A stretch of DNA of 64,000 nt from NCBI GenBank assembly GCA_008690995.1, contig VRMN01000002.1:1674001-1738000 (forward strand), given 5' to 3'. The position numbers and the translations under genes are program-made. Origin of the DNA: Porphyridium purpureum (Eukaryota). Below are positions 1-64,000 of the stretch, piece after piece. Positions within the stretch are counted from its first letter, which is position 1. Each line of letters starts with the position of its first letter. Below the pieces are notes generated by a model. The model saw only the letters and a list, made by a program, of their open reading frames with translations, had not been told where the DNA came from and did no database searches.

Positions 1-33
1 TTTTTTCATCATGATGAACACGTTTCGATACTA

Positions 34-2616
34 TCAGTACATGTGACGACTGTGCAAAATCCATCGCTCTAGGGCATCTGCTCCTAATTCAACGTCTGGA
101 TCGAACCCGTCGCCCAGCCCGCGCGTGGTCCAGTGTGTGCGAATATCCTTGATTAGCTCGTCACTCTCCTTCTGATTGCCTTGATCTGACAGCGCGTGAG
201 CTAAACCTTTCATCAACCAAAGATCCAGGTCTAGGCAATGCTGCAGAGGCGCATCGAACCATTTCTTGTCGCCAAATTTGCACACAATCGCAAGCGCGCC
301 ACGGAAACTGGTCTCTGCTCCAATTGGATCCTTCATCAAAAGACTAACGACTCCAGCCACACCAAGAAGATCCGCATAAATGGGCAGCTCTGAATACTGC
401 ATGCACTTGAGCACTTCGAGCACTTTGCAATTCAATTTGGCGGCCGCCGTGAGCTCGCTACGAGCCAATTTACACGAAATCAGATTGGCCAACGCATTCA
501 CTGCGAGCGTTGTCTTTCCCATTCCATGAGAGTACAGCAGCTTGAGCACGCGCACAGTAATTACATTCGTCTGATCAATATCGCCTTGCATGAGGTGCAA
601 ATTGGCCTTGATGAGCACACAGAGACAAGCATCAATGATTTGCATGTCGTTTTCGAACTCGCGCCTCTCCAAGAAGGGCTCGTAGTAATCCAAAGCGCGC
701 TGCAGGGGCGCCTCGGCGTGTCGAAGCATCAGCAGGTCCATGAAAGCCTCGGCCAAGCCCAACTCAACGCGCGCCACGTGAAGCTCTTGCCGGCGCACAT
801 GGCATACGATGTCTTGCATTGATTTCAGCACGCGCTGGAAGTATTTCAGTCGTGAGCGCGCACCCACGCAAAAGCGCATCACAATAGGTGCCGCGGTCAG
901 TGCCCGGGCATGATCGCATACGCCAGACGTGCGCGTCCGACTGAATAGAGTTTCGTAATTGTGCCGGTCGATGTCGTACGTTTGCATAAGACGCTCGCGC
1001 ACCTTCCCTTGCTTGTACGTTTCCAAAGAATTAAGCCCCTCCAAGCGGCGAATGAAGTGGTCGATGAAACGACGATTGGCCTTTGACAGCACGTCTTCAA
1101 CGTACGCATTGTGCATAAACGAAGAATTCGAAAGGGTCTCCGGAGACAGAAACATTCTTGCAGGCTTTGAGAGCTCGGCACGCTGCGTGCCGTCCAGGCC
1201 GCTGAACAAGCCACATGCGCACAAAAGGTCCAGCTGAAGCAGCGGCTGCAAAACGCGGTAGCACTCCTCGACACCGTCAATATTGCATACTGCTGCTGCC
1301 GCGTGAATATCAAAGCATCGAGGAAAGACACCAAGGCAAATGAACGCGTCCTTCGAACTATCCGGCAGCATTTCATAGACGCTCCGCACGGTGTCAATTT
1401 CTGCATTCGCACCGTCCAGCTCTGAACCAATGACCGCCATGATTGGATCATCCACTTCACCCCGTGAGAGAGACCCCCGTGATGTTTGCCTCTTTTCATG
1501 CTTTTCCTGCTCTGGCTGTGCATGCGACTTTCGACCGAGCTCGCTCAAGCATGGAGACCGCTCGTCCGAGGGAGGCTCCGAGCCCAGGTGCGTACCGGTC
1601 TGATCTGAGGAATCGTCATCGGCCAAATCCTGGGCTGGAATGTAGGAAGTTCCCATGTATCGGAAATCCCCTTGGAGCGCAAATGCGGGATCCTTAAATA
1701 TGTTCGGAGTCTCCAGTCGGGCTAACGCGTCGCCGTCTACATCGATGTTGAATTCTTCGAGATCAAAAGAACTCGAGGCTGAACCGGGCAAAAAGTCCAT
1801 CGAAAATGCGCGCGGTGAAGAGCTCGTCGGATCCCTTGCTTCTCGCAATCCTCCGTTCATTTCTACAGGAGCACTGCTCTCGTGCAAGCCCGACAATGCG
1901 TGGGACGAACGACGCCCGCTGCCGCCTGCTGCGCTCGGCTCAACCACGCCATGCTCAATGTTGCCCAGTCCAAAGTCGTTTTCGGTCGAGCCAAACAATT
2001 CAAGCGAGGTCTGCAGCTGCCGCGCGTATGCATTATCGTCGGACGGTACACCGGCCTCACCATTCGGTGTTTCAGCCACCTGCGGACCCTCTACGAAGCG
2101 CAGCCATGGCGCCCCCTCGACGACGTTGCGAACAAAGCTGTCGTACGGGGCTAGGTTGGGCTGGTATTCGTTCTCATTGCTTGTTTCGTGTGAAAATGAC
2201 TCCATCAGGTTTTCGAGAGCGCCGCCATTCATCTTGGTGGTGTCGCGCTCCTCGCTGGTGACGTGCGACGAGGCGCTGCTGGTTCCGGATGCGTTGGCGT
2301 GAGTGCGCGGTGTTCTGTGCGCTCCCTGCACGTGCGATTGTGTAGAGCTAGAGTTCGCCGCGCGGGCGCCCGAGGAGGACAAGGGGCCGCGCAGATCTGT
2401 TCCGACGCCGAGCTCGGCCAAGCTGGCGGACAAATCGCCGCTTTCATGCGCCTGGAGCAGCGCGCGCTTGCGATGGTACGACTGATTCTGGCGCTGTCGG
2501 CGCTTGAGAATGCTGGACTTGAGCTTGCGCTCTGCCTCTGTGAGCTCGGCGTCCGGCCGGTCGAACACGTACATCTGCGGCCGGCCGGCCTTCCGCTTGG
2601 CCACCTCGTCACCCAT
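34..2616 (-). CDS. Protein with N-terminal basic/AT-hook-like segment, long disordered region, STAND-type winged-helix domain and C-terminal TPR-like helical repeats
   Basis: Long ORF; first ATG at 2616 (MGDEVAKRKAGRP...KRRQRQNQSYHRKR); 'YEMLPDSSKDAFICLGVFPRCFDIHAAAAV' resembles the winged-helix segment following NB-ARC domains; helical TPR-like C-terminus. Confidence 0.7.
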   Translation of the reverse strand: MGDEVAKRKAGRPQMYVFDRPDAELTEAERKLKSSILKRRQRQNQSYHRKRALLQAHESGDLSASLAELGVGTDLRGPLSSSGARAANSSSTQSHVQGAHRTPRTHANASGTSSASSHVTSEERDTTKMNGGALENLMESFSHETSNENEYQPNLAPYDSFVRNVVEGAPWLRFVEGPQVAETPNGEAGVPSDDNAYARQLQTSLELFGSTENDFGLGNIEHGVVEPSAAGGSGRRSSHALSGLHESSAPVEMNGGLREARDPTSSSPRAFSMDFLPGSASSSFDLEEFNIDVDGDALARLETPNIFKDPAFALQGDFRYMGTSYIPAQDLADDDSSDQTGTHLGSEPPSDERSPCLSELGRKSHAQPEQEKHEKRQTSRGSLSRGEVDDPIMAVIGSELDGANAEIDTVRSVYEMLPDSSKDAFICLGVFPRCFDIHAAAAVCNIDGVEECYRVLQPLLQLDLLCACGLFSGLDGTQRAELSKPARMFLSPETLSNSSFMHNAYVEDVLSKANRRFIDHFIRRLEGLNSLETYKQGKVRERLMQTYDIDRHNYETLFSRTRTSGVCDHARALTAAPIVMRFCVGARSRLKYFQRVLKSMQDIVCHVRRQELHVARVELGLAEAFMDLLMLRHAEAPLQRALDYYEPFLERREFENDMQIIDACLCVLIKANLHLMQGDIDQTNVITVRVLKLLYSHGMGKTTLAVNALANLISCKLARSELTAAAKLNCKVLEVLKCMQYSELPIYADLLGVAGVVSLLMKDPIGAETSFRGALAIVCKFGDKKWFDAPLQHCLDLDLWLMKGLAHALSDQGNQKESDELIKDIRTHWTTRGLGDGFDPDVELGADALERWILHSRHMY

Positions 2617-3317
2617 GCGCGGTGACGCGTCCGCTCCCCGCTCCCCACTCCCCACACGCCCGCGTTCCCCCTGCCGCCTCCCTCGTTCCGGGACTCAACC
2701 CGGTCGTCACACCGCTGTCCCTCCTTCACGCACGTACATCAACATCTGCACACATGCACGTGCATCCTTATCGCTCTTCCGCCCCCGTACTGCACACGTT
2801 CCTCCCCACTGGACATACAAACACACACCTCACCTGAACGACCTGCACCGACTGACCCACTAGAACCCAGGACCAAAAACCTACCAAACCAAAACGCCAA
2901 AAAAAAAACCCCCCAGCAAGGCGCTCCGACTCGCGTTCGCACACGCGCGTTTTGTTTTGTCGGCGGTGTTGGCGCGTGCTCGGTTCGCGCGTGAGCTTGA
3001 TCGGCGCGGGAAGAAGCACGTGCGACTGTGAGCGCGGCGGCGCCTGTCAGAATCCTCCGAACGCGCGAAACGCACAGCGCATAACGCATAACGCATAACG
3101 CTCGCGCGGAAAAGCAAGGGCGCATTCAGGTACAGTGGGTACAGTGCGTTGTGCCATTGACGCACGGACCGGAGCACGCACAGCGGGACGGGATGGAATC
3201 GAGTGGCGGGGCGAGTTTTGGAGCTGGATGGTGGGTGTGTGTCGATGGATGCATGGATAGATAGAGTGGGTTCGGAGCAACGGAGCAACGGATCGCCATG
3301 TAAGAGGTTGGGGGCTT

Positions 3318-5108
3318 TTAATCGTTCCGAGCGCTCTTTCGGCGCGATGCGGTCGCGGGGCCGGGCTCGGCAGCAGCGATAAATGTCGAGAACAGGTCGA
3401 GCGGCTTGGCTGGTTTGGACCGCTTGCCTGTGCGGGAGATGGGCGTGCTTGGCTCGCTCTTCGCCGCGCCTTCGATGGCGACGACGACGGGCTCCAGCTG
3501 GTCGACGTCGTCCTCGACCCCGTCACTGTATTCACCGCTACTGGAGTTGTAGTCCCTCTCGTCGTACGATATCCGTGCATCTCTACCACCACTCGTATTG
3601 CGCCGACGCCCTGCCTTTTCCCCAGATGAGGGACGCTCGCCTCGGTTGCCCTTCGCCTTGTTGCCAGCAGTCGCCGTCTCAAACCACGCAGCAAGAAAGG
3701 ATGTCTTGCTACGCGCCTTCAATTTCTTGTTCGCGCGTGACTTGCGTGAGCCTCTGCGGTCCTTCTCATCATCACCACTGGCCCGCTTACTGCCGCTACC
3801 GCCCAAGCAGCCAAACAGAGCAAAGTTCAAAACCCAGCGCGTCACGCGGTATACCGTAATCAGGAGCACAGTGAACGTCCGGATCACAATATGCCGAGCA
3901 GACGCCAGGCGTACGGAGAGGTTCAAGTTCCAATTGGTAACAATCCGGAGCTCGCCGCCGAACAGCAGCAGCTTGAACCGCGCGAAAATTTCGTCCGTGC
4001 TGACACCTACACGCGCCAGGCGTTCCTGCGTGGTCATCCAAAAGACCGAGCAGTACCACAGGTAGGCAGAGCTCAGCATCGCTGGTACCAGATCCAGTAC
4101 GAATGGGCGCCATGTGAACACAAAGAAATGAAGCCCAATCGCGCAAGCACTGCAAAGTTGAGCAAGGTCGAGAACAGTTCGTCGGAGGACGCACTGGATT
4201 GCTAGCATGCTGCAATGAACGAGAAAAAAACCGGCCAGGCACAGCATCAACGGTGCGAACCACCGATGCTGATACACGTCGAGCAGAAACAAAGGGTCAC
4301 GACCCATCATCACACAGCACACAAAGCCAAGCGCGGACAGCGCCAAAAAGTAGGCGCTCGTGAAAGCTATGTAGTGAGACACCGTCAGGGACACAATGTT
4401 ATGGTAAAGATGAAACAAAATGGAAGCAATGGTCAAGCTTGGAACGAGCATCAACGCATACGATAGAACGCCAAACAGAAACGGAGAGTGTGTGACGTGC
4501 AAGTGAATTGCCCGGTCGATCTCGTGCGCGACATTCCGCACCATGACCGCGTTCGTGCTCGCAACCACCGAAATTAACTCGAAGAAGGGAATCAGCGCCT
4601 CGGCGGACTTTTTCATAGAGCCTTGCATGGTGGGCGAGTAATCCTTCATCGTATTCGAGACGTAGTAATCGACGCCATGGTCCTTGAGTTCTTCACGCAG
4701 GCTCGACTCTTCCACCAGCAGCTGTTGACGCTTAGCTATTAATTGATCGAGCTGCTTCTGCAGGAGCGCCTGCGTCGTCTCCAGGTCTGTCACCTGCAGG
4801 CCCAGTTTGAAAAGCGTGGCGTTGCGCACCTGGTCCAGTTCTGCGCTGATGTGCTTGAGCTCTGCTGCGTCCAGGGCGGTTTGCGAACGATCCATCGCAG
4901 ACTGGCCTGAGCTTTTGGACTTGAGCGTGGTTGTCAAATAGTTCACGTACGCTTCCAGCTCGAGTTTCTTGGCCATTTTGGCGGACACGCTGTTCTCCAG
5001 CTCAATCAATTGCGTCGGTAGATCGTTTGGGTCAATCCCAAATCCCTCGGCGCAGGAAATCAGCGCTGGGACAAAACATAGGACAAGCCATGCGGCCCGG
5101 GGCCGCAT
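3318..5108 (-). CDS. Secretory-pathway membrane protein: signal peptide, coiled coil, about 5-6 TM helices, basic/acidic Ser-rich tail; function unknown
   Basis: ATG 5108 starts a signal-peptide-like MRPRAAWLVLCFVPALISCAEG; heptad-rich region, then several hydrophobic segments. Confidence 0.75.
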   Translation of the reverse strand: MRPRAAWLVLCFVPALISCAEGFGIDPNDLPTQLIELENSVSAKMAKKLELEAYVNYLTTTLKSKSSGQSAMDRSQTALDAAELKHISAELDQVRNATLFKLGLQVTDLETTQALLQKQLDQLIAKRQQLLVEESSLREELKDHGVDYYVSNTMKDYSPTMQGSMKKSAEALIPFFELISVVASTNAVMVRNVAHEIDRAIHLHVTHSPFLFGVLSYALMLVPSLTIASILFHLYHNIVSLTVSHYIAFTSAYFLALSALGFVCCVMMGRDPLFLLDVYQHRWFAPLMLCLAGFFLVHCSMLAIQCVLRRTVLDLAQLCSACAIGLHFFVFTWRPFVLDLVPAMLSSAYLWYCSVFWMTTQERLARVGVSTDEIFARFKLLLFGGELRIVTNWNLNLSVRLASARHIVIRTFTVLLITVYRVTRWVLNFALFGCLGGSGSKRASGDDEKDRRGSRKSRANKKLKARSKTSFLAAWFETATAGNKAKGNRGERPSSGEKAGRRRNTSGGRDARISYDERDYNSSSGEYSDGVEDDVDQLEPVVVAIEGAAKSEPSTPISRTGKRSKPAKPLDLFSTFIAAAEPGPATASRRKSARND

Positions 5109-5682
5109 GCTTGGAACACCAGCCGCCAAAAGCACCACCCTATCTGGCTTCCGACACGTTCTGAGCGTCGCACCGCACTCGCCTGCGCTCGGCACCCACG
5201 CGCGACACCTCATGCGAGGTACACCGTCACTGTACTTCTGGCGTTCAACTGTACTTGTATCCGAACACTGTACTCCCTCGGTCAACTTGCGGCGGTCAGA
5301 GCGATTGCTGCGACGAAGGACCGGAGCGCGCAAGCACGGGGTAGCGCGCGGGGACAAAGATTAACGACAGTGTTTGTCCGCCTCTTCGCACGGTTGGAAC
5401 GAAGAGCTTGATGTTCGTTCGCCGGCGTCCGCAGTGCCTGTTCCAGCGTCTTTGTTTATTGCCTCGATTGAGGTGGAAGTAGGGTGGTGCGCTTGGGTTC
5501 GACGGAGATCCGCTGACAAGCACGTTTAGCTCTTTCGTTGATCTATGTGAAAGGTTCATTGGTACGCCCGAAAGGTTGGTCAGTCGTTGTCAGAAACTTT
5601 GGCGCGGAGCACGTGGGTGTGTGGTGGTGGGGTAAACTCGAGAACGCATCTCCAGCGGCTTACGTTGCGAACAGGGCGTAAG

Positions 5683-5931
5683 ATGGTAGAGGTCAAAAAT
5701 TGGGACGAGTTTTTCGAACAGACCAAAGAACTGATGCGGCAAAACCCCAGCAGAACTAGATATAGCATCAAGTATAAGACCAAGCCAGGGGCTGCGCTTG
5801 TGATCAAGATCACAGATAACTCGACGGTGCTCAAGTTCACCACGTCAGAGAGATCCGATTTGAAACGAATAGAAGAATTGACAGGCTGGATGCTTGCGGC
5901 GATGACTGAGCAGGAGCAGCCCCACGCGTAA
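5683..5931 (+). CDS. SRP9: Signal recognition particle 9 kDa protein
   Basis: MVEVKNWDEFFEQTKELMRQNPSRTRYSIKY...LVIKITDNSTVLKFTT...DLKRIEEL matches the SRP9 family pattern. Confidence 0.9.
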   Translation: MVEVKNWDEFFEQTKELMRQNPSRTRYSIKYKTKPGAALVIKITDNSTVLKFTTSERSDLKRIEELTGWMLAAMTEQEQPHA

Positions 5932-6210
5932 TCCGTGCGTCATCTGTCTGTGAGGCAGACTTGGGTAGATGCATGTACAGAATTCTTTCTTCCCTGCGTA
6001 GAAAAAAGAAAAAGAAGGGTGCGAAATCATACTTCTGAGGACTTCAAAAGCACGTGATCATTGAGAGGCACTCTTTTCTCGCCTAACAAAATCATAGACT
6101 CGCCGTGCACTGCGCAGTTGTGAGCTCACAATGATTTAGTGGATTAGCCTACTCGGACTGTTCTCAGTAACTCGCTCTTCATCGAGCTTCAGCAAAGGCG
6201 GACTGGCGGG

Positions 6211-7371
6211 CTATGGCGGCGGGCTCGTCGGCTTTGGCGGGGGCAACAACGACGCGGCTGCAGCGCCACTGTGCGAGTCTTCACTCGACATGTTCTTTGT
6301 ACGGTCATAAATCTTCCGTGCCTCCTCTGCCATGACTTCGTGGCCACTTGAGCGTAACGTAAATTTCGACTTGGACTCTGCACCCGGTGATATGATTGTC
6401 ACGTCTGCCAGGTCGTGAAGATCGTCTTCCTCCTCGTCTTCCAAGTGGAACAAGTTTTGAAGGCGCTGGTACTCAGATTCTGCGCCGTTTGCTTCGGCCT
6501 CGCCAACATCGGCCGCGTGCTTCTCCGGACTAGATGGCTGTACTTTGCTGCGCTCCTCCTCCACCTGCAAGGCCTTCTGCCTCATCTCTTGCAATTTCTG
6601 GCTCTGTTTCTGCGCCCGATACTGGTCCCGCACCGTGCTGCGCATCTCGACAGCCTCGGGAACGCGCGCCCGGATCTCCCGGACAAATCGTCTGTAGTAT
6701 TCGACAAAAGTCCAGTAGTCAACCTTGCAGCCCGTCGCGCGCCGAAATTCGACGCGGCACTGTCCAATAACCTCCAGAATACGAATCTCTCCCATGTGCC
6801 AGCCCCTCTTTAGCTTTGTCGAGTACCATAATGTATTCTTTTGGCGCTGGAACGTCGTTGTGTCTTGCGCGAGGAGTGTTTCCTCTACTTCAAACATGAT
6901 TTCCTCGTACTTGAGCTTGCTTTGGAAACTCGTCTTCTCCGCTGTGGCCGCAGACAGATGCCTGAAAACGTCAATGCGGTTTTTGCGCTGCGCACTCATC
7001 GACCTGAACATGGCGCCTTCGTTTGGATCCATCGTATGGCTCAAGCCGCCCTTCTCCGTCGAAATGTACGAGGTGGAGCGCTCTATTTTTTTAAACGACG
7101 GCGCGCGCTCCAACTTTGTACTGGATGAGGTGCGCGGCATGCTTACATTTTTCGACGAGGAGGATCTGCGCATCGGCCCCGTCGACTCTGTGCGTGGCCC
7201 GACGTCGCTGACCGATGCGCCCTGCTGTCCACGGCTAAACCGGTTCATGGACGGTACGCGCGGCAGCATGCCGCTCCCTTTTTGGTCCAGCCCTCCACTT
7301 GAATCCCCCGCCTCCTCACCAAGCTCCTTGCTACTCATGTCCCTTTTAAAGGACATCCTCTTCCCAAACAT
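6211..7371 (-). CDS. Protein with a central KA1/NAF-like domain flanked by Ser/Arg-rich and acidic disordered regions; no kinase domain
   Basis: ATG 7371 (MFGKRMSF); TSFQSKLKYEEIMFEVEETL...EIRILEV...RVEFRRATG...YWTFVEYYRRF resembles KA1 of SnRK/MARK/CIPK C-termini. Confidence 0.6.
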   Translation of the reverse strand: MFGKRMSFKRDMSSKELGEEAGDSSGGLDQKGSGMLPRVPSMNRFSRGQQGASVSDVGPRTESTGPMRRSSSSKNVSMPRTSSSTKLERAPSFKKIERSTSYISTEKGGLSHTMDPNEGAMFRSMSAQRKNRIDVFRHLSAATAEKTSFQSKLKYEEIMFEVEETLLAQDTTTFQRQKNTLWYSTKLKRGWHMGEIRILEVIGQCRVEFRRATGCKVDYWTFVEYYRRFVREIRARVPEAVEMRSTVRDQYRAQKQSQKLQEMRQKALQVEEERSKVQPSSPEKHAADVGEAEANGAESEYQRLQNLFHLEDEEEDDLHDLADVTIISPGAESKSKFTLRSSGHEVMAEEARKIYDRTKNMSSEDSHSGAAAASLLPPPKPTSPPP

Positions 7372-7440
7372 CCTGCCGACACTAAAAAATCCCACCGCGT
7401 GCGCGTCCGTCTCCCCAACCTTCAACTAACGCTAGCTCCA

Positions 7441-7485
7441 CGACCACCACCACCACGACCACCACCACCACGACCACCACCACCA
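7441..7485. repeat. 15-bp tandem repeat (CGACCACCACCACCA) x3
   Basis: Directly visible. Confidence 0.9.
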
Positions 7486-7586
7486 ACGCCCATTCACTTG
7501 CAAAAAAAAAGCGCTCTCTTGCTTCTTCCACACTACTGCAAGTCTACCTTTCTATTTCCCCCACCGTCCCTTTTGCGTGTGTGTCA

Positions 7587-7599
7587 CTCTCTCTCTCTG

Positions 7600-7631
<32 letters not shown>

Positions 7632-7649
7632 TCGCTCTCTCTCTCTCTC
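7587..7649. repeat. Imperfect (CT)n microsatellite in the divergent intergenic region
   Basis: Directly visible ctctctct runs. Confidence 0.9.
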
Positions 7650-8092
7650 CCCCTTGTTCCCTGCTGACACTGCGGTTCCACATGCGCTTGTCTCCCAATA
7701 GCCACGCTCATAAGGGCTACGGTCAAGGTGCTCATGTTCATATCAAAACACCCGCATTCGATGATAAACACGCATACACTCAGTCGCTCCTTGCCACCCT
7801 CTCTCAAACAGCGGGTACGTCCGTGTAAAGCACTCAGCGAGGCGAGCCGGGCAGTAGCAAAGCGCTGACATACAACACACGCGCGCCAATCATCGTGAGC
7901 GCGGCCCGGTGCGGCGCGCCCGTCGTAGACTGGCACTCGCTCAACACTCGGTGCGAGTGTACCGCCTAGTTCGCCGTCCGCTGCACGCGTCGCTTGGTTC
8001 GCACGTCGCGCGTACCGCCTCTGCCACAATTCAGCCGCTCCGGAGCTTGCGCTTGTGACGTTTGCAGCTCGCGCAAGAGGTCCACGAGCTTG

Positions 8093-9190
8093 ATGGCTTT
8101 TGTGAACCTGTTTGCAGCTCCGAAGATTGACGCGACTCGCGCGCTGCTGGTATGTGCGTGGCCTGCGTCGAACAGAATGCCGCTGCAGCGTGATAGCGGG
8201 GCGGCGCTCGCCGGAACCCAGCAAGCGAAGAGCCTTTTGTATTCACGCCGCTCCCGTGTGCCGCGGGGAGCGCGCGATGCGCGGTTGCGCGTGGAAGCTT
8301 CAAGTCAGAATAATGGCGTGCCCTCGACTGACATCGGCGAGAAAGTCAAGCGTGCACTATGGAAAAATCCCCTGGTGGTGCTTTCGCTGATGCATCTGGT
8401 TTCAGGGGTTGTTGTGTTCAAGGTGCTCGAAGGGGCGCATTGGACATGGCTCGACGCCGTGTACTTTAGCATGACGCTGATCACGACGGTCGGATACGGA
8501 GACTTGACGCCGTCTAGCTCGGGCACCAAATTGTACGCAATTGTCTTCATTCTGGTGTCGGTCTTTCTCGTATCTTCCGTGCTGAATGGCTTCGTTACGA
8601 AACTATTGGACTCACAAGAGAAGCTCTTTGCGCGCGTGATGGCAAAGAATCCGTCGGGCGATGACATTGAAAGCTTGAACGTCCCGGTACTCGCAGCTCG
8701 TCGCGACCTCATTTCAAATGTGGTGATATTTTCATTGTTTCTTGCAGCATCAACTGCATTTTTTATGGCCTCTGAAGGCTTCAGCGTCTTGAATGCCATC
8801 TACTTTGTGATTGTAACTCTTACCACAGTGGGATTGGGCGACATCACGCCAAAACACCGGAGCGGAAAGGCGTTCGCCATCATTTTTCTGTTGGTGGGCA
8901 CGGTGCTTCTTGCACGGCTCGTCGGGTCAGCAGGTGAATTTATTTCGTCCAAGCGACACGCGCAAAGAATGCGCGACCAGCTGACCAGCAGGATGTCTGC
9001 CGCCGAAGTAGATGCAATGGACTCTGACGGTGACGGGCAGATCTCAAGGAATGAGTACTTGATTACGATGCTGCGGAAGAACGAGCTAGTCAGCGAAAGT
9101 GACATCAAGAGCATACTCGATCGCTTTGATGAGCTGGATCAAGATGGCAATGGTTTCTTGAGCCACAAAGAACTTGGTCTTTCAAAATGA
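8093..9190 (+). CDS. Two-pore K+ channel (TPK/KCO family) with two C-terminal EF-hands and putative plastid transit peptide
   Basis: Two pore loops TTVGYGD and TTVGLGD, 4 TM helices, EF-hands DSDGDGQISRNE and DQDGNGFLSHKE; N-terminus MAFV... is Arg/Ser/Ala-rich. Confidence 0.92.
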   Translation: MAFVNLFAAPKIDATRALLVCAWPASNRMPLQRDSGAALAGTQQAKSLLYSRRSRVPRGARDARLRVEASSQNNGVPSTDIGEKVKRALWKNPLVVLSLMHLVSGVVVFKVLEGAHWTWLDAVYFSMTLITTVGYGDLTPSSSGTKLYAIVFILVSVFLVSSVLNGFVTKLLDSQEKLFARVMAKNPSGDDIESLNVPVLAARRDLISNVVIFSLFLAASTAFFMASEGFSVLNAIYFVIVTLTTVGLGDITPKHRSGKAFAIIFLLVGTVLLARLVGSAGEFISSKRHAQRMRDQLTSRMSAAEVDAMDSDGDGQISRNEYLITMLRKNELVSESDIKSILDRFDELDQDGNGFLSHKELGLSK

Positions 9191-9613
9191 TGAAGGGTAG
9201 TCGTAAATGACACATTTAAGTTGCCGCTGAGCTTCCTTGGGGCCGAACGTGAGCGTTGTGAGCAAGGCTAGTACGGTTTACTGCGTTCCGCCACGTCGGC
9301 GAGCTCGCTCCCTATCGACCGCGCATCCGCCGTCGCAGTGTATGCGACCACCAGCACGCGCATGTGAATTTCGCATGCGATGCTCTAGACCTCGACGCAG
9401 AATGCGTGATGTCGATGTCATGAAGGGCACCCATGGATGTCGTGGTGTCTTGCAGATGTGCTTCACCCATGGCGGCCTCGCGTTTGAATATTCCGCACAT
9501 TGAACCACTCTAGAAACATACGCATAAAAATAGAAGGTTTAAGACCGGGTGGTGCAAGAGAAGGTTTGAGCTGGGGGGTTACAGAGGAATGAACGCGAGA
9601 AGACGCGAATACG

Positions 9614-11926
9614 ATGATGGAATGTTTCTGCGCACCGGCACAACACGCGCACGAGTCGCGCGCAGGCACACATGCGGGCGTAAGCTCGTGGATGCGTGCG
9701 CACGCGCCTGTCCGGAAGAGACGGTGTGTGAGTCGACGTGGCGGTGCGCGGATGAGCGGCAGCAGCGATGTGAGCAGTAGTCCAAAGGGGAACGAAAGTG
9801 AGAACAGCCCGCCGAGCAAAAAGAACGATGGGGCGTTTGACTTAGTGAGACGTGAGGTGATTGCCGCCGCATTGCTGTCGTCCACGTTCACCGTGATCGG
9901 GCTCGCGTCGCAGCGCAACAAGGCATTGCGAAGGTATTCGCTTGCCGGTTTGGTGGCCGCGCTCAACTCGAGACGGATTGCGCCTAACATGAATCTTAAG
10001 ACATTTGCACTTGAAGGGTTGCAGACAGCGCCGCGCGCTGATCTCAGCAAACTGGTGTGGGTGAATGTAGCCGACGCCCCAGACCTCAAGGACCGCGTTG
10101 TCGTCGTGCATATTTTCCGCGCAAGCGATCTCAACGTTCAGGAAACCCTGCGTAGACTAGATAAGTCGCTGCGCGAGACAACTGCGCACTTGCCAGAGGA
10201 CGCGCGGCGCGCTGCTCAGATCATCTCGGTCCACTCGCCCAAGTTTGACTTGGAGTTCGACTCCCGCGTGGTGCAGAAGACCGCAATGCAGCTTCGTCTT
10301 GCGCATCCGTGTGCCTCAGATCCAGGACTCCACCTATGGCAGTCGGTCGGGATCACCGACTGGCCGGCCGTACTGGTTTTATCCCCCAACCTGTTCCGTG
10401 TTCTTTTCACGCTGCAGTCTGATTCTTTATCCAGACTTGGCGAGTGCCTGTCCACTGTATTGGACATATACTCGAACACCAAGCCCACAACGCTGGGGCT
10501 GCCTGTGCGCGTGTCATACCCGGCACTGACTGACTCGGAGTACACGTCTACGGTGCTGTCCTTTCCGGGCAAAGTAGCGGTCGACACAGCGGGCCGCAGA
10601 CTGTTTATCTCGGACTCTGGAAACAACAGGATCGTGGTGACCTCTCTTGACGGGTCGTACCTGACTCAAATTGGCGGCCTCCAGACTCGACTCGGTTTCC
10701 GCAGCAGCGATGTGACACAACAGGGACATCACGGTGGTGGCGCTCCGTCCGGGGGAAACAGCGGGAGCTCGTCAGGTGGCGCCAAGGCAAGCAGTGCCGC
10801 TGGAACTAAGACGGGTAGCGCGTCTGGCAGCACTTCCGTGTCTGGAAGTGCGAGCGGCACCATCGGCGGTGGTCCTGGAGTAACCATCAAGTCGGCGTTG
10901 GGTGGACTGGGCGGGCATCCGGGTTCCCATAGTGACGGGTCAACGAGCGGGGATGCATTCTCAAGAGATGTCTTTATGACCGCGCCCAGCGAATCGGCGG
11001 GATTCGCGGACGGTACCTTTGAGGACGCGAGGTTCCGCTCTCCGCAAGGACTAGCGTACAATAAGAACAAGGACGAACTGATTGTTGTCGATACTGGCAA
11101 TAAGGCACTGCGTGTAATCCGGTTCAAGGACGGCTCGGTGTCGACTGTAGGGCTTGGCTCAAAGGAAAGCAGACCGGGCATGCAGGCGGTATCGAATGGG
11201 TTCGGCGATAGGAGACGCACAGTCGCAAATACGTCGATTCCCTCGTACAGCTCACCGTGGGATATTGCCTACGGGCAAGGTACATACTTTTTGACGAGTC
11301 CTGGCTCAAACCAGGTGTGGATGTTTGATCCTAATACTGGGGACATCCGGCAATTAAGTGGCCGGCCGCTCGGGCCAGGTCTTGCAGACACGGAAAATGA
11401 CCTTACGGCAGCGCGCTTTGCTATGCCGACGGGCATCTGTGTCACCAAGACGCATGTTTTCACAGTAGACTGCGACTCGAGCACGTTGCGCCAAATCGAT
11501 GTGCGCTCACAAACCGTCTCGACCAAAGTAGGTGGGGACGTCCTCTTTCCGTGGAATTTGAGCGCATTTGGAGATAGGGATGGTTTCGGGCCCAGCGTGC
11601 GGCTGCAATACCCTCTAGGCATTGCTGTGATCGATGACGATCGATTATGCATTGCAGACACGTACAACAACAAGATCAAGTTGATCATGCCGAAAGACAG
11701 TGAGTGTCGCGTGCTTGCTGGTCAAGGCCCACGCGGTAACAGGGACGGGGCGAAGGAGATGGCGCGTTTTGATTGCCCCAGCGGCGTCGCGTACGATACA
11801 AAAATGCAGCGGTTGTACGTCGCCGATCGCGGTAATCACGCTATTCGAGTTGTAGATGTAGCAACAGGCAGCGTTTCTACGCTGCGGTTTTCCAACTTTC
11901 CATTACCCGATGAGCGATTGCGATGA
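9614..11926 (+). CDS. SOQ1/NHLRC2-like thioredoxin-fold plus NHL-repeat protein, lacking the HAD domain and the redox cysteines
   Basis: SVHSPKFDLE, FPGKVAVD...LFISDSGNNRI, FRSPQGL, SPWD, LQYPLG, IADTYNNKIK; RR-containing TM segment before the Trx fold. Confidence 0.88.
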   Translation: MMECFCAPAQHAHESRAGTHAGVSSWMRAHAPVRKRRCVSRRGGARMSGSSDVSSSPKGNESENSPPSKKNDGAFDLVRREVIAAALLSSTFTVIGLASQRNKALRRYSLAGLVAALNSRRIAPNMNLKTFALEGLQTAPRADLSKLVWVNVADAPDLKDRVVVVHIFRASDLNVQETLRRLDKSLRETTAHLPEDARRAAQIISVHSPKFDLEFDSRVVQKTAMQLRLAHPCASDPGLHLWQSVGITDWPAVLVLSPNLFRVLFTLQSDSLSRLGECLSTVLDIYSNTKPTTLGLPVRVSYPALTDSEYTSTVLSFPGKVAVDTAGRRLFISDSGNNRIVVTSLDGSYLTQIGGLQTRLGFRSSDVTQQGHHGGGAPSGGNSGSSSGGAKASSAAGTKTGSASGSTSVSGSASGTIGGGPGVTIKSALGGLGGHPGSHSDGSTSGDAFSRDVFMTAPSESAGFADGTFEDARFRSPQGLAYNKNKDELIVVDTGNKALRVIRFKDGSVSTVGLGSKESRPGMQAVSNGFGDRRRTVANTSIPSYSSPWDIAYGQGTYFLTSPGSNQVWMFDPNTGDIRQLSGRPLGPGLADTENDLTAARFAMPTGICVTKTHVFTVDCDSSTLRQIDVRSQTVSTKVGGDVLFPWNLSAFGDRDGFGPSVRLQYPLGIAVIDDDRLCIADTYNNKIKLIMPKDSECRVLAGQGPRGNRDGAKEMARFDCPSGVAYDTKMQRLYVADRGNHAIRVVDVATGSVSTLRFSNFPLPDERLR

Positions 11927-11986
11927 GCTCGAAGAATTAACAAACCCAGGCTTACTTATCTTGACAGACGAGGAGGTGTGAATCAT

Positions 11987-13309
11987 TTATTTCCTCCACC
12001 ACGGTGCAAGGCCCGATGCGATTTCCCGTGGCTGATTTTTCAAGTCATTAAAGTGAAATACGCTTGCGCACAGACTCACACGGTTCGGCTCGGGTCCGAA
12101 CATGTCAAGGTTATCGTCTTCGGGTACGCCGCGATGCACTCTGCCAGACACTGGGCGGTACCTTGAATCTCCGAACAAGGGCAAGCCGAGCGAAGCAAAT
12201 TGCAGTCGAAGCTGATGCGTTCTTCCAGTAAGCAGCTCCACTTCGTACTCTGTGTAACGTACATCGATGCCCGCATGATCGGCCTGCATTGTTACTACCT
12301 CACTAAGCTCGGCACGATTCATTTCGCGCTCTGTCAGAATGCGCATGGCTGCCACGTGCCAAGCACCTCCAATTTTAGGCGCTTCCAGAGGCGTTGAATA
12401 CGATTCATCTTGCAGCAGTGCGGCGTCCAAGTCTTTCTCAAGGTCTAGCAGCCTGTATATGCGTGGTTTGGGAATGTTATCCGGAAGATTGGTCCTGGCA
12501 GCATGCAGAACGCGGCCGTCCTTTTGGATTATCTCACGAGGAATGGGACCTGGCACGAGCAACGTGTACCGCTTTTTGACGGATCTATTCCGAATCTGCT
12601 CGTTTAAATGTGCGGCGGCACGCTTGTGTCGCGCAAACACGAGTACACCGCTCGTGCAAACATCCAACCGCGACACGGCATGGAGCGGCGCGGGACATTC
12701 GAGTGCGCACTCCACTTGTGTGCGCGCACACTCCACTACATTGACCAAAGTAGGGACGGACGGCAGGTTCGGCGGCTTGTCGACTGCAACAAAGTCGTTG
12801 TCACCATTGTAGACAATACGGTCCTTCCACACGTACGCGTGAGCGTCTGGGTAACGAGCGGGATTCGCGTGCAGCCTGAAGTACATTCCTTTCTTTGACT
12901 GAGCATCCAGCATGCTGCTCACGTCTGCAGGCAAAATGCGCTGCACCCTGCTCAAGTTCGGAGTGCTTGGGCTGCGGCTACTTCCTCGCTTCCCGCCCGA
13001 AATCACGCTGGCCATGTACACAGCTCCAATCCTGATCAGATCTTCCACGAGTTCCGGCGCCAATTTTGTTTCACGCGCCAGGACGTGCTGGACAGAGACA
13101 CCCCTGTATGGCTGCTCGACGACGACATGAAACACCACTGGCGGGAGCGGCGTGGACGGCGGCTGTTTCCCGACGCGCGGATGAACTTTCATCAGCGCAG
13201 GATTTGCCGCGGCGCCGCGAATTTCGCAGCGCATGTTGAGCGCATTTCGAGATCTCCAGTGAGACGCCCGGCTCGCGCGCAAGTCCGCACCGAATACCCA
13301 GCTCAACAT
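11987..13309 (-). CDS. RluA-family RNA pseudouridine synthase, probably organellar
   Basis: VDKPPNLP, SRLDVCTSG (catalytic Asp), TGRTHQLRLQF, PLFGDSRY motifs; first ATG 13309. Confidence 0.9.
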   Translation of the reverse strand: MLSWVFGADLRASRASHWRSRNALNMRCEIRGAAANPALMKVHPRVGKQPPSTPLPPVVFHVVVEQPYRGVSVQHVLARETKLAPELVEDLIRIGAVYMASVISGGKRGSSRSPSTPNLSRVQRILPADVSSMLDAQSKKGMYFRLHANPARYPDAHAYVWKDRIVYNGDNDFVAVDKPPNLPSVPTLVNVVECARTQVECALECPAPLHAVSRLDVCTSGVLVFARHKRAAAHLNEQIRNRSVKKRYTLLVPGPIPREIIQKDGRVLHAARTNLPDNIPKPRIYRLLDLEKDLDAALLQDESYSTPLEAPKIGGAWHVAAMRILTEREMNRAELSEVVTMQADHAGIDVRYTEYEVELLTGRTHQLRLQFASLGLPLFGDSRYRPVSGRVHRGVPEDDNLDMFGPEPNRVSLCASVFHFNDLKNQPREIASGLAPWWRK

Positions 13310-15162
13310 CGGCGCCGCCCTCAACGCGCGTCGCGTCTTGCCTTCTCTCTCTCGCCCAAACACGCGCGCCGTTTCTACGCGTTGCGGTACAGTGGACGAT
13401 CGATTCACTGTACTTTGACACGATGTTCAGTGATCACTGTACACGAGGGGGAATGAACTTTTTTGGAGCCGAGTCAGATGCTGATCGGACCGACCACTGG
13501 GTGTCTGACAAAGTGTGGTTCTCGTGTTGAGTCGGCTGCGTTGCGGCTTTGGAAATTCAACGCCAGCGAAAAGGCGACACCAAGCACGATCACCATCACT
13601 ACCACCACCAACAACCACCGCCCGCCAGAATGGCGCAACACGCGGGGCAAATTCGGATGAGGGCACCATGGGATACGTGACATCTCACTCCGCCTGGCCG
13701 CGGCAAGCGGCGTGTGTCCGAACTGCGTCCTTGTCCGCTCGTGTTCTCAGATGTCATGGATACGGTGCACAATCAGCTTGATGACGGAACGAAGACGTAC
13801 GAGAGCCAGAGGTGGATGGATGGATGGATTCTGTACGGGCCGACGGTCGACCACTATCCTTGTCAGGTTTTGAATGATTCATCAGCGGGCGTGAGTACAG
13901 GGTAACTCTGCGCGCGCTTGCGCGGCACCGGCCGCCTACGTATAAAGCTGCAGAAGGCTTTTGGCCCAACTGCGCTCAACGACGCTCGCGTGGTCTTTGC
14001 CGGACACGTGTCTCGGCTGACTCGACGCCGACTAGCGCCCCCCCTTCACCGCGCACACGGGTATGCTTCCGTGGACTTTAAGCAACAATATTTTTCCGGG
14101 TCGGCGTGAACGTGGGACGTGCGGTGGATTGTCCCTTTGAATTCATTCCAGCTGGACGGGGTCCGAGGCAGCTGGCAACTCAAACGCTGGCGCGATGAGA
14201 AGACTGACAAGATTCTACGTGCGAGCTGTCTGTAGTAGGAGCGAGCCTGGTTTAGTGCTGCATTGAGCCAACTCCGCGTTGGACGTATCATTCCTTGTTA
14301 GGACACACGTGTGAAGTTTGCCTTTAGGCTACGCTTCGTCGTCGGGAACGCCTTCCCCTCACCTTCATTGCTCGCGGAGGGGTATAAGTACGATCCAAGC
14401 AGGGCGGGACACCAAAGGCCAGAGTCGTTTATCTTACTTTCCATTCGTGGAGACGTGCTCCGCATCGAGTGACCATCGCATAAGCGACTCCCAATATGCT
14501 TCAGACAATAGCGCAGCGAGGGCAGGGACGAAGCCAAGTCGCGGCAGACAGCAAAACTCGGATCTCGTGCGACTCAGGGGTTGAGAGCAAAGCGCGGATT
14601 CCGGATGGCGCGACTTCAGTACTCGAGATCTCGACAACGTCACGGCGAAACACGGTAAGGTGCCTCATTGCGCAGCAAATGCGCGAGCTGACCGCGTTTC
14701 TATTTGAAGGTGATGTTGTGGCGAATACCCAATTGAACCGCTCTCGCGTATCGGTGGCCGACGTGCTGCAAATGCAGAACGACGGAATTTCTTTGGCGAT
14801 TGTATTTAGTTCAGCCTCGTCGTCTGGGTCGTTGGACTCCCTTCTTTCTGACTGTTCTTCGACGGCGAGCCGAAAGCGCACGAGACCGAAAAGCGTGGGC
14901 TTCGTCGGGATGAAAGGAAACGTCGCGAGTGAGACTTCCGTTGTTCTAAAGCGCAAAGACAAGCACTTGGCGCCCGAGTTTCAAATAGAGCAGATTTGAG
15001 TACACAAGATGCAGCAAAGTGTGCTCGTTGTAAATAAATATATTCCTGCGCAAGCGCGCTTCGGGCCCTCTGTTTGGTCGGTGGAGTACTCTCTTTATTG
15101 AAAATTTGAACTCGGAAGACGTCTCGGTCTCCAGAGGAAAGGTAAGCGCAGTCGCCGCGAGG

Positions 15163-15836
15163 TCAACTAGTCATCACTGGAGACTTTAGGATGCTATCTA
15201 GCATGTCGAGAAGGTCTTCCACTTCGCTCAGCGCTGTGTACCTGTTCTTTGACGTCAGCGCCTTGTCCAGGCCTTCGATGCGCTTTTTCAATTGATCCGG
15301 CATTTTCTTCGCCTTATCCGGGACCTCCCCGGTCGTCCTGGAAAGAACATTGCTGATATATCCGGGCACAGGTGTGATCCAAACGGCCATGTAGCGCTTT
15401 GCATATGCACATTCTTCGTCCTCCATAGCCTTCACAAGTTTCGGACCAGGCGGGCCCTTGATCAGCTTTTCGAGCTCTTTGGCCTTTGGTAGCGCCTCTT
15501 GCACGCGTGCGATCATAGCCCTGCGGTTGGGATCTTTCATGGGCGCCATGAACTTGTCAAAATTGCGTTGCATCTGCCGCACCTCATTCATCGGCTTCTG
15601 CAACTGAAAGTTCTTCTCCAGGTTCAGATCCAACGGCTTGGGCGCCTTCAGATCGGTTGGTAGGGTCGGTACCCACACCTGGACCTTGTCAGGGATGGCA
15701 GGTGGCGGCGGGAGATACAGCGCTCCGGCCTGCTGTTGGTTGGCGGCCAACGGCGTCACCAATCCCGCCAACACCAGGGCGCTCCTGAGCACGTCTCTTC
15801 TGCCGACGCCCTCCTCAGTACGCTGCTGCGGTGGCA

Positions 15837-15867
<31 letters not shown>

Positions 15868-16053
15868 ATGCGGCGGCAGCTGCGGCTGCGGCTGCTCTGA
15901 TTCCGTCTCGTTCTGACAGAAATTCAGCACGGCCGGCCTCGAGCCGCAGCTGGAGCGCTTGCGTTGCTTCACACTCATGCGCGCTGGTGACGACGTCGGC
16001 GAGGCTCCCACGAAGCCCAGCGAGCGCCGCGCGCCTTCCGAACCCTCTGCCAT
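15163..16053 (-). CDS. Putative thylakoid-lumen protein (transit peptide plus Tat signal), helical-bundle domain, possibly PsbQ-like; paralogue of the 16872-17543 gene
   Basis: GRRDVLRSALVLAGLVTPLAANQQQAGA Tat signal ending in AxA; Pro-rich mature N-terminus; helical C-domain similar to the neighbour. Confidence 0.75.
15838..15868 (-). repeat. (CAG)n repeat encoding poly-Gln in the targeting region
   Basis: ctgctgctg... run on + strand. Confidence 0.9.
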
Positions 16054-16871
16054 CTCCCGTGCGCTGCGCGTGCGGTTCACTGGCTGCTGCCGCTGCAGCT
16101 CTGTGTTCCGTCGCTACCCCTCCTGTCTCCTTCTACCGCCACCACCCACACTACGCGCAGAGCAGCTATCGCACGAAATACTCGGAGACTGTCTCTATAT
16201 TCTCAGCGCCTTACTCGGCCACACGTCCACATCCACACCCCCTGCTCGCAACTTCCATTCATGTCCATCACCACCATCGCCGCACACACCCCCCGCATTC
16301 GTGCCTGTGTGAGTCCGGATGGCCCGCACGCCTGCTTCTCGCTGCACTCAGCCGCGGAGATGGATTACTAGCAAATCGGCCTGATTTACAAGACCCCCAT
16401 GTGCATGCCGACGTTACACGGGAGATTGATGGCGCGGGCGCCCGTTTCAAGTCTGCGTTCTAGGGGTTCCATCGGTCGCGCCTTTGGTGCACTTTGCAAG
16501 GCGGCTGAGCGAGTTGTGCGTGCGTGGATGCACGTACAGCGCGCGCGTACACTACGCCAAAGGCACAGCCAACCGTTTCGAGTGGCGGTGTCGCGCGCGT
16601 GCCCGCGCACAGCGCACGACGATGAACTGAGGCGGCATGTGGCGTCATCCGATGCGTACCTGCCCGCCACACGCGCGCGGACGGTGGTCCATGTGCTCCG
16701 CGCGTGCCACTTGAAGGGCCGTGAGTGTCGCAAAGATGCCGGATCCCACGGAACCTCCTTGAAAATAGTACACAGGTGGGAAACATCGAACTAAAGGAAG
16801 ATGGTTTTCTTAGGTATGGATATCCAAATACAAGTGAGCGCGCACTTCTACAGAACACGGCTGTATCTTGA

Positions 16872-17543
16872 TCAGAGCGATTTCCACACCGGCGCATTCA
16901 GGAACTCCTCCGCCGTTTCAATCACTTCCTGCACTTCGCGCAAAGACGCCGTGCGGTCCTTGCCGCGCAGCGCTTGCGTCAGCTCCGCGTAGTGGCCCTT
17001 CATCGCCAGGGCAAGCGTGTTCACGCGCTCAGGCACGGGAACTTTGGAGGTCTTCAATGCGCCGAGCTGCTCAACGGCCAGACTCATCTGACCGGCCAAG
17101 GGGGAGAGGTAGATCGCCGCGTAGCGCTTCAGCATCAACGCCGTGTCCTCGTCGAGGCTCTCGCTGCTCTTGAGCATCGTCTCAAATTGCCTCACTTTCG
17201 GCATGTACGCCTTGACCGCGTCGACCTTGTCCAGCACCCACTTGTTCTCCGTGCTGGTGTATTTCTTAAAGTCAGGGTACTTATTTTCCTTGGCCGCTTC
17301 GCTGCTCTGCGGGATCCCAAGCAAACCTGCGAGCCCAGCTACACCGAGCACTTGCAGTAGCACGTCCCGCCGCGTCGCGACAAATCGCTGCTCCCGCTCG
17401 AGATGCGGCAGCTGAAGTTGCTGATGCTGCTGCTCGCCAGTAGTCATCACAACCGCCGCGCGCGACGAGCACGTCGCGCGCTTTGGCTGCGCCAGACCGC
17501 ACGCGCGCCCTTGCACGCCGCCAGATGAGACCACGAACGCCAT
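16872..17543 (-). CDS. Putative thylakoid-lumen protein (MAFV transit peptide plus Tat signal), helical-bundle domain, possibly PsbQ-like
   Basis: MAFVVSS...TRRDVLLQVLGVAGLAGLLGIPQSSEA then AKENK; helical mature domain. Confidence 0.8.
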   Translation of the reverse strand: MAFVVSSGGVQGRACGLAQPKRATCSSRAAVVMTTGEQQHQQLQLPHLEREQRFVATRRDVLLQVLGVAGLAGLLGIPQSSEAAKENKYPDFKKYTSTENKWVLDKVDAVKAYMPKVRQFETMLKSSESLDEDTALMLKRYAAIYLSPLAGQMSLAVEQLGALKTSKVPVPERVNTLALAMKGHYAELTQALRGKDRTASLREVQEVIETAEEFLNAPVWKSL

Positions 17544-17823
17544 CCTACCTCTTATGCGAGCGCCGCTGCCGCGTCTGTGCCGTTCTTCCCGATCGCTCGT
17601 TCTCCTGCTGCGCCCAGCCAGATAACCGGACGACTCGGTTCTCAGAGATCGCTCGACAACCGCCCGTCTCATGTGGGACGCGCTGTACCGCTATTTACAT
17701 AGAAAAGAAACACATTCTAGATAGTGTACAGTTCGGTGCACCTCCGAGAGGATGTTTTGCAAGCTGCATTAGGGTTTGGCCATGGCGCACCGGCTGGTCC
17801 GAGATTTCGCCGTCTGCGCGCGC

Positions 17824-18386
17824 TCAGGTCTTGAACGGGTTGCTGATCTCCTCCATGCCGTCTGCGGAAATGATGCTCATCACGGACGTGCCGCGCGCGA
17901 CAATGAGCCCGAGCGGGCGGCTGAGACCGGATTCCTTGTACGGATCCGACGGATCTGTGCCCCACGACGCCGGCGAATCGAAAGGAACAAAATTCACAAA
18001 GAGAACAAACACAGAAACAAACCAAGTCGAGAAGCATATCGAGTTTTGGGAAAGGAGGCCATTTCACGAGTCAGACACAATCCTCATGTCGCAGCGCTTG
18101 TAAATGATCGGGAAAGACGACGATGACGTGCCACCACGCGCGATTTGGTAACACTATCCTCGTTTTCGCATTCTTCAGCAGTTCCGCAAGCTCGGTCTCA
18201 CGTACCTCTCATATACTCTACAGTCTCGTCCAACACCAAATTGACCAGCTGGTCGTAGCCCTTGAGCGTTCCGGCCACCTGCCGTCCGCCGACCAGCTTC
18301 ACATGCACCCGCTTATCCATGTGCCGCGATAAGTCTAGCGCTTGCCCGCGACCCGACCCTCCCGTCGCTGCACCGGCTGCTTTCAT
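17824..18386 (-). CDS. LSM7: U6 snRNA-associated Sm-like protein LSm7; exons 18386-18206 and 17954-17824
   Basis: LDLSRHMDKRVHVKLVGGRQVAGTLKGYDQLVNLVLDETVEYMR joined to DPSDPYK...RPLGLIVARGTSVMSI..DGMEEISNPF across a phase-1 GT..AG intron. Confidence 0.93.
17955..18205 (-). other. Spliceosomal intron of LSM7 (251 nt)
   Basis: G/GTACGT donor, long U-rich tract, CACAG/ acceptor; splicing restores the conserved YMRDP sequence. Confidence 0.9.
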
Positions 18387-18828
18387 CCTTGAGCTCTTCT
18401 CCTCAACACCGCCGCCGCCACCACCGCCGCCTACCCGCTCCAAGTCAAGCAAAGGTCCTTCTTCTGCTCGCCCTCTTCCCGCTCGCTCGCACAACAGCCG
18501 CCAGTTCAAACCACACTGTACTCCACACTGTACTCCACACTGTACCTCAATTCACGGACACGCGCCACACGTAAACGAAGCGGGTCGGAAGAGGGCGCAA
18601 GATGCAAGTGGGGACGTGATCGGGCTGGGTCTGTCTCCGGGAGACGACGGGCGATGCAGGATGGCTGGGGGTAGAGAGGCGGCGCGGACAGGGCGGCTCG
18701 ATATGGCTATGCCCCCGCCTGACGATCAGTGGCTGCAAAAAGAGCATGGGTCACCCGCGATCATGCATACACGTTGCGAGGGCTCGAAGCGACCGCAAAA
18801 AGCGCACACAGCGGAATGCCATCGGAAC

Positions 18829-20778
18829 ATGGGCGGGTTCGAGACGGATCTGGTGCGCTGCAGAACGAGAAAAAGGGACACGGGAAGTGGGGTTTCGAGT
18901 ACGTGCTTTGTCGTAGGCGTATTGGTGCTTGCTCTTTGTGTGGGTCTGAACTCGGGGCGTGCTGGTGTCGAGGCCAAAGCCGATTCATCGCCCTGGGATT
19001 TAAGACCAAGCGAGGCTGTCTTAGATGCGTACTCTTCGCAGATTCTTTCGGTTTACAGGAGCATGCAGGAGGAGCAAAGGCAAAAACAGCAGCCGGAACA
19101 GCAGAGTGCGTCACGACAAGCGCGCCGAAGGAGCCCGACGCCGTCGCAAAAAGATGTGCTTTCATCTGCTGTGCTGCGTGACCTTGACTTTGTGTCGCGT
19201 CGGGTCAAACGTGAAGACGCGAGCCGAGCCGCATTAACCGAAAACCAAAACCGGTCCGCGATCATGACCGGAATGCGCAGGTCTCATTTCGGTCAGGCAG
19301 TCTGCGCCTCGGCGGATGGCTCCACCGTTGTAGTCGGTGCGAACGCTTTCCTGAAGACTCAGGGCTCTGTGTTTGTGTTCGAATTTGACGAGAGCGACAG
19401 GAATTCCCAGAACCGCCGATCCGTGTTCCGTTCGGCTATGCAAGATCAGCCTGTCGCGTGGACGGAAACGCTGCTCACATTCGACGAGACTGGCATGGGC
19501 ACACAATATTTGGCCAGCCTCGAGCACGCCACGCAAGGCCGCGGGCCACCGCCTGCAACCTCTGCCGGCCGCGCCGGGCTCGGATTTGCATGTGCAATGA
19601 GCGCGGATGGCACGGCTCTTGCCGTGTCCAGTCCATCAGGCGGCACGACCTCTTCGTCTGGAGCTGCTATTCCGCCTCCGTCTTCCACGTCGGCCGCATC
19701 AAACTTTAACGACGGATATGTGGTTTTCTTCCACAAAGAAGCCAGTCCACAGCCAGGACAACGAGCGCGATGGGTACAAGCACCGGAGCGCTTGCATTCG
19801 ACCATGCCTCTGTCCGAGAGTGACCGCCGAAGTAATGCCTTTGGATGGGCCCTCTCCGGGTCGGCGGATGGAACCCTGCTTGCGGTCTCTGCGCGTGGCA
19901 CACGGGCACATAATGGAGCGGTCGAGGTCTTCAAATGCGAGCGCGGCTTTAGATCGTGCGTGTTTGTGCAGGGTCTTGAGCCACCAGAGGAAGTGACTTT
20001 TGTTGGTCCACGAGGAATTCGTATTCGGAATAATTTTGGCATGAGCCTGGCGCTGAGCGGTGACGGAAGCACGCTTGTTGTGGGCAATACAGGGTATGAC
20101 TATGAGCAAGGCTGTGTATATGTTTACGAAATTGCCAAGGGGCACGAAAATCGAGACGTTGTGTTTGAGTTGGCCGCACAGCTCGTGTCCGCTGGCCCTC
20201 AAAAGTATGGCTACTTTGGGTACAAGGTCGCCGTTGACGATGTCGGATTGACGGTTGCCGCTGGGGCGGACGGTGAGGATGAATACCGAGGCGCAGCGTA
20301 TACGTTTCGCCGCAGCCGAGCGCGAGCGCCGTGGTCGAAGCCGAGCGTGTTGCTGATTCCTGAGCCCGAGCGCCTGGAAGAAGATAATTTTGGTGGCAGC
20401 GTAGCGCTTTCTGGCGACGGCACCGTGCTGGCGGTGGGTGCACCAGGTGCAAAGAAGAACAGAGAGAGTGACCATGGTGCGCTTTACGTTTATGAGCTGC
20501 TGGAGAGCACGTGGGAACTGAGCATGACTGTGCGGCGGCCCGAGGCCCAGGGCATGAGCGGAGACTTGTTTGCATGGGCACTGTGCTTGGATCGGCGCGG
20601 GCGACGCGTCTTCATTGGTTCTCCCGAAGTGGAAGCGTCGCGCGGGTTGTTGACGATCACGTCTTTTATCAAGTCTGGGCGCAAGAATCCGACCACAGAC
20701 AGCCTTTTAAACGACGACATTATTAACTATTACGCGACGAAGAGGGACCCTGAGCTCGATGCAAAAAGCGAACTCTAA
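18829..20778 (+). CDS. FG-GAP repeat (integrin-alpha-like beta-propeller) secretory protein
   Basis: About 7 repeats of the form FG.S.ALSGDG..L.VGA...G.VYV(F/Y); hydrophobic signal/anchor CFVVGVLVLALCVGL; ends KSEL; start codon uncertain. Confidence 0.85.
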   Translation: MGGFETDLVRCRTRKRDTGSGVSSTCFVVGVLVLALCVGLNSGRAGVEAKADSSPWDLRPSEAVLDAYSSQILSVYRSMQEEQRQKQQPEQQSASRQARRRSPTPSQKDVLSSAVLRDLDFVSRRVKREDASRAALTENQNRSAIMTGMRRSHFGQAVCASADGSTVVVGANAFLKTQGSVFVFEFDESDRNSQNRRSVFRSAMQDQPVAWTETLLTFDETGMGTQYLASLEHATQGRGPPPATSAGRAGLGFACAMSADGTALAVSSPSGGTTSSSGAAIPPPSSTSAASNFNDGYVVFFHKEASPQPGQRARWVQAPERLHSTMPLSESDRRSNAFGWALSGSADGTLLAVSARGTRAHNGAVEVFKCERGFRSCVFVQGLEPPEEVTFVGPRGIRIRNNFGMSLALSGDGSTLVVGNTGYDYEQGCVYVYEIAKGHENRDVVFELAAQLVSAGPQKYGYFGYKVAVDDVGLTVAAGADGEDEYRGAAYTFRRSRARAPWSKPSVLLIPEPERLEEDNFGGSVALSGDGTVLAVGAPGAKKNRESDHGALYVYELLESTWELSMTVRRPEAQGMSGDLFAWALCLDRRGRRVFIGSPEVEASRGLLTITSFIKSGRKNPTTDSLLNDDIINYYATKRDPELDAKSEL

Positions 20779-20869
20779 TCGCTTTTCTTCATGTGGCGAA
20801 AGAGGGTGTACTCGCGTGCGTATATTGAGAGCCAAGGGGACGGGAGAAAGCAACTAACGCATGATATGT

Positions 20870-21976
20870 TTAATAAATTCCTAAAATTGTAAGAACGGCA
20901 AACACTAAGAAGAGCACACCACCAATAAGGCGAGCGTTGCGCTCCGTCAGGTACTCACTGAGGAAGGACCCGCCCACAACAGCGATGATGGACGCGATGG
21001 CGTGTCCAGAGATACCGCCGAGTACGACGCCAAGCGGACTCTTTGCAGCCGCCAGCGCAATGGTCGTGAGCATGGATTTGTCGCCCCACTCGGCCAGAAA
21101 GATTAGCGTGAATGTTTCCACGATGATCTTGATGTCCTCGGATCGTGACAGCGCCTGGATCCATCCCGGTCGCGAGCCCTTGGACTTTTCTGACTCGGCT
21201 TCTGCAATCGCCTCCTCGGCGTCACGCTTTTCCCCATCGGCATCGTCTTTGCCCATTGCCAGTCCGCTTCGGATATTGTCAATGCCGAACCACACGAGCA
21301 GCGCCACAGCGGCGTAATCGTCCAGAGGGATAGACGTATTCAGTGACGATGGAAGTGCGTGAAACACCTGCCCGATCCCTACAGAAATCAATGTCATCAG
21401 CGAAAGTGCGCCCAAGGTTCCCACAAGCACCAATCGTTTTGCGTACTTGAGCGACAAGAGAGCCGAAATGAAGAACGTCTTGTCACCTATCTCAGACGAC
21501 AACACAAGCAGGAAGCTCGACGTGAAACCGGCGGAAAAGCTGTCAAGCTCTGCGTTCAGCGGCAGCCCGGTCACGCCGGCCGCCATCGCAAGCGCAGGCA
21601 TCACAAACGCCTTGCTGAGAAGCGCACCGCCCGCCGTACACACCAGCATCCGCACTACCGCTCGAGACATGGCCTTCCACGTCCATCCCAGACTCGAATG
21701 TGGCTGCGGCTTTTCCACCGTTTGCGTTTTCCGCGCCACCGCCAAGTTTGCGCTCTGCTCAGAAACTTCCGCGTTGGCACCACAACTTACATCCACCTCA
21801 ACATCAGGATCGTTGAGTGGTTGCTGCATGCCCATCTGCCACATCAACCGCCGCGTCGGCCTCGCTCGAAACCCTTTCGCGTCCACACTCACAACCCGCT
21901 TGGATCCTGATTCAAAAACGGGATGACGCCCGTGTCGGCGTCCTGCGAGCGCAGGCACGCCCACAACAAATGCCAT
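20870..21976 (-). CDS. GDT1/UPF0016 Mn2+/Ca2+ transporter, plastid (CMT1/PAM71-HL-like)
   Basis: Two signature motifs EIGDKT and EWGDKS; MAFV transit peptide. Confidence 0.93.
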   Translation of the reverse strand: MAFVVGVPALAGRRHGRHPVFESGSKRVVSVDAKGFRARPTRRLMWQMGMQQPLNDPDVEVDVSCGANAEVSEQSANLAVARKTQTVEKPQPHSSLGWTWKAMSRAVVRMLVCTAGGALLSKAFVMPALAMAAGVTGLPLNAELDSFSAGFTSSFLLVLSSEIGDKTFFISALLSLKYAKRLVLVGTLGALSLMTLISVGIGQVFHALPSSLNTSIPLDDYAAVALLVWFGIDNIRSGLAMGKDDADGEKRDAEEAIAEAESEKSKGSRPGWIQALSRSEDIKIIVETFTLIFLAEWGDKSMLTTIALAAAKSPLGVVLGGISGHAIASIIAVVGGSFLSEYLTERNARLIGGVLFLVFAVLTILGIY

Positions 21977-22398
21977 CGCGTACGGCTACCTCCGTCCCTT
22001 GTGTCGACAAGCTCACAACAACCTCGCTCCCATGCCGCCGAGATTGCGTCCCACCCTGGCCTCCACCAACCTTGTCGTCCTAACCAAACCGCGAAAGAGA
22101 GAAAATGAGAAGAATGGCATCGTTTCAGTATGTAGCATTCAGCTGGAAGGCTTAGGTGAGGAGGTCTGCGTGAGATGCGCAGAGGACAGCAGCGGTGCGA
22201 AACTCGCTGCCAACATATGGAGTAGAGTATCTTGAGGAAGCGGACACGACAGCACACGCAGTGCCTTCAAGCGGCACTTCCAAGCTGGCGTTTGTAGCGG
22301 GCAGCAGAATTGGGTTTGGCGAGCGGCGGCGTTGTGGAGCCGCGGCTGCTGCGCGAGCAGAGAAGAGAGCTGTGCGAGAGTCGACGCGCGCATGCGTG

Positions 22399-23976
22399 AT
22401 GACGCAGCCGGTGCTGTTCTGGTTCCGCAAGTCTCTGCGAGTCCATGATAATCTCGCGCTGAAACGTGCTGTGGAGTATGCGGCTCAGCACAGCGCCACG
22501 CTGGTACCGGTGTTTGTGATTGATCCGCATTTTGTGAATCCGGACAAGGTGGGCGTTGTGCGCATGAACTTTCTTCTTGAGAGCCTGCAGGATCTAAGCT
22601 CAACACTGCAACAGCACCGTGCGCAACAGCTGCTGGTGCTTCGCGGAAATCCAGAGCAGGTATTTCCGGATCTGCTCTTTGCACGAAAGGGAAGCGAGTC
22701 TGGCATTTCGGCGCTTTTCTTTGAGAATGACACCGAGCCCTATGCCAAGCAGCGCGACACACGCGTCGGTGAGCTCGCACGAAAGGCCGATGTGCATGTA
22801 GAGTCGTGCTACGGTCACACGCTTTATGATCCGGACTGGCTGCTAAAAAGGGCGCGTGGTGGGCGTCCACCGGAAACCATGTCCGCGTTCACGGCGTTAA
22901 TGGAAAGCGTTGGCCCGCCATCAAAGCCTGTGTCTGCGGAAGATGTCATGAAAAGTCTCGCAAATACGCCGCAGGACGATGAATTATTACGAAAGCAATT
23001 GATGAGCGAGGCGCAACCACTGAGCATTCCGAACCTAGCTGAGCTGGGCTACCCCGATGCGTCGCCTTCACGTCTATTCAAAGGTGGGGAGAGCGCCGCA
23101 CTAGAGAAACTCCGCGAGTTCTGTGCTCGCAAGAAAGGCGAATGTGTTCGCAAGTTCGCCAAGCCAGAGACAAACCCGGCCGCATTCGAACCGCCAGAGA
23201 CGACAACGCTCAGTCCGTATATGAAATTCGGGTGTCTGTCACCGCGAGAGTTTTACCACCGGGTCGAGAGCATACGCAACAGCAAGTCAACGCAGCCTCC
23301 AGTTAGTCTAATTGGACAGCTTTATTGGCGAGAACATTTCACTCTGCTTGGTTATGTGACGCCCAACTTTGACCGAATGGAAGGCAACCCGTTGTGTCGG
23401 CGGATCGACTGGGACACAACTCCCGAGTACGTATCTGCATGGGAGTCCGGAAAGACCGGGTACCCGTGGATCGATGCATGCATGCGGCAGCTCGTCAGTG
23501 AAGGCTGGCTGCACCATCTTGCTCGTCATAGCGTTGCTTGCTTTCTGACGCGTGGTGATTTGTGGCAGAGCTGGGAAGTGGGAAAGGCAGTGTTTGAGAA
23601 GCATTTGATCGACGCCGACTGGAGCCTCAATGCCGCAAACTGGATGTGGTTGTCGTGTTCGGCGTTCTTTCATCAATATTTTCGCGTCTACTCGCCATCC
23701 GCCTTTCCGAAAAAGTACTCTCACGTCGCTGCTTTCATTCGCAAGTATGTGCCGGAGCTTCGAGCCATGCCCGACGCATACTTGTTGGAGCCTTGGAAAG
23801 CTCCCGAAAAAGTGCAGCGCGAAGCCGGCTGTTTGATTGGTAAGCATTATCCATCTCGAGTTGTGATACACGAGGACATATCCAAGGAGAACATTCAGCG
23901 AATGAAGCGCGCTTTTGAACTCAACAAAACCGAGCGCCCATCGAGCACTGGCACGAAACGATCCCGCGAAGAGTGA
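22399..23976 (+). CDS. UVR3: (6-4) photolyase / animal-type cryptochrome
   Basis: WFRKSLRVHDN, LSPYMKFGCLS, GKTGYPWIDACMRQL, WLHHLARH, DADWSLNAANWMWLSCS. Confidence 0.92.
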   Translation: MTQPVLFWFRKSLRVHDNLALKRAVEYAAQHSATLVPVFVIDPHFVNPDKVGVVRMNFLLESLQDLSSTLQQHRAQQLLVLRGNPEQVFPDLLFARKGSESGISALFFENDTEPYAKQRDTRVGELARKADVHVESCYGHTLYDPDWLLKRARGGRPPETMSAFTALMESVGPPSKPVSAEDVMKSLANTPQDDELLRKQLMSEAQPLSIPNLAELGYPDASPSRLFKGGESAALEKLREFCARKKGECVRKFAKPETNPAAFEPPETTTLSPYMKFGCLSPREFYHRVESIRNSKSTQPPVSLIGQLYWREHFTLLGYVTPNFDRMEGNPLCRRIDWDTTPEYVSAWESGKTGYPWIDACMRQLVSEGWLHHLARHSVACFLTRGDLWQSWEVGKAVFEKHLIDADWSLNAANWMWLSCSAFFHQYFRVYSPSAFPKKYSHVAAFIRKYVPELRAMPDAYLLEPWKAPEKVQREAGCLIGKHYPSRVVIHEDISKENIQRMKRAFELNKTERPSSTGTKRSREE

Positions 23977-24088
23977 TGCTCCATGCGAGGCTAGTAGATG
24001 CAGCGGAAACCATTTTCCGCCTCCTTGAACAACGTCTCGACACCCGAATGTGACCAGGTTTTGACCCTTTCAGAGCACTCTACTCAAA

Positions 24089-25750
24089 TTAGGGAACGGT
24101 ATCCGCACCTGCGGTTGCGGCAGGTGCGCTCGCGTTTGGACCAGGTTCAGGGGCGCCAGGAGTTGGTTTCGGTTTCATCTCTTTCTTGGCCAGAATTTGC
24201 CATATATAAGCGGGTGCCTGCTCCTTCCCGACCGCTTTGAAAATAAGCTCAAGACGTTGTGAAGCAACCGCAATGCCGCATGTTTCGCCACAATATTTGC
24301 TGGGGTCGTTCGCGAAGTTCGGGCACGTCCTTCGAGCGCAAGGCTCAGCAGCGAGCGGTTCAGAAGCGCGATCCTCACGCTTGGCGCGCTTTGCCGCGGG
24401 TGCACTGCTGTCATGCACCTTGATTGTTATGCCGGTGGTTTGCTGTGACTTTTGCGGCTCCTTGTCATCGTCAACTTTCGGATGCCCGGTGTGCACTCCC
24501 GGCGAGCCACCAGAAGAGGTGCGCCGTGCTAGTTTGCCAGTCGGCGGCTTTCCTCCGGAATCCACCATCGGTGGAGCGAGCTCATACACTGATTCGTCGC
24601 CTGTCTTTGAGTGCACACGGGCCAAATCTGACTTGGAAGGCGCATGTCCCGCGCTACGCAATAATCCCGCAAATTTTTTCTCCATAGCCACGGCCATTTT
24701 GAAGAGCTCAGAGCCATCTGCATTGTACAGCTTGCAGTTACTCCAGATTAATTGCACGTCTGCAGCGAAAGCCGCGACGTCGGCGTATTGGCCAGTATCG
24801 AGCTTGGATCTCACCGTCGCAAGATCCATGGGATGCTGCACGACTAGAAAATAGTCGCGCAAACTCGGGTCCACCGGCTGCAAAAATGGCCACGCATTCT
24901 TACTGTGCTCCAGAGACGCGAGCAGTTTCGCGCATGCTTTTGTATCCTGTTCGTCTATGACGCCGGCATTCCGAGTCCCTGACACCTGCGACGAGACATT
25001 GTGAGAAACCGCATTCGCGGGGACAAACGACCCTTTTGCGGACAAATCCGCACCCGGTAAAGCAACTGCATCGCCACCTCTTTGCGTGATCGCTGCGAGC
25101 TCGGTACAGAACCCAGAAGTCAGCAAGCTGGGATCATCCAGGGATCCAGCTTGGTCCAAAATAAACGACGCTTCCTTCAAGATGTCCCGCTCCGTGTAGC
25201 CCTTCATGTCCATGTAGGGATGCGAGAGCAAAGACAAAAAATTCGCGTACGACGCTTCTCTCGGGTCCATCGAGGTGGCGAGGATAAATGCGCGCGCACA
25301 AATCTCGAATCGGCGCCGTGTGAGTGTATACGTCTTGGTATAATCCTTGGCTGCGGCTCCAAGCTTGTACCATGCTAGCTCGGTACGCACGTATAGTGCT
25401 GGGTTCAGTCCGTACTCGATACACCATTCAAGCAACGGCCCGACAAGCGCATGGCAATACCTGGTACCGTTCACGGCAGTGCCGACGGCCATGATCCGCA
25501 GCTGCGCCTTGTCCTCCACGGAAGCGTCATCCAGCGCATCAATCGGCACTTGGTGGCCGTCTTTCAAGACTCGGAACTCCACGAGTTCCCGCGTGGGAAC
25601 GCCTGACTCGTCTGTCGACACGCTAAGCTCATCGCGGATGTCCTTTTCCTCCACCAGCGTCCCATTCACATACGCCTCGCTCGACTGCGCGCCGTAGCTC
25701 CCGGGTCCGGTCGATGCCCGTCGACTCAGCGACTTGGATGCCGAAGCCAT
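24089..25750 (-). CDS. Bromodomain chromatin protein with N-terminal RFTS (DNMT1-RFD)-like domain and C-terminal CFP1/DIDO-like Cys4 motif
   Basis: Bromodomain AWPFLQPVD..DYFLVVQHPMDL..WSNCKLYN; GPLLEWCIEYG..LYVRTELAWYKLGAAAKDY (RFTS-like); CARRTC..SKYCGETCG. Confidence 0.85.
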   Translation of the reverse strand: MASASKSLSRRASTGPGSYGAQSSEAYVNGTLVEEKDIRDELSVSTDESGVPTRELVEFRVLKDGHQVPIDALDDASVEDKAQLRIMAVGTAVNGTRYCHALVGPLLEWCIEYGLNPALYVRTELAWYKLGAAAKDYTKTYTLTRRRFEICARAFILATSMDPREASYANFLSLLSHPYMDMKGYTERDILKEASFILDQAGSLDDPSLLTSGFCTELAAITQRGGDAVALPGADLSAKGSFVPANAVSHNVSSQVSGTRNAGVIDEQDTKACAKLLASLEHSKNAWPFLQPVDPSLRDYFLVVQHPMDLATVRSKLDTGQYADVAAFAADVQLIWSNCKLYNADGSELFKMAVAMEKKFAGLLRSAGHAPSKSDLARVHSKTGDESVYELAPPMVDSGGKPPTGKLARRTSSGGSPGVHTGHPKVDDDKEPQKSQQTTGITIKVHDSSAPAAKRAKREDRASEPLAAEPCARRTCPNFANDPSKYCGETCGIAVASQRLELIFKAVGKEQAPAYIWQILAKKEMKPKPTPGAPEPGPNASAPAATAGADTVP

Positions 25751-26150
25751 GTTTCTCCAATCGCGCCGTTCATGAGGCCAGCACTCGCTCTCATTTGGGA
25801 GATGCGTGATGTTCTTTGGCTTCACCCGCAAACAAAAGTGATGATGGCGCCGGAGCGGGATACGTGTTTGAGAATAATAGCAGGCTGAGGGCAGCAACCG
25901 TTGAGCGGGTAGAGAACGTGCAGAGTTTAAATTCGCATTCATACCGACGTTTCTATTTCCAAAGCGAATGTCCGGAGTATTGGCGCAGAGGCGTTGCGCT
26001 TGCTCGGGTGGTTTCTAGTCTCCGAGGAGAACATCACGTGTGCGAAAAGCACAAGCTGAGACGCAGCGACAAAGTCTGTTCGCGCCGGGACATGCCTCGG
26101 AACTTGAAGTAACGCGTCCCGTCAGAAGACCAGGAACGGAATCTCACGCT

Positions 26151-26725
26151 TCATCGGAACACGGCCGAACAGTCTGCTGTGTAGCCACTGCAGCAAAATC
26201 GCTGCACGAGCCGGCTGGCCGCGGCAACGGTCGAGGGTGCGGGAGTCGGCGAACTTGGGTTGGGATAGGTGCATACCGCAACCTGCTTGCTCGGGGGGAT
26301 GGCACTGTCCTTCGGGAACGGGCCAATAGGCACGTGACACCCAGACGAGAGGCGACTACGTTGGTTCGGTCAATGGTGTTAACCAAAATCTGCGCATCTG
26401 CATTACATAAACCCGTGCCCATGCAAGCGACGTCGCACGAGGCACCCACAACGCCATGTACCCAGACATTCTGCGCTGGCGTTGGCGACGATGATGGGGA
26501 CTGGGTTACCAGCTCGCCCGTAGCGAAGAATCCTACAAAGTTATCCGCGACACAAGCTCCCACATCATCCGGCAGGGTGCAGAAAGTTGGCACCGTCTCC
26601 CACGGCACGGGTCCGCCATTTTAGAGCACATCTGCTGCCCCACTGCCACTTTCAGCCATGCAAGACAAACCAAAAGCGCTGAGCCAACAATTCTTCCGAG
26701 CCCGTGTACTCGTGAAGCACGTCAT
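26151..26725 (-). pseudogene. Frameshifted gene for a secreted Cys-rich protein (pseudogene or assembly indels)
   Basis: Signal-peptide-like RIVGSALLVCLAWLKVAVG, then GASCDVAC..GLC, then CTYP..RFCCSG lie in successive frames joined by 1-nt shifts. Confidence 0.45.
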
Positions 26726-27331
26726 ATCTCTACCCAAGCCCGAGATCCACCACACAAGTCTCGCTGACGACGAGTGCTCCATTCGTTCTCCCCGATGTTT
26801 TCTCCATCACCTTGTTTTGTCTAAAGGATGAGCTGTTCGACGACTTCCGGGCTGAACAAGTAACATGTACCCGCTGAGATTCAGAAAGATAAGCTTCACC
26901 ACCGACACCGAGCTACGAATATGGCTGGCGAGTGGCATGAGCCTGGAGACCGTGTGCGCTGGTATCGACATCACCGCGCGCACTGAAGCTCGCCGCAGAG
27001 CCCGCCGAGTGTGGCCACAGTGGCTGATTGCGCCAGTTTGGAAACGGCGATGCGTGTCTCTCGGATGCGCTTGACATGCTTGTCTGGTGTGCTTTGGCGG
27101 CAGCCACGGAGCTGGCGGAGCGACTGTCCTGAGCAAGCATAATTCCAGGGTTACTCGAGTTCAGTTGAAGTACAGCGTTTGGGGATAAAGTACAGTGATT
27201 CACTGTACGAAACGCGAAACCATTTCGAACGTGCCGCGTGCGGTGAGTGGGAAGAAGGGGACGGTAAGAGAGGCTTAGAGTGAGGGAGGGGAGCGAAGGA
27301 AGCGTCAGAAGGGAGGGGAGAAGAAATCAGG

Positions 27332-30300
27332 ATGGGTTCGCAAGAGATGGTCGTGCAGGTTGGGTCATGGATCGAGGCGTCCTTGTCGCCGGACGCGACG
27401 ACGCGACGACAGGCAGAGCACATGCTGCAGGCGTCCGAAGGCGCCGCCGGATTTGCCGTCGTGCTGCTGCAGCTCATGGCGAACGAGAGCGCCGCGCTGC
27501 ACGTCCGGCAGGCGGCCGCCGTCTACTTTAAGAACCTCGCAAAGCGCAAGTGGGAGGATCTTCCTGAACAGGACCGCACCGGCGTCAAGGAGGTGCTCAT
27601 CCGCGTCATGCTGAGCAGCCCGCTGGCCGTGCGCAGGCAGCTGAGTGAGGTTATGGCCATTATTGCCGAGTTCGAGTACCCGGAGAAGTGGCCACAGCTC
27701 ATGCCGGAGCTTTCGGCAAAACTCAAGGACGCGTGCGAAAAGGGCGACTGGCAGACACTCCAGGGCGTCGCAGAAACGCTGGACGCCGTGTTTGAAAGAT
27801 ACAGATTTCGATTTCGGAGCGACGATCTGTTTCGCGAAATTCTCTACTCGCTTGAACATATCGCGATCCCACTAACTGCGGCGTTTGGACTCACTAGTGC
27901 TGCGCTCTTCGCGGGCAAGTTTGCAGATTTGAAGCAGGGCGAACTGATGATGGACACGGCGCAGTCGCTCGTCTCGACCTATCACTCGCTTCTGTGGCAA
28001 GACATTCCGGCAGTTCTGGAAGACCACCTCAAAGAGTGGATGGAGCCCTTTCTCCGCTTCATGAGTTTGGAGGTGCCGAACCTTGAGGGAAGTCCCGACG
28101 AACTCGAACCCAGTTGCCTTGACAAGGTGCACGCCGCCATTCTGGACGTGTGCAGTCTTTTCCAGACAAAATACGAGGAAGAATTTCGTCCGTACCTCTC
28201 TGGACTGATCGCTGCGGCATGGACACTTCTCGTGAAACGCGGGAATGCGCCCAAGTTTGATTCGGTCGCTACGCGCGGTATCCTTTTCCTAACGATTGTG
28301 AGCAAAAGTGCTGACTATGCCATGTTCAAGGATCCGGGCACGCTACAGCAAATATGCGAAAAGATCGTTATTCCAAACATCGAGCTGCGCGCGGAGGACG
28401 AGGAACAGTTTGAGGACAACCCGATGGAGTACATTCGGAGGGATATGGAGGGTGCTGACGCCGAGAGTCGGCGTTCCTCCGCGGTGGAACTGGTCAAGGG
28501 TCTCACTGTCCATTTTGAAAGCCAAGTTACGGAGACGTTCTCGGCGTACGTGACCGCCATGCTAGCGAGCTATCAGCAGGATCCAGCGGGCAATTGGAAG
28601 TCCAAGGACGCAGCAATTTACATTGTGACGGCGCTGGGGTGGAAATCTGGAACTAAGAGTGGAGGCGCCACGCAGACCAGCCAGCTGGTAAATGTTCTGG
28701 ACTTTTTTAAGACGCACGTTGCGTCAGAATTGTCTCGTGCCGCCGCGAACCCGCCAAACATCCAGACACCGATTCTGGTCGCGGACGCCATAAAGTTTGC
28801 GACCTTGTTTCGCAACCAGATCAATAAGGAGCTGTACGGTGAGCTCATAGGTCTGTGCATCAGCCTGGCTTCTTCAAGCTTGGTCGTAATTCATACGTAC
28901 GCAGCGATCTGCATTGAACGCCTGCTCAGTGTCAAGGACACGGTTCAAGTCGGGGTCGGCAGCGGAGCCCCGATTGGTGCTCCGTCTGCCACCACCGCAT
29001 CTTTGCAACAAGCGCCATACTCGGTCGTCAAAGCGCAACGTTTCGGCAAGACCGATTTGGAGCGCCAATTGCCGACACTACTGGCAACCCTTTTTGCGCT
29101 CCTTGGGCCGGGCAGACCAGAAAATGAGTACATTATGCGATGCGTGCTGCGAATTATTGTCGTGAGCCAGGATCTGCTGGGTGCGCATGTGGGTCTCTTG
29201 ATCCAGGTGCTTCGCACGTCGCTCGAGCAAGCGTGCACGAACCCTGCCAACCCGAGGTTCAACCACTACCTCTTCGACGCGATCGCCTCGCTTATTCGAC
29301 AGCTTGCGTCACGGCGTGCCGAGTATTTGCAAGCGTTTGAGGCCGGGTTCTTCGGAATCTTCCAGAACATTCTGGCGAACGACGTGGTTGAGTTTATTCC
29401 GTACGTTCTTCAAATCCTGGCGCAATTGCTTGATGTACGCAGCTCATCAGCAAATGCAGTCGACACTCTCCCAGCGGCTTACGGTGCCCTGCTACCACCG
29501 CTGCTGTCCCCAGCGCTTTGGGACCGCTCCAGTTTTATCCCGGGCATGGTGCAATTTATTCAGGCGTTTGTTCGCAAGGCGCCCGATACAGTGATGGCGA
29601 ACAATCAATTGCCAGCCGTTCTTGGCATTTTCCAGAAGCTTGTGGCAAGCAAGACAAACGATCAACACGGTATCGGCTTGCTTTCAACCTGCGTCGAAGT
29701 CTACCCGCTGGACACGTTTAAAGTGTACCTGCCCGATGTAATCAAGATTCTGGTTATCCGGCTTCAAACGGCAAAGACTTCACGCTTTGTGCTCAAATTT
29801 CTGGCGCTGTTGGGCCTCATCTTGATGCGGTACGGCGTAGCGGCATTGGTTGCGTGCTTCGACGCGCTTCAGCAGCATCTTTTTGCAACGCTGCTGCAAC
29901 AAGTGTGGCTGAAAGACGTACCGACTGTGGCATTCCCGATCGACCGCAAGTTGTGCTCGCTCGGAGGTGCGGTTCTCATTTCGTCCGATGTTTTCACCGC
30001 TCCCCCGTATAACGCACTGGTAGGACCGCTGCTGAACACCACTATTGCCCTTTTGGAAGGCATTCAGATGGACGCCTTGGATCAAGGCAGCGACGATGAG
30101 ACGGATATCATGGCCGCTGGCGCGCCTGGCGGCGGAGATCATGCGGATAACAACATCATGTTTGCTCAGCTCGCGCACGCGGCGAAGGCCAGGCACCACG
30201 ACCCGTTTCCGGACGTCTCTCCTCGCGCGGTTTTGGTCGAGCACGTGTCACTGCTGATGACGCGGGATCCGGATGTGCTCGGCAAGGTAGGCGTCGAACC

Positions 30301-30361
30301 GGCAGCTCAAGCCGCACTCGCGTCCTACTTTCTGGCTGCCGGCAAGACGCTGGGCAAGTGA
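27332..30361 (+). CDS. CSE1: Exportin-2 / importin-alpha re-exporter
   Basis: IBN_N start (RRQAE..RQAAAVYFKN), QDIP..EDH, FEDNPMEYIRRDMEG, WKSKDAAIY, ENEYIMRC, NPRFNHYLF; 1009 aa, no intron. Confidence 0.95.
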   Translation: MGSQEMVVQVGSWIEASLSPDATTRRQAEHMLQASEGAAGFAVVLLQLMANESAALHVRQAAAVYFKNLAKRKWEDLPEQDRTGVKEVLIRVMLSSPLAVRRQLSEVMAIIAEFEYPEKWPQLMPELSAKLKDACEKGDWQTLQGVAETLDAVFERYRFRFRSDDLFREILYSLEHIAIPLTAAFGLTSAALFAGKFADLKQGELMMDTAQSLVSTYHSLLWQDIPAVLEDHLKEWMEPFLRFMSLEVPNLEGSPDELEPSCLDKVHAAILDVCSLFQTKYEEEFRPYLSGLIAAAWTLLVKRGNAPKFDSVATRGILFLTIVSKSADYAMFKDPGTLQQICEKIVIPNIELRAEDEEQFEDNPMEYIRRDMEGADAESRRSSAVELVKGLTVHFESQVTETFSAYVTAMLASYQQDPAGNWKSKDAAIYIVTALGWKSGTKSGGATQTSQLVNVLDFFKTHVASELSRAAANPPNIQTPILVADAIKFATLFRNQINKELYGELIGLCISLASSSLVVIHTYAAICIERLLSVKDTVQVGVGSGAPIGAPSATTASLQQAPYSVVKAQRFGKTDLERQLPTLLATLFALLGPGRPENEYIMRCVLRIIVVSQDLLGAHVGLLIQVLRTSLEQACTNPANPRFNHYLFDAIASLIRQLASRRAEYLQAFEAGFFGIFQNILANDVVEFIPYVLQILAQLLDVRSSSANAVDTLPAAYGALLPPLLSPALWDRSSFIPGMVQFIQAFVRKAPDTVMANNQLPAVLGIFQKLVASKTNDQHGIGLLSTCVEVYPLDTFKVYLPDVIKILVIRLQTAKTSRFVLKFLALLGLILMRYGVAALVACFDALQQHLFATLLQQVWLKDVPTVAFPIDRKLCSLGGAVLISSDVFTAPPYNALVGPLLNTTIALLEGIQMDALDQGSDDETDIMAAGAPGGGDHADNNIMFAQLAHAAKARHHDPFPDVSPRAVLVEHVSLLMTRDPDVLGKVGVEPAAQAALASYFLAAGKTLGK

Positions 30362-33020
30362 CATGATGAGGGCATGGCCGCGAGCATCTGTACTGCAGAG
30401 ACCATGTAAATGTGATTCTTACTTGACTGGCGCAAGTCAGTGTATTCATGGAAGGAGACCAGGATACCTGGCGCCTGCCGCGTGTTCCGTGTGCCTGCCG
30501 TCTGCGGAAACTCCCAGAACCAACAGAAATAAAACGAGCCAGGTGGGAGGCTGAGGGCAATAGTCTGCACTTGGCGACCCGAAGAACGAGCGTTTGCAGG
30601 TGATGGTATTGGAGCAACGTGAAGCAAAGCGATAAAAGAGGCTGAGCAATGAAACGTTTCAATCTCTTGAAGACCAAGATGGTGAGCAACAAGGCAAGCG
30701 CTTTTGAAGACAAGTTGGTGTCTGTGCTGCAGGCTTTCAACAAGGATGGGATACCTAAAGACAAGCATGGCTTGGATTCGGACGGGGATAGCCTTGACGT
30801 CGACTTGTGAAACCATCGGGGCTCTCTTAGGAGACAGTCGCGCGCGATTTTTGCGGCAGCCGTCGGAGCATACAAATGGATGGTTTTTCGATCGGCAGCT
30901 GTCTCGCTGGTACGGTAATATGAGAAAATTTGTCGGAGTGGGCAAGGAATAGATTCGGTCGCGCTGTATTCATACCCGCAGACTCGTTCGCATCATTCCT
31001 TTCTTCGCGCAATCGGCATAAGAGCTGGTTCGTGTGGGCTTGCACTCAGTACGCTGAAGCTTCCCTTGATCGCTAGGACACGAACGTGCCCTTTGAGTCG
31101 GCGTGCTGAAGCTTGCATTGGCACATAGAACAATGCATGGCATCAGCTTACCATGACACCAGAACATGGTTGCTTGTTTTGATTGAGCGTGCTGAAGCTT
31201 ACATTCACATGCAAATACCGTTGTTTCGCGTTACTTTGACGCGTGAGCGCTCTGATAGAATCCTTCGGATCCTTCCCGTGTTCGTGTTGGTGGTTTACAT
31301 GAGAGCAGCTGCTTGTGTGCTCCGATTCAGCATGCAAGAGTTGCGCACGCCTTGATGTGGCCATTACGGTTGGTATCGGCGACATCAGAAGCAAGTGCGG
31401 GGTGTCTTTCCGGTTGTCCCTGTTGTAGTCTTTTGTTGGCTGGTGCTACCTGCCAAGTGTTTGCAGTGTGTTGCGGTTGTAGTGCCATGTCGCGGAGAGC
31501 AGTTCTCTGAGACGGGATGAATTTGACTTTATCCTCTTCTTTGTTCTCAAGTGCCCTGATTAGCGTTGAAATCATTGAAAGATGGTCCGCTGAGCGAAAA
31601 TCACTCTTCCTTTTTTTCCCGTACCATCGAGTCAAACTCGCGCGACTCGCTGACATTTTCAGCCACTAGCAGTGCGTTAATATGCCACGCTCTTGCCCGA
31701 GAGACCGTCGCTTCTTTCTTTTTTCCTTGCGCTCATTGAACGAACTCGACTAAATCTAGCACCCGCGTATTGGTGATTCGCGTCCTCACTTGTTCTACAA
31801 ACATTACGATTGTTGGACATCCCCAGACAGAGCACGACAAGGATTCTCAGTTGTCCCTCAGGCCGTCTTCATTTATTCGAAGTCTGTTGAAATCTTCGCA
31901 TCTTCGCATCTTCGCGTTGCATCTTTTTTCCCGGGTGCTAACTATATCACTAGTCGAGGTATCTCGCGAATCTCTTGTGGCCTGCTCAGATGAGAGCTCA
32001 CTGTTCCGTCGAGTCTGAACCCGCTGCTTCATGACCTTCAAGTTTGTAGCGCGCACATACTTTCACGCAGGTATACCGCCACATGCAGAGCTTGTCCTGA
32101 TGAGAAGAGATTTCAAACTCGCGCTTTCGAATCGACTTAAAGGCTGGGATTGTTTTGGCCGGACCTGCTGTGCTATCTCAGTGCCCACTGCCATGACAAT
32201 TTTGGACGGGTGAGCTCTGAGTCAAATTCGCGGACCGCGAAAGACCATTCATCTGCTTCGGCACACTGCTTTGAGCTTGCAATATGCGGCGCTGTCAGTG
32301 AATCTTGCAGATTGGCGGCGACTGCGCCAGGTACCGCTTGTTGAATAGTTTGAGGAATTTGCGTTGCATTCGCCCGCTGTAACTCTAATAAAGCGTTCCC
32401 CAAAACTTGGTTTGCTCGGTAAGCGTGGACCACCGAGATATTGTCGATTCCTAGAATGAGACACTTCTTGCTGTCATTGGTATTTGCTTGGAGCCGTGCC
32501 ATATACACGAAAAATTGTTCGTGAGCGTTTGGATTCCGCTTGCTCGCTCCAACCTGCAATCAGCTGAGGTTCGTTCCCCTCCATGACCTGGAAAGAACAG
32601 CTGCAATATTTTCTTCTTCTGAAACCAGGGCATACGACGCCAAGGATGGCGGGTGTGCGAGTGTCAATGGAGCCAGTGCGCGTGAGACACCAGTGAAGCC
32701 AGTGTGCTGAGCAACAGCGCTCGAACGTTTCCGCACACCGCGCGCTGAACACCCGCTGAACCGGTCACCGAAGTACAGCGTGACTCCACGCACCCGGTTC
32801 GTAGTGTACAGCGACAAAGCGCTCAAACCGGTCGAACCGTTTTCGGGAACGGTCCGTGTGCGGTGAAATTTCTGGCCGAGTGCGGGAGAATTGGAAGACG
32901 GAAGCAGACGGACGCGAAGCAGGCGCCAAGTGGATACGGTCACTGCGCGTGAGGGTGCAATGTGGGTGTGCGAACGTTGGTTGTGGCTGGTTTGAGAGCT
33001 TTCCAGACCGCACTGGATGG

Positions 33021-34397
33021 ATGAAGCTGCTACATGTGTTGAGGTTGTATGTGGTGGCTGGAGAGGCGTCTGGAGACCGGCTGGCGGCCCGCGCAGTGAC
33101 GTCGCTGGCCGCGCTGGCCCGGGAGCACGGCGTGCGCGTCGAGGTGCACGGGGTGGGAGGGCCGGCGATGCGCGTTTCGGCGGCCGCCGCTGACGTCATC
33201 GCCTCGGGCACAGAGGGAGCAAGCGAGGCTGGCGCTGCGCGATCCTCGTTTCGATCTCTCCTGGACCTCTCCCGCCTCTCAGTCATGGGCATAGGGCACG
33301 TCCTGCTCGCCGCTCCACGATTATGGTACATGCAGCGTCAAGTGGTCAAGGATATTGAGCGCATCCGGCCACACGTCGTCTTGTTTGTTGATTTTAAAGC
33401 ATTTAACAAACGTGTCGCCAAACGTGTTCAGCACATGCGCCGCTTCAAAGAAGGTAGCCCCAGAACAGCATTGCTCCAATACGTCGCGCCGTCCATATGG
33501 GCATGGCGCTCGAGCCGTGCCGGCTCGCTGCGCTATGCCTCGCTTTTTGATGAGATTATGCTTTTGTTTCCGTTTGAGCGTCGTGCGTGGAACGCATTTG
33601 GCATTGCGCACGCATTCCTAGTTGGATCGCCCGCCGTTGAGGTCATGCTTGACGCCCGACTCTGGACGGCTTTAAAGCGTGTCTCTCAAATACGGCAAAA
33701 TCAGAGAGAGCAAACAGGCAGCCACATTGTTCTCATGCCTGGAAGCCGTCCGGATGAGTTGCACCATTGCATGCCTGTTCTCACAGCAGCGCTGAAAAGA
33801 ATCGCAGCGAGCTGCACTGGATATACACGCGTGGCATCTGTCACTTGCATTGTGGCCGAAAGCGTTGCGGAGCTTTTTTCCACCACGCACCTCAGCCGTT
33901 TAGTCGATTCTCTCACTGGAAGCTCTGTCACCGTGAACGTACACGTGAACACGCAGGCTCCCGAATCGTCAAGGCGAATTCCTGAAAACCTCAAGATCCT
34001 CGCATCAAGCGATCTCGCCATTGTGACGAGCGGCACAGCGGTTCTGGAGGCCGCCTTGGGAAGCACTCCGACTGTTTGTGTGTATCTGACTGACTGGCTT
34101 ACCAGTCTTATCGCCAAGCGCCGGGCGCAAGTGACGTGCGCATCCATACCAAACTTGATTCTGAATCGTACGGCCATCCCAGAACTCTTATTCGAGCAAT
34201 GCACAGAGGACCGAGTGGCGCAAAGCGCATGTGACTTGTTGAGAGATGAAGCTTCACGAAAGAAGCAGTTGCATGACGTGGCAATTGCTTTGCGCTGGCT
34301 GAGGCGCGAGCACTGCAGGCATTATGGAGGCGAAGTACCGTCGGCGCTCGTCGCGCAACGTATTCTTTATCACTACAACAAGGTCGAGAGAAGATGA
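33021..34397 (+). CDS. lpxB: Lipid-A-disaccharide synthase (GT19)
   Basis: VAGEASGD, LSVMGI, QYVAPSIWAWR, LFPFE, LMPGSRPDE, SGTAVLEAAL, PNLILNR..PELL; frame open upstream to 32856 without an ATG. Confidence 0.92.
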   Translation: MKLLHVLRLYVVAGEASGDRLAARAVTSLAALAREHGVRVEVHGVGGPAMRVSAAAADVIASGTEGASEAGAARSSFRSLLDLSRLSVMGIGHVLLAAPRLWYMQRQVVKDIERIRPHVVLFVDFKAFNKRVAKRVQHMRRFKEGSPRTALLQYVAPSIWAWRSSRAGSLRYASLFDEIMLLFPFERRAWNAFGIAHAFLVGSPAVEVMLDARLWTALKRVSQIRQNQREQTGSHIVLMPGSRPDELHHCMPVLTAALKRIAASCTGYTRVASVTCIVAESVAELFSTTHLSRLVDSLTGSSVTVNVHVNTQAPESSRRIPENLKILASSDLAIVTSGTAVLEAALGSTPTVCVYLTDWLTSLIAKRRAQVTCASIPNLILNRTAIPELLFEQCTEDRVAQSACDLLRDEASRKKQLHDVAIALRWLRREHCRHYGGEVPSALVAQRILYHYNKVERR

Positions 34398-34436
34398 TAC
34401 TTTGACGTCGCTCCTGCCCCGTAGGACTGGATCGCA

Positions 34437-35612
34437 TCAATCACCCTCCAAGATGTACATATCTGAAAGTGCCAGCTTAATCTCTTCCATTCCGCTTCGT
34501 TCTTCGGCAATCAGCTTTGCGTACCTGCTGTTCTCCAGCTCAAGCATCTTCTGTTCACGAAGGCGGAGAGCGAGCATGTTGTTTTCGGATTCGTCCGTGC
34601 TCAAACGATCATTCTTGAGATCTCGAATCTGTGTCGACAGCACTTGCAGCTTTTTAGACACTAGCAATTGCGCTCGCTCCAATGACTTGGTTCTTTGCTG
34701 CGACATTTGCGAAAGAAATAACATGAGCTTTCCCTCTTGTAAGAGCACGTCATTCTCACTTTGATCGCCATCTTCAACGAGATCACGCAGTAATTTTCTT
34801 TCGTCATAAAGCTCATCCATCTCAACCGCAAACTCTTCCCCACTGCTTTCTGATTCGTAGGGGTGGTCCACGACTACAAATTCTTTCGGTCCTGAACTCT
34901 CGTCAAGCATCCAAATTTCCTCCTCCTCCTCCTCATCTTCACTCAAGGCCGCATCAGATTCCGCACCTGGATCGTCGTCCCCGAAGCTCTGCACCCAAAC
35001 CTTCTCAGCTTGGTCTTCATCCTCAAGCCCGGCCATTCCCCAGTCCCAATCAATACCATTACCTGTCCCCTTGGGCTGGCTTTGAGAAAACATGGTGCTA
35101 GCGTCATCCAACTCGCCAAACGACACGACCCCTTTCTCCGCGTCGAAGATCTCGAACGAGCCCATACTGGGGTCATAAAAAAAGTCAGTCTTCATCGAGT
35201 CTGAGGACTTTTCACTTTGGCCATCAATACGAGCGTCCTCATCTTCCAAAAGTCCCGCATCTTCCTGCAGCAGCGAGTACGCATCTTCCTGCTCATCGTC
35301 TTCGTCGTCGCTCAGCTCGGCGTCCTCCAAGTCTGAATCAGAATCAGGCTCTATCACTCTCTCATTCTCCAGCACATCCCACAACGGGACATCCTCGCCC
35401 TTGCTGCCTTTCCTCCTCGCGGAAACGACAACTGCACAAGCACTGCCCGTTTGCGTCCTGCACGGTGACGATCTGTGAGCCATCCACCGCTTCGCTAGCG
35501 TGCATGTCGCGCTTCCGGGCCTTTGGCATCGTGAGGTCACCAATATCGGTGTCATGCCCCACGCCACGCACGACGGCGCCGCTGCATTAGTCTTCCGCAT
35601 GCTTATTCCCAT
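34437..35612 (-). CDS. Hypothetical, probably plastid-targeted acidic protein with C-terminal coiled coil
   Basis: 391-aa ORF; Arg/Ser/Cys-rich N-terminus, very acidic middle, heptad C-terminus. Confidence 0.7.
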   Translation of the reverse strand: MGISMRKTNAAAPSCVAWGMTPILVTSRCQRPGSATCTLAKRWMAHRSSPCRTQTGSACAVVVSARRKGSKGEDVPLWDVLENERVIEPDSDSDLEDAELSDDEDDEQEDAYSLLQEDAGLLEDEDARIDGQSEKSSDSMKTDFFYDPSMGSFEIFDAEKGVVSFGELDDASTMFSQSQPKGTGNGIDWDWGMAGLEDEDQAEKVWVQSFGDDDPGAESDAALSEDEEEEEEIWMLDESSGPKEFVVVDHPYESESSGEEFAVEMDELYDERKLLRDLVEDGDQSENDVLLQEGKLMLFLSQMSQQRTKSLERAQLLVSKKLQVLSTQIRDLKNDRLSTDESENNMLALRLREQKMLELENSRYAKLIAEERSGMEEIKLALSDMYILEGD

Positions 35613-35736
35613 CTGGACTACATCCGCACCACGTGCGCACGGGGCGAGAATCGGCGAACGCCCAGTTCCGGGTCTGGAACCGCAGACCAGAGTAGACAGA
35701 GGTTACCTTACCACTTCGTCTTTACTACCATGACAC

Positions 35737-37767
35737 CTAACCAAAGAAACCAAAATTCCCACCACCTTGAGGAACGTCATCGTACGCGCCTGGATCCTCG
35801 ACTTCAGCGTCCTTTTCGGGCAGGACGGAGCCTTTGGGAACAGGCAATTGACAGCTCGTCAGAAATTCTGAGACATAGATTGCAAGCCTTGTCCTAGGCC
35901 CAGCTGGCGCACTGTCAGGAACGGCCGGCAAGTAGCTTTTGTGGACCAGCCGCATGAGCTTTTCAAACTGCCTGCCGTACTCGCGAAACAGACGGTAGCC
36001 ACATATCTCCAAAAAGGAGATGAGCACAAGACAAGATACATTTCGCGGCTTCATGTTGACTGTTCGCGCGAGCCACATCCAGCCATGCTCAATGCCGTAT
36101 GGGTTGGGTCCAATGCCCAGACTCTCGGCGTTCTGTGTTTGTACGAGTGCGGCGTACAACGTGACATAGCCGCCCATTCTTTCGTGGTAAGATTCAACTT
36201 TCTCGCCTGGTTTCATGCCAAGGGTGCTCTGGTAGTAGTCCTCTTGCGATTGGTCTGGCGAGCGGCGCACATACATGGGAACGGTATAAATACACTCGCG
36301 GTGAAAGTGTGCAATAAGTAAGTCTTTGATGTCAGGATAGACAGCCATGAGCGCGGCAAGGACGGCTGCCACTGGGAAGGCTGAATCTGAGTGCAAGGTG
36401 ATTTGGCCAGCCGCTTCCTTCATCACACGTGCCGCAATCGTGTTTTCAGCGAATGCGAGTGCCTCAGCGCTTAGCGCCTTGGCTTTCGTCAGCGTCGTGT
36501 GCAGGGCGCCCATTTTCAAATTGATCTGCTTGATAGAAGCTGCGATCTGATTGATAGCCAGATTCACTTCTTTCTTGATCTGCAGCCGATTTCGTGACTG
36601 GCTTGTGTCTGTTTCGAATCTGCGCGCCCGCGCTTCCGCACCTTGCAACCAGCGCTCCAACCGACCACCCTCGTCCATCGCAGCCTTCGATCCCAGCTCG
36701 TATCGATCAATCCGATCTTGTTCTGCCTGCCTCCCAGCTCTTTTCACGGCAGCTTCCTTCACCGCTAAGTCTCGGTTTATCTTTTGCTGTGCGCGCTTCT
36801 TCTCCTCGAGCTGGTGTTGGCGTTGCTTTTCACGCAAGCTGACGGCTTCAACCTCAGCCTGCTTCACGCGCTCTTCTTCCCGTATCTGCTCTTCGCGCTT
36901 GATGCGCTCTATTTCGGCCTTCTTTTCTTGCTCCTGAATGTTCCGAAGCCAATCCTGCCCTTGAGCACGAGCGCGCGCGTGGCGCTCGCGCATCGCATTC
37001 AGCCTGTCTGTTCTGCTCAAGTGGCCGGAGTTTGAAACAAGCAAAGCATCTCGCCCGTGCACGCTGCCAGGCAATGTGTCGAAACGTCGTACGTCCAAAC
37101 TGGCGACAGCCGCGTTTGCATCGAGCGCAACTGGGGCCGCCTTGTTTTTCTTGAGTCGGTCGAGCAGCTCTCCCTGAAACTGTGCGTGCGCTTGCTGAAT
37201 GCGAGCGACTGTTTCATAGTCAACTTCTGCATTCACACGCATACGGAGCAAATCCATGGTTGACGCGACTAATTGAGCGTCCACAGACACTGGAAAGCGG
37301 GCAGACTCGACTGTCGCAGCATCGCCGCCGCGCCCAGTAGCATCTCTTGAAGATAATGCCTTCAGGGAGCGTTTTTCATGAGGCACCTTTTCCGCAGGTT
37401 TAGTCATGCTGTCACCAGGGCCATTCTTTTCGAGCTCGTCGTCATCATCACTCGTATCAAAATCCGGCGCCAGCAAGCGTCTCACGCGCTTCGCTTTCTC
37501 TTTGCCATCCAAATCTGATCCTGCCACATCGCACGTCAAGAACGTTGCAGCAGGACCACCCTCGAACGCGCCACGATTCTTTGACTCTGAACTTGCCCGC
37601 GTGCCTAAGTCAGCATGTCCGCGATATCCCGGCTCTGTTTTACTGGTGCTGCGAGGCGCTTCCGAACGCTTGATTGCCGTCGACGCGCGCAGCTGGTCCA
37701 GCGCCGCGCGCCTCGCCGATCGCACGACGTCCAGCGCGCTGCTGGTGTTATCCCACGCCGCGCTCAT
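35737..37767 (-). CDS. GLE1: mRNA export factor / nucleoporin GLE1
   Basis: Coiled coil followed by GLE1 domain: AFPVAAV, HRECIYTVP, YHERMGG..LYAA, GWMWLAR, YGRQFEKL. Confidence 0.92.
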   Translation of the reverse strand: MSAAWDNTSSALDVVRSARRAALDQLRASTAIKRSEAPRSTSKTEPGYRGHADLGTRASSESKNRGAFEGGPAATFLTCDVAGSDLDGKEKAKRVRRLLAPDFDTSDDDDELEKNGPGDSMTKPAEKVPHEKRSLKALSSRDATGRGGDAATVESARFPVSVDAQLVASTMDLLRMRVNAEVDYETVARIQQAHAQFQGELLDRLKKNKAAPVALDANAAVASLDVRRFDTLPGSVHGRDALLVSNSGHLSRTDRLNAMRERHARARAQGQDWLRNIQEQEKKAEIERIKREEQIREEERVKQAEVEAVSLREKQRQHQLEEKKRAQQKINRDLAVKEAAVKRAGRQAEQDRIDRYELGSKAAMDEGGRLERWLQGAEARARRFETDTSQSRNRLQIKKEVNLAINQIAASIKQINLKMGALHTTLTKAKALSAEALAFAENTIAARVMKEAAGQITLHSDSAFPVAAVLAALMAVYPDIKDLLIAHFHRECIYTVPMYVRRSPDQSQEDYYQSTLGMKPGEKVESYHERMGGYVTLYAALVQTQNAESLGIGPNPYGIEHGWMWLARTVNMKPRNVSCLVLISFLEICGYRLFREYGRQFEKLMRLVHKSYLPAVPDSAPAGPRTRLAIYVSEFLTSCQLPVPKGSVLPEKDAEVEDPGAYDDVPQGGGNFGFFG

Positions 37768-37920
37768 AGGTACATTGCCACCTAGACCATCGATCGTGTA
37801 GCCTCCAAACGTTGGTTCGCCTTCTTGATTGACCTCTCGATGCTACACGCTAGGTGGACAGTAAGCGCGACATCGATTGGGATCGACTCAGGAACGAGAG
37901 TTGGTAGCTTGGGGCTGAGA

Positions 37921-39621
37921 ATGCAGGCAAATACACAAGCCGAAGACAGCGTGGCGGTTGCTCCGAAGGACGCTAAGAATGGAGTGCCTGCTGGAGGACC
38001 CGGTGCGGGCCGACCGCGCGCCCCAAACCCGCGGGTTGTGAACCCGCCGCCTTCGAACGCGGGGTTCGAAGTGGTGTTGGATGGTGCCCTGGCGATGCTG
38101 GTGTGTTTGGTGACGATCGCCATGCGTGCGGTTTGGTTGCAGTATCCGATGATCTTGGGTGCGGAGAAGGCCGTGATCGACCAGGCCGCAGCATTGTCTG
38201 ATCATGTGTTTGATTTCAATGTGCATCCGCCGCTTGCGCGGGTTCTGCAAGCGGGCATGATTCGCTACATGCACTTTGTGGCAGAGCTAGCGCAAGTGCC
38301 TTCCTTTGATTTGCAGGAAGCCAACGTGATCGCACTGCGGGCGGTAAATCTCGGTCTCGGCGGGTTTGCAGCGGCGGCATTGTTCCTCCTTGCGCGGTTG
38401 CTCGGCATCTCGCGCGTTTGCTCGCTGCTAGCGGCGTCCTTTGCGGTTTTGGACCCTATGCATGCTATCCTGTCGCGCACCGCTCTCACTCGAGAAATGC
38501 TAGGCACGGTACTGGTCCAGTGCTCCTTCCTGCTGCTCCTTTGGTTTCTTCGAGGCGTGCGCCGCGACCATCTTGATGACCGTTCGAACAAACGCGTGTC
38601 CAAGGCGGGACGTATTATTCGGCGCTTGTTTTTGATTGCATGTCTCGCAGCAGTGTGCGCCCAGGCGCTTCTAACGACCTGGTCCGGCGGCAGTGGGATT
38701 TTCTTGTTTGTTGTGATCGGCTTTTTCGGCATTTGGCCTTTTGTGTACCGGCCGCTTCCCATGTACGAGATCGCATTTGGCAAGCTGGTTTTTGCGACCA
38801 TGTACGTTATCACGTACGCCCTTTTTATGAGCAATACGCGATGTGTTCCAGAGGAAGCGGTAGACACAATCAGACGCCAGTTTTCTCTCCAGTTTCGCAG
38901 TGGGCTCGTGGACTGTAGCGCCGCGGACGACGAAGCCATTGCACAGAAATTTGGAAGTGTTCTGGACGTGCACTTTCCCTTGAATCTTGATGCGCTTGAG
39001 TGGGTTACTCGAGGTTCTTACGAGTATCACGACTTTTTGGCCAGAAACGTGTCCCAGCGCACGGCGCTGAGCGGACCACGGGATGTTGTGTGGTACTCCT
39101 GGATTTTGAATTTGAACAATGCGTCAATTCACACTGAAAGTGTACTATCATCGAAAGGCGACGTCGAGTCCCGCGTGCACGGGGTGTTCAACCCGGTCAT
39201 GAGCGCCAGCGTTGGGTTTCTGGGCTTTGTGTTTGTGTTCACGGCCGTCATTGTTGGGCGGCTGCGCAAGTCAGTTGATGCGCGCATTCTTGCGCCATTG
39301 GTGCCTCGTCTCTCTATTGGCGCTGTGCTGTGCCTTGGCTGGCTAGCCAGCATGCTCCCGTTCTTCACTGTGTTCAAGGGTGGGCCCGCATTTGAATATT
39401 TTCCCGCGCTGTTCTTTGCGCAGCTGCTCACCGCTCTCACGGTGGACCTGATGGGCCGTCCCATCCACGTGGTCGTCAGTATCATGCTCATGTGGATGCA
39501 GGTGCTTTGCTACGGCGCGTACGCTCCGTGGATTTATGCGCTTCCTTTGCGGCGCGGCCTGCATCAGATGCTTGCCATAGTACCGAACTGGTGGTCTTAC
39601 ATCGATAACAGCGGCGCCTAA
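37921..39621 (+). CDS. Dolichyl-phosphate-mannose:protein O-mannosyltransferase (GT39/PMT)-like membrane protein; no MIR domain, degenerate catalytic motif
   Basis: VHPPLAR, multiple TMs, WYSW, NPV, YFPALFF, Y.PWIY.LPL (PMT C-terminal features). Confidence 0.8.
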   Translation: MQANTQAEDSVAVAPKDAKNGVPAGGPGAGRPRAPNPRVVNPPPSNAGFEVVLDGALAMLVCLVTIAMRAVWLQYPMILGAEKAVIDQAAALSDHVFDFNVHPPLARVLQAGMIRYMHFVAELAQVPSFDLQEANVIALRAVNLGLGGFAAAALFLLARLLGISRVCSLLAASFAVLDPMHAILSRTALTREMLGTVLVQCSFLLLLWFLRGVRRDHLDDRSNKRVSKAGRIIRRLFLIACLAAVCAQALLTTWSGGSGIFLFVVIGFFGIWPFVYRPLPMYEIAFGKLVFATMYVITYALFMSNTRCVPEEAVDTIRRQFSLQFRSGLVDCSAADDEAIAQKFGSVLDVHFPLNLDALEWVTRGSYEYHDFLARNVSQRTALSGPRDVVWYSWILNLNNASIHTESVLSSKGDVESRVHGVFNPVMSASVGFLGFVFVFTAVIVGRLRKSVDARILAPLVPRLSIGAVLCLGWLASMLPFFTVFKGGPAFEYFPALFFAQLLTALTVDLMGRPIHVVVSIMLMWMQVLCYGAYAPWIYALPLRRGLHQMLAIVPNWWSYIDNSGA

Positions 39622-40595
39622 TCAATGACATATTGCTGATGAGACACGGCACGCCACCCGTACTGTGGCGCAGGGTATGATAACAGATAGTATGACCAGA
39701 AAATATTTGGAAAACACGCCCCCGACTTTCTAGCGTGAGCCATGAGGAACATCGTCTCACACTCCTGCGTTTTCTCGGCCTTGTGCAAATCTTTTATGCA
39801 GCTGCGCGGTGTGCGCTGGTTCACTTTAGTATTTACGTATAGAGACCTTTGATCTACGGCCATGCAAGGCGTCATATTAGAGGAAGTCTCGGATACTCAG
39901 CGCAGCATTGACATCGCGGGTCGGAGCTTTGCGCTTGCACGTCGGTGATTTGCAGCGTCGCACGCTCAGAATCGCCGAGCAACGGTCTGCCAAGGACCGA
40001 CAATAGAAGCAGGCGCGCAAGACAGAAAACCATCGTCTCCAACTCGCGAAGACACAGACCGACGCAAAAGCCAGAAGCCACGCAAGTCCGCCGGCGCACA
40101 CCTTCCCGCTGACTGCAAGCCTCAGAAGAGCATGCCCAATATCACATCAGCCACGCCATGCGCGCGCGAACGGCCGCGCATGGCGCTCACCGTCGCCGCA
40201 GTGCGACATGCGACCTGTCGCTCCCAAGCCCCTTGTTCCCTCCCCCGCCTGTAGAACAATCACCCGTAGATGTACAGTTACACGGAACACCCACCTTTGG
40301 GGATGACGGGTGTACGGTGTCACTGAACCGCCGCGCCGCGCCGGTTTCCAATCACGTGCGTAAACTGGCACGCAGCCCAACTGCGGGCGCGCCATGTTGT
40401 GAGCGCGCGCGGCTGCGTTGGTACCAAGCGCGAGTGTGTGAGCGTGAGAGAGAGAGAGTGGATGCTGTTTATTTTGCGTCCTTTTTGGTACCACGCGCGC
40501 GAGGCACGCCATGTGCACGAAAAAGCGCGGGAAGCGGCGCGCGTGAGGGCGGGCTGTGTCGAGTGTGTTTATCGTGTCGAGCTCGCGCTGGCGTT

Positions 40596-40620
40596 GTGTG
40601 GGTGTGTGTGTGTGTGTGTA
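40596..40620. repeat. (GT)n microsatellite upstream of the E2F/DEL gene
   Basis: Directly visible. Confidence 0.85.
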
Positions 40621-40967
40621 TGTGGGTGGGTGGGTATGTGCGCACGACGACGACCACAGCGACAACGACGACAATAACGAGGAAGCTGGAAAAGGCAGAA
40701 GGGGAAGCGAGAAAGAGAAGCGACAAAGGCTCGAAGGAACGTCGCGTCGAGGGGCGACCAACTTTCGGGCGCCTCGCATTGCACCCTAAACAATACAGGC
40801 AGGCACAAACCGACACCGACACGCACGCGCGTTGGGAAACGGGACAGAAATACAGCACCGGTTGCACTTGATACATCGCCTCTGGAAGAGTTGGCATCGG
40901 CGCGTGCGACTGGCCGTATGGGCGTAGTAGCCGGTTCGGTGTCTTGCACTGGTACAGCGGTTTCGCG

Positions 40968-42593
40968 ATGAGTGAGCTTCCGCAGCAGCGGCTCACTCCG
41001 CCACCTTCAGCGGCGACCGCGTGTGCGGCTCAAGAAAACGCAGAGTATTCCCGAAAGCAAAAATCGTTGGGCCTCCTGTGCCAGAACTTTTTGAGTCTCT
41101 ACGGCAGGGAGGGCTCAAATGACATCTGTCTCGATAAGGCCGCGAGCAGGCTCGGCGTCGAGCGCCGACGGATTTACGATATCGTGGGCGTGCTCGAGTC
41201 GATTGGCATAGTCGATCGCTTTGGGAAGAACACGTACACGTGGAAAGGCTTTGAGAACCTGACATCGCACCTGGAGCTCCTGGCAAAGGACGATGGCTTG
41301 CTCGTGGATGCTCAAGACTCGGTGGTTGGCGAGCCGGGCGCCGCGTCGCCCGCTCGGCCAGACACCCGAAAGGATAAGGCGCTTGGCATGCTCTCCGCAA
41401 GATTCGTCCGGCTGCTCATCGATCATCCAACGGAAGTTATCAACTTGGAGGACGCCGCCTTGCGTTTACTCGGAAAGAACGAGTTGGCGGCAAGCTCGCA
41501 GGAAGGCTCTGAACAGAGCACAATGATGAAGACGCGCGTTCGTCGTTTGTACGACGTGGCAAACATCCTGGCGTCTCTAAAATTGATTGAAAAGGTCCAG
41601 TCTGGGCGCCATGCTCGTAAACCGGCCTACACCTGGGTCGGCGTCTCATCAGGCGATGCAGACACAGCCGGCGCATCCCAGGTGGTCGTTTCGCAGGAAC
41701 GTGACACGCAGGTCTCGGCTGCTGCTTCTTCTGAAGCCACCGACATGCATGGCAAGGCTCCTTTGGACGCGAGGATGAAGTCAAGCAACAGTCACTCGAA
41801 AAGAGCTGGGTCGTCCTCCGTCGCGAATTCAACGGTAGATCAAGGACCGACCCCAGAAGCTGGCTCCAAGCAGCCAGCGAAAAAGCGGAAGACTGCAGCA
41901 CCTGCAAAGCCCTCCAACGAGAAGACTGCTTCTGGCGCTTCTACGTCGAAAAGGAAAGGAGCGGAAGCAGCAAAGCTCGAACCGGCGCATTCGGACGAGA
42001 GTGTGCGTGAAGCCGCGGACATGTTCTACAAGGAGATGGCAGAGGGTACAATGACTTCGCTGCGCGCGCGGGAGTGGTTGGATAAGTATCATGACGAAAT
42101 TTTGGATTGGTGGAATAGCAGAATCGACCAGACTCGCGCGAGCATCGTGTGCGATGACCCGCATGCTCGTGAGATGGTGTACAGGAGACTTGCCATGATG
42201 AAGGGAAGTGGCCAAACGCCAACTTCACGGGCAGGTGGCACGGCTTCTAGCGTGGAGGGGAAGGAAGGCATCATGAGCGCCGAAGAGATTGAGAAGTATC
42301 TCGCGTCTGCTCGCGAAGCGGGACCAGAGTACTTTGCGCGCGCTTGCCAATGGTTTGTACAGTATGAAGTATGGATGGCGTACCGTTCCGCAGTTCTGGA
42401 GATCCAGGATAAAGAAAAAGAAAAGGAGGAAGCGGGAGCCACGGCTCAGGATGTAGTGCAAGCCGAGCCGCAGATAAGTGACACTGAAGGTCATGAAGCC
42501 ACGACGCAGGCATCTGGTGCTGCGCTCGGCAAGGAGCAGCAGCAACTATGGGCTTCGGTGCTGGCAGGAATGTCAGAGCGCCTAGTATCGTGA
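40968..42593 (+). CDS. Atypical E2F transcription factor (DEL / E2F7-8-like) with two E2F DNA-binding domains
   Basis: [30 protein letters not shown] and [30 protein letters not shown]. Confidence 0.93.
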
Positions 42594-42832
42594 GGCCCTT
42601 TCAAGTTTTCCCCGACTGCCCTGTTTGCGAATTTCTTTTTCCTTCTTCCACGTGCAGCATTGCAGATGAATCATTTTCCGGTCACTGAAGGATTGCCGTG
42701 CACGCCGGCCCTTCATCATTTTTTTATTTGTTAATAATACGCACTTGCCGATTCGCCTTTCTCTGTTTCTGCTTTGTACAGCTTGCATCCGAGCTCCTCT
42801 CTGCGATTCAAATGAGCGAGAGCCTCCGCTGC

Positions 42833-43411
42833 TCATTTTGAGACGGTTCGAATTCCGTTCTTGTCCACGACTTTGATCAAGAAGTCTGGCTGCTTGATCA
42901 AAAACCGAATGCGGACCTCGTCGATCGCCTTTCGCATGACCTCGAGCGCTTCCTGTTCGCTCATGTTGGGCTTGTAGTATCGATCAAGCGTGGCGAGAAT
43001 AAAGTAGGCGCAGTAGCCTTGGGCAGAGAAGGGCATCTTGTGGAGCGTACCGAGGTAGTCAAGATAGAACACCTCTGGTCCATCGTGCTGATCGTAGCCG
43101 CCCAGCAAGAGATTGACAGAGTACGGATTCTTTCTGAGCGACTTGGCGAGCTCGTTGCGCGTGAAGTTTGCGATGGCGCGCGTGCTCTGCGAGACGCCTG
43201 TTCTGAGCTGATACAGGTGCACATTCTTCTGCACGTACTCTGTAAACTGCGCGACGTCTCCCGGCTCGCCCGCCATGCACAGCAAGCGGTGACGATCCAG
43301 CTCCATGATCTTATCCATGTCCTCCTTCATCACCACAATACTGCGCGCGTTCGTCATGTCCGCCGCGCACATCACGAACCCATCGCCCGTCAACGCTATG
43401 ATCGAATCCAT
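42833..43411 (-). CDS. PSMB2: 20S proteasome subunit beta type-2 (beta4)
   Basis: GEPGDVAQFTEYVQKN, ANFTRNELAKSLR..PYSVNLLLGGYD, DYLGT. Confidence 0.95.
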   Translation of the reverse strand: MDSIIALTGDGFVMCAADMTNARSIVVMKEDMDKIMELDRHRLLCMAGEPGDVAQFTEYVQKNVHLYQLRTGVSQSTRAIANFTRNELAKSLRKNPYSVNLLLGGYDQHDGPEVFYLDYLGTLHKMPFSAQGYCAYFILATLDRYYKPNMSEQEALEVMRKAIDEVRIRFLIKQPDFLIKVVDKNGIRTVSK

Positions 43412-43917
43412 CCCCGCCTCAATCTATTCCCCACCAACCAACCCACCCACAAACACACACAGTCTTTACTCTCCGCACCTTGATCGCAATCAACACCTCT
43501 CTCCCTCTCTCCCTCTCTCCCTCTTCCACCGACAACGCGTCTCTTCGTCCACGTTTGCCAGCACTCAATAAGGTACAGCTCGACGTCTTCCTCTTCTTCT
43601 TCTCGTTGCGGTGAACACCCGCACTGTACTTAATTATTTAATACTATTATTTTGCATTTTATTAAGATTAAAGCGAGATGAAACAAACGGCGGTGGGTAC
43701 AGTTGGATCTTGTTGGTTGCGGCTTTAAAGATGACAGGATAACAGGATGACACGTGGAATGCGGAAACGCGCGCGAGATGCAGCGCCAGAGATTCAGAGC
43801 GAGCGGATAAAGCCGGAAATAATCGGTGTGAGCGTGTGAGGGTGAGGGAGCGGGCGGGGGTGTGTGTGTGTTGCTTCGGCGTGTTGCGGACGCAGCGTGC
43901 GCGTAAAGTGTGTGAAG

Positions 43918-44796
43918 ATGATGGCGTTTGTTGGAGGCATCGGGGCCGCTGCCCTTGGGCAGCCGGCGTTGGACCAGAAAAGGCATGTCGCGCGGCATCA
44001 CGTGGTGGTGCGCGGAGCTCGCGATCGATCGCTCGAAGTGCGGCTGGACGCTCTGAGGATTGCGTTGGGATCGGCGTATCACGTGCGTGCGAGCAAGAGA
44101 AGCCGCGTCTCCGTGAGACGCGAGGCGCAGGCGGTCGCGTCGGTCATGGAAGGTGGGGAGAAGCCGCGGAAGGAGCTCGCGAGGAATGGCGCCATCGAGT
44201 TGCTCGGGACGGCGTTTCTCGCGTTTGCTGTGACGAGCAAGTCTGGCGCGATGGCAGCGGTCATGGCCGCAGTCGTGGTCGCCGCGATTGCAAACGCATT
44301 GGGCCCATTCGGCCCAATTCTGCTCAACCCGGCTGTCACGGTTGGTATGGCCTCCACAGAGAAGATCACGTTGCAAGAGGCCGCGCTGTACGTCCCGCTA
44401 CAGCTGCTTGGAGCCTGTCTGGGTCTCGCACTGACCAAATACATCGGCGGCGCGACTGCCGTTGCAGCGCCGGCATTATTTATGGGAAGCACGAACAAGA
44501 CGGTTGTGTTTGAGCTCATCAACAGCGCATTTCTCATGACTTGTATCTACTGCGCCTCGTTTGGAGGTGATAATTCATCCAAGACGCCCTTTGTGGTTGC
44601 GCTGGCCGTTCTGAGCATTGCACTGTTGGGCGCAAGCTGCAATCCTGCAATCGTTTTTGGATGTGCCTGGGCTGCGGGAGCGTCTCTCATGCAGTTTGCA
44701 TTTTGGGTGCCGCAATGTGCCGGCATGGCAGTAGCCGCGCTACTCTCGGAGCATTTCCTGGTTGCCCCTAAGAAAAAAAAAAGCCCAACTCTTTGA
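43918..44796 (+). CDS. Divergent MIP/aquaporin with putative plastid transit peptide
   Basis: ELLGTAFL, LLNPAVT, Y..QLLGA, SCNPAI; six hydrophobic segments; MAFV transit peptide. Confidence 0.85.
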   Translation: MMAFVGGIGAAALGQPALDQKRHVARHHVVVRGARDRSLEVRLDALRIALGSAYHVRASKRSRVSVRREAQAVASVMEGGEKPRKELARNGAIELLGTAFLAFAVTSKSGAMAAVMAAVVVAAIANALGPFGPILLNPAVTVGMASTEKITLQEAALYVPLQLLGACLGLALTKYIGGATAVAAPALFMGSTNKTVVFELINSAFLMTCIYCASFGGDNSSKTPFVVALAVLSIALLGASCNPAIVFGCAWAAGASLMQFAFWVPQCAGMAVAALLSEHFLVAPKKKKSPTL

Positions 44797-45098
44797 TGAG
44801 TCGGTGGAATGATATGTGTCTGCGAAATGGAGTCGACGTGAAGAACATGGGCGCGGCCGGCCTCATCGCGTATGGCGCAATGAATTGCTTGTATTATGGG
44901 ATCGCCTTTGGATTTATGTGGTGTCGACTAGGAGGGTTATCCCGGGGAGGCGCGGACCTGGCAAAAGCTTGGGCCGTAACTTGGGCGGGCTCGCAGGTCA
45001 CCAAACCGTTTCGCCTGGGCCTCGCTTTTGCGTTGTCTCCGTTTGTCAAGAGATTTTTGACTCGTATGAAGAACACAGGTTCAGATTCAACAGAATAG
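44796..45098 (+). CDS. Conserved small membrane protein (FAM210/DUF1279-like, plant/algal type); may be the C-terminal domain of the aquaporin via a frameshift
   Basis: GAAGLIAYGAMNCLYY...WAGSQVTKPFR..LA.ALSPFV resembles a conserved plant/algal family; ATG overlaps the aquaporin TGA. Confidence 0.75.
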   Translation: MSRWNDMCLRNGVDVKNMGAAGLIAYGAMNCLYYGIAFGFMWCRLGGLSRGGADLAKAWAVTWAGSQVTKPFRLGLAFALSPFVKRFLTRMKNTGSDSTE

Positions 45099-45269
45099 AC
45101 AGGTCGTCTTCCCGACGTGAGCCCCTTGTCCCCTCTTGCAGCGATCGTTGGAGACTGCCAAATCCAATAACAGAGCGCTAACCGCCAAGCAAAATTTACA
45201 CACACTTTCAAAATATACAGCTCGCACGACATGGTGTCTCTTGATCTGGTCATTCGATGGCATGATACG

Positions 45270-47468
45270 CTACCTTCCACCAAATTTGGGGATGCATTTG
45301 ATCTTTCGCTCCTTGAGTGCCTCCTCGTTCAGGGTGCCCTTGTCATGACAGGCAAGTTTGTCCCCGACCTTCCGCTGTGAGACGAGCCCCGAGCCCGTCC
45401 CAAACGTGACCTTCTTTTCAGCCATCAATTCGAGCTCCATCAGAGAGCGCATTTCTTGGTGAATATTTCGGCACCAATACTTGTTTTCCATTTCAAAGCC
45501 ATGGTACGAGACAACTTTCTTGTTGTCCTCGTAGATGAGCTCTTTCTTCCACGGAAATCGGCGGACTTCCTTGAGCCAGACCGATGTTGGGAACGGGTCG
45601 AGTCGCGACTTGATGCAAAAGTAGAGCCTTTGCGATCCGCAGCGGGGACATAAATTGGTCGTCTCGGCCTCGCACGCTTCAATGTGAGGGCGAAGCTGCT
45701 CCACAAGCGCACGATTGAGTACGATGGTCCCGCCTTGGATGATGTTATTGCATCCTGTTCTGCAAAATGTCCTGTTGCAAGACTTGATCGCCTCTGTTTC
45801 CGTAAAGGGAAGCGGCATGTAGGGGTGAACTTTTTGGTACTCCTCGGTGAGGCTAGCGTGAAGCTCTCGTGTCATATTTCCCGGCTCATCCTGCATGTGG
45901 CACCATGTGCCCGATGCTTCAAAATACTGCTTTCTCAAAGGGAGACGGTACCGACCATCCGCGTCTCCGTTGTCAATGCGAATAAGCTCCAAGTCTCCAC
46001 CCCAAGTCGGCTGCTCTGACGTCAACCTGCGCCTGATGAGCTCAGAAAACGAGGAGGGGAATATAAAAACGTCGTCGTCAATGAGCGCAAGCCACTTGAT
46101 TCTCGGGTTGTCCTTCATAATCAAGTCCCACGACTCTCGAACGCGCACAAGATGCGACCATGACTGCATCATGTGCAAGCGCGGCTCTAATTCCGGTCGT
46201 GCCGGAGACACTACGTCGACGCGAATTGGTCCAGCCAAGCTTTCTAGTCGTTCGAGCACGCTTTCGCTCTGCTCGACGTTGGTCGTGATTAAGACATTGT
46301 CAGGCGGAAGGAGCCGCATGAATGTGTCGGCTTGCGCGAAGACTCGCCTCCCAAAGGTAGAGTTTCCGGCAAGCACTGTAAACAAAATGTCGTCTGAAAC
46401 CCCGCCAACACCCTCGACGCCAAATCCGACCCGAGAAAGCGCCACTTCGGTGATTTTAGAATCCGTATTCATCCTCTTTCTGACCATTTTCATCATGTTG
46501 TTGAACTTTTGAGTGAGGACCCGTGCTGCCTGCCACTGGCCCGGTTCGTCACTCGCATCGTATACCTTTAAATCCAGATAAAGAGTCGCTGATCCAATTT
46601 GCTCTTTTCGGATCAGAAACTCAAGCCACTGCACTGCCTCCCAGCCGCTAACGTTCGCCGAAACGAAAACCAACGTGCTTTCCTCGAACGGTCGCGTCCA
46701 TGCGTCCAGATCATGGACCACGAGGTCGACGGGACGAAGCGCGGTATCTGAACGGCGCCTACTGCTAGACTTTGAAGAAGCCATCTCGTACTTGCGCAAC
46801 ACGAGCGTCGCGTTGTCCAGCAAGATATGTTCATCATACTCTCTGAGCTTCATTTGGAACATCTTGGACTGAAAGTCAGCCAAGGCAGACACAGTGTGAT
46901 TTTTTTGGTTTGTCTTGCGATGCAAAGGGTCCACATCTCGGCTTCTTCGTTGGCAGCCAGGCCCTGTCTCGAGCACCACTAGTGCAAACATGCGTGGATC
47001 CGGTGCTGGGTGCGTCTGAGCGTCAAGCTCACGATCTTCAGGAAGCAGCAAACGCTCGAAAATCTTCAGGATGCCGTCCAGTCCCTGTGGCGCACCTGTG
47101 TCCTGTGTAAGCAGGTCAAAGACATAACCTGTAGTTTCAAAGTTCGTCTTGTCGTACTCCGCACAGCTTCCCACCGCAGCGAACACGAATTCGTACGGAT
47201 TTGCGACGTTCGGACTGGATTGATTTCTGAACGTGTCCTCATGTTGTCCACGTGGTAACACTGACTTGCGGGCCATCGTGTGAGCAGCGCGAGTCCAACC
47301 CAACTCATACCCAGCGAAGAACAGCGCGAGCGCGACGAGCGGCAGAAGCAACCACACCGCTCGCGCTGGCTCCAACAACCGCCATGCGACGCACAGATCC
47401 AGCAACGCAGCGCGCATCCGCTTGACCCGTCGAGTCCATGCAGCATGCAGTCCACCACCAGAAGCCAT
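45270..47468 (-). CDS. Type II membrane glycosyltransferase, GT31/Fringe-like C-terminal domain
   Basis: N-terminal TM (WLLLPLVALALFFAGY); KWLALIDDDVFI DxD motif; QGGTIVLNRALV; VSYHG. Confidence 0.75.
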   Translation of the reverse strand: MASGGGLHAAWTRRVKRMRAALLDLCVAWRLLEPARAVWLLLPLVALALFFAGYELGWTRAAHTMARKSVLPRGQHEDTFRNQSSPNVANPYEFVFAAVGSCAEYDKTNFETTGYVFDLLTQDTGAPQGLDGILKIFERLLLPEDRELDAQTHPAPDPRMFALVVLETGPGCQRRSRDVDPLHRKTNQKNHTVSALADFQSKMFQMKLREYDEHILLDNATLVLRKYEMASSKSSSRRRSDTALRPVDLVVHDLDAWTRPFEESTLVFVSANVSGWEAVQWLEFLIRKEQIGSATLYLDLKVYDASDEPGQWQAARVLTQKFNNMMKMVRKRMNTDSKITEVALSRVGFGVEGVGGVSDDILFTVLAGNSTFGRRVFAQADTFMRLLPPDNVLITTNVEQSESVLERLESLAGPIRVDVVSPARPELEPRLHMMQSWSHLVRVRESWDLIMKDNPRIKWLALIDDDVFIFPSSFSELIRRRLTSEQPTWGGDLELIRIDNGDADGRYRLPLRKQYFEASGTWCHMQDEPGNMTRELHASLTEEYQKVHPYMPLPFTETEAIKSCNRTFCRTGCNNIIQGGTIVLNRALVEQLRPHIEACEAETTNLCPRCGSQRLYFCIKSRLDPFPTSVWLKEVRRFPWKKELIYEDNKKVVSYHGFEMENKYWCRNIHQEMRSLMELELMAEKKVTFGTGSGLVSQRKVGDKLACHDKGTLNEEALKERKIKCIPKFGGR

Positions 47469-47753
47469 ACTCCGTCGCCCTGTCCCACACCACCACCACT
47501 TTCACGTCTCACACGCAGCTGCACCTGCACATGCAAACTCGCGTTTCGGCATTTTTCGCGGTGGCTCCAAATGACCAACTGTACCTCACGGCACAAAAGT
47601 ACTGTTAAGCTGTACTTCCTTGCTAGCGAGAAACCCTAATCCTTTTTGGCCTTTTCTGGGAGCAGGCGGCTGAGTAAGCGCGCGGAGGAAGAAGGTGGCT
47701 GAGTGGGTTGGTGGGAGCGATTGGGGTTGGGTTGGGTTGGGTTTAGATGAGGG

Positions 47754-49187
47754 ATGAACCGGCACGAGCGACGGCTGGTGGAGAAGGCCAAGCGCGGAAT
47801 ACGCACGGACTTGCGTCCAAGTGAGTGGAGTATTCAAGGGTATGCGTGGGACGCGAAAGTATTGAATGAAGTGGAGCCGCATGGCGTGCTGGCCGTGGAG
47901 CTTGCATCCGAGCTGAGCTTGGAGCGGTTTCGGACGCAGTACGAGGCCGCAAGGCTGCCTTTGGTGATCCGGGGGGCAATGGATAAGTGGCCTGCATACG
48001 CGCAAGGACGCTGGGCATTGCCGCGAATCGACGCTCGGTTCAGACATGTGAAGATGCGCTGCGGCGAGGACGACGATGGCGCCGCAGTCCGCCTGAAGAT
48101 TAAGTACTTTCTAAGGTATTGTGAGCTGCAGCGAGACGACTCGCCGCTCTACATTTTTGATAGCAAGCCCATTAGCATAGGCAGCTTGCGGCACGACTAT
48201 CAAGTGCCAGAGTATTTCAAAGAGGATTTGTTTGCGTTCGTGCCCGAGCCCAGGCGGCCGCCGCACAAGTGGTTCTTGATCGGTCCGAAAAGGTCTGGCA
48301 GCAATGTTCACATAGACCCGCTGGCTACAAGCGCATGGAACGCGCTGATCGCGGGGAAGAAACGCTGGATCTTTTTTCCACCAGGAACCTCCCGCAAGGT
48401 TGTGAAGGCAAAGTACTGGATGCGCGAAGGTGAGGATGATGAACCAATCGACTATTTCACGGTGGCGCTGCCGCGCATGAAGCGGACGCTCGGGGACAAA
48501 TTTGAGTATATCGAGTTTATCCAGAAACCCGGTGAAATCGTCTTCGTGCCCGGCGGCTGGTGGCACGCGGTGCTCAACCTTGAGGATTCTGTAGCCGTGA
48601 CTCACAATTTTTGCAGTAGCATCAATTTTAAGAACGTCTGGGTCGAAACGCGCACCGGGCGCCGAGGCATGGCGCGTCGCTGGTTGGCTGAGTTGGCCAT
48701 GGCTCGTCCAGATCTCGTGGAACAGGCGTGCGCCCTGAATTCGCGCGACGGATACGACATGGAAGCGGCGCGCGTGACTCACCATCGTGAATACCGTGCA
48801 CAGATGCAGCGACGCCGAGCGAAACGGCATATGCAGCGCATGGCACGCAAGCGCGTCAAGACCGCGCGCGCCGTACTGGACAATAATGCGCCACTCCTGG
48901 AGGAGGAAGACCAGAAAAGCAGTTCTAGCAGCGTCGAAACAAGTTCGACTCTTTCAAGCCTGTCACAGAGTGGCGGGTACCAATATTCAGACGACGACTT
49001 GCTCGAGGTAGAAATGACTTGCGCAGCAATGTTGTCAAGCTCTGCCGCGGTGGGTAATGGAGACTCCGTCAACCTCCCAAGCTCGGTAAAGCAGACGGGA
49101 TCGTCGAATTTGGTAGGAGTGACGAATCGCGACATAGTTTCCTCGGACTGCAAGGGGAACATGAACACCAGTGAACGTGCCCAGTAG
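47754..49187 (+). CDS. JMJD6: JmjC protein JMJD6 (arginine demethylase / lysyl hydroxylase)
   Basis: KCGEDDDG-like MRCGEDDDG, DDSPLYIFDS, RPPHKWF..GPKRSG..HIDPLATSAWN, GWWHAVLN; poly-Ser tail. Confidence 0.95.
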   Translation: MNRHERRLVEKAKRGIRTDLRPSEWSIQGYAWDAKVLNEVEPHGVLAVELASELSLERFRTQYEAARLPLVIRGAMDKWPAYAQGRWALPRIDARFRHVKMRCGEDDDGAAVRLKIKYFLRYCELQRDDSPLYIFDSKPISIGSLRHDYQVPEYFKEDLFAFVPEPRRPPHKWFLIGPKRSGSNVHIDPLATSAWNALIAGKKRWIFFPPGTSRKVVKAKYWMREGEDDEPIDYFTVALPRMKRTLGDKFEYIEFIQKPGEIVFVPGGWWHAVLNLEDSVAVTHNFCSSINFKNVWVETRTGRRGMARRWLAELAMARPDLVEQACALNSRDGYDMEAARVTHHREYRAQMQRRRAKRHMQRMARKRVKTARAVLDNNAPLLEEEDQKSSSSSVETSSTLSSLSQSGGYQYSDDDLLEVEMTCAAMLSSSAAVGNGDSVNLPSSVKQTGSSNLVGVTNRDIVSSDCKGNMNTSERAQ

Positions 49188-49554
49188 AGCATATAGATTG
49201 ATTTGATTTTCATTCGCTTGGATTTTTTGTTTATTTTTTCTGGTTTTCCTCTGGCCACGAGCACCTGCACATGCAGGAACCAAAGATTTGTCCGTTCGAT
49301 TCCAGGCGCACAAGATGCATGTCAGCCACGCGCTCTGTCGTCTTTGTTCGGCGCTTCGCCTGAGCTTAGACATGTTCAGTGGCAGTCCACATCTTCGTTC
49401 ACATGAGCACAAATCTCGGTTCTGTGAAGCCAAACGGCAGTTGTGTGCGGCAGACTGCTGTGACTTCTGCTGTCCAGGTTGTCACCACGGGCTCCACACG
49501 AAACACAGCATCAGCGTTTGTCGGCCAGTAGGAGCGCGCTTGCCCTCCGTCACG

Positions 49555-50892
49555 TCATGAAGACGAAGCAAAATCTGCCTTCCACTCAAGCGTGCATTTC
49601 TGCACATCCACTTTGATTTGCTGATGCCCCAGCTCTCGTCCAGGAACCTCAGTCGTTGCCGTGAGCGCACAGGCTGCTGCTTCCATCCACCGTAGTTCTT
49701 GAACCGTTGGTCGCACAACGGTCGGAGTAAAACCTCCTCCGCTGACCGTCACAAAGGGAAACGGATACAACGTAACCGTACGCGTCTTGTCGTCCTCATC
49801 TTGAAATTCATCGTGTGGCATCTCGATTTCATGCTCTTCAATAAAGTCCAAATCAGCGAACGGAGTCGCGACGTCCTCGGCAAAGAGTAAGACGAGTTCG
49901 CGACGACGCCAGCACATTCTCACGATGGAAGCCGGCGGGCTCGTCATTTTGCGCCAGTTCTGACACTCAACATGATGACCCGTTTCCAAGACCCAGTCAG
50001 CTTTTTGACACTCGGACGAGCAGTACAAAATGAACTTGCATGCTGCACAGCGAAATACATCCTGGCCGGCTTCAAACTCGACCCCACAACCAGCACAGCG
50101 GAACTCTGTGTCGGCAAACGCGTCGATGTTTTCTGCCTCAGGCACCGTGACCTTCATGAATTTGAGCTTCATTGCACGGAGCGACTTGCCCGCAGCAAAG
50201 CCGCGACTGCGCTTATCGAGAAATCCCAGCACATTGATATAATTCGCGATCTCGGTCTCAATCGTGACGGAATCAAATGAAATCCCAAAGGCGAGGTTCT
50301 CCGAGAACCCGCGGTTCCACGGCGCCGAGTGGTACAGAAGCACAAAATTTCGCATGCATCGCATCAGCAGATCGTCCGTCACACCCGGAGCGCCCGTGAT
50401 ACTGGGCAGGGCGCCGGCCTCGCCTTGTGTTGCCAGGTCCTTCTCGATCAGCTTTTGAGAGTACGTCTGAACGTAGTTTTGAATACCATCTGCTTTGGTC
50501 AAATACGAGACTCGAATGCCGGCCTGGCCCAGAATTTGCTCCAACGGTTCAATAAGTTTTTTATCGCTGCAGTGGAGGAACTCTGGCCGACGCACAGGAC
50601 TGCCTGTTGGCGGGTCGAGGATTGCTTCCAATACGAATCGCGCGAGTTGCTTGGCATCTGGCTTTATGTGGTGATTACTCGCCTTTCCTGGAAGCGAGCT
50701 GCAGAGCACGAAGCCACGCGGATACAGCTCGTTGAGAATGATCAGGTACGGCCGGACTGGGCGGTCGTCCGAATCTGCGACCCATACGTTCAGCTTGTGC
50801 GCGTCAATTTCCCACACAATTTTGTCCGGCTGCTCGATCTTCCGCGCAGCACGCACTAGATCCTCCAAGGACTGACGAGAAGCTGTCGCCAT
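49555..50892 (-). CDS. MYND zinc-finger protein
   Basis: CAGC..RCAACKFILYCSSECQKADW..HHVEC; first ATG 50892. Confidence 0.85.
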   Translation of the reverse strand: MATASRQSLEDLVRAARKIEQPDKIVWEIDAHKLNVWVADSDDRPVRPYLIILNELYPRGFVLCSSLPGKASNHHIKPDAKQLARFVLEAILDPPTGSPVRRPEFLHCSDKKLIEPLEQILGQAGIRVSYLTKADGIQNYVQTYSQKLIEKDLATQGEAGALPSITGAPGVTDDLLMRCMRNFVLLYHSAPWNRGFSENLAFGISFDSVTIETEIANYINVLGFLDKRSRGFAAGKSLRAMKLKFMKVTVPEAENIDAFADTEFRCAGCGVEFEAGQDVFRCAACKFILYCSSECQKADWVLETGHHVECQNWRKMTSPPASIVRMCWRRRELVLLFAEDVATPFADLDFIEEHEIEMPHDEFQDEDDKTRTVTLYPFPFVTVSGGGFTPTVVRPTVQELRWMEAAACALTATTEVPGRELGHQQIKVDVQKCTLEWKADFASSS

Positions 50893-51024
50893 CGCTTGCG
50901 CCCTCAGGACCGCCACTCCCGCTTTCGCACCTCTGCATATGACGCCGAGACCTTGCGCCACCTCGCACGCCTTCGCCCCGAGAAAAAGACAACCAGAAGC
51001 ATCTTTATGTGAAAGGAGCACGTT

Positions 51025-51660
51025 TTACCAGACGTTTCGAACTAGGGTTTCGGCGGAGCTTTGGAGCTTTGGTGCTTGTTGTTGGTCGAGGAGTCCGCAA
51101 TCAACGATGGTGACTGGTTGCTTGGGTCGATTCTGTGGGCCCACACCGCCGATCTCTTCCATGTGGTAGATGACAGACATGCCCTCTAGCACGCGGCCAA
51201 ATGCAATGTAGCGGCCGTCAAGGTACCCAGAGTCGGCCTTGGTCTGGATCAGAAACCGAGAGTCGGCCTTGCCATCGCGCGCATGGCACATGCTAATCAG
51301 CCCGGCCACTGAGTGCCGCAGATCAAAGTTCTCAGGCATATAGCTGCCGCCGGGAAGTATGGCGCGGCCTTGCTTGCCTTTGGAGGAAGGAATGTCGCCA
51401 CCTTGGACAGTGAGGCCGGACACGACGCGGTAGAACGAGCTGCCACGGTATCCGGCACCCTCTTTGTCTGTGATCAGACCCACAAAATTCTGGACCGTGG
51501 TCGGGGCAACATCTCCAAAAAGGCCAATCACAATGCGCTGTGGCTCCTCGCCTTCCACTTGCACATCCATGAAGCACTTCTGAGTAATTTTCGGCGGATA
51601 CTCACGCGGGTCAAGTTTCCACTTCGGCCCCTCATCCGCACGACTTGGACGCACGAGAAG
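51025..51660 (-). CDS. Cyclophilin-type PPIase exon, probably thylakoid lumenal; appears to be the terminal exon of the upstream aminopeptidase P gene
   Basis: RIVIGLFGDVAPTTVQNF, YRGSSFYRV, QGGD, ENFDLRH, LDGRYIAFGRVLEGM; preceded by pyrimidine tract and CAG acceptor at 51661. Confidence 0.88.
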   Translation of the reverse strand, partial: LLVRPSRADEGPKWKLDPREYPPKITQKCFMDVQVEGEEPQRIVIGLFGDVAPTTVQNFVGLITDKEGAGYRGSSFYRVVSGLTVQGGDIPSSKGKQGRAILPGGSYMPENFDLRHSVAGLISMCHARDGKADSRFLIQTKADSGYLDGRYIAFGRVLEGMSVIYHMEEIGGVGPQNRPKQPVTIVDCGLLDQQQAPKLQSSAETLVRNVW

Positions 51661-51839
51661 CTGTGTACATCGATAAGCGGAACAAGACAGAGGAAAGGAA
51701 AGGTCGGTCGAGGCCAACACGACGCATAGCATGGAGTGGAATGAAATAAAATGGTACACGTCATCATTGGTCAGAAACATCATACTGCATGGCACCAGCT
51801 TGAAAGCGCTCGGACATTTGATCACTGACAAGGACTTAC
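51661..51839 (-). other. Spliceosomal intron (179 nt) joining the aminopeptidase P/Tat-signal exon to the cyclophilin exon
   Basis: GAG/GTAAGT donor, TCTGAC branch-like motif, TTCCTTTCCTCTGTCTTGTT tract, ACACAG/CTT acceptor; phase 0 at both ends. Confidence 0.8.
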
Positions 51840-54008
51840 CTCTCCATTTCCAAACAGAAGGGCCAGCGCGCCGAGACCGATCGTAGACTTGATGAAATCC
51901 CTCCGACTTTCCTCACCCGTACTGTCCGTCCCCTGACCGTCACGTAGAGGAGTTGTACTGGCCCGCAACCAGTTCAGCGTGACAGTGTCGTTCTCCGAGA
52001 TTCGAGGCGAAATCGAGTCCCATACCTCGCGGTGGTATAAATCGATCCAGTCGCGCTCCTCCTGACTGAGCAGTTCGACTGCAATCATTCTTTTCTGGAT
52101 GGGCACCTTCGTGAGTCGCGAGAATCCTAGGAATTGCGCGTTCCCAAATGTTTTAACATCGCGCAACTTCTCCTCCACAACGAGCAAGTTCTCGATGCGA
52201 ATGCCGAAAGCACCGTCCTCGTAGTACCCTGGCTCGTTGCTGACCACCATTCCCGGTTGCAGTCCCTGCGTATTCTGCATTCGCGGGCTGATTCCATGCG
52301 GGCCTTCATGCACGTTGAGTGCGGCTCCCACGCCATGTCCCGTGCCGTGCCGATAATCCAGACCCGCCTGCCACAAGGCATTTCTTGCGAGTGTGTCAAG
52401 CAACGCACCCGGCGTTCGCGCTGGAAATATCGCGGCGTCAATCGCAATGTGTCCCTTCAGTACTCTAGTGAACGTTTCCTTTTGCCACGCGCTAGGCTCA
52501 CCGAAATGGACGGTGCGCGTGACATCGGTGGTGCCGACATCATACTGCGCCCCAGAATCCAACAAAAATAGCTCGTCCACGCTGACCTTGCGACAAGACG
52601 CCTCCTGTGCCCGATAATGGATCACAGCGCCGTTAGGTCCGGAGCCCGCGATGGTCGGAAAGCTGCAGAACAAATGGCCAGGCTGCTCCGAGCGGAACTT
52701 GTCCACCTGCAAGTCGACTTCGTACTCGGTCAGTGTGTTGCCTTTCGCCAGGTGTTCCTCGGCCCACGCGAAGAAACGAGACAGAGCAACGCCGTCACGC
52801 AGGTGCGCTTCACGCATACCCGCAAGCTCGGCGTCGTTTTTGAGCGCCTTTGCCAATACTATTGGCGAGGTCTGCAGCACTGCCTCTTTGCACTTTTGGA
52901 AGATTCCGTACGAAACCGTCTGAGGGTCGAGCCACACTTTTTCGAGAGCGGAAATATCGCAGAATATCTGTTCATAGTCACACACAGTGACTCCATGGCC
53001 GCTAAGCGACGATTTAAGCTCCTCAGACACTTTAGCACCGTCCACGTACCACTTGGCTGTGCCATCTGCAAATACGAGGCAGTACGACAGCACTAATTGC
53101 GACTCTTTGTAATCTGTTCCGCGAATATTCAGCAGCCAGGCTACTTCATCTAGCATGCTCACGCACAAAGCATCAGCTCCGTGCTTCTGAATCGCTGCAC
53201 CGATTTCCTTGAGTTTCTCGGTCCGCGGTTTACCTGCGTACGCAAGCGGGTGCTCACGCACTGCACCGGCTGGCATTCCTGGCCTTTCGGTGCCCCACAC
53301 CTCATCGATGAGGTTTGTGTCGCTCACGGTGATCAGCTTGATGTTCTTTTCATTGAGTGTTTTCTCTAGAGACTGCGCGTTTGCTGTGACGTGCACCAGC
53401 GGGTCGATGGCCACCTGACCATTTTCGGGCAAAGAATCGGCAAGGAAAGTCTCAATGGTCGGAGTGTCTGGCATCCCGGCTTTCATTAGCGTCCAGTCTC
53501 CGGACAGCTCTGTGGACGCCTGCAGAAAATACCTGCCGTCTGTCCAGAGCAGCGCCTTGTCTCTCAGAATCACCGCCGTGCCCGCCGACCCAGAGAAGCC
53601 CGAAATGAATGCGCGCCGAAGAAAGCATGGTGCAGCATACTCTGAATTGTGCGGGTCAGCGGACGGGACAATCAACGCATCAATCCCGCGCTCCACCATG
53701 ACCCGCTGCTGCAAGTCCTTGAGCGCGTCCTTCTCACGGCCGCCGACCGCCTTGACATTCAGACTCATAGCCATCCTTCTACCTCCACGGCCAAGCCGCC
53801 CTGGGTTAGCCATGCCATCCCAATTCCGGCTCTGGCTCTGACTACTGATCCCGTGCCATGACGCGCGTCTTCCGATGCAGGCAGATCGGCGCGCGAACTC
53901 AAAGCATCCATTCGGTGCGGTCACACGGCACGCATGGCTTTGTGCACGTGCTTGTGCGCCGGCGCAGGTACGTGCGAGGCCTGCTTGTGCCGCAGCAAAC
54001 GCAAACAT
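51822..54008 (-). CDS. Xaa-Pro aminopeptidase P (M24B) with organellar transit peptide; C-terminus carries a Tat-like signal (exon ends at 51840 if spliced)
   Basis: DPHNSEY, SGFSGSAG, WTDGRYF, DSGAQY..GTTDVTRT, HGTGHGVG..VHEGP, NEPGYY..GIRIEN. Confidence 0.93.
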   Translation of the reverse strand: MFAFAAAQAGLARTCAGAQARAQSHACRVTAPNGCFEFARRSACIGRRASWHGISSQSQSRNWDGMANPGRLGRGGRRMAMSLNVKAVGGREKDALKDLQQRVMVERGIDALIVPSADPHNSEYAAPCFLRRAFISGFSGSAGTAVILRDKALLWTDGRYFLQASTELSGDWTLMKAGMPDTPTIETFLADSLPENGQVAIDPLVHVTANAQSLEKTLNEKNIKLITVSDTNLIDEVWGTERPGMPAGAVREHPLAYAGKPRTEKLKEIGAAIQKHGADALCVSMLDEVAWLLNIRGTDYKESQLVLSYCLVFADGTAKWYVDGAKVSEELKSSLSGHGVTVCDYEQIFCDISALEKVWLDPQTVSYGIFQKCKEAVLQTSPIVLAKALKNDAELAGMREAHLRDGVALSRFFAWAEEHLAKGNTLTEYEVDLQVDKFRSEQPGHLFCSFPTIAGSGPNGAVIHYRAQEASCRKVSVDELFLLDSGAQYDVGTTDVTRTVHFGEPSAWQKETFTRVLKGHIAIDAAIFPARTPGALLDTLARNALWQAGLDYRHGTGHGVGAALNVHEGPHGISPRMQNTQGLQPGMVVSNEPGYYEDGAFGIRIENLLVVEEKLRDVKTFGNAQFLGFSRLTKVPIQKRMIAVELLSQEERDWIDLYHREVWDSISPRISENDTVTLNWLRASTTPLRDGQGTDSTGEESRRDFIKSTIGLGALALLFGNGEVSPCQ

Positions 54009-54453
54009 CCTGCTGTGTCGTCAGCTTACCTCCAGCGCTCCTGTCTCTCACGTGAAAACTCCTGGCCTTCGTTCCATCACATCACGCGCGCCGACTGCGC
54101 ACTGTTCCGCGCTGTACATCTTAGATGTTGAGCTCGTGACGATCTGCAGCCTCGACGGCTCAAAGGGAGAAGACCAAAGGATAGAACGACTCGAACGCGC
54201 TTGTGCGTTTGTGCGCTGGTCAGAAGCCGCGTGCTGGCAGGGAATGCGTGCGGCTGCCCTGACATGATGTGGGTCAGCGCCCTATCCCGATGATGGGCAG
54301 GACTGTGATATTTTGGCTCGCGAGACATGCTTTGAGAAGTCGACAGAGCCGTCCATGACCGCAGAATGGTTGGTGCCGCTGCGCGGATGAAGGATGGATT
54401 GGCCCAGGGCGCGATGTGAGGCTGTGAGAAGCTCGCCGACGTCGTTGTACGGG

Positions 54454-54460
54454 TATAAAA
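54454..54460 (+). promoter_or_regulatory. Candidate TATA box of the Gly/Tyr/Lys-rich protein gene
   Basis: TATAAAA about 160 nt upstream of ATG 54613 in GC-rich context. Confidence 0.5.
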
Positions 54461-54612
54461 GCAGCAGCAGATGCTGTTCTTCCGAGAGGTCGGGCTGTCA
54501 CTTGGAGGCGCAGGAGAGGACAGCTTGAGAAGGTCGGGAACGTGGTTCTGAAATTAAGGCAGGGAGACTTGAATTGGTGACGAGAGGAGTCGAAGCAGAG
54601 ACAATCAAAGGA

Positions 54613-55263
54613 ATGATGCGAAAATCGTTGATTGTGGCGCTTCTGGTGGCGCTGCTGGCCATACTCGCTATGCATGCAGTTAGTGCGCAGACCATGACAC
54701 CGACGCCGACGCCGACCCCATCCCCGATGCCGTCACCGTCGCCGGCGTTGCGTGTGATTGAGGAGGAAGTTGACGAGGAATTGGAGTTTGACCTGCCTCT
54801 GGACTTTGAGCGCCAGATCTTGGTAGACACAGAGATCCCGCGAGCAGAAGAGACCGAGATTCCCATTGCCGAGCGTACATACAAGGGCTACGATAGCAAG
54901 GGCTACGATAGCAAGGGCTACGGCGGCAAGGGCTACGGCGGCAAGGGCTACGATAGCAAGGGCTACGGCGGCAAGGGCTACGACGGCAAGGGCTACGATA
55001 GCAAGGGCTACGGCGGATACGAGGATAAGAGCTACGGCGGCAAGGGGTATGGTGGATACGAGGATAAGAGCTATGGCGGCAAGGGGTATGGTGGATACGA
55101 GGATAAGAGCTATGGCGGAAAGGGCTATGGTGGATACGAGGACAAGAGCTATGGCGGAAAGGGCTATGGTGGATACGAGGACAAGAGCTATGGCGGAAAG
55201 AGGTACGGTGGATACGGTGGCAAGAAGCTGGATGGAAAGAGCAAATCAAAGGGGTACTACTGA
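54613..55263 (+). CDS. Secreted Gly/Tyr/Lys-rich repeat protein with a Thr-Pro/Ser-Pro segment
   Basis: Signal peptide MMRKSLIVALLVALLAILAMHAVSA; TPTPTPTPSPMPSPSP; KGYDS/KGYGG and YGGYEDKSYGGKG repeats. Confidence 0.85.
   Translation: MMRKSLIVALLVALLAILAMHAVSAQTMTPTPTPTPSPMPSPSPALRVIEEEVDEELEFDLPLDFERQILVDTEIPRAEETEIPIAERTYKGYDSKGYDSKGYGGKGYGGKGYDSKGYGGKGYDGKGYDSKGYGGYEDKSYGGKGYGGYEDKSYGGKGYGGYEDKSYGGKGYGGYEDKSYGGKGYGGYEDKSYGGKRYGGYGGKKLDGKSKSKGYY
54883..55220 (+). repeat. Coding tandem repeats: about 9 x 15-bp units (KGY[DG][SG]) followed by about 5 x 39-bp units (YGGYEDKSYGGKG)
   Basis: Visible in DNA and protein; copies vary mainly at synonymous positions. Confidence 0.92.
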
Positions 55264-56197
55264 TCGTGCCAAGTTTTGCAGAAAACCAGATTTCAATCTC
55301 AAGAAGGCACAGAGGTAGGATTGTACTGCTGCCTCTGTTTGGGCTTCAAGCCAGCGTTGAGCGCGCGCCCTGTGAGCGGTTGGACGATTCTTGGAATCCG
55401 TGAAGATCATTGTGTTGTGGTAGATTGAATTAACGGGTGAATGTGTGAGCCAGAGGATCAGGTGTGTTGTGGGAGAGTTGGGATAAAGTGTGCGACTTCT
55501 CTCTTCTTGACACTATAAAACTTTGATTGTAGTTTGTTTCTTGAGAGAGCCACCTCCAAGCCTTTCTGTGCCTTTCGAGTGGAAGGCTTGCGCAATTGTG
55601 CTGCTCATTGCGACGCACAGATTCGCGCCACAATGCGAGAGTCCGAAGAGAAATGGGTCGTGTGTATCTGGAAACAGAAAAATACGCGTAGGTGTTTGAT
55701 GTGCGCGTTCCCAATGTCATGTCCACTCGCGGCAAATTCACTGCCCGCGCACGTTTGTCGGCGTTCAGCAGCGAGACAAACACGCGGCGCGCGGCGCCAA
55801 ACGAGCGAGCGTCAGCGTCTGGGAGGCGCCAGTCACGCGCGCACACCGTCTGAACGCCCACTCCGGCTCCTCCTCACCAGGTTTTGCACAGATTGCTTGA
55901 TCTGTCAGTCAATGCGGGTCCACTGCTGCTCAGTCGCAATTGAAAAAGTGGCGCTGCTTTGGTTTGGTGAGCGACCGAGCCGAAGAGTAGCAAAGGCGGC
56001 AGCACAAGAGGTCAGGGTGGCGCATGTTGGTTTGCGAACGCGGCGTCACAGAGCGTGTGTTGTCTGAATGAAAACTGCATGAGGCTCTCTCGCAGCAGAA
56101 GGGCGTGCAGGTCGTGGCGAGCAGGACTCGCGCAAAAGCGTTTGAGCGAGCCGTTGGGTCTGCGTGCGACGGAGCAAAACAGAAACGTGGAATTGCG

Positions 56198-57535
56198 ATG
56201 GGTGGTGCTGATGGGAAAGAGGAAGATGGACTTGAATGGGTCACTCGCGTAGAAGAATGCGCGTTTTTTGTGCCACCGGAACTGAAGCTGTACGTGCAGT
56301 TGCTGGTGCGCACGCGCAAGTACTTCAAGTCGATAGAGACGATGTTTGCGGAGAGCGTGGAGTGCAGTATGGCGTTTGCAGAGGAGGCATCCCGCCGCGC
56401 CGCGCTAGATAACGACATGAGCCTGCTGCATAGCACGCAGGAGTTCTACCGCATGCAGCAAACCATGCACCAGAACTTGGGCTACTTGCTCACTGACAGC
56501 GAAGACGTGTCTATTCAGGCTATTGCCGATCGCCTACTCGCGCGCACGCGTCTGATTTTTGAGAGCATGGAGTGTCTCGCGTATATGGACACCGTGCTCC
56601 AGATCTCAAATGACGAGAAGGATGCGCTCGAGCGTTCACTCATGGAATTTGCCCCCAAAGAGTGGACTATTCTTGCAGAATCCATACCGGACTTTGTGCG
56701 TGTGAGCATGGCGCGCCTTTCACTCTTTCAATCAAATATCTTTAGAATTGGCGAAATCATGGCAGCTGAATTCATTGACAGAAACACGTCAGGGTCACTG
56801 GCCAACTCGAAGGAATGGGTCCCCGAAGCATGCGAATTTCCGGAGCACGCGATGCCTTACGTCCAGCAGGTCTTAAGCGTCCGCGAGAGAGAGGCGCGTA
56901 AGGCGCCTCGCGTATCGAACAGCAGAACGAACTCAGCAGCCTCATCCCTTCAGATTGAGTATGACATACGAGACCCTGAAAACGCGAAAGACAAGACGTC
57001 TTCGAAAGATACTCCGTCAGGATCTGCAGCCAAGACGGCTCCGTCGATGGCACAACGCAGTCCAAGTTTTAATGACAAGAATGCCAAAACTGGAAAGCCG
57101 AGTCCGCATCCTTTTGCGAACTTTATTCTTGCCGCGCGAGAATCGTTGCGCTCAGCATCTATTGACGAGGATGGGTCCAGCGACAGCTACGAAGACTACG
57201 AAGCGTCCGACAAGGACGGCGAGGGCAGTGGCGCTCAGAATGATGCCGAAGAAGTACGCAGCGTCTCAGTGTGCGCAGTCTCAGATCCGCGCGACGAAGC
57301 AGTGCGCCTTCTCATGGAGCCGCGGATACCTGCCTCAGTGGTCACGCTCTACAGCTTTGCGTCCAACGATCCGATCGAGCTTTCATTCCAGAAGGGTGAT
57401 CGAATACAAGTCCAGCGCTCAAATCCCGACGGCTGGTGGCAAGGCCATGTGACCAATCGCGTAGGCTTGTTCCCAGTTAATTATTGCGCGCTGGACTCCG
57501 TATGCACTCCTGAGCACCCCGCAGACCCAAAATAA
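56198..57535 (+). CDS. SH3-domain protein with helical (possibly BAR-like) N-terminal region
   Basis: C-terminal LYSFASNDPIELSFQKGDRI..DGWWQG..GLFPVNY. Confidence 0.85.
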   Translation: MGGADGKEEDGLEWVTRVEECAFFVPPELKLYVQLLVRTRKYFKSIETMFAESVECSMAFAEEASRRAALDNDMSLLHSTQEFYRMQQTMHQNLGYLLTDSEDVSIQAIADRLLARTRLIFESMECLAYMDTVLQISNDEKDALERSLMEFAPKEWTILAESIPDFVRVSMARLSLFQSNIFRIGEIMAAEFIDRNTSGSLANSKEWVPEACEFPEHAMPYVQQVLSVREREARKAPRVSNSRTNSAASSLQIEYDIRDPENAKDKTSSKDTPSGSAAKTAPSMAQRSPSFNDKNAKTGKPSPHPFANFILAARESLRSASIDEDGSSDSYEDYEASDKDGEGSGAQNDAEEVRSVSVCAVSDPRDEAVRLLMEPRIPASVVTLYSFASNDPIELSFQKGDRIQVQRSNPDGWWQGHVTNRVGLFPVNYCALDSVCTPEHPADPK

Positions 57536-57622
57536 ATACGCAGTTGATAGTAACCTGCAAGAGCCGAGAGGCGCATCGAGGCCGCGAGTGAGGGATCCGG
57601 TTGGTGTCGGGAAAGTCCGAGG

Positions 57623-57913
57623 ATGCCGCCTGCGGACACCCGGAAGCAGTCAGAGCTGTGCAACGCGTTGCTGTATTCATACGCTCAGTGTTTGAAGCAT
57701 CCCGCGCGGTTCAAGTACGGGCGACTGAGCACAGAGACGTTGGACAAGGTGAGGGGGAAAACGGAACCCGCACAGGCAAACGATCGGCTGGCGCCGTGCT
57801 CAGGGATCTACGAGCAACTCGTGCGACGTGAATGCACCAGCCAGCTTGAGCAGATTGAGCTCGAAATCGCGCAGGACAAAGAGAAAGACGCTCCGGCAAA
57901 AGAGGGAGCATAA
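57623..57913 (+). CDS. Small hypothetical protein with Cx9C and Cx11C pairs (possible mitochondrial IMS CHCH-like)
   Basis: 96-aa ORF; CNALLYSYAQC and CSGIYEQLVRREC; fills the gap between two genes. Confidence 0.55.
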   Translation: MPPADTRKQSELCNALLYSYAQCLKHPARFKYGRLSTETLDKVRGKTEPAQANDRLAPCSGIYEQLVRRECTSQLEQIELEIAQDKEKDAPAKEGA

Positions 57914-57940
57914 AGGCGCTCATGCCTTTTTGGCTGTACC

Positions 57941-60905
57941 ATGGCGGCTCGGTCAAGTGGGGTGGAACGGAGCGCCGTCTGCCGGCCGACACAGAGTCTG
58001 ACTTGCACTGGGGAGAGACAGACAGGGTCCGATAGCTCTTCGAACTTGCATATCGTGGCGTTGATCGAGAACAAAGCCCATCAAGTAGGGATTGCAGCAT
58101 ACAGCCAGTTGTCGTCGCATGTAGAGCTCAGGCAAGTATGCGATGGTAATCTCTTCATCGATACACTCACAGTGCTTGCCATCTTACCGTATGTTCACTC
58201 GCAACCCCGTGTCAGGCGAATCACTCAGGAGATGTGAGCCATTGCGTCTTCGTTGCCATGTTCATGCACTGACCAAAGCGATCCCTTTTATTTTTTCCAT
58301 GATGGTATCCCGCAGGCCTAGCGAAGTGATCTTGTCATCCACCAGCGCAGGCATGGCGCTTGATCTTGTGCTTCAAGAATCAGGTATTCTAGCTGAAGCC
58401 AGGACGTCGTATGTCGAAAGGAAGCTGTTCAGCGAACTGCGCGGCAAGACGCTTCTTGATTTGTACTGCGCGCGGGGCCCCGAATACGCACTTGGTGCTG
58501 GGTGCCTTCCCACGGCGCAACCATATCTCGCTGTAGCTGCATTCGCTGCACTTCTGGACCACGTGAACATCTCCTTCCCCCCTCAGGCAATGAAAGTGAC
58601 GTACTGTTCGCCGGATGACACACTCTCCTTGGATTGGAGTACCATCTCGCAGCTTGAACTGCTCGGATCCGGAGCTTTCCAAGTTGATGCGCAGACTCAA
58701 CAGGAGAACTGCTCTCTGCTCGGCATCCTGCAACAGATGATTTCGACGCGCATGGGTGCCCGCTTTATGAGGCGTAATCTGTTGGAACCACTCAGCGACT
58801 TGGCGTCCATTGCCATGCGGCAAGATGCAGTCCAAACGCTTCTCCTGCACGAAGCGGCCTTTTTCCAAGCAACAAAGAGTCTCGCAAAGTTCCCGGATCT
58901 TGAGAATGGCATTTCGCTTATTCTGCGTCGTTTCATGCAGCCGCAGGAGGGACATGGAGCCATTCCAAGCATGGCCGTGTACGGGCAGAATTTCAATGCA
59001 TCGGTACTCCGCAATGTCAAGGTGATTTCCCAATTGTACGAAGCCTTGGCTCTGCTTCCAGAACTCGCAGAATCGATTGCTCTCGCACAGCAAGCTTCAT
59101 CGTCCGCTGCTGCTGCTGCTAATGTGGACAAGTCCGCACCTTCGGAGCAGAGGAACGGAGCAGTCCGTTCTAACGGAAACGCACTCTTAGAAAGCGTTTA
59201 TCGCGCGTGCGTGGATCCGGGAATCGTCTCCATCACACACGAGATCACGCAGGTTGTCGAGGCACCTTTGCATGCTGCTCATCATCAAGCTGACACCACA
59301 AGGCCTTTAAATGGCAAACGCGCGATACCAGAAAGCAGTCGCCGCTCACCAAACGCAGCGGAGCGCTCGCGGCTGTATCTTGCGCGCATTGTTCGTGGTA
59401 ATTTAAATCCTCTGCTTGACGTGGCTCGCCAAATCCTGGCTGAAATTTTGGAGGACATTGAAGATCACTGGAGCGCCATCCGCGACTCCCTTTTGCATGC
59501 CATGACGATTGAATTAACGTTTTTGCCCAGCCGCTCGTACGTGCTGCGAGCGTATGCGCGAGAATGGAATGCCTTCTGGGGAAATGCTGAACGAAATGGC
59601 ACCAGTGGTCCGGAGAGCTCTGAGTTCCAATTTACTCAAATTGCGATCCGAAAGGCCTCTGTGTTGTTTTCCACACAGAAGCTGATTGACCTCAACACGC
59701 GCTTTGAGCGCACTTTCGCGGAAATCGTCACTCTGAGCTCCTCCGCGTTGCAGGCTCTGCTGGCGAGCGTATGGAGTCCGCCCGTCATCCTATCACTGCA
59801 TCGGATGTGCGATGCGATTGCCATTTTCGACTGCCTCTTGGGCTTTGCGAAGCTGGTCGCTTCACAGGACGGATACACGCGACCGCGCATTTCCGTGCAG
59901 GGGCCTTTGGCGTTCAAGAAATTGCGGAACGTACTTCTAGAAACGCGTAGCAGTAGTAGTAGTCGCGCCAGGCATGACCAGTCGCGACTCTGTGCTCCCA
60001 ACGATGCGTTTGTGAGTCCGTATGGGCCTCGTGTTGTTCTAATTTCGGGCGCGAATATGTCGGGAAAGACGACATACATCAAAAGTGTTGCCCTGGCTGT
60101 CATTCTTGCTCATGTGGGGTGTTGGGTGCCGGCAGACCGCGCGTATGTCCCAGTACTGCGGTGCCTTCGCTCGCGGTGCAGCTTTGAAGATAGCCTCCAG
60201 AACAATCACTCATCGTTTTCACGGGAAGTAAGTGACATGGCAGCGGCTATAGCCCATATCAATACTCGGAGCACAACTGGATCAGCATCGCGCTCAGAAT
60301 CTGCCTCAAGATCTGATCATGGCCATCACGTGGATGAGCGTCGGAGTTTGCTGATTGTGGATGAATTCGGTCGCAGCACTTCACATCTTGAAGGATTTGC
60401 TCTTGCTTGGAGCACAGTTGAGTTTCTTGCTGATTCTTGCAAGGTGTTGTGCCTCTTCACCACTCACTTTCCCGACTTGGGCCGTGTGACGCGGGTAAAT
60501 TTGCGTGTTCAAGAGTTCCACATGCGCAGCGGCTCCGAGCCGTCGCAGTTTGAGCTGATTGAAGGACCTCTGGATGACACGCGGTACGGGCTACGTACGG
60601 CAGAAGCATGCGGAATACCTGAAATTGTGACTGCTCGCGCGCGAGCGCTCATGGAGACTGGGGAGATGAGCCCTGCACTGCGCGACATGTCGTTAGACAC
60701 AGGATCGTGCGCGCGTGTATCAGTTGGTTACGAGCAGGGACAACAGGAAGATGACGAACTGACGCGCGTTTTCAAAGCGTACGAAAGCGCTCGCTCTTTT
60801 GCGACGAATATTACGCTGCTTAAATCGATTGAAACAGAGCCGGCTAAGCTCAGAGAGTGCTTGAGGCGCATGAAAGCTTCATTGACAACTTCCATTCCCC
60901 AGTGA
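57941..60905 (+). CDS. MSH4: MutS homologue 4 (meiotic); exons 57941-58188 and 58316-60905
   Basis: IVALIENKAHQVGIAA N-terminus without mismatch-binding domain I; Walker A GANMSGKTT; SSFSRE; LLIVDEFGRST; FTTHF; YGL..A. Confidence 0.85.
58189..58315 (+). other. Spliceosomal intron of MSH4 (127 nt)
   Basis: CC/GTATGT donor, ACTGAC branch-like motif, U-rich tract, CGCAG/G acceptor; phase 2 at both ends. Confidence 0.85.
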
Positions 60906-61126
60906 AGTTCAAGAAGTGGAAAAGGAAAATGGGAAAATATTATCAGCGAGGCGACTTGGGTAAAGGTTCCTTCCCTCGCTTGTATTTTTGATTGACGTTT
61001 GGTGACAGGTAGCGCGCTTGGAACAAATAAAGGTCAGACCGAACATCGAGTTGAGTAGTACTTCGATGAATGTCACGAGGGCATGCACATTTAGGGAGAT
61101 CACGAGACGTGAGCAAATGCGCACGT

Positions 61127-62458
61127 TCACGACAGAATGTAGAGAAGATCCTCTACATGCTTTGGATGCATATGCCGAAGGTCTGCACACGTCCGATTTA
61201 TCTGCCCTTCTTGGTGCTTCTTTTCATGCCCTTTAGACAATTCCAAATGCTGCTTTGCCACCGGTGCATAAAAGTGACAGCGATGATCACGCTCAGGGCA
61301 GTTTTCCATGTAATCTGTGACGAAATCTGCATGCGCAACACCATCATAGAGCAAGAGACGCACCGGCAGCCCTACGCGAGCTGAGGAATGATAAAATGCC
61401 ACGCTTGCGTGGAAGGGAACGGTCGAGTCTGCGCCCGACGTCATCAAATAGAGGGGAGGAAATGATCTGCTCGAATTCTCATCGTGGCACGGCCGCCGTT
61501 GTTCTGAATCTAAATGTTCGTGTGCTCCTACCAATACGGACGCGATTGTATCCCCGTGTAATTGCAACGGTTCGGCGAAAGAGCGCTGGCTTGGTAAGAG
61601 CACGTTACTGAGTGCGTCGCGCGTGAGCACTCGCGCAAGGTGTGTCGGGGACAGGAGGTCAAAGTTTCCGGGGCCGCCCATCGCGGGCTTCATGGTTGAA
61701 ATTTCAGACACGCCCCTCCATGCCTCGTATTGGTAGTGGTGCTCAATATCATAGACACCGGCGGCTAGGACGACTGCTTTGAGATTCAGCTCCAACAGTG
61801 AAGCCATCTTGGCCGGAAATACTTTGCCCAGGTCACCGAGGAGCGCCATGGACACAAGGTGCGCGCCGGCAGAATGGGCAAACACGTAGATGGAATCTGG
61901 GTCGCCCCCGAACGTCGCCACATTCTTGCGCGCCCAAATCAATGCCGCGCGCACATCACAGATCTGATCAACGACGCTTCCGTCTGGGAATATGCGGTAT
62001 GTTACGACGAGCGCCAGAATGTCGTGCTGCAGCGCAAAGAATCGGCCGAGCAACGCATACTGCCAAGTATTTCCGCTTCCCCAAGCGCCACCGTGCACGA
62101 ATACGACAACTTTGCGACGATCACATCGACACGGCTCGCGGTGCGGCAGGTAGATGTCCAACACTTGCCTGTCGTGCGGACGGGCCGCATCAGAGTCCTT
62201 CGCGTCTTCTTCTTCATCGCTACAGATATCATCTGAAACGATTTCGGCGGCGTATGAAACCCCTTTGTGGAGAAGACCAGACCAAGGCAGGACGATGTAA
62301 TACTGAACAAGAAGGCGAACGCCAAGCCACACGTTCTCCAACCCCAGATTTTGAACCACAAGCACGAGAAAGAAGAGCACAAACCGAGCCCGCGCGCGAG
62401 CGGAGTCCAGCTTGCGCCACGTAGCGACCACTGCCGCTGCTACATGCGACATGGACAT
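61127..62458 (-). CDS. Alpha/beta hydrolase, isoprenylcysteine methylesterase (ICME)-like
   Basis: VVFVHGGAWGSG, YRIFP, FGGDP, AHSAGAHL nucleophile elbow, D.TVP, H.D; N-terminal hydrophobic segment. Confidence 0.88.
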   Translation of the reverse strand: MSMSHVAAAVVATWRKLDSARARARFVLFFLVLVVQNLGLENVWLGVRLLVQYYIVLPWSGLLHKGVSYAAEIVSDDICSDEEEDAKDSDAARPHDRQVLDIYLPHREPCRCDRRKVVVFVHGGAWGSGNTWQYALLGRFFALQHDILALVVTYRIFPDGSVVDQICDVRAALIWARKNVATFGGDPDSIYVFAHSAGAHLVSMALLGDLGKVFPAKMASLLELNLKAVVLAAGVYDIEHHYQYEAWRGVSEISTMKPAMGGPGNFDLLSPTHLARVLTRDALSNVLLPSQRSFAEPLQLHGDTIASVLVGAHEHLDSEQRRPCHDENSSRSFPPLYLMTSGADSTVPFHASVAFYHSSARVGLPVRLLLYDGVAHADFVTDYMENCPERDHRCHFYAPVAKQHLELSKGHEKKHQEGQINRTCADLRHMHPKHVEDLLYILS

Positions 62459-62487
62459 AACAACGCTTCCTCACCACTTTTACAATT

Positions 62488-62832
62488 TCAATGCTTTTTC
62501 TCTAGCGCCTGGAGTACGCGGTGCTGCGCGTCCATCGCCTTCTGACGAAGTTTAGCCAGACGCCGAGCTCTCTTGTCGCCGCGCTCTCCCAACTTGGAGG
62601 TTTGCTTGCCCTTCGTGTGCTCTCCCTCGAGCAAAAGAACCGCCTGTTGTGTCCGCCTCGCACGGATACTGCGGATCATCTGTTCCACCACTGTCGGCGG
62701 CTGCGTTGAGGCCGGGCTCCCTTTCGAAGGCTTGACCTGCCTCGTCTTCTTGGCCTTCTTTCGCGATCGACCTTTATTGAGCAAGGCAACCTGGCGCGCG
62801 ACGCGCGAGCTTCCTTGCGTGGTGCTTTTCAT
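62488..62832 (-). CDS. Small Lys/Arg-rich hypothetical protein
   Basis: 114-aa ORF from ATG 62832, basic and helical, fills the gap between two genes. Confidence 0.55.
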   Translation of the reverse strand: MKSTTQGSSRVARQVALLNKGRSRKKAKKTRQVKPSKGSPASTQPPTVVEQMIRSIRARRTQQAVLLLEGEHTKGKQTSKLGERGDKRARRLAKLRQKAMDAQHRVLQALEKKH

Positions 62833-62963
62833 CCGCTTATAGACCAATACCGTTTAATGCCTTCCCAACCGCTACAAGGCGAAATAAACGTCCACCGGCC
62901 GATCAAATGAACGTCGGTCTCGATTCCTTGTGACAGAACAAGTGGTATACCAGAGTCCTAGGG

Positions 62964-64000
62964 TTACCAGAATGTGGTCTGTGCGTCAGAGTAGTCAGCA
63001 TGCGTTGCCAGATCAGGGTGCGATGACTTCGAGCCGTACAAGCTCTCCTTCCTCTTGCGGCGTTTCAAAATGAAAACTGCAATCAGAATGAGTCCAATCA
63101 CAGCTAGCGTCACAAAGGCTCCAATCACGCCTGCAACGACGGGGCTCATTCCCCCAGAATCCGGGTCGCCATCCACCAGGCACAAGGTGACCTGGTCCTC
63201 GTTAGATATTTGGCACGCAGAGCACCACTCAGAAACAGAGCGGGCTTGTCCAGCAATAAGCTCCAGCATGCTTGCGGAATTGCAGAACGCATCGTTCTGG
63301 TTGCACACTGGCAAGCCTACGTAGCTCCACTCAAAATCTGAGAGGGAAGCAGTCAGAGCTTGGTTTCGAATGTAAACCACACGTAGCGCCCGCTCGCCGG
63401 TGTCCCTATCCTGCTCAAACTGAATCACGACCGAGCCACCAAACGGCGGGATCTCGCCTGACACGCCAGATTCAGAATATGGAAGGCCGAGCCCCGCAAG
63501 CAACGAAAAGAGAGTCGGGTAATGTACAGAATAAGCCTTGAACTTTGGCACGTCCTGCCCGTCAAAGTAGCGGCTCAGATCACTGTGCAGGTCGTTCAGG
63601 ATAAGCGTGGCACCGAGCACGGTGGGCTGCACATTGAGCGAAAACTTGCGGGATTCTACGTAATCTGCAATGGAGCGCACCTCTTCAAATTCAGCCTCCG
63701 TCAAAGTCGGCATATTGCCAACACCAGTGACGTCCCCAAGTGCCGGATACGTTCGAGCGAGCAAGGCACGATCGTAAAGGTTCCACCAGTTCTGCATAGA
63801 CACGTCGCCGTTGATTGCGTACGGGGTGAACCGATTCCTAAAGTCCTTGGTTGAACTTTCGCGCGCCTTGAACTCTTCCGACCCAAACCACTCGAGCTGC
63901 AAATCATTGACTGCCGGGCAACTGGCGTATGCGCGAATCATTTCGTTGTCCAATAAGCTACTTCTGACGGGAACATCGTCTCCCGGCAGCAGACCCTCTG
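62964..64000 (-). CDS. Histidine acid phosphatase-like type I membrane protein, 5'-partial (runs off the window)
   Basis: Frame open to the window end; KAYSVHYPTLFSLL..LG, PPFGGSVVIQF, C-terminal TM followed by KRRKRK. Confidence 0.75.
   Translation of the reverse strand, partial: EGLLPGDDVPVRSSLLDNEMIRAYASCPAVNDLQLEWFGSEEFKARESSTKDFRNRFTPYAINGDVSMQNWWNLYDRALLARTYPALGDVTGVGNMPTLTEAEFEEVRSIADYVESRKFSLNVQPTVLGATLILNDLHSDLSRYFDGQDVPKFKAYSVHYPTLFSLLAGLGLPYSESGVSGEIPPFGGSVVIQFEQDRDTGERALRVVYIRNQALTASLSDFEWSYVGLPVCNQNDAFCNSASMLELIAGQARSVSEWCSACQISNEDQVTLCLVDGDPDSGGMSPVVAGVIGAFVTLAVIGLILIAVFILKRRKRKESLYGSKSSHPDLATHADYSDAQTTFW

What the first reader, a model, noticed from the sequence alone, without database searches (positions are those of the whole stretch)
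43918..45098. Plastid aquaporin linked to a conserved membrane ORF via an A10 slippery run (-1 frame) and a TGATG overlap
Seen: the aquaporin ends AAG AAA AAA AAA AGC CCA ACT CTT TGA (A10 at 44773-44782). The next ORF is in the -1 frame, and that frame opens immediately before the A run (TAA at 44769-44771). Its ATG at 44796 overlaps the aquaporin TGA. One extra A gives ...KKKKKPNSLMSRWND...GAAGLIAYG...WAGSQVTK, a clean fusion. The small ORF has no transit peptide and no room for a promoter. Knowledge: A-AAA-AAA is a -1 slippery heptamer, long A runs cause transcriptional slippage, and TGATG overlaps support termination-reinitiation. Inference: a recoded or bicistronic locus, or a true MIP-FAM210-like fusion hidden by a homopolymer error. 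Either outcome gives an unusual architecture.
Basis: partly seen in the sequence, partly recalled or inferred. Interest (0 to 1): 0.78.

Follow-up and report, generated by a model that had tools for sequence, protein, structure and literature searches.

The report
One-base break in aquaporin fusion gene
An aquaporin gene of a likely red alga, which in related red algae is one protein fused to an unstudied membrane domain, is one base out of frame inside a run of ten A's, so it would mostly make the aquaporin alone; this is likely a young slippage mutation with a little leaky read-through rather than an evolved switch.

Summary
A10 is not an assembly error: 4 of 4 public runs laid, from 4 studies, read A10 with no indel or splice. 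The two ORFs are halves of one ancestral gene. In-frame MIP + C-domain proteins exist in Cyanidioschyzon merolae, Cyanidium caldarium and unnamed relatives. The window has 14 nt where the relatives' P-x5-P-x-S linker needs 15. Homology in the -1 frame starts upstream of the ATG, and that Met aligns to Val/Ile/Tyr-Leu positions, so TGATG is a by-product of a Leu-Met dipeptide. There is no stimulatory RNA structure, no A run in cyanidiophycean linker DNA, and 14 upstream ATGs, so programmed frameshifting and bicistronic translation lack support. The C-domain shows no decay, so the break is recent or still bypassed. Best reading (0.62): a young A-run slippage deletion giving a six-helix aquaporin without its domain, with likely minor leak. 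Selected recoding (0.17) and a hidden A11 allele (0.12) stay open; raw reads were not available. FAM210 membership was not confirmed. The red-algal MIP fusion itself seems undescribed.

The parts
43918..44796 (+). ORF1, 292 aa: N-terminal extension plus a complete MIP/aquaporin-family domain; the product of standard decoding
   Evidence: this exact protein is in NCBI/UniRef/EukProt as a 292-aa entry
43918..44172 (+). about 85-aa unconserved N-terminal extension, likely a plastid transit peptide (inferred; no predictor run)
   Evidence: sequence; similar extensions in fused relatives; the Phe-near-start motif is recalled
44326..44334 (+). first NPA box (loop B)
44641..44649 (+). second NPA box (loop E), followed by Ile instead of the usual ar/R Arg
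44749..44852 (+). ancestral linker between MIP helix 6 and the C-domain (E-H ... G; 35 residues in P0003, P0155, P0172); here 104 nt, one short of 105
44770..44783 (+). the frame break: 14 nt between two conserved prolines where relatives have 5 codons
   Evidence: P-x5-P-x-S in P0155, P0172, P0193
44773..44782 (+). A10 run; holds an in-frame A-AAA-AAA heptamer and meets the 11-of-12 A pattern of PMC4552401
44784..44795 (+). four -1-frame codons upstream of the ATG that still match the relatives' linker in register
   Evidence: summed BLOSUM62 +19 over 6 relatives, against -36, -42 and -13 for the other readings
44794..44798 (+). TGATG stop-start overlap, a by-product of TTG-ATG (Leu-Met) in the -1 frame
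44772..45098 (+). -1 frame, open for 108 codons: undecayed C-terminal membrane domain (one amphipathic-type helix and three further helices) of an unnamed family found alone in plants and green algae
43923..45245 (+). single unspliced RNA-run contig (X19) spanning both frames with A10
   Evidence: record 4; a contig is not proof of one transcript

Best explanation
The two ORFs are the halves of one ancestral red-algal gene for an aquaporin-family protein with a C-terminal membrane domain, and the genome is one base short in the linker's A run, likely through a recent replication-slippage deletion, so that standard decoding would give a 292-aa six-helix aquaporin without the domain. Shown: A10 in DNA and RNA contigs, in-frame fusions in relatives, the break confined to 44770-44783, an undecayed downstream domain. 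Inferred: a lineage-specific Lys/A run grew in the linker, slipped from A11 to A10 (or from A8 by +2), and was tolerated because the channel domain stays whole. Also inferred: a small share of the 393-aa fusion is still made by unprogrammed RNA polymerase II slippage or ribosome sliding on the A run (compensatory, not regulated, recoding). ORF2 is not predicted to be translated from its own ATG.
For: A10 without indel or joint in 4 of 4 runs from 4 studies. MIP and the domain on one protein in P0003, P0007, P0011/P0155 (C. merolae) and P0107/P0172 (Cyanidium), weakly in P0010/P0154 and P0193. 4 of 17 related loci (L001-L004) are single 463-codon ORFs whose linker has a longest A run of 4. Window ORF2 falls in a 9-row set with all 6 fused rows (100/99). 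Linker length is 35 in 3 of 4 measurable relatives and matches an A11 reading. The -1-frame bridge matches in register upstream of the ATG. No downstream structure: z -0.61, -0.17, +1.07; no Rfam hit. The runs differ from the window by 0-1 letters in 2 kb, as one near-clonal lineage would. A runs slip and slide at measurable rates (PMC5650487, PMC4552401, PMC4363877; passages).
Against: Age is not measured: no close sister species or clearly independent isolate was seen, and one run is filed as a marine metagenome. The C-domain is kept in every red-algal homolog found and is better conserved than the MIP part (44-58% against 22-36%), so a plain loss should be costly in the wild. An undecayed ORF2 fits continued expression equally well. 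All laid data are contigs, which can drop a second allele. P0007 has a 34-residue linker, so the ancestral length is not fixed.
Confidence: 0.62

Rival explanations
1. Selected recoding: the A run is kept as a slippage or -1 frameshift site that yields both a short aquaporin and the full fusion in a useful ratio.
For: Perfect in-frame A-AAA-AAA heptamer; the only coding homopolymer of 8 or more in the window; AAA is the rarer Lys codon here (219 against 464 AAG); ORF2 keeps 21 of 28 family-conserved columns, within the 20-25 of six fused relatives; the short product is a whole MIP domain; A10 in runs from 2015 to 2025.
Against: No stimulatory fold; no A run or Lys run in the linker of any relative; relatives are plain in-frame fusions; the retained side branches in X5 match a G-to-A change plus longer poly(A), not A11 or A9.
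Confidence: 0.17
2. Hidden in-frame allele: the culture is heterozygous or mixed for A10/A11 and assemblers keep the A10 path, so the fusion is made normally from the other allele.
For: Contigs drop variants (notes); the window and runs X1/X3 differ at 43684, so some variation or error exists; ploidy could not be checked.
Against: The window and 4 of 4 runs all chose A10. In X5 the 61-nt piece over the run is unbroken at depth 253 while a side branch of depth 5 survived; an A11 path would break it at 44753/44782 unless it was popped.
Confidence: 0.12
3. Bicistronic locus: ORF2 is made as its own 100-aa protein by termination-reinitiation at TGATG or by leaky scanning.
For: Stop-start overlap; one RNA contig spans both ORFs; polycistronic transcripts are reported in Cyanidium (PMC9812998, passage); the domain stands alone in green plants; P0005 is a 96-aa 'complete' ORF from the fused clade.
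Against: The Met is not conserved and lies inside the linker homology; -3 base is T; 14 ATGs lie upstream and ORF1 starts with A at -3, opposite to the criteria in PMC11291117 (abstract); no TGGGA in 44600-44800; no targeting peptide, whereas most stand-alone homologs carry long N-terminal extensions.
Confidence: 0.05
4. Artefact: a homopolymer assembly error, or an unnoticed intron that restores the frame.
For: Homopolymers are typical long-read errors (knowledge); 56 GT/GC-AG pairs could restore a fused frame on paper.
Against: Short-read contigs of 4 studies show A10 and no joint. All 16 GT-AG options printed delete conserved helix-6 or linker residues, while the linker is already full length but for one base.
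Confidence: 0.04

Closest known systems
Cyanidioschyzon merolae aquaporin BAM80460.1 / XP_005536496.1 and Cyanidium caldarium KAK4535362.1
   Same: Same architecture: N-terminal extension, MIP domain, 35-residue linker with P-x5-P-x-S, same C-domain
   Different: Single in-frame ORF, no A run or Lys run in the linker; annotated only as aquaporin or hypothetical protein
Compensatory ('corrective') frameshifting of oligo-A indels, e.g. the Oenothera I-iota atpB mutant (PMC8254509, abstract; class defined in PMC5009743, passages)
   Same: One-base indel in a Lys-coding A run of a conserved gene; full-length product could arise by slippage on the homopolymer
   Different: That case is a plastid-encoded +1 insertion with the protein shown; here a likely nuclear gene, a -1 deficit, and no product shown
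Poly(A)-track ribosome sliding (PMC4363877, PMC4552401; passages) and Pol II slippage on homopolymers (PMC5650487; passages)
   Same: AAG-AAA-AAA-AAA meets the 11-of-12 A pattern; -1 products near 10% were reported for one human track
   Different: In those cases slippage leaves the correct frame; here it would enter it
Programmed -1 ribosomal frameshifting (X-XXY-YYZ plus a downstream stimulator)
   Same: In-frame A-AAA-AAA heptamer; long -1 ORF
   Different: No stimulatory structure found, no conservation of the site in relatives
Green-algal leaky-scanning bicistrons (PMC11291117, abstract) and calicivirus-type termination-reinitiation (recalled)
   Same: Two ORFs on one RNA contig; stop-start overlap
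   Different: 14 upstream ATGs, no UGGGA motif, ORF2 start not conserved
FAM210A/B domain (PF06916, DUF1279)
   Same: Small helical membrane domain; fourth Atlas hit at 0.84 with 188 shared features
   Different: No PF06916 hit for ORF2 at E up to 1 nor among the 25 of 32 families shown for 150 members

Membership tests
MIP/aquaporin (PF00230) | Pfam score above gathering cut-off | tested here: met
   50.4 bits against 25
MIP/aquaporin (PF00230) | two NPA boxes | tested here: met
   44326-44334 and 44641-44649
MIP/aquaporin (PF00230) | six-helix hourglass fold | tested here: inconclusive
   window ORF1 not folded; the model of relative P0003 is poor over the MIP part (mean pLDDT 56.5)
Orthodox water-selective aquaporin | Arg directly after the second NPA (ar/R filter; recalled) | tested here: not met
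   Ile here; Leu in P0003, Lys in P0007, Arg in C. merolae
MIP/aquaporin (PF00230) | channel activity | not testable with these tools
   needs an assay
Programmed -1 ribosomal frameshift | in-frame X-XXY-YYZ heptamer | tested here: met
   A-AAA-AAA inside 44773-44782
Programmed -1 ribosomal frameshift | stable stem-loop a few nt downstream | tested here: not met
   z -0.61, -0.17, +1.07 for three downstream spans; no Rfam match
Programmed -1 ribosomal frameshift | downstream pseudoknot or protein stimulator | not tested
   the folding tool predicts no pseudoknots
Programmed -1 ribosomal frameshift | shift site conserved in relatives | tested here: not met
   in-frame fusions with no A run at deep distance; close sister species not available
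Programmed -1 ribosomal frameshift | trans-frame protein shown | not testable with these tools
   needs mass spectrometry or ribosome profiling
Transcriptional slippage site | run of 9 or more A/T in the coding sequence | tested here: met
   A10; threshold from PMC5009743 passage on bacteria
Transcriptional slippage site | RNA with extra A above the DNA background | tested here: inconclusive
   only contigs; no A11 path retained in X19 or X5
Leaky-scanning bicistron (green-algal type) | few ATGs before ORF2 and a weak ORF1 start | tested here: not met
   14 ATGs; tandem ATG with A at -3
Termination-reinitiation (TURBS type; recalled) | stop-start overlap | tested here: met
   TGATG 44794-44798
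Termination-reinitiation (TURBS type; recalled) | UGGGA motif upstream of the overlap | tested here: not met
   no TGGGA in 44600-44800
FAM210A/B domain (PF06916) | Pfam profile match | tested here: not met
   none for ORF2 at E up to 1; not among 25 of 32 families listed for 150 members
FAM210A/B domain (PF06916) | remote likeness by features or fold | tested here: inconclusive
   Atlas 0.84 lead, no named hit for the C. merolae domain, no clear solved-structure match

The most novel reading that the evidence does not exclude
A red alga has turned an ancient aquaporin-plus-membrane-domain fusion into a natural slippage switch: an A10 run without any RNA stimulator yields both a short channel and the full fusion from one nuclear mRNA, a case of endogenous recoding in a red-algal nuclear gene; and the fusion ties an unnamed membrane protein conserved up to land plants to plastid aquaporin function.
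Probability: 0.17. Interest if true: 0.75.

Novelty: new variant of a known kind. Interest (0 to 1): 0.42.

Why it matters
If the break is a young mutation, it is a modest but useful result: widely sequenced cultures carry a natural truncation of a deeply conserved fusion, and databases hold only the 292-aa half. The by-product is of more lasting value. An in-frame MIP fusion kept from Cyanidiophyceae to mesophilic red algae gives a first functional lead for an unnamed helical membrane family that stands alone in green algae and land plants, and it can be tested directly in C. merolae. If the A run is instead a selected slippage site, it would be a rare stimulator-free recoding case in a eukaryotic nuclear gene.

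Tried and rejected
No whole genome is held, so paralogs of ORF2 and ploidy in this genome were not checked. A word-based search with ORF1 found only itself among 7,997 candidates scored and missed P0003, so it is weak. The first metagenome scan confirmed 0 of 86 stretches. Only 4 of the 24 listed runs were laid, so other cultures and labels (organisms C and D) are unexamined. An intron was rejected. The look-alike between the frame-0 tail and a K-S-P-T stretch in Rhodosorus is two residues off register and was rejected as chance. The X5 side branches (41 nt at depth 5.2, 33 nt at depth 30.2) were tested as A11, A9 or A12; only 'G-to-A plus longer poly(A)' reproduced the 61/41/33-nt pieces, in 1 of 6 models; I take them as sequencing or priming noise, and their letters were not seen. 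Codon statistics were uninformative: ORF2 GC3 0.57 and usage score 0.011 lie within the range of 3' ends of other ORFs. Fold searches gave nothing clear: no Foldseek match at E up to 0.001, best Z 6.1 with rmsd 6.7 over 83 residues. The fusion model was too poor to judge domain contact. The sigma-70 scan is irrelevant to a eukaryote. Three look-ups of earlier scan findings returned nothing. The Porphyridium genome paper was not held. PMC3111385 covers green algae only (passages).

Full report
Observation. The window holds a 292-aa ORF at 43918-44796 with a Pfam MIP hit (50.4 bits, cut-off 25) and two NPA boxes. A10 lies at 44773-44782, TAA at 44769-44771 opens the -1 frame, and TGA 44794-44796 overlaps ATG 44796-44798 of a 100-codon ORF ending at 45098. 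The run is unusual: the other two homopolymers of 8 or more in the window are intergenic, the longest sense A run in 45,066 nt of 28 other long ORFs is 7, and AAA is the minor Lys codon, 219 against 464. The organism is inferred to be a unicellular red alga, probably Porphyridium-like, from 55.7% GC, long uninterrupted ORFs and its nearest homologs; no call names it.

A10 is real. Of 24 runs listed, 20 hold the stretch; 4 were laid, from 4 studies. X1 (depth 130, whole stretch in one contig) and X3 (depth 180 over 44050-45400) look genomic. X19 is an RNA run with one contig over 43923-45245. X5 is labelled 'DNA?' but has no cover over 43493-43852 and uneven depths, so I read it as RNA. All 4 show no indel and no joint. 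X1, X3 and X5 are flagged as possible sources of this DNA, so they are not fully independent of the assembly, and contigs drop rare variants. The only listed difference is C>T at 43684 in X1 and X3. X5 has small side pieces at the run. Of 6 graph models, only a G-to-A change at 44772 plus longer poly(A) reproduced the observed 61-, 41- and 33-nt pieces; A9, A11 and A12 did not. A simple A11 bubble could still have been popped.

The two ORFs are one ancestral gene. A search for longer relatives of ORF2 found 1 protein among 180 candidates, P0003, 419 aa, with a MIP domain and 52% identity to ORF2. A profile search gave 415 representatives at E up to 0.001. Of the 150 aligned, 5 carry a MIP hit at E up to 0.1: P0003, P0007, P0011, P0107 and, weakly, P0010. 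Their clusters name C. merolae BAM80460.1 and Cyanidium caldarium KAK4535362.1; Rhodosorus marinus P0040/P0170 has the domain behind a long hydrophobic region without a MIP hit. P0193 has half a MIP (24.2 bits, just under cut-off) joined to the domain. In a tree of 51 C-domains (45 unfused or unassigned rows chosen by hand from about 170), window ORF2 falls in a 9-row set with all 6 fused rows, P0005 and P0027 (100/99); P0027 shares a cluster with P0193. Only 101 columns were kept and most forks are open. Of 17 related loci, 4 (L001-L004) are C. merolae-like single 463-codon ORFs whose linker DNA has a longest A run of 4. Named stand-alone members come from land plants and green algae and are all uncharacterised.

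Where the frame breaks. From the Glu after helix 6 to the conserved Gly, the linker is 35 residues in P0003, P0155 and P0172, 34 in P0007, and not measurable in P0170 and P0154; the window gives 35 with A11 and 34 with A8. P0155, P0172 and P0193 share P-x5-P-x-S. In the window the first Pro is in frame 0 (44767-44769), the second Pro and the Ser are in frame -1 (44784-44792), and 14 nt lie between them instead of 15. The four -1-frame codons before the ATG score +19 against 6 relatives, the other readings -13 to -42; the signal comes from P0155, P0172 and P0007, while P0154 and P0170 score negative. The Met aligns to Val in P0003 and Leu in P0155 and P0172. TTG-ATG always spells TGATG, so the overlap needs no explanation of its own.

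No decay downstream. ORF2 is 44-58% identical to the fused domains, which are 39-57% identical among themselves, and keeps 21 of 28 family-conserved columns against 20-25 for six fused relatives (family median 25). It folds with confidence into four helices (pLDDT 89.6) with no clear solved relative. So the break is young, or the domain is still made.

Recoding signals. The heptamer A-AAA-AAA is in frame. Downstream spans fold no better than shuffles (z -0.61, -0.17, +1.07), Rfam gives nothing, pseudoknots were not tested, and no relative has a Lys or A run there. For a bicistron, 14 ATGs precede ORF2, ORF1 starts with A at -3, the ORF2 ATG has T at -3 (4 of 28 long ORFs do), and no TGGGA lies in 44600-44800. 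In favour of a separate small protein: P0005 is a 96-aa 'complete' ORF in the fused set whose upstream DNA I could not see, and 14.5% of Cyanidium genes are reported on polycistronic transcripts (PMC9812998, passage).

Mechanism. Most likely (0.62) a Lys-coding A run arose in this lineage's linker and lost one base by replication slippage; a +2 gain from A8 is not excluded. Standard decoding would give a whole MIP domain with a short basic tail, which may be why the loss is tolerated. Some full fusion is likely made by accident. The run meets the 11-of-12 A pattern, and one such human track gave -1 product near 10% of the zero frame (PMC4552401, passages). Ribosomes slide on iterated AAA (PMC4363877, passages). 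Yeast Pol II indels rise exponentially with tract length and favour insertions (PMC5650487, passages). An oligo-A indel in plastid atpB is corrected this way (PMC8254509, abstract). These steps are inferred, not shown here. Rivals: selected recoding 0.17, hidden A11 allele 0.12, bicistron 0.05, artefact 0.04.

Novelty. A homopolymer frameshift with possible leak is a known kind. The MIP + C-domain fusion is in databases but annotated only as aquaporin or hypothetical. Five paper searches (listings and abstract starts only) showed no description of it, and PMC3111385 treats green algae only (passages). Supplements were not read and subscription journals are not covered, so this is weak evidence of absence. 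FAM210 membership failed the Pfam test and rests on one Atlas lead. Plastid location is inferred from the N-terminal extension and a recalled motif. Interest 0.42.

Noticed in passing
window 43684: Runs X1 and X3 both read T where the window has C (intergenic): an assembly error or a strain difference.
   Followed up: no
window 42833-43411 (-) and 45270-47468 (-): The gene is divergent from a proteasome beta-type subunit gene (PF00227) and convergent with a 732-aa gene with a faint galactosyltransferase hit (E 0.16). A 1,941-nt X5 contig starting at 44773 runs on into the latter, which hints at overlapping 3' ends.
   Followed up: no
window 2899-2908 and 7502-7510: Intergenic A10 (followed by C6) and A9; the first is a natural control for read errors at the A10 studied here.
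   Followed up: no
P0169, P0171, P0170 (Rhodosorus marinus cluster): One transcript gives the homolog as two ORFs (181 and 103 aa) and another as one (316 aa); the break is inside the MIP-like part and looks like a retained intron, not the break seen here.
   Followed up: partly
P0154, P0170: In these red-algal fusions the MIP half has lost both NPA boxes and scores weakly or not at all, while the C-domain stays conserved.
   Followed up: partly
P0005: A 96-aa 'complete' ORF from the fused set that starts at the Met before the conserved Gly; it may be an independent split or an incompletely spliced transcript.
   Followed up: partly
P0126, P0015; L007, L008, L010: The same C-domain appears behind a phosphorylase domain (PF01048), behind TRAF-type zinc fingers, and near the start of 557-715-aa ORFs; some may be gene-model fusions.
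   Followed up: no
window 40968-42593 (+): 541-aa protein with two E2F/DP DNA-binding stretches (PF02319), the layout of atypical E2F (DEL) factors as recalled.
   Followed up: no

Follow-up and report, generated by a model that had tools for sequence, protein, structure and literature searches.

An aminopeptidase P-cyclophilin fusion gene of Porphyridium purpureum with a predicted internal twin-arginine signal: a candidate single precursor for plastid stroma and thylakoid lumen

In Porphyridium purpureum (contig VRMN01000002.1), RNA evidence supports a single transcription unit covering an aminopeptidase P (APP) and a cyclophilin, whose reading frames are joined by splicing across a segment resembling a twin-arginine (Tat) signal. 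This gene probably encodes one precursor supplying two compartments, APP for the stroma and the cyclophilin for the lumen, a reading held here with moderate confidence and based on predicted Tat export and cleavage. The spliced mRNA would encode APP, signal-like segment and cyclophilin in one frame, the N-terminal leader would import the precursor into the plastid, and the internal signal would take the cyclophilin alone through the thylakoid membrane. A cut after Ala731 would then leave APP in the stroma and free a 22-kDa lumenal cyclophilin. Lumenal proteins are commonly thought to arrive with a bipartite N-terminal presequence of their own. If the proposal is true, one transit peptide is common to two unrelated proteins for opposite thylakoid sides, and the translocase can, in a natural substrate, cope with a folded 70-kDa enzyme in front of the signal.

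Gene structure and transcripts

The gene lies on the minus strand, and coordinates refer to the window, i.e. the whole 64,000-nt stretch of DNA that was analysed. Its features are as follows:

54008-51840, minus strand: exon 1, 723 codons
53750..54008, minus strand: N-terminal leader, predicted plastid transit peptide (about residues 1-85; from composition)
51945..53708, minus strand: aminopeptidase P of the three-domain M24B type (residues 101-688; from Pfam and the 3ctz alignment)
51909..51944, minus strand: short polar linker (residues 689-700; from sequence)
51840..51908, minus strand: internal twin-arginine signal, n- and h-region (residues 701-723; RR = 702-703)
51839-51661, minus strand: intron, 179 nt, phase 0, GTAAGT...CAG with pyrimidine tract, often retained
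51660-51025, minus strand: exon 2, cyclophilin stop codon at 51027-51025
51637..51660, minus strand: signal c-region (residues 724-731; basic residues and Ser-x-Ala; predicted cleavage after Ala731)
51025..51636, minus strand: cyclophilin-fold domain (predicted mature form 203 aa, 22.2 kDa; PF00160)

Both splice sites are in phase 0 and the spliced frame of 934 aa is stop-free; the unspliced frame reaches a stop at 51824-51822 and yields 728 aa. The intron has a GC content of 47% vs. 57% in the exons and contains a CTGAC branch-like site near 51774, and GTAAGT occurs only four times on both strands of the whole 64 kb. It splits the signal ahead of the c-region, and the Ser729-x-Ala731 site exists only once spliced. 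The intron sequence, too, can be read without a stop in the frame of the cyclophilin and contains ATGs at 51783, 51780 and 51732, but such openness is not beyond chance, being seen in 8.9% of shuffles. In databases, the gene is carried as two separate proteins, the second one without any targeting signal, and annotation therefore hides such fusions.

Transcripts were inspected in six of 24 listed runs from five studies, with X23 and X24 as stranded raw reads and X15, X6 and X1 as contigs. The in-frame splicing from 51839 to 51661 postulated in an earlier note was recovered as a 51660/51840 joint in five of the six runs and four of the five studies: in X23 (seven reads with six starts, plus four loose ends), in X24 (five reads, five starts) and in the contigs of X15, X6 and X1, while run X3 lacked it. 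Continuity of the RNA back to 54008 is supported as well, as sense-strand short-read coverage is unbroken from 51018 to ~54060 and one 3031-nt contig of a short-read assembly spans both halves. Transcript contigs terminate near 54060, and RNA 3' ends pile up at 51018. An assembly error that removed an APP stop codon, named earlier as a possible refutation, is ruled out because reads of independent runs carry neither an indel nor a listed variant between 51377 and 52568.

Retention of the intron is as frequent as splicing or more so and affects from roughly one half up to the majority of transcripts; in the raw data, spliced reads form a minority (7+4 in X23 and 5 in X24 vs. an intron depth of 31-41). 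DNA contamination as origin of these intron reads in X23 and X24 is ruled out, since the reads are confined to one strand (depth 31-41 vs. 0-1.8) and sense depth drops to ~0 beyond 54129 in both runs. The expectation that retention "gives APP alone" holds insofar as translation would stop at 51824-51822, but the product still ends in a tail made up of RR and the hydrophobic region. Retained-intron mRNA would hence give near-identical APP with this tail and no cyclophilin, so that retention would lower the cyclophilin dose relative to APP. Of the splice switch suggested on this basis, the abundant retention stands, whereas its regulation was not borne out: in Cyanidiophyceae, the fusions seem to lie in uninterrupted frames with no intron retention, and inefficient splicing is general in that group (bioRxiv 10.64898/2026.05.17.725761). 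The extended proposal of a cleaved natural internal Tat signal, with regulated intron retention setting the stroma-to-lumen ratio at unchanged peptidase, is put forward only tentatively and is rather doubtful.

A further explanation is that the cyclophilin is mostly made apart, by an internal start or by re-initiation at the three intron ATGs, with the fusion as a minor product. Retained mRNA is plentiful, its intron has no stop in the frame of the cyclophilin, the two halves are listed as separate proteins, and exon-2 depth is in excess in X6 (29.7 vs. 16.8) and in X23, where ~85 exceeds the ~48 of intron plus spliced depth and leaves room for an internal start. On the other hand, no pile of molecule ends was found in the RNA reads between 51300 and 52500, exon depths are nearly equal in X1 (45.2/39.8) and X15 (27.6/23.3), the openness of the intron is within chance, the leader it would encode has no RR, and the fusion is a single protein in distant red algae. 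Taken together, this explanation, which covers the separate start in the APP 3' region listed earlier as a refuting finding, is highly improbable.

The two halves and the signal between them

Within the first 60 residues of the leader, one acidic and seven basic residues are found next to 24 Ser, Thr or Ala, and ~100 residues precede the first domain, as in the leaders of fused relatives and of spinach APP2. The following half displays the Creatinase_N, Creatinase_N_2, M24, M24_C architecture (PF01321, PF16189, PF00557 and PF16188, all above cut-off) and matches PDB entry 3ctz with an E value of 1.9e-153. In this alignment, D415, D426, H489, E523, E537, H485 and H498 pair with D484, D495, H558, E592, E606, H554 and H567, respectively, positions which we take to be metal ligands and active-site histidines; the Asp, Asp, His, Glu, Glu ligand set and the histidines are intact. 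The nearest named relatives are plastid AMPP2, and plant aminopeptidase P2 is among the named hits; from the composition of the leader and homology to AMPP2, the APP half is predicted to be a plastid Xaa-Pro peptidase. To our knowledge, red-type RbcL lacks the Ser2-Pro3 start on which AMPP2 acts. Arabidopsis AMPP2 (At3g05350) shares the three-domain M24B fold and a transit-peptide-like leader, and named plant APP2 proteins are ~59-61% identical to residues 380-728. AMPP2 itself is a plastid enzyme trimming RbcL at the substrate Ser2-Pro3 (PMC13557074). APP homologues usually end near the point of residues 689-700; plant and green-algal ones end ~0-33 residues after the domain, unlike the fused red-algal gene, and a cyclophilin was found in none of the best 120 of them.

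Beyond this point, residues 701-707 read S-R-R-D-F-I-K and fit the Tat consensus S-R-R-x-F-L-K (PMC7317946). The signal region is the most hydrophobic window of the 934-aa chain, the best 15-residue window starting at 705 with a mean of 1.81 (19-residue mean 1.46). An h-region of at least 12 residues, basic c-region residues (Arg726 and Arg730) and an AxA-type site (Ser729-x-Ala731) are all present, but the signal is not N-terminal, since its first residue is 701 and a folded enzyme precedes it. Scores with Tat HMMs are marginal: TIGR01409 gave 17.8 bits on the last 72 residues and 14.7 on the whole protein (cut-off 16.7), and Pfam TAT_signal (PF10518) gave 16.8, under its cut-off of 22.7. The small-x-Ala site predicts cleavage; Tat export with a cut after Ala731 is plausible.

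The cyclophilin fold of exon 2 was recognized by PF00160 (E 1.7e-31), and its Atlas model (pTM 0.85) superimposes on cyclophilins with TM values of 0.80-0.85; the Atlas structure search returned no subfamily name. Of the twelve active-site positions in CypA numbering, only four keep the canonical residue (R55, Q63, A103, L122), whereas F60L, M61T, A101C, N102H, Q111R, F113L, W121Y and H126Y are substituted. Hence, the domain is probably no isomerase but likely a binding or assembly factor, and the characterization of both halves as proline-directed enzymes is not supported. Most lumenal immunophilins are in fact without PPIase activity (PMC3813922). The cyclophilin belongs to a subfamily with a branch support of 100, marked by Gln111 to Arg in 59/59 and His126 to Tyr in 58/59 members, of which the few named ones stem from red algae and a raphidophyte. 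It shares cyclophilin fold and lumen-type signal with the thylakoid-lumen cyclophilins CYP20-2/PnsL5 and CYP38; it is a separate subfamily from these, linked to named plant cyclophilins by fold and signal type.

In 41 of 53 rows, stand-alone members of the subfamily combine RR with a hydrophobic run ahead of the domain, compared to 10 of 48 for other cyclophilins. In the fusion, RR lies 44 residues upstream of the cyclophilin domain, inside the range of the stand-alone members. Because these bear an RR signal of their own at similar distance, the internal segment is best assigned to the cyclophilin as its lumen signal, in agreement with what the earlier note had supposed.

Occurrence and origin of the fusion

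Conservation of the fusion in other red algae, named before as a check, was found in single APP-cyclophilin chains of Cyanidioschyzon (C. merolae BAM79964.1), Cyanidium caldarium, Cyanidiococcus yangmingshanensis and one further record; the longer cyclophilin homologues were missed by a single-sequence search and retrieved by a profile search. Each fused chain has a hydrophobic segment ~20-45 residues past APP, which in the AlphaFold model of the C. caldarium fusion is a lone low-confidence helix amid disordered linkers. In none of the six Cyanidiophyceae rows does RR precede this segment, whose 19-residue hydrophobicity means are 1.86-1.94 in records P0280 and P0289, while that of P0290 is moderately hydrophobic. 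Tat use is thus not conserved, and a Sec route or plain transmembrane (TM) segment would be needed there. In Timspurckia, by contrast, APP ends on a 3084-nt transcript in a tail of RR (S-R-R-D-V-M-K), hydrophobic stretch and Ala-Ser-Ala, so that the consensus RR motif occurs in two genera. Such an RR/hydrophobic tail is unique to this alga among the 119 non-self top APP homologues. In Timspurckia and C. caldarium, too, the h-region is followed by a small-x-Ala site. Among the metagenome matches listed, a cyclophilin lay within the available DNA of 0/80 APP loci, none of which was identified as red-algal.

The clade of the fused cyclophilins has a support of only 87/86, and grouping the P. purpureum cyclophilin with the Agarophyton clade was not rejected (p-AU 0.38). 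Likely, the fusion originated from the gene of a lumenal cyclophilin that came to lie behind APP, losing its transit peptide while retaining the lumen signal; it would probably date back to the ancestor of red algae and have come apart in the lineage of Agarophyton. No APP-cyclophilin fusion was found in the literature searched, though a red-algal composite-gene survey or supplements might list it.

Aminopeptidase P and cyclophilin families both act on proline peptides. One could hence imagine a soluble stromal protein of two domains with a vestigial signal, its cyclophilin handing substrates that contain proline over to APP, and the absence of RR in Cyanidiophyceae would fit. Yet, the hydrophobic segment persists in 6/6 of the red-algal sequences compared, between linkers that vary freely, the RR motif is kept in two genera, and the PPIase site is degenerate, which makes this the least probable of the readings considered.

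Significance and comparison with known systems

Delivery of two proteins from one precursor would offer a two-cargo design from one plastid transgene. A direct test is feasible in C. merolae, where the fusion is a single protein record and which is described as genetically tractable (PMC13353863).

A comparable domain order is that of bacterial class V Tat substrates such as FecR, whose internal signal is usable behind a folded cis domain (PMC13673990). From the sequence and the C. caldarium model, the same order of folded cis domain, internal Tat signal and C-terminal folded domain is found, and class V-type Tat-dependent transport may, by analogy, operate here. Class IV (actinobacterial Rieske) and class V substrates likewise export the C-terminal domain only and leave the N-terminal part on the cis side (PMC13673990, PMC7317946, PMC13186574). 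However, their internal signals are described as uncleaved (PMC13673990) and their domains are parts of one function, while the P. purpureum signal includes a predicted peptidase site, connects two otherwise separate proteins and is interrupted by a partly retained intron. Arabidopsis SOQ1, cited earlier as precedent, shares a stromal enzyme domain, a single hydrophobic helix and lumenal domains encoded by one nuclear gene, and cleaved lumenal forms are reported (bioRxiv 10.1101/2021.03.16.435614). This topology stands as precedent but its supposed RR does not, since 'twin' and 'Tat' have 0 occurrences and no RR/Tat route appears in the passages at hand; moreover, SOQ1 is membrane-anchored, found full length and built of unrelated domains (bioRxiv 10.1101/2021.03.16.435614).

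Both systems lend some weight to an uncut signal, i.e. a SOQ1- or FecR-like single-pass thylakoid protein with stromal APP and a tethered lumenal cyclophilin, for which the Cyanidiophyceae segments of P0280 and P0289 are hydrophobic enough, and the survival of the fusion across red-algal classes hints at an advantage in keeping the halves linked. Against it stand the small-x-Ala sites in P. purpureum, Timspurckia and C. caldarium, the short hydrophobic run in P. purpureum, and orthologous cyclophilins functioning apart from APP in other lineages; an uncut signal is thus considered unlikely, though it is the main rival of the preferred reading. Alternatively, the precursor might be cut in the stroma, within the linker before RR, which would release APP and leave an ordinary Tat intermediate whose signal is N-terminal. 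In favour of this, the linker is polar with predicted disorder, SOQ1 is cleavable between stromal domain and TM, and no large folded enzyme would be held at the translocase. Since the six red-algal sequences share no conserved linker motif and Tat tolerates a folded cis domain in class V substrates, such a cut seems improbable.

Export of the cyclophilin from the intact precursor, the preferred reading, can finally be set beside plastid polyproteins such as PsbY and the LHC polyproteins of Euglena and dinoflagellates, in which one precursor gives rise to several mature proteins. While these repeat homologous membrane units for one compartment, the P. purpureum precursor would deliver two unrelated soluble proteins to opposite sides of the thylakoid.

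Gene structure and transcripts

The gene lies on the minus strand and, when unspliced, its open reading frame runs from a start codon at 54008 to a stop at 51824-51822, encoding 728 aa. Its elements are the following:

Residues 101-688, minus strand: aminopeptidase P (APP; Pfam)
Directly after APP: polar linker of 12 residues
After the polar linker: S-R-R-D-F-I-K, then the stretch of highest hydrophobicity in the chain
Donor GTAAGT at 51839, acceptor CAG at 51661, minus strand: intron of 179 nt, AT-richer

Both splice sites are in phase 0, and removal of the intron gives a frame of 934 aa with a C-terminal cyclophilin (sequence, Pfam). Splicing also supplies the c-region of the signal, which includes Ser729-x-Ala731, ahead of the cyclophilin domain; the predicted mature cyclophilin would comprise 203 aa (22.2 kDa). 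In public databases, the gene has two separate protein entries: the form of 728 aa, and a cyclophilin of 181 aa starting from an internal Met.

The in-frame splice joining APP to the cyclophilin, as proposed in the earlier note, was confirmed by an RNA check on six runs from five studies (24 runs listed). The joint 51660/51840 occurs in five of these runs and four of the studies. Stranded raw data contain it as 7 reads from 6 start points and 4 short loose ends in X23, and as 5 reads from as many start points in X24; assembled contigs contain it in X15, X6 and X1, three runs without a record as RNA. X3 contains the unspliced form only, with one 3031-nt contig spanning both halves. No other joints and no indels were listed in the mapped runs. 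Intron retention is large. Contig depths at junction and intron (8.7/6.9, 17.9/23.5 and 23.1/28.2) correspond to 43-56% spliced, and raw reads (intron depth 31-41 versus 5-11 junction reads) to roughly 10-25%, with junction reads being undercounted. The intron reads are strand-specific and, therefore, do not originate from DNA. Low splicing efficiency (0.42-0.50) is reported as general in three Cyanidiophyceae, a lineage other than that of the window (bioRxiv 10.64898/2026.05.17.725761), and the splice switch raised in the earlier note stays hypothetical.

RNA 3' ends pile up at 51018, and the contigs extend to about 54060. In X23, depth rises over 51640-51710 from ~37 in the intron to ~85 in exon 2, exceeding what spliced reads account for, and both raw runs display a depth ramp over 52450-52050; these features count against a single transcript. 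They possibly reflect 3' bias or an internal start. A pile of read starts marking such a start was not found, and in X1 and X15 depth is nearly the same on both exons. That the cyclophilin arises as a separate product is considered very improbable.

The 3' ends lie only ~7 nt past the stop codon. At 51029, around half or more of the reads carry a variant that converts the final Trp codon to a stop, shortening the protein by one residue, and in X23 and X24 ~19 positions in 51376-54440 show a second letter in roughly half of the reads, as would be expected from two alleles or strains. Opposite-strand depth in X23 is low (up to ~5) and confined to exon 2. At 52653, 7 of 23 X23 molecules begin on the antisense mate and depth drops downstream, perhaps because these are duplicates or because transcripts end early within APP.

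Other genes of the window include a MutS-family gene (57914-60905, plus strand; MutS_III and MutS_V) with a likely 5' part in another frame (57914-58237) and a GT..AG intron-like stretch near 58190-58315, a possible control intron. At 54613-55263 (plus strand), a highly expressed secreted-type protein combines a hydrophobic N-terminus, a Thr-Pro run, an acidic stretch and Gly/Tyr/Lys/Ser-rich repeats, and has no Pfam match. The 296-aa ORF at 15163-16053 (minus strand), longer than usual and with a weak PsbQ match over 227 residues, may encode another lumen-type protein. A plastid-type GDT1 antiporter ORF (20870-21976, minus strand) contains GTAAGT at 21790, one of four in the window.

Origin of the signal and distribution of the fusion

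The cyclophilin belongs to a 67-row subfamily with branch support of 100 (100/100 in a thinned 49-row tree; 22 subfamily rows left out, 6 outgroup rows), whose named stand-alone members are from Agarophyton chilense and Chattonella subsalsa. A twin-arginine motif (RR) plus hydrophobic run, no more than 90 residues away from the domain, is present in 41 of the 53 stand-alone subfamily rows (out of 60) with at least 45 upstream residues, and in 10/48 other cyclophilins (39 of 87 were dropped as too short). In the spliced protein, RR sits 44 residues upstream of the domain, within the stand-alone range. Given these RR-bearing relatives and the matching distance, the internal segment is, judged by sequence comparison, the cyclophilin's own lumen signal.

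The nearest named relative is from Timspurckia, which makes a related unicellular red alga the probable source of the window. Of the 120 best APP homologues, two carry an RR plus hydrophobic tail: the protein of the window itself and the Timspurckia oligopyrenoides APP; in six rows the terminal motif could not be placed, and their printed ends are without such a tail. The Timspurckia APP terminates in Ala-Ser-Ala-Glu-Val-stop and has a transcript of 3084 nt, which would fit a retained intron with a downstream cyclophilin. True fusions emerged from the cyclophilin search in P0247, a record whose cluster includes C. merolae BAM79964.1 (1084 aa), and in P0222/P0289 of Cyanidium caldarium. A profile search of longer proteins gave nine matches. 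Five are APP-cyclophilin fusions, among them further ones from Cyanidiococcus yangmingshanensis and in record P0290. Hence, the fusion is conserved in other red algae. P0222 is an older C. caldarium gene model with its first 550 residues unlike APP; P0289 models that gene in frame. At JGI, copies of the C. merolae-type protein are called at 954 aa, on contigs of up to 83 kb, which suggests a single intronless open frame.

Every one of these fusions retains a hydrophobic segment ~20-45 residues past APP, and flanking sequence diverges; RR precedes this segment in none of the six Cyanidiophyceae rows. An AlphaFold model of the C. caldarium fusion (mean pLDDT 74, pTM 0.68; 36 alignment rows, 6 over the cyclophilin) places a lone low-confidence helix (757-778) between disordered stretches, after APP and before the cyclophilin. 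A vestigial signal, which would match this missing RR, is hardly credible.

Fused cyclophilins cluster together (support 87/86, unstarred), and an AU test did not reject placing the window's cyclophilin with the Agarophyton clade (p 0.38). One ancient fusion that split later is the simplest reading because the same domain order occurs in two deep red-algal classes, with the tree short of proof. APP2 homologues with other partners, namely an N-terminal PAN-like region, DDB1-type domains or C-terminal LRRs, were also recorded (P0082 and P0085, Closterium; P0004, Pyramimonas; P0014, Parachlorella) and may be gene-model or assembly chimeras.

Probable fate of the precursor, and enzyme activities

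One gene yields spliced and unspliced mRNA, and its fusion is conserved. An N-terminal leader would import the precursor into the plastid, where both domains would fold in the stroma. The twin-arginine translocase (Tat) would then bind the internal RR signal, the cyclophilin alone would pass the thylakoid membrane, and cleavage would follow Ala731. Such cleavage at the thylakoid is rather probable; a precursor cut first in the stroma is quite improbable. Up to residue 723, cleaved APP (731 precursor residues) does not differ from the retention product (728), and their masses are 0.4 kDa apart, so that retention would shift cyclophilin dose and barely touch APP. In both APP products the hydrophobic tail would be retained, possibly holding them at the membrane.

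Aligned to PDB 3ctz, APP keeps all metal ligands. Of the 12 canonical residues, 4 are conserved in the cyclophilin; in the subfamily (CypA numbering), Arg replaces Gln111 in 59/59 and Tyr replaces His126 in 58/59 rows. PPIase activity is missing from most lumenal immunophilins (PMC3813922). The earlier rationale of two proline-directed enzymes is, therefore, weak. In plants, the plastid enzyme AMPP2 takes Ser2 off RbcL (PMC13557074).

Comparison with known systems

A description of the fusion was not found in the titles and abstract openings of the openly accessible papers searched. Already visible are both domains in public C. merolae records. New are a second red-algal class with the fusion, an RR signal that matches the consensus and has a peptidase-type site, the RNA proof of the joint, and the abundant retention of an intron lying inside the signal. 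Known kinds akin to the fusion are internal Tat signals, SOQ1 topology and plastid polyproteins. The topology of SOQ1, invoked earlier as precedent, is borne out together with partial cleavage, and RR was not found in the passages searched (bioRxiv 10.1101/2021.03.16.435614). An uncleaved, SOQ1-like protein would agree with this topology and is rather unlikely. Internal Tat signals are usable even behind a folded cis domain, as reported for class V with FecR (PMC13673990), and also occur in Rieske proteins (PMC7317946, PMC13186574). The FecR and Rieske signals, however, stay uncleaved, whereas cleavage after Ala731 is predicted for the fusion of the window.
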